Below are positions 1 to 26,420 of a stretch of DNA of 26,420 nt, piece after piece. A model generated the notes under the pieces. That model was not told where the DNA came from and did no database searches. It saw nothing but the letters and a program-made list of their open reading frames with translations. The stretch's first letter is position 1. Every line of letters begins with the position of its first letter. The stretch is from a bacterium (GTDB taxonomy: Bacteria; Patescibacteriota; Minisyncoccia; UBA6257; GWB1-50-10). The translations under genes were made by a program, and so were the position numbers. Location: assembly GCA_043723165.1 (NCBI GenBank), contig JAYSOF010000026.1, positions 1 through 26,420 of the forward strand, in the 5' to 3' direction.

Positions 1-365
1 CCGAGCGGTACGATGACCTTCGGGTTGATAATCTGAATCTGCTCACGGAGGTAGGGTTTGTACGCAGAAATTTCATCGGGCAACGGATCACGGTTCTCAG
101 GTGGCCTCCGCTTCACGATGTTCGTTATGTAGACGTCTCCCCTGCTCCAACCGATCCTCGTGATGAGCTTATCGAGGAGCTGGCCAGACCTGCCGACGAA
201 AGGCCTACCGAGCTCTTCTTCGCGTGCGCCGGGAGCTTCCCCAATGAACATAACCTCCGCATCCGGGTTCCCCTCTCCGAACACGAGCTTAGACTCACGG
301 AGCGGGAGTTTTTCATCTCGGGCGATACGCTCTCTCAGATCTTCGAGCTGGTCTCTGGTTCCCAT
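1..365 (-). CDS. udg: Uracil-DNA glycosylase, family 4 (UdgA-type); 3' end runs off the window
   Basis: Manual translation from ATG at 365 (not in ORF track): MGTRDQLEDLRERIARDEKLPLRESKLVFGEGNPDAEVMFIGEAPGAREEELGRPFVGRSGQLLDKLITRIGWSRGDVYITNIVKRRPPENRDPLPDEISAYKPYL... Family-4 motifs VFGEGNPDA, GEAPG, GRPFVG, RPPxNRDP. Confidence 0.93.
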   Translation of the reverse strand, partial: MGTRDQLEDLRERIARDEKLPLRESKLVFGEGNPDAEVMFIGEAPGAREEELGRPFVGRSGQLLDKLITRIGWSRGDVYITNIVKRRPPENRDPLPDEISAYKPYLREQIQIINPKVIVPL

Positions 366-475
366 GAGAACAGTGTACACCACGAACGTGTGGACATAAA
401 CTCACGAAAATGGTAATAGTGTAACCAGCCAAACCCGTGTACACTCGGGCATTTCAAAACCTTTTAGGAGCCAGC

Positions 476-925
476 ATGCAGAACAATAGTACAGCCGAAA
501 AATCGATCACCCTCGGTAAGGGGAAAGTCATCCCACTACCGGGAAGCAAAACCCTGACCTTCGAAGAGTTGAGGGAGCAGTGGCACGCGATACTCGAAGC
601 CACGATCACAGATGTTTCGAACTCGTTCCTGTACCACCCGGAAGAAATGCGGGAGGTAGAGGGGTCTGACGTGATGTGGAAAATTATCATTTTCAAACCG
701 ACGGATAAGCAGAAGAGGCGGAGCAAGTTCGTCCGTGAGTCTTCGTCCGAGGTGGAAAAAGCGGTAACGTTCATGTTCTACACGGGAGACCGTGCGACGC
801 TCCGTGTGGGATCGGTCGTCCTCTTCTCTAAAGATTGGATATCAATCTTTAGGATGCTCGAGGACTACATCGACAACAAGTACTCACTCCCGAAACCTCC
901 AAAAGAGAAAACGGAAGAATATTAG
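476..925 (+). CDS. Hypothetical protein (~149 aa)
   Basis: Sole long ORF in the gap between udg and the ABC gene. AGGAG at 466-470, 5 nt before ATG 476. Followed by hairpin terminator. No recognisable motif. Confidence 0.65.
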   Translation: MQNNSTAEKSITLGKGKVIPLPGSKTLTFEELREQWHAILEATITDVSNSFLYHPEEMREVEGSDVMWKIIIFKPTDKQKRRSKFVRESSSEVEKAVTFMFYTGDRATLRVGSVVLFSKDWISIFRMLEDYIDNKYSLPKPPKEKTEEY

Positions 926-942
926 CTGCGGTTCAGGTACAG

Positions 943-972
943 AAAATCGCTCACGAGATGTGAGCGATTTTT
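943..972. terminator. Bidirectional intrinsic terminator between convergent ORF 476-925 and ABC transporter
   Basis: Perfect 12-bp stem aaaatcgctcac (943-954), loop gagat, gtgagcgatttt (960-971), with A/T runs on both sides. Confidence 0.8.
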
Positions 973-2785
973 ATTTGTAGCCTTCAGCTTGGAGGTTGAA
1001 GAGGCGCGCGTACATCCCCTTCTTCCCGAGCAGGTACCGGTGGGCGCCAGACTCTACGAGCGATCCGCCATCGAGCACGATGATGCGGTTCGCGTGGCGC
1101 ACCGTCGAGAAGCGGTGGGATACGAGGATCACCGTGCGGTCACTCGGGAGCTTCTCGAGCTTATCGAATATGTTTGCCTCTGCCTCAGCATCAATTGAAG
1201 ATGTCGGCTCATCGAGAACGAATACACGCGGAGATCGGTAGAACACCCTGGATATGGCGAGCTTCTGCCACTGGCCGATGGACGGCTCGACGCCGTTCGT
1301 AAACTCACGTCCGAGCATCTGGCGGTACCCGTCGGGCCACGACTCGATGAACCCATTAGCCTCTCCGGCACGGACCGCGCTACGCACGCGCTCCATCTCG
1401 AGCGGAACGGACGAATCGCCGAAGGCAACTCCCTCATAGACCGGCAGGTGGTAGTGTGCGTACTCCTGGAAGAGTATGCCGAGCGTGCGGTACCAACTCT
1501 CGATGTCTACCTCTCGGAGGTCATGCCCGTCTACGAGAATTCTCCCTTCGGTCGGATCGTAGAAACGGCAAAGGAGTTTCATGATAGTCGTCTTCCCTGC
1601 GCCGTTCGGACCTACGAACGCGACCTTCTCTCCCGGTGCAATCGTAAACGAAACATCCGTCAGGGATTTTTTAGGGTTGTCTCGGTACGCGAAGCTCACG
1701 TGGTCAAAAACAATTTCCGGCGTCCGGCCCCGAACAAGGTTGAAACCAGGAACGGGCTTCGGTATCGCCGGTGGTAAATCCAAGAAACGGTATACATCGG
1801 AAACGAACAGGCTATCTTCGTACTGCCGGGCAAGGTTCTGGAAGAGCGCGGAGAGTGATCCCCTGAGCTCGGTGATTGCGCCGACCGCAAAGAGGAAGGT
1901 GCCAACCTGGAGGTTACCGTGGACAACCTCACCGATGAACCACACGCCCGCAGCGACGATACCGGCGTTCGAAATGAGGTTCGTAGAAACACGAGCCCAG
2001 AAGCGCCCCTGCTCGTGCGAGCGTTGGATTTTCTGAAAGTCCATGAAGAGCTCACGGATGAGCCCGAGGAACTTGCCGACGTTCTGAAAAAGCTTGAGCT
2101 CGGTAACCGAGGCGAGCGTATCGAAGTGAGACCAGAGCTCCCAATAACGGCGCTTCACCTCAGACCTGGCAGAGTTGATGCCCCACACCCGCTTACCGTA
2201 CTTCGCCTCAACGATGAGCTCGGGAATGGTAGAAACGACGAGGACGAGGCACACCCACCACTCGAAGGCAACCAAGATCGATGCTGCCGCGAGAACCTGG
2301 ATGAGCTCCTGGGTGACGTAGAACTGCATCTCGTTGAAGTTGTAGAGCCGGTACTCGTTCTCGCGGACGATGTTCAGCAGGTTGTTGCTCTTCGGATCTT
2401 CGCGGGTAGCCACATCGATCTCCCCACGCTTCTTCGCGAGGAACAGGTCGAGGCGTTCCTCGGATGCGAACCGAAAAATCCTAAAGAGGTACGACTGGAC
2501 GGTGTAGAGAATTCCGGGAATGGCGAGGGCGAGCGCGAAGAGGGTAATTGCCACGACGAGGCTCGAGGTGAACGAGTGCGTGGTCGCACTACCGATCAGG
2601 GCATTAACGAGGAACGCCTGTGTTCCAGATCTCAGGAACGGAACGAACGCGGTAAGAATGATGACCAAAAAAATACCCACGACGAGCTTCTTCTGGTCGC
2701 CCCACATGAGCGCGAGCGTACGCTTCGCATTGCGGAAGAGTCCGCTGATGAGCTCTGATTTTATTTGTCTATATTTTTTATCCAT
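971..2785 (-). CDS. ABC exporter, fused permease + ATP-binding domain (multidrug/peptide exporter type)
   Basis: N-terminal TM helices. Walker A GPNGAGKT, Q-loop LFQEY, signature variant PSIGQWQK, Walker B VLDEPTSSID, H-loop VSHR. Confidence 0.95.
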   Translation of the reverse strand: MDKKYRQIKSELISGLFRNAKRTLALMWGDQKKLVVGIFLVIILTAFVPFLRSGTQAFLVNALIGSATTHSFTSSLVVAITLFALALAIPGILYTVQSYLFRIFRFASEERLDLFLAKKRGEIDVATREDPKSNNLLNIVRENEYRLYNFNEMQFYVTQELIQVLAAASILVAFEWWVCLVLVVSTIPELIVEAKYGKRVWGINSARSEVKRRYWELWSHFDTLASVTELKLFQNVGKFLGLIRELFMDFQKIQRSHEQGRFWARVSTNLISNAGIVAAGVWFIGEVVHGNLQVGTFLFAVGAITELRGSLSALFQNLARQYEDSLFVSDVYRFLDLPPAIPKPVPGFNLVRGRTPEIVFDHVSFAYRDNPKKSLTDVSFTIAPGEKVAFVGPNGAGKTTIMKLLCRFYDPTEGRILVDGHDLREVDIESWYRTLGILFQEYAHYHLPVYEGVAFGDSSVPLEMERVRSAVRAGEANGFIESWPDGYRQMLGREFTNGVEPSIGQWQKLAISRVFYRSPRVFVLDEPTSSIDAEAEANIFDKLEKLPSDRTVILVSHRFSTVRHANRIIVLDGGSLVESGAHRYLLGKKGMYARLFNLQAEGYK

Positions 2786-2955
2786 ACGGAAACAGCCTTC
2801 AACCTAATTGTGTGCCGTTGAATCCAATTGGTCTAGCCTACGTTAGTATTCCCCCACTCACGTCAGGAGGGTAGTTTTTATTTGTGTATTTATTGTACCA
2901 AGCTCGAACCTATTTCCAAAACAAATGATTCGGAGAAAGCCGTTAAGTTCTGTAT

Positions 2956-3030
2956 TGGTGCCCTCGGCAGGAATCGAACCTGCATCTTCTCCTTCGGAGG
3001 GAGATGTCCTATCCATTGAACTACGAGGGC
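2956..3030 (-). tRNA. tRNA-Arg(CCG) with encoded CCA
   Basis: Reverse complement GCCCTCGTAGTTCAATGGATAGGACATCTCCCTCCGAAGGAGAAGATGCAGGTTCGATTCCTGCCGAGGGCACCA. Acceptor stem, anticodon stem TCTCC/GGAGA with loop CTCCGAA, T-loop GTTCGATTC. Confidence 0.96.
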
Positions 3031-3036
3031 GAGCGA

Positions 3037-3076
3037 GACGGCAAAAACAATATAACCCTATATTGGTTCTGCCGTC
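3037..3076. repeat. Imperfect 18-bp inverted repeat overlapping the likely tRNA -10 box
   Basis: gacggcaaaaacaatata (3037-3054), loop accc, tatattggttctgccgtc (3059-3076); 2 mismatches. Minus-strand TATATT at 3049-3054. Confidence 0.7.
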
Positions 3077-3083
3077 GAGCGGA

Positions 3084-3131
3084 ACCCAAGTACCAAACTC
3101 CCGCACACAGGCGGGAGTTTGGTACTTGGGT
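3084..3131. repeat. Perfect 21-bp inverted repeat (hairpin/cruciform)
   Basis: acccaagtaccaaactcccgc (3084-3104), loop acacag, gcgggagtttggtacttgggt (3111-3131). Confidence 0.9.
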
Positions 3132-3145
3132 AAATCTTAATATTT

Positions 3146-3778
3146 TTACAAAACCCTCCCCTTCAAACCGTGCTTCCGTTCATCAGCCTCAATCATACCG
3201 ACGACCGAATCTACGAGCGCACCCGGGTCAGATGAGTACGCGACGTTCGGTGAGCTCTGGTGAGCCCGTTCGAGTATCTCCCGAACCATATCGGCGGTTC
3301 CCCCGCTCCCCTCGAGCACCCCGAGGGGCTTACCCTCCTCAAAGGTGATAGAGAACTCGTGGAGCGTCCCGACGCGTCCGCAGATTACGATTACCGCGTC
3401 CGCAGAGCGGGTGAGGAGGAGGTCGCGACCGGTGTAGTCGAACCCAGTGTAGATGATGAGGTCGTGGTACTCCGTGGGTAGCCGGTACGTCTTCACGTGC
3501 GCAAGCTTCGAAGCTGCGGGAGAGAGACCGATTACTATTCCGCCCGCTTCTTTCGCTCCCTTGGCTGCCCAGTACGGCATGCCGGTTGTGGCGCCGGTTA
3601 CGAGCACGAGGTTCCGACGGGCAATCTCCCTACCGATTGCCTCAGCTTTTGCAAACGAATCTTTCGAGCAGTGTCCGGTCTCAGCGGCGCCAGAAACGCA
3701 GATCTTGTACTTGAGACTCTGGATGTAGCGAGCGAGGTCACGCTCTCCTTTCGGTGCAGATTTTTTTGAGGTTGCCAT
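3146..3778 (-). CDS. LOG/SLOG-family nucleotide-binding protein (TIGR00725-like, putative NMP phosphoribohydrolase)
   Basis: VSGAA, LVTGATTGMP..AAKGAKEAGG, RDLLLTRSADAVIVI and GRVGTLHE (variant of the LOG PGGxGTxxE motif). Confidence 0.85.
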   Translation of the reverse strand: MATSKKSAPKGERDLARYIQSLKYKICVSGAAETGHCSKDSFAKAEAIGREIARRNLVLVTGATTGMPYWAAKGAKEAGGIVIGLSPAASKLAHVKTYRLPTEYHDLIIYTGFDYTGRDLLLTRSADAVIVICGRVGTLHEFSITFEEGKPLGVLEGSGGTADMVREILERAHQSSPNVAYSSDPGALVDSVVGMIEADERKHGLKGRVL

Positions 3779-3787
3779 GCGGGCACA

Positions 3788-5143
3788 TTATAGCACCAGA
3801 ATTTCACCCAGAGAAGGAACGCGTGCTGGAATTTTGAACTCGGAGGTGATCTCTCGCGCGAGTGGCTCGGATTGATCGGCGTCTCCCTGCACGACGAACA
3901 CAGACTTGAGTGACTTAGCCATCGGCTCAATCCACGCGAGGAGCTGTGGACGGTCCGCGTGGGCTGAGTAACCGCTTATCGCGTGTACGGTTGCGAGCAC
4001 CGGTGTCTCCTCACCCTGAATCCGAACGATCCGCTCGTGGTCGAGGATGCGCCTACCGAGCGACCCAGCCGCTTGGTAACCAACGAACAGTACCGAACTG
4101 TTCGAATCAGATAGGTAGCGACGTTCGTGGTGAATAATCCTGCCACCCTGGGACATACCCGATCCGGCGATGACCACCTTCGGACCAGGCACGTCGTTGA
4201 TTGCCTTCGATTCTTCGGTCGTGAGGCACATGGTGAGCCCAGGAAAATCGAATATCGCATCGCCTCCACGGATGAGCTTGATGGCATCTCCGCTGAAGTA
4301 GTCAGGGTCAGATGAGTAGCGCTGGTAGACCGCGGTGAGCTTGATGGCGAGTGGGCTGTCCACGAAGACCGGAATTTTTGGAACCTGCTGCCTCTCGATG
4401 AGGTCGTTCAGCTCGAAGAGCATCTCCTGTGTCCGCTCGAGCGCAAAGGCGGGTATGAGGAGTGTCCCCTTCTTCCGAATGTTCTCGAGTATGTCGCGCT
4501 TCAGCTCATCCTTCCTCGTGTCGAGGTTCTCGTGCACACGGTTACCGTACGCAGACTCGATGAGCGCGTAGTCTGCCTGCTCTATGAACTCTGTGCTCGT
4601 TATGAACGGCGCCGGAATGTTCCCGAGGTCTCCGCTGAAAACGATGCGCTTCCCCTCGACGGATACGATGAGCGAACTCGAACCCAAAACGTGCCCCGCG
4701 TTCACAAACTCGACGGTGAATGGGCCGACGGTAACCGGATCGTGGTACGAAACGCCCTCCCAGAGAGACCGGAGGCGTGTGACGTCTGATGCTGAGTAGA
4801 GCGGCTCTTCGTTGCACTTCAGGGCATCCTCACGGAGGAGGTGCTCAGAGTCGAGGAGGAGGAGCTCCGCAAAATCCCGCGTGGGAGGCGTCGAGTACAC
4901 GGTACCGCGGAACCCGTGCTTCACGAGCTGGGGCAGGCGGCCTGTGTGGTCGATGTGCGCGTGGGTCACAAAGACCGCGCTCACACCACTCGGTTCGTAG
5001 ATAAACGGACTGAAGTTTGAAGACTCGCAAAAGTTTCCGCCCTGGTGGAGACCGCAGTCGACCAGGATGAGCGTGCTACCGGACTCGAGGAGGTAATTTG
5101 CACCCGTTACCGTTCCCGCACCGCCAGCGAAGGTGAGCTTCAT
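3788..5143 (-). CDS. MBL-fold beta-CASP ribonuclease (TTHA0252/YSH1-like)
   Basis: MKLTFAGGAGTVTGANYLL start, THAHIDH, AGHVLGS, SGDLG, ESAYG, GSGMSQGGRIIHH, YSAHAD. Start set at ATG 5143 rather than 5161. Confidence 0.93.
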   Translation of the reverse strand: MKLTFAGGAGTVTGANYLLESGSTLILVDCGLHQGGNFCESSNFSPFIYEPSGVSAVFVTHAHIDHTGRLPQLVKHGFRGTVYSTPPTRDFAELLLLDSEHLLREDALKCNEEPLYSASDVTRLRSLWEGVSYHDPVTVGPFTVEFVNAGHVLGSSSLIVSVEGKRIVFSGDLGNIPAPFITSTEFIEQADYALIESAYGNRVHENLDTRKDELKRDILENIRKKGTLLIPAFALERTQEMLFELNDLIERQQVPKIPVFVDSPLAIKLTAVYQRYSSDPDYFSGDAIKLIRGGDAIFDFPGLTMCLTTEESKAINDVPGPKVVIAGSGMSQGGRIIHHERRYLSDSNSSVLFVGYQAAGSLGRRILDHERIVRIQGEETPVLATVHAISGYSAHADRPQLLAWIEPMAKSLKSVFVVQGDADQSEPLAREITSEFKIPARVPSLGEILVL

Positions 5144-5188
5144 GGAAAAAGTATACCCCACCTAGGGTTTTGGAACCATTTCGGTAAC

Positions 5189-5228
5189 TTGACTTTTTAT
5201 ATTTTTTATGAAATACTGGATACCAGTA
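5189..5228 (+). promoter_or_regulatory. Candidate sigma70 promoter for ORF 5279-5593 with overlapping 6-3-6 palindrome
   Basis: TTGACT (5189-5194), 17 nt spacer, AATACT (5212-5217) preceded by TG. Palindrome tactgg-ata-ccagta at 5214-5228. Confidence 0.45.
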
Positions 5229-5278
5229 GGTTGCGTTCAAAACTATTTTCAATAGTATCCCCGAAAGGAGCGGTGCAT

Positions 5279-5593
5279 TTGGAAACAAAAAAGTTTAAAG
5301 CTCACGGAGAGATCAGCGGAACGGGCGCAAAGTTCTCGTACCCGAATATCACGGCGCACACCGAAGACCAGTGCAGGGCGATCGTGCACTCACTGCTCAA
5401 TAAGAAGTACGGACGCCACGTGTTCCCGGTGAAAACAGGCTTTGCCCACTCGAGGAGGTACGAACCGTTTGATGTAGAACTTGTGAGAGAGGTGAATCTG
5501 CCGGAAACCAAACCGGCGATAAGCTTTTCAGAACAGCTCGAATTGGAGCTCCTTCCGGTTCAAGGAGGTGTGCCGAGCGCGTGGCTCTCCTGA
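5279..5593 (+). CDS. Hypothetical protein (~104 aa)
   Basis: 3' part of ORF 5045-5593, whose 5' part overlaps the MBL gene antisense. AAGGAG at 5265-5270, 8 nt before in-frame TTG 5279. Fills the gap between divergent MBL and convergent murE. Confidence 0.55.
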   Translation: METKKFKAHGEISGTGAKFSYPNITAHTEDQCRAIVHSLLNKKYGRHVFPVKTGFAHSRRYEPFDVELVREVNLPETKPAISFSEQLELELLPVQGGVPSAWLS

Positions 5594-5634
5594 TGATCAG
5601 TACCATTTAAATTCCCCACACTATTGTGGGGAAT

Positions 5635-6855
5635 TTACTTTACCGAATCTCTCAGCGCTGACTCCGCTTCAGCCCGCTCGTTCCACGGAAGAGACCGACC
5701 TCCCGCAATACGGATAGAGGACTCACTCCCCTTCCCCGTGAGGATTACCGCATCACCCGGACGAACACGTGCAATAGCAGACCGTATTGCAGAACGGCGG
5801 TCCAAGATGCGTTCAGTCTTCGATGCGCGGCGCGGGCGGGCATCCTTAAAACCGCTCTCAATATCTTCTGCAATTTTTGAGGGGGGCTCATCGAACGGAT
5901 CTTCGGTCGTCACGATAACTTCATCGCACAGCTCGGCCGCGATCGTTCCCATGACAGAACGCTTCCACACATCCCTCCCCCCGGCGGCAGCTCCCAAGAC
6001 GCAAACCATACGGGCTGGAGGAGAAACAGACCGGCGAACCGCAGCGTAAACAGACTTGAGTGAATCTGGTGTATGGGCGTAATCAACGATCACCTGGAAC
6101 GGCTCGCGCTGAACCACCTCCATGCGCCCCGGGACACCAGGAAACTCACTGAGTGTTTTCCTCGCGAGAGCGTCGGGAACACCGAACACCCGCGAAACCT
6201 CGAACGCTGCGGCTGAGTTCTCAAAGTTAAAATCGGTCGCAACCCAAGATCCGCGGAACGCTGGGTCTCCGGCGAGTTGGGCAGCATCAAACTCGTGGAC
6301 GGTGCATCCGGGGATTGATTGCACCGCGGTAGTAAAGTAACCCTTCTCTCGATCGCGAGCGTTCACAAAAAAATGTTTGCGCTCCTTCAGAGAGGTTTTC
6401 GCCGTGTCGCGAAAGAAGGTTACCTTAGCATCACGGTACGCCTCGTACGAACCGTGCGATTCGATGTGCTCAGGCGCGAGGTTTAGGAACACCCCTGCGT
6501 CCCAGGCGATGAAACGGTGCCGGTGCTGGAGGACACCCTGAGAACTCACCTCGAGGAACGCGTGGGTGCACCGGGCACGGACGGCATCCCGCAAGAACCG
6601 CTGTACGGCGAAACGTCCGGGCATCGTGTTCCCGCGGTTCTGAAAGCTCTCGCTCCCAACCTTCCTCCGAACGGTTCCCAAGAGCGCGGTCTTGTATCCG
6701 GCTGATTCGAAGATGGCACTCAAGAGTTCGGCGGTAGTAGACTTCCCCTTCGTCCCCGTGATGCCGATGATGGTAATTTTACGGCTCGGAAAACCGAACA
6801 GAATGTTTCCGATCAAGGCGAGGGCGTAGTGGTACGTGCTCCGGAGAAATTTCAT
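5635..6855 (-). CDS. murE: Mur ligase, MurE-like UDP-N-acetylmuramoyl-tripeptide synthetase lacking the N-terminal domain
   Basis: GITGTKGKSTT P-loop, LEVSSQG, FLNLAPEHIESHG, PGVPGRME, VDYAHTPDSL, GRD..KR, EDPF (DNPR position), GKGSE. Confidence 0.88.
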   Translation of the reverse strand: MKFLRSTYHYALALIGNILFGFPSRKITIIGITGTKGKSTTAELLSAIFESAGYKTALLGTVRRKVGSESFQNRGNTMPGRFAVQRFLRDAVRARCTHAFLEVSSQGVLQHRHRFIAWDAGVFLNLAPEHIESHGSYEAYRDAKVTFFRDTAKTSLKERKHFFVNARDREKGYFTTAVQSIPGCTVHEFDAAQLAGDPAFRGSWVATDFNFENSAAAFEVSRVFGVPDALARKTLSEFPGVPGRMEVVQREPFQVIVDYAHTPDSLKSVYAAVRRSVSPPARMVCVLGAAAGGRDVWKRSVMGTIAAELCDEVIVTTEDPFDEPPSKIAEDIESGFKDARPRRASKTERILDRRSAIRSAIARVRPGDAVILTGKGSESSIRIAGGRSLPWNERAEAESALRDSVK

Positions 6856-7434
6856 TTACGTTTTTGCAATTTCCTTGAGGGCGGTGCGGAGGCGGTCTTC
6901 GATGCTAACGTCTGGAGAAAACTTGAAAGCTTCAAGCGTCGCACGGACGCGCGGGCGGGGGTAACCGAGGTCTACGAGGACATCTTCGACATCTCGGTTC
7001 CGGTCCAGAGAGCGCGTGATCTCCCCGCTCCCCGCTACCTTGATTTTGTTCTCTAGCTCGAGGATGATGCGCTCCGCGGTTTTCTTTCCTATCCCCGACG
7101 CCCTCGTTAAGAGGTCTACCCTGCGCTCAATGATCGCCGCGAGCACGTTCGTCGTAGAATCAACATCAAGTACACCGAGGGCGGTCTTAGGTCCAACGCC
7201 GGCTACGGTGTTCAAGAGTTCAAAGAGCTTGAGCGACTCGGACTCGAGGAAACCGAAGAGTTCATTCTGGTCTTCCCGGACGTAGTGGTGGCAGAGCACG
7301 TAAACCTCCCCTGATTCCCTGATTCGGTCGAGGGTGCTCGCATTCGTGAGCACGCGGTACCCAACCCCACCACACTCGATGACAAAAGAACTTTCTGATT
7401 TGAGGGTAACCGGACCCCGTAGCGTGTGGATCAT
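6856..7434 (-). CDS. ruvA: Holliday junction branch migration protein RuvA
   Basis: GGVGYRV, YVREDQNELFGF, HhH motifs VAGVGPKTAL and ASGIGKKTAERIILEL, C-terminal LVDLGY. Confidence 0.96.
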   Translation of the reverse strand: MIHTLRGPVTLKSESSFVIECGGVGYRVLTNASTLDRIRESGEVYVLCHHYVREDQNELFGFLESESLKLFELLNTVAGVGPKTALGVLDVDSTTNVLAAIIERRVDLLTRASGIGKKTAERIILELENKIKVAGSGEITRSLDRNRDVEDVLVDLGYPRPRVRATLEAFKFSPDVSIEDRLRTALKEIAKT

Positions 7435-7522
7435 TTGCCTACCTAGTATACCCCGATGGGTAACGTAATTGAACTACGAACCTTTTGACAAAATTGAGCG
7501 GGTAACGTACTTTTATACCGAT

Positions 7523-7783
7523 ATGCCGAAAACGAAAACAGCAAAAAAGGAGCTCAGGAAGTCCGTTCGCCGTCGCGCGCACAACACCGACCGCAAGCGT
7601 GAACTCAAGAACTCCGTGAAGGCCGCCCGTGGGGCAAAGGGCAACGACCCGAAAGCGATCGAGACGCTCGCCGCCGCCTACAAGCGGCTCGATAAGCTCG
7701 CCAAGGTGAACTTCATCAAGAAGAGCAAGGCGAACCGATTGAAGAGCCGCCTCGCAAAACAGCACGCACGGTCAGCTAAGTAA
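7523..7783 (+). CDS. rpsT: 30S ribosomal protein S20
   Basis: MPKTKTAKKELRKSVRRRAHN...AYKRLDKLAKVNFIKKSKANRLKSRL. Start ATG 7523. TTGACA-N17-TACTTT promoter upstream (-10 at 7508-7513). Confidence 0.96.
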   Translation: MPKTKTAKKELRKSVRRRAHNTDRKRELKNSVKAARGAKGNDPKAIETLAAAYKRLDKLAKVNFIKKSKANRLKSRLAKQHARSAK

Positions 7784-7820
7784 CAAAAAACCGCTCCGGA
7801 AAAACCGGGGCGGTTTTTGT
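7783..7820. terminator. Bidirectional intrinsic terminator between rpsT and holA
   Basis: acaaaaaaccgctccgg, loop aaaaa, ccggggcggtttttgt. GC stem (one G-U) flanked by A and T runs. Confidence 0.85.
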
Positions 7821-7833
7821 TGTACCGCCACCC

Positions 7834-8640
7834 CTAGGGGGCGAGCACGAAATCGAGGAGTGCCTGCTCGTACTCGAGCCCCCCTCCCTTAACAGAGATG
7901 TCGAGGTCGGCAAGCCGGACGAGATCCTGACCGCGCACGCCGTACGCAATTGAGTTGAATATACGAGCGGGAGCATCTCCCTGGAGCAAGAGCTGTTCGA
8001 GCACCGCGATACGGTCACTCACCTTCGTCCGACCGGCGAGCGTTTGAGATTCTTTGAAAACATCGAGGCGCGGAGACTGGTCGATGAACGCGAGAACATC
8101 TGCGGGTGCCACCTCCCTCGAGGTGAGGGCACACTGTTCGAGGAGTGTAGCGCCAGCCCAAGAGGCAAACCCGGAAGCCTCGGCGTACGAAGCAACCGTA
8201 CGGAACGCGGCGGGAGAAAGGTTCGCACCACGAACTTTTGCCTCGGCCTTGAGGAACGCGGTGAGCTCGGCACCCGAGAGCTCACCGAACTGCTGGACGA
8301 CGCACGGAGGTTCGAGTAAGAACTTGAAACGCGCCGGTGGTTTTAGACTCGAGTCAGAGGCGAGGATGAACGTTTTCTCTCCCGTAACGTGAGAGCGTAG
8401 CACCTTAGTCCACGCGCTCCCCTCGACCTCAGTCGGCTCACGCACAATCGCGAGCTTCGCCGAAGCGAACATGGACGGCTGAACCAAGAAGTCCCTCACC
8501 CTGAGCCACCCGTCGGGGTCGAGCGAACAGTCAGCTTCGAGCACGTCGAGGGATGGATTTTTCGTCTTGTACGAGGCAAAAAGTTCACGGAACTTTCGGA
8601 TCCGGCGGTACGAGTCTGGACCGTACAGAAATATGATCAC
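7834..8640 (-). CDS. holA: DNA polymerase III delta subunit (HolA-like)
   Basis: Start GTG 8640: (M)IIFLYGPDSYRR. QPSMFASAKLAIVR and C-terminal LADLDISVKGG match the delta pattern. Adjacent to rpsT, a common synteny. Confidence 0.8.
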   Translation of the reverse strand: MIIFLYGPDSYRRIRKFRELFASYKTKNPSLDVLEADCSLDPDGWLRVRDFLVQPSMFASAKLAIVREPTEVEGSAWTKVLRSHVTGEKTFILASDSSLKPPARFKFLLEPPCVVQQFGELSGAELTAFLKAEAKVRGANLSPAAFRTVASYAEASGFASWAGATLLEQCALTSREVAPADVLAFIDQSPRLDVFKESQTLAGRTKVSDRIAVLEQLLLQGDAPARIFNSIAYGVRGQDLVRLADLDISVKGGGLEYEQALLDFVLAP

Positions 8641-8705
8641 GAGTACAGCATATCCCCGAGAGAGCTCATTGTGTAGGGCGCCTCGCAAGTGTTACCATAA
8701 ACGCA

Positions 8706-10397
8706 ATGCGAGGCACGAAATCGATAGACGAATCGCTCGCGGAACAACGGCGGGCGGCCGAAGAACGCGACGCCGAACGGCGGGCGGTGAACCTCAAGCT
8801 CCCCTACCTCGACCTCATTTCGGTACGGGTTCCGACAGAGATAGATGCTATGGTTCTCGTGCCAGAAGCTGAGGCACGGAGCGCTAAGCTCTCCCCGCTC
8901 CAGCTCGTCCGAAAAACTATCGTGCTCGCGGTTTTTGACCCACGCCTCCCCGAAACGAAACGGGTTATTGAAAAGCTGAGCGCCACCCACACGGTTGATG
9001 TCCGAATCACATCCCTCGCCGGGCTGAGCCACGCGTGGGACTACTACCAGTACGTGACAGGTGAGACGATAAACATAACCGGGAAGATAGACCTCGATCC
9101 GAAGCGGCTCACGAGCCTGCTCGCCTCGGTCAAAACGCTCGGAGACGTGGAACGCGAGGTAAAAGATTTCAAGAGCCCGCTCACCTCCGAGCTCCTCGAT
9201 ATCGTGCTCGGCTCTGCGCTCGCGCTCCGCGCATCAGACATCCACCTCGAACCGACGGTGGGAGACGCGGTGCTCCGGCTCCGCATCGACGGTACACTCC
9301 ACGACGTGTACCGATCGTTCGGCACCCACGTGTACCACTCAATCGTTACCCGAATCAAGCTCCTCTCGAACCTAAAGCTCAATGTATCTGACCAACCGCA
9401 GGACGGACGGTTCACGTTCGGGGTAGAAGACCGATCGATTGAAGTTCGCACCTCGCTCATCCCATCAGAGTACGGCGAGTCCGTCGTCATGCGCCTCCTC
9501 GATCCACGCTCAATCTCTGTAGAGCTCTCGAATCTCGGCTGGCGTCCAGATGACCTAGCCATCGTAGAGCACGAACTCTCGAAACCAGACGGGTTGATCC
9601 TGAACACCGGTCCGACCGGATCAGGTAAAACGACCACGCTCTACGCGTTCTTGAAGCACGTCACCACCTCGGAGCTCAAGGTTATCACCGTGGAAGACCC
9701 GATCGAGTACCACCTCGCTGGAATTTCACAGACGCAGGTCGATCGGACAGCTGGGTACACATTTGCATCCGGACTCCGATCAATCCTGAGGCAGGATCCT
9801 GATGTGATCCTCGTCGGTGAAATCCGAGACGCAGAGACGGCGGAGATTGCGCTGAACGCTGCCCTAACCGGACACCTCGTTTTTTCAACGCTCCACACAA
9901 ACGACGCGGTGGGCGCAATCCCCCGCCTCATCGAGCTCGGATCGAAACCCCAGACGATCGGACCGGCACTCTCGCTCGTGATCGCCCAACGTCTCGTCCG
10001 GAAGCTCTGCGACCACTGCAAAAAAGCCCGTACGCTCACCGCGGACGAAGGAGCGGGTATCCGAGAGTTTGTGAGTAGGTTGCCGAAGCGCGTCGATCGC
10101 GCGCCATACGAAAAACCCACGCTCTTCGAGCAGGTTGGGTGTTCCCTCTGCGGGGGGATCGGGTACCACGGTCGCACCTCGATATTCGAGCTCTTTTCGG
10201 TGAGTGAAGAGGTTGAGGCAGCCATCTACAGAGACCCGACAGAAATCGAAATGAAATCCTTGGCAAAAAACCAAGGGATGACTACAATGCAAGAAGACGG
10301 AATGCTCAAGGTGATCCGCGGAATCACGGACCGAGGAGAAATTGAGAAACTCACGGGTCCCCTCGAGTGGTTACAAGATAAAAAAATCCCGAACTGA
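8706..10397 (+). CDS. pilB: Type II/IV secretion traffic ATPase, PilB/GspE family
   Basis: ASDIHLEP, LRIDG, PQDGR, Walker A GPTGSGKTT, TVEDPIEY, LRQDPDVILVGEIRD, TGHLVFSTLHTN, Zn motif CDHC...CSLC. Confidence 0.93.
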   Translation: MRGTKSIDESLAEQRRAAEERDAERRAVNLKLPYLDLISVRVPTEIDAMVLVPEAEARSAKLSPLQLVRKTIVLAVFDPRLPETKRVIEKLSATHTVDVRITSLAGLSHAWDYYQYVTGETINITGKIDLDPKRLTSLLASVKTLGDVEREVKDFKSPLTSELLDIVLGSALALRASDIHLEPTVGDAVLRLRIDGTLHDVYRSFGTHVYHSIVTRIKLLSNLKLNVSDQPQDGRFTFGVEDRSIEVRTSLIPSEYGESVVMRLLDPRSISVELSNLGWRPDDLAIVEHELSKPDGLILNTGPTGSGKTTTLYAFLKHVTTSELKVITVEDPIEYHLAGISQTQVDRTAGYTFASGLRSILRQDPDVILVGEIRDAETAEIALNAALTGHLVFSTLHTNDAVGAIPRLIELGSKPQTIGPALSLVIAQRLVRKLCDHCKKARTLTADEGAGIREFVSRLPKRVDRAPYEKPTLFEQVGCSLCGGIGYHGRTSIFELFSVSEEVEAAIYRDPTEIEMKSLAKNQGMTTMQEDGMLKVIRGITDRGEIEKLTGPLEWLQDKKIPN

Positions 10398-10543
10398 GAT
10401 CTGTGGGCAGCATTACCAGGCCGGTAACGTTTTAGTGCGATCCTAAAATACATTAGGAAACGCTTGGATCTTCCTGAGGATACTCCCAGCCGGAGCCAAG
10501 AGGTCCAATAATCTAAGAAAAGAATCCGTTTGCCCACAGGTCC
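10398..10543 (+). ncRNA. Candidate structured non-coding RNA or cis-element (unassigned)
   Basis: 13-bp closing helix gatctgtgggcag (10398-10410) / ttgcccacaggtc (10530-10542) enclosing several hairpins in a 200-nt non-coding gap. Confidence 0.4.
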
Positions 10544-10596
10544 CAAATCGGGATTCCTGTTCAATGGTAGGCAAATCCTATCACAACTATAAAAAA

Positions 10597-11619
10597 ATGT
10601 CAATAGCACCCCAAGAGGGTCCGGTAGCCTCCTCGGTTCCCCCCGAGGAGGCTGACGTTGAACTCACACTCCGCCCGACACGGTGGGATGAGTACGTCGG
10701 GCAAGAAAAAACGAAGGCAAACCTCCAGCTCATGATTGATGCTGCGAAGGGGCGCAAAGAAAACTGCGAGCACATCCTCTTCTACGGACAGCCAGGGCTC
10801 GGGAAAACTACCCTCGCGTACCTCATCGGGAGAGAGATGGGTGTTGCCGTCAAATCAACATCGGGACCGGCGCTCGAAAAAGCTGGAGACCTCGCCGCGC
10901 TCCTCTCAAACCTCGAACCGAACGACATCCTGTTCATCGATGAGGCTCACCGGCTCGCAAAACCGATTGAGGAGATTCTCTACCCGGCGATGGAGAGCCG
11001 ACGGTTGCACCTCATCGTAGGCAAGGGTCCGTCAGCCAGAACCTTTTCTCTCGACCTTCCACCATTTACGGTAATCGCAGCAACCACAAAGGCGAGCATG
11101 ATCTCCGCTCCCCTCAGGTCTCGGTTCGGCGCGACGTTCAGGCTCGAATACTACAGCACAGAAGACATCGCGAAGATCCTCGAACGTTCGGCGAGGATAC
11201 TCCGCGTCGCGATAGATAAAACAGCGCTCACCGAACTCGCCCTCGCATCACGCTTCACGCCTCGCATCGCAAACCGGCTCCTCCGCCGGACACGCGACTA
11301 CGCGCAGGTACGTCAGGGCGGAAGGGTAGATAAAGAAACTGTCGAGAAGACACTTGAGATGCTCGAAATCGACAAGCTAGGGCTCGAGCAGACCGACCGT
11401 CAGCTCTTGAGCACCATCATCACGAGGTTTCACGGTGGACCCGTTGGTATCAAATCGATCAGTGCAGCGCTCAATGAAGATCCGGACACGGTAGAAGATG
11501 TGTACGAACCATTCCTCATCAAGCTCGGGCTCTTGCACCGCGGGTCAGCTGGGAGAGTGGTAACGAAACAAGCATATGAACACCTCAATGCCGAAGGCGG
11601 TGAAAACGCGCTCCTCTAA
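10597..11619 (+). CDS. ruvB: Holliday junction branch migration ATPase RuvB
   Basis: LRPTRWDEYVGQ, Walker A GQPGLGKTT, TSGPALEKAGDL, FIDEAHRL, PLRSRFG, TPRIANRLLRR, YEPFL. Start set at ATG 10597. Confidence 0.97.
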   Translation: MSIAPQEGPVASSVPPEEADVELTLRPTRWDEYVGQEKTKANLQLMIDAAKGRKENCEHILFYGQPGLGKTTLAYLIGREMGVAVKSTSGPALEKAGDLAALLSNLEPNDILFIDEAHRLAKPIEEILYPAMESRRLHLIVGKGPSARTFSLDLPPFTVIAATTKASMISAPLRSRFGATFRLEYYSTEDIAKILERSARILRVAIDKTALTELALASRFTPRIANRLLRRTRDYAQVRQGGRVDKETVEKTLEMLEIDKLGLEQTDRQLLSTIITRFHGGPVGIKSISAALNEDPDTVEDVYEPFLIKLGLLHRGSAGRVVTKQAYEHLNAEGGENALL

Positions 11620-11635
11620 ACGGGGGTGTATTGAG

Positions 11636-12085
11636 GTGGTAACTCACACGAAGACCTGGGGTGAAACCCAAAAAATCGGTGAGGTGCTAGGCAGAGAGCT
11701 CTCGGTAATCACGAGGGGGGGCGGGTCTGCGACCATTGCCATCTCTGGAGACTTAGGAGCTGGGAAAACCGTCTTCGTACAGGGTGTTGCACGGGGAATG
11801 GGGCTCAAAGACCGAACGGTGAGCCCAACGTTCGTGCTCGCACGTGTGTACCACGGGAAGAGCGGAAACCTCGTCCACGTTGATGCGTACCGTATCGAAA
11901 ACGTTCGTGGTGCAAAAATTCTCACGGGCGGGATTCTCCGAACGCTGGGTACGGTAACGTGTATCGAGTGGCCAGAAAAAATTGCATGGTTGGTAAAATC
12001 AGATATTACCGTTTCTATCGAGCACGAGCGGGATGGGAGAAAGGTTACGGTTGCAGAGGTTCAGAAAAAAGCTCAAAGGCTATGA
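11636..12085 (+). CDS. tsaE: tRNA t6A biosynthesis ATPase TsaE
   Basis: GDLGAGKT, VSPTFVL, HVDAYR, IEW. Start uncertain (GTG 11636 chosen). Stop overlaps polA ATG (ATGA). Confidence 0.92.
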   Translation: MVTHTKTWGETQKIGEVLGRELSVITRGGGSATIAISGDLGAGKTVFVQGVARGMGLKDRTVSPTFVLARVYHGKSGNLVHVDAYRIENVRGAKILTGGILRTLGTVTCIEWPEKIAWLVKSDITVSIEHERDGRKVTVAEVQKKAQRL

Positions 12086-14445
12086 AGAAAAAATTACTCA
12101 TCGTAGACTCGCACGGTCTCATCCACAGAGCTTTCCATGCACTCCCCCCGCTCACCACACCCGAGGGAAAACCGATCGGGGCGGTCTACGGGCTCGCAAC
12201 GATGCTCGTGAAGCTCCTCGCAACCCATAAACCAGACTACGCGGTTGCAGCGTTCGATCGCCCAGAGCCTACGTTTAGGAAAGAGCGCCTCGCTGCCTAT
12301 AAAGCACAGCGCCCACCGGTAGACCCGAACCTCGTTACGCAGTTCGAGTCTGCGCGCGAGCTCACGAGGGCGCTCAACCTTCCGATACTAGACCGGGCTG
12401 GCTACGAAGCTGATGACATCATCGCGTCCCTCGTCGAACGGTTCGGAAACGATGTCGACATCGTCATCGCGAGCGGAGACCTCGATACCCTCCAGCTCGT
12501 TCGCGGAACATCTGTAACCGTGGAAACTCCGCGCAAGGGTCTCGGAGAGATAGTTACGTACGATCCAGCGGCTGTAAAAGATCGGTTTGGGATTCCACCC
12601 GAGCTAATCCCCGACTACAAAGGCCTCGTGGGCGACACGTCAGACAACATACCCGGCGTTCCCGGTATCGGACCGAAGGGAGCATCTGAACTCCTCCAAG
12701 CGTTCGGTTCGCTCGAACGGGCAATCGAAGGTGCGGATAGAACGAGGGGAGTAGGAAAAAAGCTCGCTGAAGGGCGGGAGAGCGCAGTGCTATCAAAAGA
12801 GCTAGCCACGATGGACCATACAGTACCAATCGAGGGAAACCTCGAATCGTTCCGGTACGAGAGCCCGAACCCAGAGGAGCTCGCAAAAACTCTCGAGGGG
12901 TTCGGTTTTGTGAGCCTCATAAAACGTCTCGGGTTGAGGGAGGTTGGAGAAGAGGTTGTAACCCCAAAAGAAACTGGGGCGATCATAGTGACGCCCGGCG
13001 GTAAGAGTATCGAGTGGTCATGGAAAGAAATTATACGGGCTGAGCTTCCGAAAGAAGTCCCACGGGATATCGAGGATTTATCCCTCATGGCGTGGCTCGT
13101 GAACCCAGAAGAGAATCAAAACCTCTCGTTCGGAGAAGCGTGCGCAAAATTTAAAATACCGAACCCAAACCCAGAAGCACAGCGAACAGAGCTCTGGGAG
13201 AAACTGAGCAAGGAAATCGGAGATAGGGACCTCTCTCGGGTGTACAGAAACATTGAGCTACCCCTCGTTCCGGTTCTCGCTCGGATGGAGTGGGTAGGTA
13301 TAGCGGTGAACGCAAAAAAGTTGAGCGACCTCGAAAAATCTATTGAGGGAGAGCTCGCGATCATCGAAAAAGAAATTTCCGCCGTGTCTCACGGGAACAC
13401 AAACTTAAACTCTCCGCAGCAGGTGGGAGAGCTCATCTTTGAAAAACTGGGGGTGACGCCCCGCGGGAGAAAAACTGCAACCGGAAAAATTCGAACAGAT
13501 CGTAAAGCGCTCGAAGAGCTCCGGGGCGAGCACCCGCTCATCGGTCGGCTCATCGAACACCGCGAGCACGCGAAGGTCAAATCTGGGTTTGTGACGCCAA
13601 TCCGTGAGCTCGCGGAAGCGGGGGGAGAAGTTCACACGACGTTCATTCAGAACGGAACCGCAACCGGCAGGCTCGCATCCAAACAGCCGAACATTCAGAA
13701 CATCCCGCAGGAATCACCATGGTCTCTACCGCTCAGGCGGGCTTTTGAATCCCGGGACGGCCGTTCGTTCCTCTCGTTCGATTACTCCCAGCTCGAGCTG
13801 AGGCTCCTCGCCCACGTGAGCGGAGATAAAAACCTCCTCGCAGCTTTCGCTTCGGAACGCGACATTCACACAGAGACAGCGGTACGAGTTTTCGGAGTCA
13901 ACGCGGATTCAGTCTCAAAGTCTATGCGGAGAACCGCGAAGGTTCTGAACTTCGGAGTCGCGTACGGAATGGGCCCGCGCTCGTTTGCTGAAACGAGCGG
14001 GCTCGAACTGGCTGAGGCAAAACGGATAGTCGCCGGGTACTTTGAAAACTTCCCCGGAGTCAGAGTGTGGCAAGAAAAAACGGTGCGGGAGGTTCAGGCT
14101 AACGGCTTTGTCATGAACGAGAACGGACGTAAACGCTACTTCGGAACCGAGCGGTTCCCCGGAGAGTTCGATCGGGAAGCTATCAATATGCCCATCCAGA
14201 GCCTCGAGGCAGACATCTTAAAGGTGGCGATGGTTGAAGTAGCTAAAATCGCAAAAAAACGTGGAGCAGAGCTCATTTTGTCCATACACGACGAATTGCT
14301 CTTCGAGGTGCCCGATGGTATGCTTCGAGAAATAGAGCCCCTCTTAAAGTCGGTGATGGAGTCTGCGGTAAACATCAAGACCCCGCTCATCGTTGAGGCA
14401 AAGTCTGGGAAAACGTGGGGCGATATGGAACCCGTCGGACGCTAA
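12082..14445 (+). CDS. polA: DNA polymerase I (5'-3' exonuclease + polymerase; vestigial 3'-5' exo region)
   Basis: MKKKLLIVDSHGLIHRAFHA, EADDII, GDTSDNIPGVPGIGPK, TGRLASKQPNIQNIP, motif A DYSQLELR, motif B RTAKVLNFGVAYG, motif C HDEL. Confidence 0.97.
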   Translation: MKKKLLIVDSHGLIHRAFHALPPLTTPEGKPIGAVYGLATMLVKLLATHKPDYAVAAFDRPEPTFRKERLAAYKAQRPPVDPNLVTQFESARELTRALNLPILDRAGYEADDIIASLVERFGNDVDIVIASGDLDTLQLVRGTSVTVETPRKGLGEIVTYDPAAVKDRFGIPPELIPDYKGLVGDTSDNIPGVPGIGPKGASELLQAFGSLERAIEGADRTRGVGKKLAEGRESAVLSKELATMDHTVPIEGNLESFRYESPNPEELAKTLEGFGFVSLIKRLGLREVGEEVVTPKETGAIIVTPGGKSIEWSWKEIIRAELPKEVPRDIEDLSLMAWLVNPEENQNLSFGEACAKFKIPNPNPEAQRTELWEKLSKEIGDRDLSRVYRNIELPLVPVLARMEWVGIAVNAKKLSDLEKSIEGELAIIEKEISAVSHGNTNLNSPQQVGELIFEKLGVTPRGRKTATGKIRTDRKALEELRGEHPLIGRLIEHREHAKVKSGFVTPIRELAEAGGEVHTTFIQNGTATGRLASKQPNIQNIPQESPWSLPLRRAFESRDGRSFLSFDYSQLELRLLAHVSGDKNLLAAFASERDIHTETAVRVFGVNADSVSKSMRRTAKVLNFGVAYGMGPRSFAETSGLELAEAKRIVAGYFENFPGVRVWQEKTVREVQANGFVMNENGRKRYFGTERFPGEFDREAINMPIQSLEADILKVAMVEVAKIAKKRGAELILSIHDELLFEVPDGMLREIEPLLKSVMESAVNIKTPLIVEAKSGKTWGDMEPVGR

Positions 14446-14450
14446 CTCAA

Positions 14451-15719
14451 ATGGGAAAATTTTTATCCTACGCATCAAATCCTTCGTTCCGGTTGTGGTG
14501 GGCGTTCCTCGCGACCGCGGCGTTCGGCTTCGCGGCGTGGGCAGCGTTCAGTTCAGGTCCGGGTTGGCTCTGGATCGCGACAGCGCTCGCGACAGCCACG
14601 TGGCTCGCCGCATGGTTTACAAAAACGGTGAAGTTTGTGGAGGTAGAAAATCGCGGGAATGCTGAACGCGGGCTCGTGAGTGAGGTTATCGAGCGACTAA
14701 CCGACGCGGTAATTATCTACGATGAGAACTTCACCATCACAACCATCAACGTTCCAGCGGAGCGTGCGTTCGGCATCACGAAGATCGCGGTCGAATCGGT
14801 GAAGGTTGACCCATCGTTCGTTAAGCGACCCGGACTCCGGTCATTTACCCAGGTCATGTTCCCATCTCTCGCGCCTGCGGTAACACAGGTATCAGAATCT
14901 GGAGCGTGGCCGAGCGTCGTCCGCATCGTTCTCGAAAACCCGCACCAGCAGCTCCTCGTAACCACAAACCGTTTTCCGGTAAACAACGGTTTTATAAAAA
15001 TAGTACGGGACGAAACGAGTGAGCAGACGGCTTCAAAAACGAAAGAAGAGTTCATCAGCGTCGCGGCTCACCAGCTCCGCACACCACTCACCGCAATCCA
15101 CTGGGCGCTCGAGGGAATCGTCCAATCCGCTAAGACGTCCGGAGACGGGGGCACGCTCGCGATCGCCGAAGAAGGCCTGAAGGTTTCAGAACGGTCACTC
15201 AAGATTGCGAATGACCTACTCGATGCAGCTAAAGTTGAAGAGGGGCGCTACACGGCGGTCAAAGAGAGGTTCAGCATCCGCGAGCTCGTCGAGCGGGTGG
15301 TGGGAGAAGTTCGTCCGATCGCCGCCCGGTACGGGATAGTGGTGTCGGCGAGCGTTCCTGATGGTGAGGTGACCGCAGACCAAAATGGTATCAGTATGGC
15401 CCTCTTCAACTTCATAGATAACGCGGTGAGGTACAATACCCCGAACGGAAAGGTTGCGGTCTCGGGAAGTACCGATGGCAGTACGGTAAAAATTACCGTA
15501 GCAGATACCGGGGTCGGAATACCCCAGGAAGATATCGGGCGGGTGTTTGAGAAGCTCCACCGTGGATCGAATGTGGTCCAGATGGAGCCGAACGGTAGCG
15601 GGCTCGGAATGTACATTGCAAAGAACATCATCGAACAGAACGGCGGTGCGGTAGGAGTCGAGTCGGTGGTAAATCGCGGAACCACGGTTTGGTTTACCGT
15701 TCCGCTCGTACGAGGGTAA
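14451..15719 (+). CDS. Membrane-bound sensor histidine kinase (2 TM, PAS-like, HisKA, HATPase)
   Basis: Two N-terminal hydrophobic helices. H-box AAHQLRTPLT, N-box NFIDNAVRY, G1 DTGVGIP, G2 GSGLGMYI. Start set at ATG 14451. Confidence 0.92.
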   Translation: MGKFLSYASNPSFRLWWAFLATAAFGFAAWAAFSSGPGWLWIATALATATWLAAWFTKTVKFVEVENRGNAERGLVSEVIERLTDAVIIYDENFTITTINVPAERAFGITKIAVESVKVDPSFVKRPGLRSFTQVMFPSLAPAVTQVSESGAWPSVVRIVLENPHQQLLVTTNRFPVNNGFIKIVRDETSEQTASKTKEEFISVAAHQLRTPLTAIHWALEGIVQSAKTSGDGGTLAIAEEGLKVSERSLKIANDLLDAAKVEEGRYTAVKERFSIRELVERVVGEVRPIAARYGIVVSASVPDGEVTADQNGISMALFNFIDNAVRYNTPNGKVAVSGSTDGSTVKITVADTGVGIPQEDIGRVFEKLHRGSNVVQMEPNGSGLGMYIAKNIIEQNGGAVGVESVVNRGTTVWFTVPLVRG

Positions 15720-16213
15720 TGGTTCAGAAACCGGTAATACTCGGTATCGATCCTGGTACCACCCGAATTGGCTACGGCATCGTTCGGAGGAATGGGAACG
15801 GCGTTGAACCGTTGGGGTACGGCCTCATAGAACCAACCCGTAGTAGTCCTGGGGTTGAGCTCGGGGAGGTGGCGAACGAAATCAGCAAGATCATCAAACG
15901 GTTTGAACCGTCTGTAGCCGGCGTTGAAAAGCTATTCTTTTCAAGAAATAAAACGAGCGCCATCGCGGTCGCTCAGGCGCGCGGTGTCATCATCGCTACC
16001 CTCGCGGCTCACGGGGTGCGGGTTGTTGAGCTCTCACCCGGAGAGGTGAAAGCTGGCGTCACGGGGTACGGGAACGCTTCAAAGAACGCGGTGGAGAAGA
16101 TGGTTCGAAAGATGCTCGCACTCGGAGACGAACGAATTATCGATGACACGATCGATGCGCTCGCCATCGCGGTAACTGCTTCGTACGGAGAAAAAATGCG
16201 AATTGACATTTGA
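15719..16213 (+). CDS. ruvC: Holliday junction resolvase RuvC
   Basis: ILGIDPG, VEKLFF, VAQARGV, P.EVK..VTGYGNASK, DDTIDALAIA. ATG overlaps the kinase stop (TAATG). Confidence 0.96.
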   Translation: MVQKPVILGIDPGTTRIGYGIVRRNGNGVEPLGYGLIEPTRSSPGVELGEVANEISKIIKRFEPSVAGVEKLFFSRNKTSAIAVAQARGVIIATLAAHGVRVVELSPGEVKAGVTGYGNASKNAVEKMVRKMLALGDERIIDDTIDALAIAVTASYGEKMRIDI

Positions 16214-16230
16214 ACACGTGTCGCTATACT
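16203..16230 (+). promoter_or_regulatory. Near-consensus sigma70 promoter for the small acidic gene
   Basis: TTGACA (16203-16208), 16 nt spacer, TATACT (16225-16230). Confidence 0.75.
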
Positions 16231-16284
16231 GTCCCCAAACTTAAACACCGCGGAACGGTCAACCGCAAAATCAAGAACAAAAAT

Positions 16285-16467
16285 ATGGCTCCAAAAGCAA
16301 ACGACGATTTAAAAAACTTCATCCCTTCAGATTACGGAATATACAACGATGACGGGGGAAATGTACACGAAGAAGATTTGGGAGAGGTGGGTGAGGACTA
16401 CGCGGGAGCGCCCGTCATACCAGCAGAAGACACCCCCGAGGTTGAGGAAGTTGAAGCTGAGTACTAA
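16285..16467 (+). CDS. Small, very acidic hypothetical protein (60 aa)
   Basis: MAPKANDDLKNFIPSDYGIYNDDGGNVHEEDLGEVGEDYAGAPVIPAEDTPEVEEVEAEY. Own promoter upstream and terminator downstream. Confidence 0.7.
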   Translation: MAPKANDDLKNFIPSDYGIYNDDGGNVHEEDLGEVGEDYAGAPVIPAEDTPEVEEVEAEY

Positions 16468-16481
16468 AAAGAGAAAGAATG

Positions 16482-16512
16482 AGAACCCCACCTTGAATGG
16501 TGGGGTTCTTTT
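16482..16512 (+). terminator. Intrinsic terminator after the small acidic gene
   Basis: agaaccccacc, loop ttgaat, ggtggggttct, then ttt. Confidence 0.85.
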
Positions 16513-16529
16513 AGGTTACCGTTAAGGTA

Positions 16530-18677
16530 ATGGCCCACCAGAAGGTTCACCTAAAGCGAACCCGTAGGAAAAAATTACACACAGCGCTCGTAACCTTCGG
16601 GGTAATCGGCGTGTGTGTTGGCGCAACCGCTGTGTACCTCGCGCTCCTCGTGAGGACACTCCCCTCTCCGGAGCAGTTTGCCGCACGCCACGTGAGCGAA
16701 ACAACGAAGCTGTACGACCGAACGGGAACCGTACTCCTCTACGAGGTACACGGAGATGAGAAACGAACCGTGGTACCGTTCGATAAGATTCCGGAAACGG
16801 TAAAGAAGGCTACGCTCGCCGCTGAAGATGCTGAGTTCTACACCCAACCGGCATTCAACTGGCGCGGGATACTCCGCGCGCTCATCACAGATATACAGGA
16901 GGGGCGCGTCGCGCAGGGAGGCTCGACGATAACCCAACAGCTCGTTAAGAACACACTCCTGTCTTCAGAAAAAACAATCACGAGGAAGGTGAAAGAAATC
17001 CTCCTCGCGATTGAGCTCGAATCAAAGTACACGAAAGATGAGATCTTCTCTTTCTACCTGAACCAGATGCCGTACGGATCGAACGCGTACGGAATTGAGA
17101 CGGCGAGCCAGCTGTACTTTGGAAAGCAGGTGGCTAACCTGACCACCGGAGAGTCTGCTGTGCTCGCGGCGATACTCCAGGCACCGTCTTACTACTCGCC
17201 GTGGTCTGGAAACAAGACTGCACTCATGGAGCGTGAGCGGTACGTTTTGAACCGGATGAGAGAGCTCGGTTCTATTTCAGATGAACAGCTAAAGAAAGCG
17301 TTGGCTGAAAACGTAACGTTCTCCCCGCAGAACGTCGGATCGATACGGGCGCCACACTTCTCCCTCATGGTTCGGGAGTACCTCATCGGAAAGTACGGTG
17401 AACGTGCGGTTCTAGAGGGAGGGTTGAAGGTTATAACGACGCTCGATATGAAACTCCAGGAGTATGCGGAAACATCCGTCAGAGAGGGCGCTGAACGCAA
17501 TGAGAGCCTCTACAAGGGCACGAACGCCGCCCTTGTGGCCCAAGACCCCAAAACGGGTCAGGTGCTCGCCTTCGTTGGATCTAAGGACTACTTCGATGAT
17601 TCTATCGACGGAAAGTTTAATATGCCGGTTCAGGGAATCAGGCAGCCAGGATCTTCTCTCAAGCCGTTCGTGTACATGACAGCTTTTGAAAAGGGCTACT
17701 CACCTAAAACAGTCTTGTTTGATGTGAAGACAGAGTTTGATACGCGCGGGAATGCTGAAACGAGCTACCAACCAGAAAACTTTGATGGGGTGTTTAGGGG
17801 GCCCATTAGGATGGAGGAGGCGCTCGCCCAATCTCTAAATATTCCAGCTGTAAAAACACTCTACCTAGTTGGTTTAGACTCCGCCGTATCAACGCTCAGA
17901 GATTTCGGAATATCAACACTTACCGATCCATCTCGGTACGGGTTATCGCTCACGTTGGGAGGTGGTGAGGTAAAATTGGGAGAGCTCGTGAACGCGTACG
18001 CGACACTAGCGGACGACGGGATATTCCACAACCAATCCTTCATACTCGAGGTAATTGATTCGAATGGAACCATCCTCGAATCGTATAAGGATAAGTCTAG
18101 GCGCGTGGTTGATGCTCAGTACCCGCGGATGGTTTCAAAAATTTTATCGAGCTCTGATTTGAGGGGTCCTATATTTCACTCGAGCCTCTCCCTCACCGTC
18201 TTCCCCGGGTACGACGTAGCGCTCAAGACGGGAACAACTCAAGATTACCGAGATGCGTGGACCCTTGGGTATACACCAAACCTCGCGGTTGGCGTGTGGG
18301 CTGGAAACAGCAATAACAAACCGATGCAACAGAACGGGTCGAGTATACTCGCTGCGGTTCCGATTTGGAGTTCGTTCCTGAAGCAGGCACTCCCGCTCAC
18401 ACCACCAGACCAGTTCGAAGAACCCGAGGCAACTGAGGCACCAAATAAACCCATGCTGAATGGAGAGTGGGTATCATCTCAAGTTGTTAACGGAACACGC
18501 TACCAACAGATCCACTCGGTACTGTTCTATGTAGACAGAAAAAATCCCATGGGACCAGCACCAATTAACCCACAAGAAGACCCCGAGTTCTACAACTGGG
18601 AGAGTGGTGTTGCTGACTGGGTTAAAAAAACTTTCCCGTACGGTGTGAATGTAAATACCCCAATCCCCCTCCACTAG
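16530..18677 (+). CDS. Class A penicillin-binding protein (transglycosylase + transpeptidase, PBP1A family)
   Basis: N-terminal TM. GT51 motifs AEDAEFY, GGSTITQQL, RKVKE, YLNQMPYG. TP motifs SSLK (SxxK), SLN (SxN), KTGT. Confidence 0.95.
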   Translation: MAHQKVHLKRTRRKKLHTALVTFGVIGVCVGATAVYLALLVRTLPSPEQFAARHVSETTKLYDRTGTVLLYEVHGDEKRTVVPFDKIPETVKKATLAAEDAEFYTQPAFNWRGILRALITDIQEGRVAQGGSTITQQLVKNTLLSSEKTITRKVKEILLAIELESKYTKDEIFSFYLNQMPYGSNAYGIETASQLYFGKQVANLTTGESAVLAAILQAPSYYSPWSGNKTALMERERYVLNRMRELGSISDEQLKKALAENVTFSPQNVGSIRAPHFSLMVREYLIGKYGERAVLEGGLKVITTLDMKLQEYAETSVREGAERNESLYKGTNAALVAQDPKTGQVLAFVGSKDYFDDSIDGKFNMPVQGIRQPGSSLKPFVYMTAFEKGYSPKTVLFDVKTEFDTRGNAETSYQPENFDGVFRGPIRMEEALAQSLNIPAVKTLYLVGLDSAVSTLRDFGISTLTDPSRYGLSLTLGGGEVKLGELVNAYATLADDGIFHNQSFILEVIDSNGTILESYKDKSRRVVDAQYPRMVSKILSSSDLRGPIFHSSLSLTVFPGYDVALKTGTTQDYRDAWTLGYTPNLAVGVWAGNSNNKPMQQNGSSILAAVPIWSSFLKQALPLTPPDQFEEPEATEAPNKPMLNGEWVSSQVVNGTRYQQIHSVLFYVDRKNPMGPAPINPQEDPEFYNWESGVADWVKKTFPYGVNVNTPIPLH

Positions 18678-18687
18678 GAGGGGGATT
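18661..18687. terminator. Hairpin between convergent PBP and dnaN genes
   Basis: caatcccc(c)tcc, loop acta, ggaggggattg; overlaps the PBP stop. Confidence 0.6.
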
Positions 18688-18690
18688 GCT

Positions 18691-19800
18691 TTACGGGTTC
18701 CGAATTGGCATCACGACGTAAGAGAGAGATGGATCAGATTTAGAGCGCATGAGTGTAGGGCGATCAGGAGAAACGATACTCCACTGAACCTCCTGACCAT
18801 TCAGAACCTTAAGGCCATCGAGCACATACTTCCAGTTGAAAACGAGTTTAAATTCATCACCCGAGAGCTTCACGGGAACTTTGTAGTTATTTTCACCCAC
18901 CGAAGAATTTCCACAGACAACCTCTATAAACTTTCCATTTGATCCGGTAGATATGGTAATGTCGTTTGCCTTACCAGAAAACGAGCTCGTGAGTCTCACG
19001 GCACTCGTGAGCTCTTGCCTATCGACAGAAAACTCACGCGTAAAATCCTTGGGAATAATCGCTTGGTAATCGGGGAATCGGCCATCTACGAGCCGAGATG
19101 TGAGGCGCTTAGATGCTGCCACAAATGTTACCTGGTTCGGCTCGACGAGAATAGAAATATCGCCGTCTGATTCTTTAAAAATTCTCAGTACCTCCTCAGC
19201 TGCAAACAGCGGGACGATGAATGGGTTCGGGGGGTCACCTGAAACCAACTTAACCCCTGGGATAACCTTCTCAGCGAGGCGAAAGCTGTCGGTAGCAACG
19301 AACGTGAGTTTTCCATCATCGTAGTGCATGAAGACACCACTTATCTCCGGACGGACATCCGAGTGTTGCGTCGCCACAATGACTGATCCGAGCGCATCGA
19401 GAAAATCGGTGGCACTAACGAGAATGGATGAGCCTCCTGATATCTCTGGAATGATTGGGAAGTCAGAAACATCGGAGCTCTGAATCGTTGCCTCATAATT
19501 ATCGGTGGTGATGAGGAGTGAGGATGAGGTGGTTTCGAGCGTGAGTCGCTCTGAAGCGAGGTTTTTAACCACTGCCCCAAATATCGCCGCGGGAATAGCA
19601 GCTGAACCGCGCTCGATGACCTTACCTGGAACGGTGGAGATTGAAGCTACCTCTAGGTTGGTCGCCGTCAGCGTTATTACCCCATCTTCTGCTTTAAGAA
19701 AAATATTTTTAAGTATGGGGAGATTCGAAGTCGAACTCGTTGATCGCTCGACTGACCCGATACCTTCTATCAGATTGTTCTTTAGTATTATTAATTTCAT
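18691..19800 (-). CDS. dnaN: DNA polymerase III beta sliding clamp
   Basis: LPILKNI, ATNLEV, ATDSFRLAEK, LVDGRFPDYQAIIP, VVMPI. Directly downstream of dnaA. Confidence 0.97.
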   Translation of the reverse strand: MKLIILKNNLIEGIGSVERSTSSTSNLPILKNIFLKAEDGVITLTATNLEVASISTVPGKVIERGSAAIPAAIFGAVVKNLASERLTLETTSSSLLITTDNYEATIQSSDVSDFPIIPEISGGSSILVSATDFLDALGSVIVATQHSDVRPEISGVFMHYDDGKLTFVATDSFRLAEKVIPGVKLVSGDPPNPFIVPLFAAEEVLRIFKESDGDISILVEPNQVTFVAASKRLTSRLVDGRFPDYQAIIPKDFTREFSVDRQELTSAVRLTSSFSGKANDITISTGSNGKFIEVVCGNSSVGENNYKVPVKLSGDEFKLVFNWKYVLDGLKVLNGQEVQWSIVSPDRPTLMRSKSDPSLSYVVMPIRNP

Positions 19801-19944
19801 AACAGGAGTAGTAGTAGAGCTTGTGGATAGTGGATGGAGTCGATTTTTTTAGCGTGCGTCTAGTTTTTCTGGTTTCGTCCCTGTGGATACTTCTGTGGAT
19901 AGTTTAGGTAATGTGTTCCTCGGTGCCATTTCCTCTGTATATAA
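19800..19944 (-). other. oriC core: DnaA boxes plus DnaA-trios between dnaA and dnaN
   Basis: Minus-strand boxes CTATCCACA (19822-19830, 19894-19902), GTATCCACA (19882-19890), TTATATACA (19936-19944). Plus-strand TAA CAG GAG TAG TAG TAG trio run at 19800-19817. Confidence 0.8.
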
Positions 19945-19957
19945 CTCCGAAAGTTAT

Positions 19958-21325
19958 CTACGTTTTATACAGGCGCTCTTTGAGGAGTAAAACCTTTTGG
20001 TTCAGACCACTATTCTGCACTATTCCTTTAGATATTTTCTCGTACGCGTGGATCACGGTAGTGTGATCTCTCTTCCCCAACTTTTCCCCAATGTGGGGGT
20101 AAGAGAGTTTTAAGAGCTCGCGCATGAGGTACATCGCAACTTGACGCGGCTCCACAACTTCTCGTTTTCGGCCGCGTTCGGTCAAATCGCTCGGCTGTAT
20201 TTCGTAGAAATCAGAAACTGTTTTGATTATCTCGTTGACCGTTATGTTCTTTGCACAAACTTGGGCGGTCTCTTGGATGATTTCATCGAGTTTCTTGATA
20301 TCTATGGTCAAATTCTTGTACTGCTGGTAGAAGATGACCTTATTTAGGACCCCGTCGAGCTCACGGACATTCTTTTGGATCTTTGAGGCAATGTGTTCGA
20401 GTATTCGGTCTTCGATGATTACGCCCTGGGTTTGGGTTTTCGTCTTGAGAATTGCGAGGCGCATCTCATAGTCTGGGTAGCTCACATCTACTATCATTCC
20501 CCCCTCGAACCGAGACCGCAGCCGGTCTTCGAGTGTCGGAATAGCTGCCGGAGCACGATCAGAAGACATGATAATCTGCTTGTTGTTCTCGTAGAGGGCG
20601 TTGAATGTGTAGAAAAATTCGAGCTCTGTGGTCGTCTTCCCGCCGATGAACTGGATATCGTCGATGATGAGTACATCGATGTCGCGGTACTTGCGTTTCA
20701 TGTCATCTGTCCGTTTGTTGCGAACGGCCCAGATAACATCGTTGATGAATTTTTCTGACGTCACGTAGAGCACAACCACCTTCCCGTGGTACTTTTGATC
20801 GATGGCATTACCGACCGCTTGGATGAGGTGGGTTTTTCCGAGCCCAACCCCGCCGTAGATGAAGAGTGGGTTGTACTTTTTACCGACATTTCCTATGACC
20901 GCCTGCATCGCGGCGTACGCGAGCTCGTTTGATGATCCGACGATGTATGAATCGAACGTGTAGCGCGGGTTAAGGTTAGTCTTGAGGTTTATCGTTGAAT
21001 CAGAGAGCGGCAGCTCAACACCGACGTCACGGTTTGAAGGTTTTTGAGCCTTAACTGTTGGGATAGCTGGGTTTGTGGTTACGACAGTGTAGTTTACCGC
21101 GCGTATAGAGCCGTCAAAGTTTCGGAGGGATCCGAGGATTAGTTTGTGGTACCGATTTTTTACCCACTCCTTAGCAAAATTGTTGGGCAAACCGACGAGC
21201 ACGACCCCCTCCCGCTCCTTTTTTTCGATGAGCTTACTGTTTTTGAGCCACGTGAGAAAGTTCGGTCGCGAAATCTGAAGTTCGATTTCTCCCAACACAT
21301 TCTTCCATAATTCGTTGTGCTCCAT
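19958..21325 (-). CDS. dnaA: Chromosomal replication initiator DnaA
   Basis: LNPRYTFDSYIVG, YNPLFIYGGVGLGKTHL, LIIDDIQF, LEDRLRSRFEGG, NVRELDG, RDHTTVIHA. Confidence 0.98.
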   Translation of the reverse strand: MEHNELWKNVLGEIELQISRPNFLTWLKNSKLIEKKEREGVVLVGLPNNFAKEWVKNRYHKLILGSLRNFDGSIRAVNYTVVTTNPAIPTVKAQKPSNRDVGVELPLSDSTINLKTNLNPRYTFDSYIVGSSNELAYAAMQAVIGNVGKKYNPLFIYGGVGLGKTHLIQAVGNAIDQKYHGKVVVLYVTSEKFINDVIWAVRNKRTDDMKRKYRDIDVLIIDDIQFIGGKTTTELEFFYTFNALYENNKQIIMSSDRAPAAIPTLEDRLRSRFEGGMIVDVSYPDYEMRLAILKTKTQTQGVIIEDRILEHIASKIQKNVRELDGVLNKVIFYQQYKNLTIDIKKLDEIIQETAQVCAKNITVNEIIKTVSDFYEIQPSDLTERGRKREVVEPRQVAMYLMRELLKLSYPHIGEKLGKRDHTTVIHAYEKISKGIVQNSGLNQKVLLLKERLYKT

Positions 21326-21352
21326 GGTTGGGTTTTGCCTTATGGTACTCGC

Positions 21353-21420
21353 ATTCTAAAACTTTTCAACAAGCCCCTTTTAACAAAAAAGAGTCCCGTG
21401 AGTGTATAACCTGTTGATAA
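21353..21420. promoter_or_regulatory. dnaA-rpmH intergenic DnaA boxes and candidate dnaA -10 box
   Basis: One-mismatch boxes TTTTCAACA (21363-21371, +), TTATACACT (21401-21409, -), TTATCAACA (21412-21420, -). Minus-strand TAGAAT at 21353-21358. Confidence 0.65.
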
Positions 21421-21431
21421 GTCATAAATGG

Positions 21432-21460
21432 TTGCGCGGATTGTTCTCCTGGGTTATAGT
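21432..21460 (+). promoter_or_regulatory. sigma70 promoter of the rpmH-rnpA operon
   Basis: TTGCGC (21432-21437), 17 nt spacer, TATAGT (21455-21460). Confidence 0.6.
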
Positions 21461-21469
21461 GAGGCGACT

Positions 21470-21604
21470 ATGAGTAGGACGTACCAGCCGAAGAAGAAAA
21501 AAAGGGCGCGGACACACGGTTTTTTAGCTCGGAAGCAGACTCCGAACGGAAGGACTGTACTCAAAAACCGCCGTCGGAAGGGTCGCGCACGACTCTCCGT
21601 CTAG
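21470..21604 (+). CDS. rpmH: 50S ribosomal protein L34
   Basis: Manual translation (below ORF-track cutoff): [44 protein letters not shown]. Confidence 0.97.
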
Positions 21605-21623
21605 TCTTTTTGAGACTGGATCT

Positions 21624-21875
21624 GTGAAAACCATTTTCACTGTAAAAAAGTACCCGAGGGGCTTCCAAAAGAAGCCCCTGTTTGTTGTCGTGGGGAAGCG
21701 GGTTGCGGCGAGGGCTGTAGATCGTAACCGTTTAAAACGTCAGATGAGGGCTGTGGCGAAGCTTTTGCCGCCAGGGTCAGACTACACAATTATCGCCTCA
21801 CCTGGAGCCTTGGGTTGCTCGTACGGAGAGGTGAAGAGTCAGGTTACGGGAAGCTCCTTACCCCGGGGCTCCTAA
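21624..21875 (+). CDS. rnpA: Ribonuclease P protein component (short, 83 aa)
   Basis: VVVGKRVAARAVDRNRLKRQMR (RNR motif). Canonical position after rpmH. Confidence 0.88.
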   Translation: MKTIFTVKKYPRGFQKKPLFVVVGKRVAARAVDRNRLKRQMRAVAKLLPPGSDYTIIASPGALGCSYGEVKSQVTGSSLPRGS

Positions 21876-21893
21876 GGGGGTATACTAAGCGCC

Positions 21894-22544
21894 ATGGCTA
21901 GCCTATTCCAAAATTTTATCTACGCTCCAATTTTATACCTCCTCGGGTTCCTCTATGGGAACCTCGCCTTTGGAGACCTCGGTGTGGCGATTATACTGCT
22001 CACCATTATCATTCGGGTAGTTCTCTTCCCTGTTTTCTACAAGGGAGCAAAAGATCAGGCGATCATACAGAAGATACAGCCGAGGGTTAAGGAAATTCAG
22101 GGAAACCAGAGCGCGGGAAAAGAAGAGCAGGCGAAGGCGCTCATGGATCTCTACAAAGAGCACAATGTGAATCCGTTCTCGAGCATACTCCTCCTCTTGG
22201 TTCAGCTCCCCGTGTTCATCGCGCTGTTTAAGATATTCGGACACGAGGCGCTCTCGTTCCCAACGAGGACATTCATCGGCCTCTTAGATCTGAGTTCTAA
22301 GAGTGTTGTGCTCGCTGTCATTGCCTGCGTCCTCCAGTACTTCCAGCTGAAGATGGCGCTCCCGAAGCAGAGCTCGGATGATCCGGCCGCAGCCATCGGG
22401 AAGGCCTCAGTTTTTTTTGGACCCGGAATCACGCTCATTGTCCTGTTCAACCTCCCCTCAGCACTCGGGCTCTACTGGGTAGTTTCTAATGCCTTCTCGC
22501 TCGTCCAGCAGGTTTACATCAACAAGCGCGTTAAGGTACAGTAA
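21894..22544 (+). CDS. yidC: YidC/Oxa1 membrane protein insertase (short form, no periplasmic domain)
   Basis: LGVAIILLTIIIRVVLFP, IQPRVKEIQ, LYKEHNVNPFSS, QLPVFIAL, PSALGLYWVVSN. Confidence 0.93.
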   Translation: MASLFQNFIYAPILYLLGFLYGNLAFGDLGVAIILLTIIIRVVLFPVFYKGAKDQAIIQKIQPRVKEIQGNQSAGKEEQAKALMDLYKEHNVNPFSSILLLLVQLPVFIALFKIFGHEALSFPTRTFIGLLDLSSKSVVLAVIACVLQYFQLKMALPKQSSDDPAAAIGKASVFFGPGITLIVLFNLPSALGLYWVVSNAFSLVQQVYINKRVKVQ

Positions 22545-22562
22545 GGGTAAATAAGAGCCCAC

Positions 22563-22991
22563 ATGGACACGGTATCCCAAAAGGTAAAGAAGTTACTCAC
22601 CCTCATAGGTTTTCCGAACGCGGAGCTCTTGGTTGATCCCGAGCACAGAAAAATCAGTGTTTTCATTGATGATTTTGTCATCCAGGAGAATGTGTCTGTG
22701 ATACTCCCCGCGCTCGATCACGTGCTGAACCTGATGCTCCGGAAGGACAGCGATCAAGCATTCATCGTTGATATCAACCACTACCGGAAAGACCGAGAGC
22801 GCATCATCGTAGATCTCGCAAAAGCGTCAGCTCGCAAGGCGATGATGACAAAAACAGACGTGGAGCTTCCCCCGATGAACGCCTACGAGCGTCGTCTCGT
22901 TCACATGGAAATCACCGCTCACCCTGAGCTCAAGACAGAGAGCATCGGCGCATCGAAAGATCGTCGGGTGGTAATCAAGCACATCTCTTAA
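22563..22991 (+). CDS. jag: Jag/KhpB(EloR)-like RNA-binding protein, KH-like + R3H, no Jag_N domain
   Basis: IVDINHYR, R3H motif LPPMNAYERRLVH, ESIG...RRVVI. Follows yidC. Confidence 0.88.
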   Translation: MDTVSQKVKKLLTLIGFPNAELLVDPEHRKISVFIDDFVIQENVSVILPALDHVLNLMLRKDSDQAFIVDINHYRKDRERIIVDLAKASARKAMMTKTDVELPPMNAYERRLVHMEITAHPELKTESIGASKDRRVVIKHIS

Positions 22992-23001
22992 GTTTTAGAG
23001 A

Positions 23002-24171
23002 TCAGGATCCCGCTGGTTCCATAACTACCCCAGACACCGGGGTGATTTTGTACACGAAGCCGTCGGGACGGTTCGTGAAGAAAATAGAATCGTTCGAGTA
23101 GATTGGGTTGTACGCATCGAGTTGGGACGTGAGCGGGAGCGTAGCGGATTCAACCGATGATGTGGTTATCCGGTACAGCCGATCGTTCGTAAAAAACTTT
23201 TCTTGGTAGTAGTCGTCCGGTAGCACGGAGAGTTCGGGCACGGCTCCCCGCGGGGCGAAGCAGTAGGCTTCCGTGCTCGTTGATCCGCTGAAGCACTTTC
23301 CGGGGAGCGTTTCAATCGTCGTTCGGATGAAGTCAGATGTTATGTACACCCTCTGTTCGCCTGCTCGGAACTGGAACAGGGTCTTGTGGTCACCCCCAAG
23401 GTCGAGCGTTAGGCCAGCTTCCGGTGCTGCGGTGATGGCAAAGGAAAGTTTTTTGAGGTCAAAGCTCCAGACCCGAGAGGTGGTGAGTCCAGAAGATCGC
23501 TCGCTGATGATGAGCGTTTGGGGTAGCTGTACCCGTAGCGAGACGCCGCTGAAGGCAAAACCTTTGGTGATGATTCGGTACGGAGCGGTAGGTTTCGTGA
23601 GGTCGATAGCTACGAGGTTCACCCCGCCCTCTTTCGTTTTTACACTCGCAACGATTTCTTGTGATTTAGTTCCCCACGTTGCGTACGAGATATCTCCGGG
23701 GAGCGGTCGCCACGCACGGTCGTTCGTATCAAATATTCCCCAGCTCGCACCCCCGATAGGTCCGAATGCGGCGAGAACCTGGCTGCCCCACGGGCTCACC
23801 TGTGTTTCGCGTACCCCAGCCATCTTCTGTACCGATACCTGCGTGTCGGAATCTTCGCCCACGGTGCTCACGGTTCCATCTGGTGCGATGTAGTAAACTT
23901 TTCCGTTCGGTTCAACCCAGAACGCGGTTACCGGACTGCGGGACACCTTAACGATTGAGACTTCTGTTGGGTTCTCTGCTTCGGGTGTACCAGGCTCACC
24001 ACTCTTGGTCGTTGGGGAAACCGTTCCGGCGCCGGGGAGGGATCCTCCTGTTTGCGGTGTGGTGTTTTCGGGTGCTGTGACCGGTGAGGTGATGCTTGTC
24101 CAGAGCATGTAGCCCGAAACGATGACCGCGAGAGCGCCGAGTGATACGAGGGTAATTTTTTTCCAGGACAT
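23002..24171 (-). CDS. Membrane-anchored protein with P/T/G-rich linker and predicted beta-propeller-like ectodomain
   Basis: Start ATG 24171. N-terminal TM (ITLVSLGALAVIVSGYMLW), low-complexity stalk, repeated short beta-strand blocks (FWVEPNGKVYY, VSPWGSQVL, WSFDLKK, IFFTNRPDGFVYKI). Confidence 0.75.
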   Translation of the reverse strand: MSWKKITLVSLGALAVIVSGYMLWTSITSPVTAPENTTPQTGGSLPGAGTVSPTTKSGEPGTPEAENPTEVSIVKVSRSPVTAFWVEPNGKVYYIAPDGTVSTVGEDSDTQVSVQKMAGVRETQVSPWGSQVLAAFGPIGGASWGIFDTNDRAWRPLPGDISYATWGTKSQEIVASVKTKEGGVNLVAIDLTKPTAPYRIITKGFAFSGVSLRVQLPQTLIISERSSGLTTSRVWSFDLKKLSFAITAAPEAGLTLDLGGDHKTLFQFRAGEQRVYITSDFIRTTIETLPGKCFSGSTSTEAYCFAPRGAVPELSVLPDDYYQEKFFTNDRLYRITTSSVESATLPLTSQLDAYNPIYSNDSIFFTNRPDGFVYKITPVSGVVMEPAGS

Positions 24172-24175
24172 AACC

Positions 24176-25309
24176 TTAGTTCTCGAGGTGTAGGTGCGAT
24201 CCGGTAGCGTACGTGGTTGATTGGGGAACTGGCGTAGTGTCCGGACAGACGCTGTACTCATTTACCACATTGAGCCCGACGTTCGTTGCGGTATCGATCA
24301 TTTTTTGAACCCTCCCACAGTACCCGTCTCCCAACGCATCGATTCGAACCATCTTAACATCAATACACGTACCGCGGATGTGACACGAGTCTGCGTGGTG
24401 AATGGTGGGTGGGAAGGCTTCGGTTACCCGCCAGTCTTTGCGCTCAATCCCCAACGTTTTCAGTGAATCTCGGAACTTAATGAGCTTACTGTAAAAATCA
24501 GGAGCACTCACCTTACAAGCTTCTTTGGGTGCAGATCCCCACTGGCACATCTTAGTTGTCTGAATGTCGAAATCGCTAGTTATGTCCCTCAGGTTCAAGC
24601 CAGCAACGTTGGTTCCCATGCAATCATTGAAGTACTCTCCGCTCTTTATCCCTGCCTGTATTGAGCAGAATGCGTAGGTTCCACCATTGTCCAGCGTTGT
24701 GGGGAGGCAGCGAACGAGCCCAGTTTCGGGGCTAGGTGCGGTTGCTAAGCAGGTCTGCGTTCCGGGAGCAGCGCGTAATGTTGTTGTGCTGTACTTGGTG
24801 TAGAGGAAAGAGCTCGAGGCGGTACACGCGTTCATGGTTTCTTCTGGGCACCCAGGAACACCCGCATAGACAATGGAGTCGTTCGAATGGTAGATCGATG
24901 TGTTTACGATTGCTTTGACGGCCGGATCTTTGAGTTTTATGAGTTCGGGGTTGATTGTGTTGAGGAGAATGTAGGAGCCGAAGAGGAGCCCGATGCCGAT
25001 GAGAGCGCTCGTTATCATCTCTCTCCCCTCGCTCTTCTTATCGATGCTCGACGAGGAAATGGACATGTACACTGATCCGCCCACAATCATTCCGACCGCG
25101 AGAATTCCGGCTATCCCCATACCGAACCGGTACAGGTTTAGGAGGTACTGTGCGATGCTCGAGGTCGCCTCAATGCACGGTCCGAACGTCCCCACCTCTC
25201 CAGGTAAGAGGCAGGGTGGCTTGTAGACGAGGTTAACGTCTGCTGCTAGGGCGTAAGATGCCGTGAGGAGTGCCAATGATACGGTGAGGATGGTGATGAA
25301 GCGTTTCAT
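24176..25309 (-). CDS. CPR VirB2/TrbC-like pilin fused to a Cys-rich linker and a C-terminal Hedgehog/M15-type Zn-metallopeptidase domain
   Basis: Signal peptide MKRFITILTVSLALLTASYALA. Pilin hairpin ILAVGMIVGGSVYM...KKSEGREMITSALIGIGLLFGSYILLNTINP. C-terminal WRVTEAF, SCHIRGTCID (H-x6-D), GSHLH (HxH). Confidence 0.8.
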   Translation of the reverse strand: MKRFITILTVSLALLTASYALAADVNLVYKPPCLLPGEVGTFGPCIEATSSIAQYLLNLYRFGMGIAGILAVGMIVGGSVYMSISSSSIDKKSEGREMITSALIGIGLLFGSYILLNTINPELIKLKDPAVKAIVNTSIYHSNDSIVYAGVPGCPEETMNACTASSSFLYTKYSTTTLRAAPGTQTCLATAPSPETGLVRCLPTTLDNGGTYAFCSIQAGIKSGEYFNDCMGTNVAGLNLRDITSDFDIQTTKMCQWGSAPKEACKVSAPDFYSKLIKFRDSLKTLGIERKDWRVTEAFPPTIHHADSCHIRGTCIDVKMVRIDALGDGYCGRVQKMIDTATNVGLNVVNEYSVCPDTTPVPQSTTYATGSHLHLEN

Positions 25310-25320
25310 GGTGTTCTGCT

Positions 25321-25977
25321 CTAGAGGTTGAGCCACGTTTTAGCGAACTCGAGTGGGTTCGCGAGGTTGTTTACCGCGAGGTCGACGCGGAGCTTACTCC
25401 CAGAGAGTCCACTGTCCGCTCCGATGGTGAGGAGGTTGTCTCCAGCTTTTTCTGATTTCTTTCCGGCGACGCTCCACGAGAAGTTTAGGTCCGAGAGGTC
25501 GGGGGCGTTGAAAAAGTACGGGATTGCCCGGAGGGTTACCTCGGATCCGGTTCCGGATTGGCGTATGACAATTTTAGGATCGACAACCGGTACGCGCGCG
25601 ATGACCTCGTACGAGCCGCCACCAACCGGCTCCACGACCACGCGGACGAAGTGGGAGGTTCCGCTCTGCTTCTGTGATGTGAACGATATATTCTGTAGCC
25701 CTTCGGTCCGCGCGATGACGCTCTCGTCGACCCTCCACGTGATGAGCGCCCTCGAGAGGTCAACGAGCTTCCCGCCGAGAGAGGCAACGATGCTCATGTC
25801 TACGATGCTCCCCGTGCTCGGAAAAACCTTACCGAGGTACGTCGATGGGTACAGGTTCCGAGCTTCCCACGTGACGGCGAGTTTGGTCTGTTCGGTCGGT
25901 GTGGCTGACTGAGCGAAAGCTGCTGATGTTACAGCAGAAGAGATAACAATTCCGAGGATGAGTGCCCGGATGTTCAT
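25321..25977 (-). CDS. Secreted beta-sandwich (Ig-like) protein of the CPR pilin locus
   Basis: Signal peptide ending AAFA-Q. TWEA..YP..YLGK, ITWRVDE, LRAIPYFF, FSWSVAG pattern recalled from Parcubacteria hypotheticals. Start 25977 favoured by TAGAAT 7 nt upstream. Confidence 0.7.
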   Translation of the reverse strand: MNIRALILGIVISSAVTSAAFAQSATPTEQTKLAVTWEARNLYPSTYLGKVFPSTGSIVDMSIVASLGGKLVDLSRALITWRVDESVIARTEGLQNISFTSQKQSGTSHFVRVVVEPVGGGSYEVIARVPVVDPKIVIRQSGTGSEVTLRAIPYFFNAPDLSDLNFSWSVAGKKSEKAGDNLLTIGADSGLSGSKLRVDLAVNNLANPLEFAKTWLNL

Positions 25978-26013
25978 TTGACTCATTCTACAACAATCGC
26001 ACCCCCCCGACTA

Positions 26014-26319
26014 CTATGATGACCGCTGGGCAGCCTCCCGGTTGTGCATGATTGCGCTCACTATGAAAATGACAACCACCGTGGGGATAACGGGTACGAG
26101 GTTTACGACGTACTTTCCGAAACGTTTCGCGCTGATCTTTCCGAGATTGGTCGCACCGTGCGATTTTTGTAGCTGTTCAATCCCCCACGTCGTGAAAGCT
26201 TGGAGCATCGTCGCGGGGACAGCCCCTATGAGGGTTAGGTCTAGCAGGCCAGAGATGAAGTCTACGCCGCCTAAGATGCACCCGAAGACAACCATCTCTG
26301 CGGTTGAGAACGGCTTCAT
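26014..26319 (-). CDS. Small membrane protein (101 aa)
   Basis: Hydrophobic segments at N- and C-terminus (VNLVPVIPTVVVIFIVSAIM). ATG 2 nt after the upstream stop. Confidence 0.7.
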   Translation of the reverse strand: MKPFSTAEMVVFGCILGGVDFISGLLDLTLIGAVPATMLQAFTTWGIEQLQKSHGATNLGKISAKRFGKYVVNLVPVIPTVVVIFIVSAIMHNREAAQRSS

Positions 26320-26321
26320 GG

Positions 26322-26420
26322 CTACTCTTTGGGAACACCCAACCCTTTAATTTCGAGCATCTGTTCAGGGTTTGTGGTGATGATTTGGTCTTCGGTGTAC
26401 GAGGCGATGACTTTCATTGC
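26322..26420 (-). CDS. C-terminal fragment of a probable VirB4-like ATPase (5' part outside window)
   Basis: Manual translation AMKVIASYTEDQIITTNPEQMLEIKGLGVPKE*. The (V/I)ASYTEDQIIT..P motif resembles my recollection of CPR VirB4-like ATPase C-termini; only 32 aa visible. Confidence 0.6.
   Translation of the reverse strand, partial: AMKVIASYTEDQIITTNPEQMLEIKGLGVPKE

Follow-up and report, generated by a model that had tools for sequence, protein, structure and literature searches.

The chromosomal type IV secretion system (T4SS) operon of this bacterium includes a pilin gene whose product is far longer than a canonical pilin, and the question it raises is what a secretion pilin would do with a predicted peptidase at its C-terminus and on which cell wall that enzyme would act. 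The T4SSs of CPR/Patescibacteria lack relaxase and coupling proteins, and we know of no monoderm T4SS other than theirs that has VirB2-like pilins. They have been called “the most exciting newcomer” of the superfamily, in which no pilus of the CPR family has been visualised so far (PMC12857230), and both the T4SS and its pilins are essential to the epibiotic growth of Southlakia (PMC10633639).

In the window (the whole stretch of 26,420 nucleotides analysed here), the gene in question occupies positions 24176-25309 (P0001; 377 aa plus stop) and, like all features whose positions are given below, lies on the minus strand. Its product begins with a signal peptide and a two-helix pilin of the VirB2 type (PF18895), continues with a disordered spacer and a small module rich in Cys, and ends in a Hedgehog/DD-peptidase-fold (LAS, M15-like) domain of ~150 aa; the full-length AlphaFold model had a pLDDT of 83.1. 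No published account of a fusion between a pilin and a Hedgehog-like peptidase was found, the papers on CPR pilins included.

The pilin moiety and its operon

The open reading frame ends with the stop codon at 24176-24178 and offers two candidate starts, ATG at 25309 and GTG at 25336. The ATG is the likelier start and the GTG improbable, because the ATG lies 11 nt past the TAG of the upstream gene, because it yields a canonical signal peptide (MKR, a hydrophobic core and ALA|AD) and because homologues share that start point. Residues are therefore numbered from the ATG; the numbering of an earlier note on this DNA was higher by 9, so that its H319, D326, H381 and H383 are H310, D317, H372 and H374 here. 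The gene was found, identical and free of variants, in Logan contigs of four sediment-metagenome runs (possibly the source samples); the matching runs were DNA from sediment metagenome, and no RNA run was among the matches listed.

Three hydrophobic segments are present in the protein (aa 3-25, 59-85 and 97-120). The first belongs to the Sec signal peptide that the earlier note had recognised (aa 1-22/23; 25241..25309), which is modelled as a helix over residues 2-20 and for which the AxA rule predicts cleavage at ALA|AD. It is followed by a short extracytoplasmic N-terminal segment (aa 24-50; 25160..25240) with two cysteines, C33 and C45, the latter invariant across eight full-length homologues, and then by the VirB2-like hairpin (aa 51-125; 24935..25159), in which the model has two long hydrophobic helices (52-84 and 89-125) with the short basic loop SSSSIDKKSEGRE between them. 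The Pfam T4SS_pilin model (PF18895) matched aa 49-117 with E=1.6e-5 and 25.3 bits in the protein scan, where the cut-off is 26.6 bits, and with 29.1 bits, above that cut-off, in a six-frame search of the genome; syntenic orthologues scored 27-39 bits, their TrbC/VirB2 matches being weak. The modelled hairpin aligned with the conjugation pilin of Aeropyrum pernix (8dfu_B) over 74 of 84 residues (VIA Z 8.7), about 40 of its positions were invariant among the eight full-length homologues, and phmmer connected the fusion protein with 12,234 representatives. Sequence, model and operon setting thus support the assignment of the N-terminal part to the VirB2/T4SS-type pilins, as the earlier note had proposed.

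The protein shares a signal peptide and a hydrophobic hairpin with VirB2, TrbC, TraA, the archaeal Ced pilin (8dfu) and other CPR pilins, and it matches PF18895 close to the cut-off. However, canonical pilins are ~70-140 aa long and have no globular domain, whereas the fusion pilin carries a folded ectodomain of ~230 aa with a predicted enzyme. At least four short pilins without a tail are encoded in the same genome, and these make better candidates for the main subunit of the pilus. The Pam pili of CPR, built from Ig-fold, donor-strand-exchange pilins (PMC13278184), are unrelated.

The operon runs in the order VirB6-like, PrgI, TraC-like, VirB4, a 101-aa protein, a 221-aa protein, the pilin and a probable TolB-like propeller; it adjoins the replication origin and is convergent with jag/yidC/dnaA. 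Immediately upstream of the pilin is a phylum-specific secreted protein of 221 aa (25321..25986), which was present at this position in all eight compared loci, matched no Pfam or NCBIfam family and had Atlas clusters from Minisyncoccota only. The 101-aa membrane protein (26014..26319), likewise matching no Pfam or NCBIfam family, was present in six of the eight loci and went undetected in L043 and L045. Beyond it, 32 codons form the end of the VirB4 ATPase gene (26325..26420; 85% identity by tblastn to residues 557-589 of the VirB4 of L010), the remainder of which is found on contig C19 of the same genome (C19:3-1667; residues 1-555 at 93% identity). Downstream, a membrane-anchored protein of 389 aa (23002..24171) begins 4 nt past the pilin stop; it is probably a PD40/TolB-like beta-propeller, PD40 being included in some clusters of its Atlas look-alikes, which is a lead only. 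From VirB4 through the 101-aa and 221-aa proteins and the pilin to the 389-aa protein, the gene order is the same in L010, L012 and six genomes of the family (L043-L048). The position of the fusion pilin gene close to virB4 and dnaA also agrees with that in Paceibacteria, in which VirB2-like pilin genes of CPR lie near virB4 and beside dnaA (Wang 2023, PMC10633639; Quinonero-Coronel 2025, PMC12102498).

A Hedgehog-like domain behind a flexible spacer

The hairpin is followed by a flexible spacer (aa 126-149; 24863..24934; pLDDT <50 for aa 129-148), which varies in length and sequence among homologues, and by a small folded alpha/beta module (aa 150-228; 24626..24862; pLDDT 82-93) that contains five cysteines (C154, C162, C187, C201 and C215) and matched no Pfam family. 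Its possible identity with the ‘YPYY...CxIYAY’ module of relatives, in diverged form, was not supported, as an HMM of that module matched 62 of 183 family proteins and none of P0001-P0004. The earlier note had seen here a linker with eight cysteines, serving as a disulfide-stabilised arm. The count was right (eight within aa 154-265, with four further in the last domain), but the region is not a linker, for it takes in the folded module and, from ~aa 229, the Hedgehog-like domain; the model is better summed up as a folded ectodomain that is set off from the pilin by a flexible spacer.

The terminal domain (aa 229-377; 24179..24625) was identified from profile and model matches. As a single sequence, the tail gave no relevant Pfam match even up to E 10, nothing in NCBIfam and nothing in the PDB by phmmer, and a Pfam scan of the fusion protein found neither HH_signal (PF01085) nor catalytic domains of the SLT, CHAP or NlpC type. 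When a profile of 51 homologous tails was compared with the PDB, Sonic, Indian and Desert hedgehog were matched at E=3e-5, and Hedgehog accounted for all of the first 24 matches; the best match among LAS peptidases was LdcB/DacB at E about 1.4. HH_signal was matched weakly by eight of the 51 tails (best E=0.0015, under the cut-off), and M15_4, VanY and Peptidase_M15 were each matched by single tails. The search with Peptidase_M15 and HH_signal models that the earlier note had suggested was therefore negative for the fusion protein itself and weakly positive for some of its homologues.

Structural comparison, which the same note had called for, gave a similar ranking. In a wide VIA-align search with the full-length model, ShhN ranked first among 48,161 chains (Z 9.3 over 115 residues, model 230-377 against Shh 62-185), Hedgehog chains took ranks 1-3 (Hh Z 8.7) and DD-peptidase-fold proteins came next (LdcB 7.2, MepA 7.1, VanX 7.0 and VanXYg 6.9). 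For the isolated C-terminal domain (pLDDT 90.6), Hedgehog was at the top in both Foldseek libraries, followed by 1lbu, Ply500 and LysB4, with weak E-values (0.06-0.24) and a VIA Z of 5.6 for the 99-aa model; Foldseek with the full-length model against the PDB returned helical noise only. Taken together, profile and models make it very probable that the domain has the LAS fold, in which helices flank an antiparallel sheet and which we take to be Pfam clan Peptidase_MD.

The residues expected of an active site were all found, and their codons were confirmed in the DNA. A first block (24359..24397) contains H305 (24395-24397), H310 (24380-24382), G313 and D317 (24359-24361), which the HMMER alignment placed on H135, H141, G144 and D148 of Shh; the whole block RVTE...HH..S.H..G..VD could be matched to Hedgehog residue by residue. 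E351 (24257..24259), the predicted general base, lies in a conserved NEY motif and aligned to the glutamate of Shh YYESK (E177). In H372-x-H374 (24188..24196), on the last beta strand of the model (373-376) and close to the end of the structural alignment (model 377, Shh 185), the second histidine is predicted to be the third Zn ligand (H374, Shh H183) and H372 corresponds to Shh H181. Across the 51 tails, which are 26-50% identical, P300, H305, H310, D317, E351 and H374 were invariant; H372 was mostly histidine, although P0003, P0004 and other homologues have N or S there. Conservation of the motif is not due to chance, because it is invariant in 51 diverged tails and because their profile matches Hedgehog. 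The H-x6-D and HxH elements noted earlier are thus present as H310-x6-D317 and H372-x-H374, and with catalytic and Zn-ligand residues conserved the domain is likely to be catalytically competent.

The peptidases of the LAS group (MEROPS M15/M74) have the same fold (Z 4-7 for 1lbu, VanX/VanXY, LdcB, MepA, Ply500 and LysB4), are extracytoplasmic and share the H-x6-D ... H-x-H metal-site motif with the M15 spacing H-x2-G-x-[AC]-x-D, but there is no significant sequence match to them and the domain of the fusion is smaller and Cys-rich. 1lbu is the Zn DD-carboxypeptidase of Streptomyces albus, and Ply500 and LysB4 are phage L-Ala-D-Glu peptidases. The analogy of all other members of the fold in bacteria and phages makes peptidoglycan, on balance, the probable substrate, and a peptide bond in it the one that would be cut.

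Compared with Hedgehog itself, the fusion tail is only ~16-23% identical, has ~20 extra residues inserted after E351 and before the HxH pair, lacks a Hint/autoprocessing domain (the protein ends three residues past H374), falls under the HH_signal cut-off of Pfam and is joined to a pilin. The bacterial Hh/DD-peptidases termed bacHh, which are >50% identical to Shh (Roelink 2018, PMC6027127), resemble it in that their domain is also C-terminal and extracytoplasmic on a membrane-anchored protein. The two-Ca2+ site of Hedgehog is formed by E90, E91, D96, E127, D130 and D132 (PMC8052667); E297 corresponds to E127, whereas P300 and T302, which belong to an invariant TEAxPP motif, stand where Hedgehog has D130 and D132, and the segment with E90, E91 and D96 falls where the aligned region (Shh 62-185) begins or ahead of it. 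The tails would therefore represent a compact bacterial Hedgehog/DD-peptidase branch without the Ca site, missed by Pfam models in scans. In signalling, the Hedgehog site is regarded as a ‘pseudo-active site’ (PMC6027127), and a branch of this kind bears on the debate over a peptidase function of Hedgehog (PMC6027127, PMC8052667).

Exchange of tails among related pilins

In close relatives, the pilin is found at the same syntenic position with its pilin part kept and its tail unrelated or missing. Identity to these relatives was 76-82% for VirB4, ~70% for DnaA, 44-60% for the N-terminal part of the pilin and 27-37% for the neighbouring surface proteins, and in many of them the T4SS locus is the same and its pilin carries no recognisable enzyme. 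The domains at the C-terminus of other pilins of the family were catalogued, as the earlier note had advised, and comprised SLT (5), SLT_3 (2), SLT_2, M15_4/VanY, NlpC/P60, CHAP, Peptidase_C39_2 (2) and YkuD; look-alikes in AFDB bear the automatic names Peptidase M15A, M15B, M23 and SLT. The tail of the pilin is thus a variable, exchangeable payload, in keeping with the suggestion that it is swappable, and the fact that it changes between close relatives while the locus stays fixed makes it a candidate marker of host specificity. Because so many relatives have pilins without a recognisable enzyme, the peptidase is unnecessary for the T4SS machine as such.

The Hedgehog-like domain was also found on plain single-pass membrane anchors (L013 and L016), and parts of the motif have been lost in some family members, for example L015 and L018. 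A third type of LAS-like tail, picked out by eye in G404, G413 and G405 (TGG.E.GH..HGPG.PVVD ... NY.E...H.H), was dropped when hhalign against the A2 profile and a PDB profile search gave nothing, and the split or frameshifted appearance of the gene in G406 proved to be due to N-masked bases, not to a frameshift.

Which wall would be cut

We infer from sequence and models that the fusion protein would be exported via Sec as a VirB2-type pilin, co-produced with the chromosomal T4SS (VirB6-like, PrgI, TraC-like and VirB4), and inserted into the membrane as a hairpin whose two termini face outwards. The spacer of ~20 flexible residues would then hold an extracytoplasmic LAS-fold zinc peptidase at the pilin C-terminus, with Zn2+ predicted to be held by H310, D317 and H374 and water predicted to be activated by E351 together with H305 and H372. 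The T4SS may either keep the fusion pilin at the machine or extract it into the pilus, and either course would place the peptidase exactly where machine or pilus meets a cell wall. Of the walls it could meet there, that of the partner (host) is favoured, because close relatives carry different payloads on a highly conserved T4SS core. That the protein is a T4SS pilin bearing a zinc wall peptidase at the contact site, with action on the host wall favoured, is put forward tentatively, at a little under even confidence, and the idea that the enzyme acts mainly on the host wall is more tentative still; a VirB1-like role has much the same probability as a host-wall target. On the published geometry of the F-pilus, a VirB2-type filament would leave little room for a 25-kDa domain on each of its subunits, which would count against incorporation of this kind, and the anchors of L013 and L016 show that the Hedgehog-like domain can serve as an ordinary membrane-tethered ectoenzyme.

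Other T4SSs open their own wall with SLT/CHAP hydrolases such as VirB1, PrgK and TraG. The fusion resembles these and TcpG and CD419 in bringing a peptidoglycan-active domain (here a predicted one) into the T4SS operon, and the SLT fold of VirB1 occurs on several of the sister pilins, but it differs from VirB1-type hydrolases in having a LAS metallopeptidase fold, in its predicted action on a peptide rather than a glycan bond and in being fused to a pilin instead of separate. The hairpin might thus simply anchor the peptidase beside the T4SS, where it would open the cell's own peptidoglycan for passage of the channel or pilus. The T4SS locus contains no further recognisable wall hydrolase, a genome-wide domain search found neither SLT nor CHAP in the 98%-complete genome, and its M23 and NlpC/P60 genes sit on other contigs; the bacterium makes a wall of its own (the window includes genes for a Mur ligase and a class A PBP), the spacer is only ~20 aa long and the same domain occurs on simple membrane anchors. 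VirB1 homologues are, moreover, mostly not associated with VirB4 in CPR (PMC12102498). However, a housekeeping role in assembly should be conserved, because the chemistry of a cell's own wall changes slowly, and relatives with the same conserved T4SS core have no recognisable enzyme on this pilin. The hairpin also seems too conserved for a mere anchor, given its ~40 invariant positions and its 44-69% identity against the 27-37% of neighbouring surface proteins. Substitution for VirB1 in this form is therefore possible but rather unlikely.

If the disordered, unconserved spacer (aa 129-148) were cut at pilin maturation, a normal short pilin and a free secreted peptidase would result, and the mature hairpin would equal the tail-less pilins of the same genome in size. 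C-terminal processing of T4SS pilins is established, and the TrbC pilin of RP4 reportedly undergoes such trimming; but the spacer has no visible conserved cleavage motif and the operon revealed no protease dedicated to maturation, so that release of this kind is quite improbable. The cleft might alternatively bind a component of wall or matrix without cutting it, which would make the pilin an adhesin much as Hedgehog is a ligand. The variability of H372 and the loss of motif parts in L015 and L018 are compatible with this, and Hedgehog signalling needs no catalysis (PMC6027127). It is nevertheless the least probable of the alternatives, since the three metal ligands, the general-base glutamate and H305 are invariant across 51 diverged tails, which argues that catalysis is retained, and the domains that replace the Hedgehog-like tail in sister pilins are enzymes.

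Return to the favoured reading, of a pilin with a wall peptidase at the site of contact, suggests that the T4SS of an ultrasmall CPR bacterium brings its own cell-wall cutter. The fusion would provide a testable handle on what the CPR T4SS moves and how two walls are crossed, and the same handle is offered by the wider pattern of pilins that end in SLT, M15, NlpC/P60, CHAP or YkuD. Fusions of pilin and hydrolase may also explain why VirB1 is scarce near virB4 in CPR (PMC12102498).

A bolder version, which we consider doubtful, would make the CPR T4SS pilus an enzyme-decorated drill. Its subunits, or a specialised tip or minor subunit, would carry interchangeable hydrolases that are swapped at a fixed locus to fit the peptidoglycan chemotype of each lineage's host and that breach the host wall so that the epibiont can attach or take up nutrients, and the Hedgehog-like tail would be a bacterial lineage of the fold ancestral to animal Hedgehog, still in its ancestral job. 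The hydrolases named for such a pilus are Hedgehog-like/M15, SLT, NlpC/P60, CHAP, M23 and YkuD.

A pilin joined to a Hedgehog-like domain

The reading frame of the fusion protein P0001 (377 aa) lies on the minus strand and ends with a TAA codon at 24176-24178, with possible starts at GTG 25336 or ATG 25309. Judged from sequence, the ATG is the likelier start, since the GTG falls within the upstream gene (stop codon TAG, 25321-25323), the product of the ATG has the form MKR, hydrophobic core and ALA-AD, and homologues share that start position; residues are numbered from it here, so that 9 must be added to reach the numbers of the earlier note. The stretch was identical (0 differences) in Logan contigs from four sediment-metagenome runs, which may be the source samples, so that this confirms only its assembly.

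The N-terminal half probably belongs to PF18895 (T4SS_pilin). The protein matched this model at residues 49-117 (E=1.6e-5, 25.3 bits, 1.3 bits below cut-off), a six-frame search of the genome gave 29.1 bits, above cut-off, and syntenic orthologues reached up to 38.8 bits, some with a weak TrbC/VirB2 (PF04956) match. Hydrophobic segments were found at 3-25, 59-85 and 97-120, in keeping with the signal peptide and two helices of the earlier note, and the AlphaFold model of the full-length protein (pLDDT 83.1) has a signal helix followed by helices 52-84 and 89-125 with a basic loop between them. The PF18895 match and the modelled hairpin support the VirB2/TrbC-like two-helix pilin proposed in that note. 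This hairpin is the most conserved region of the protein: eight full-length homologues, 33-56% identical overall, share about 40 invariant positions in it. A structural search against PDB chains aligned 74 of its 84 residues with the conjugation pilin of Aeropyrum pernix (Z 8.7), a match that is supportive only, because helical hairpins easily reach high scores. Given the signal peptide and the positive-inside rule, both ends of the mature hairpin would lie outside the membrane, which would make the tail that follows it extracytoplasmic.

The eight cysteines previously assigned to a linker are present, between residues 154 and 265, with four more after them, but they do not lie in one linker: the model predicts a disordered spacer (129-148, pLDDT below 50) and then a folded, Cys-rich module (150-228) that matches no known family. 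For the remainder, the N-domain of Sonic hedgehog (ShhN) ranked first among 48,161 chains compared with the full-length model (Z 9.3 over 115 residues, model 230-377 against Shh 62-185), followed by Drosophila Hh (Z 8.7), LdcB (7.2), MepA (7.1, 136 residues), VanX (7.0) and VanXYg (6.9), so that the Hedgehog-like domain spans approximately 229-377 and extends beyond the final 90 residues. The isolated tail (279-377) was modelled with a pLDDT of 90.6. Foldseek searches of the PDB and of the Swiss-Prot AFDB library both ranked Hedgehog first for it, although the statistics were weak (E 0.06-0.24, TM ~0.5); ChiX, which is an M15 peptidase, and an L-Ala-D-Glu peptidase of phage origin stood lower in the ranking; VIA-align gave Hedgehog (Z 5.6), the Streptomyces albus Zn DD-peptidase 1lbu (5.0), Ply500 (4.8), LysB4 (4.6), VanXYg (4.2) and MepA (4.1). 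A structural comparison of the kind suggested in the note thus recovered both ShhN and Zn DD-peptidases, ShhN first.

The tail alone had no match in Pfam, NCBIfam or the PDB. An exhaustive homologue search with P0001 returned 12,234 representatives, mostly matched via the pilin part, and the same tail was present in 91 of 183 proteins fetched, always after a pilin and mostly at the extreme C-terminus. In an alignment of 51 such tails (26-50% identity to that of P0001), P300, H305, H310, D317, E351 and H374 are invariant, and T296, E297, P301, G313, C331, G345, N350 and G370 nearly so. The profile of this alignment matched the N-domains of Sonic, Indian and Desert hedgehog in the PDB (E=3e-5 to 2e-3); hits 1-24 were Hedgehog throughout, bacterial M15 enzymes appearing only at E>1. 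It sets RVTEAFPPTIHHADSCHIRGTCIDV opposite a 26-residue Shh segment and NEY opposite YES, therefore pairing H305 with H135, H310 with H141, D317 with D148 and E351 with E177. The structural alignment stops at model 377 and Shh 185, which places H372 and H374, both in the final strand, opposite H181 and H183. The full catalytic set is conserved, and the noted parallel to Shh holds residue by residue; the H-x6-D and HxH motifs are H310-x6-D317 and H372-x-H374, with H310, D317 and H374 invariant in the 51 tails.

Even so, the tail falls outside the Hedgehog family in the strict sense, since it scores below the HH_signal cut-off and lacks a Hint domain and the Ca2+ site, whose D130 and D132 are replaced by P300 and T302 inside the invariant TEAxPP motif. 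When the 51 tails were compared with Pfam, HH_signal matched weakly in eight and Peptidase_M15_4, VanY or Peptidase_M15 in single tails, all below cut-off, and none of the M15 models met in the scans recognises the tail of P0001. The domain calls are solid, with Hedgehog N-domains nearest to the tail in sequence and structure; the tail is predicted, by analogy, to work like a peptidoglycan peptidase of the LAS (Hedgehog/DD-peptidase) fold.

A type IV secretion operon near the origin

The window makes up the whole of contig C26, which belongs to a genome of 536 kb and 98% completeness. The closest named homologues of P0001 are labelled 'pilin [Candidatus Jorgensenbacteria]', and for the neighbouring genes the look-alikes in Atlas come from Minisyncoccota (CPR/Patescibacteria). 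On the contigs of two orthologues, P0003 and P0010, the order is VirB6-like (TrbL_3), a 309-aa protein, PrgI, TraC-like, VirB4 (P-loop_TraG, DUF87 and AAA_10 matches), proteins of ~100 and ~226 aa, the pilin fusion and a ~392-aa protein, the operon being convergent with jag (R3H), yidC, (rnpA, rpmH), dnaA and dnaN. The distal half of this order is also present in the window. Its VirB4 is split by the contig break: the last 32 codons are at 26325-26420 (-) and residues 1-555 at C19:3-1667 (-), followed on C19 by genes for TraC-like, PrgI, a 309-aa protein and VirB6-like; the two contigs therefore abut. The system is the chromosomal, origin-proximal T4SS of Paceibacteria described by Quinonero-Coronel et al. 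(2025; PMC12102498), who detected VirB2-like pilins near virB4 and found VirB1 mostly missing.

Between VirB4 and the pilin lie genes for a 101-aa membrane protein (26014-26319, -; detected in six of eight compared loci) and a 221-aa secreted protein (25321-25986, -; in all eight). Neither matched a family in Pfam or NCBIfam, and they may be uncharacterised phylum-specific T4SS components. Four nucleotides after the pilin is a gene for a 389-aa membrane-anchored protein (23002-24171, -), which always adjoins the pilin; in relatives G412 and G402 the two are in exchanged order. In Atlas it resembles Minisyncoccota clusters, some of which carry PD40/TolB-like beta-propeller repeats. Also encoded in the window is an MshEN-containing ATPase of the T2SSE/PilB type, from a type IV pilus system (8706-10397, +), so that T4P and T4SS machinery both lie near the origin.

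Turnover of the tail among relatives

Of 401 genomes sampled from the phylum, 392 have PF18895 pilins, against none of 14 control genomes; there are usually 3-14 per genome, and the best-scoring among those listed are mostly 110-160 aa. The Hedgehog-like tail (E<=1e-5) was found in nine of the same 401 genomes (~2%), scattered over classes; both tallies include an unpublished genome (G154), on which the claims do not depend. A pilin match was obtained in 27 of 30 relatives, confined to the N-terminal part (up to residue ~130-200) of reading frames of 240-570 aa. Six genomes of the same family keep the pilin at the same syntenic position, with identities to the window genes of 76-82% for VirB4, 67-73% for DnaA and 44-60% for the N-terminal part of the pilin. 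Only G406 among them has a clearly detectable Hedgehog-like tail, the resemblance being weaker in G412 and G402 (variant TGGDH...HY.G.A.D...GGHLH); in the others the tail is unrelated or absent. The two-ORF form of the G406 gene (L026/L048, C1 ~174800-175820) was considered as a frameshift and rejected, N-masked bases explaining the split.

In 89 family pilins that lack the Hedgehog-like tail, the Pfam domains were SLT (five), SLT_3 (two), SLT_2 (one), Peptidase_C39_2 (two), and Peptidase_M15_4/VanY, YkuD, NlpC/P60, CHAP and Calx-beta (one each), and the AFDB cluster look-alikes of the full P0001 model are auto-named Peptidase M15A-C, M15B, M23 or SLT domain proteins. Thus the joining of a T4SS pilin to a wall hydrolase is a recurrent, modular theme, of which P0001 is the Hedgehog-like version, and the suspicion that the tail is swappable is supported, both in these sister pilins and at the same locus in relatives. 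The pilin-Hedgehog-like fusion is present in public databases under automatic names, e.g. 'pilin' or 'Peptidase M15A C-terminal domain-containing protein'. The literature searched in full text neither describes nor interprets it, and enzymatic tails on pilins are not mentioned in PMC12102498, a 2025 T4SS review (PMC12857230) or Wang 2023 (PMC10633639).

Many relatives' pilin tails (L024-L040), and 62 of the 183 family proteins, carry a 'YPYY...CxIYAY' module that P0001 lacks. Its signature is W.YPY[FY] ... [AS].[KR]C[LIV][IV]YAY, usually with a terminal Cys; it occurs twice in G417 and had no Pfam match. A conserved C-terminal domain of metal-binding appearance, TGG.E.GH..HGPG.PVVD ... CNY.E...H.H.FK, recurs on the tails of G404, G413 and G405 (L024:2158-2547(+), L033:364-753(-), L035:2668-3057(+)); in profile comparisons it resembled neither the Hedgehog-like family nor any PDB chain. 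Hedgehog-like domains also occur without a pilin on short single-pass anchors (L013:1165-1767(+), L014:1237-1767(+), L016:1450-2142(-)), and a gene of this kind lies directly 3' of a pilin-Hedgehog-like gene, as a tandem pair, in both G043 and G251.

Possible targets of the putative peptidase

The tail would be a Zn-dependent peptidase positioned at the T4SS or pilus. By analogy with all LAS enzymes of bacteria and phages, and with the domains that replace it, its putative substrate is the stem or cross-link peptides of peptidoglycan. The architecture bears on an open question about CPR T4SS, the function being predicted from sequence and model and the Hedgehog-like version rare (~2%). Tentatively, the wall attacked may be that of the host: the tail differs among close relatives despite their conserved T4SS core and own wall machinery, a pattern typical of host-interaction surfaces, and epibiosis depends on the T4SS and its pilins in the sole system tested (PMC10633639). 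In a competing, somewhat less likely reading, P0001 opens the cell's own wall as a substitute for VirB1: there is no other hydrolase in the T4SS operon, SLT and CHAP are absent from the genome, the VirB1 fold occurs on sister pilins, the tether is short and the Hedgehog-like domain is also found on simple anchors. On the other side, many relatives have no recognisable enzyme at the locus, which argues against a strictly essential role in assembly. Proteolytic release of the peptidase at the spacer is improbable, and a non-catalytic binding role for the tail slightly more so.

At least four short, tail-less PF18895 pilins are encoded elsewhere in the genome, three of them (~120-140 aa) in tandem at the start of C12 (65-1300, -) and a fourth, with a near-identical C-terminus, at the end of C19 (20264-20410, -); this repetition is the probable cause of the break in the assembly. 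The short pilins are better candidates for the major (bulk) subunits than P0001, which would make P0001 a minor, tip or base pilin and counts against every subunit being decorated.
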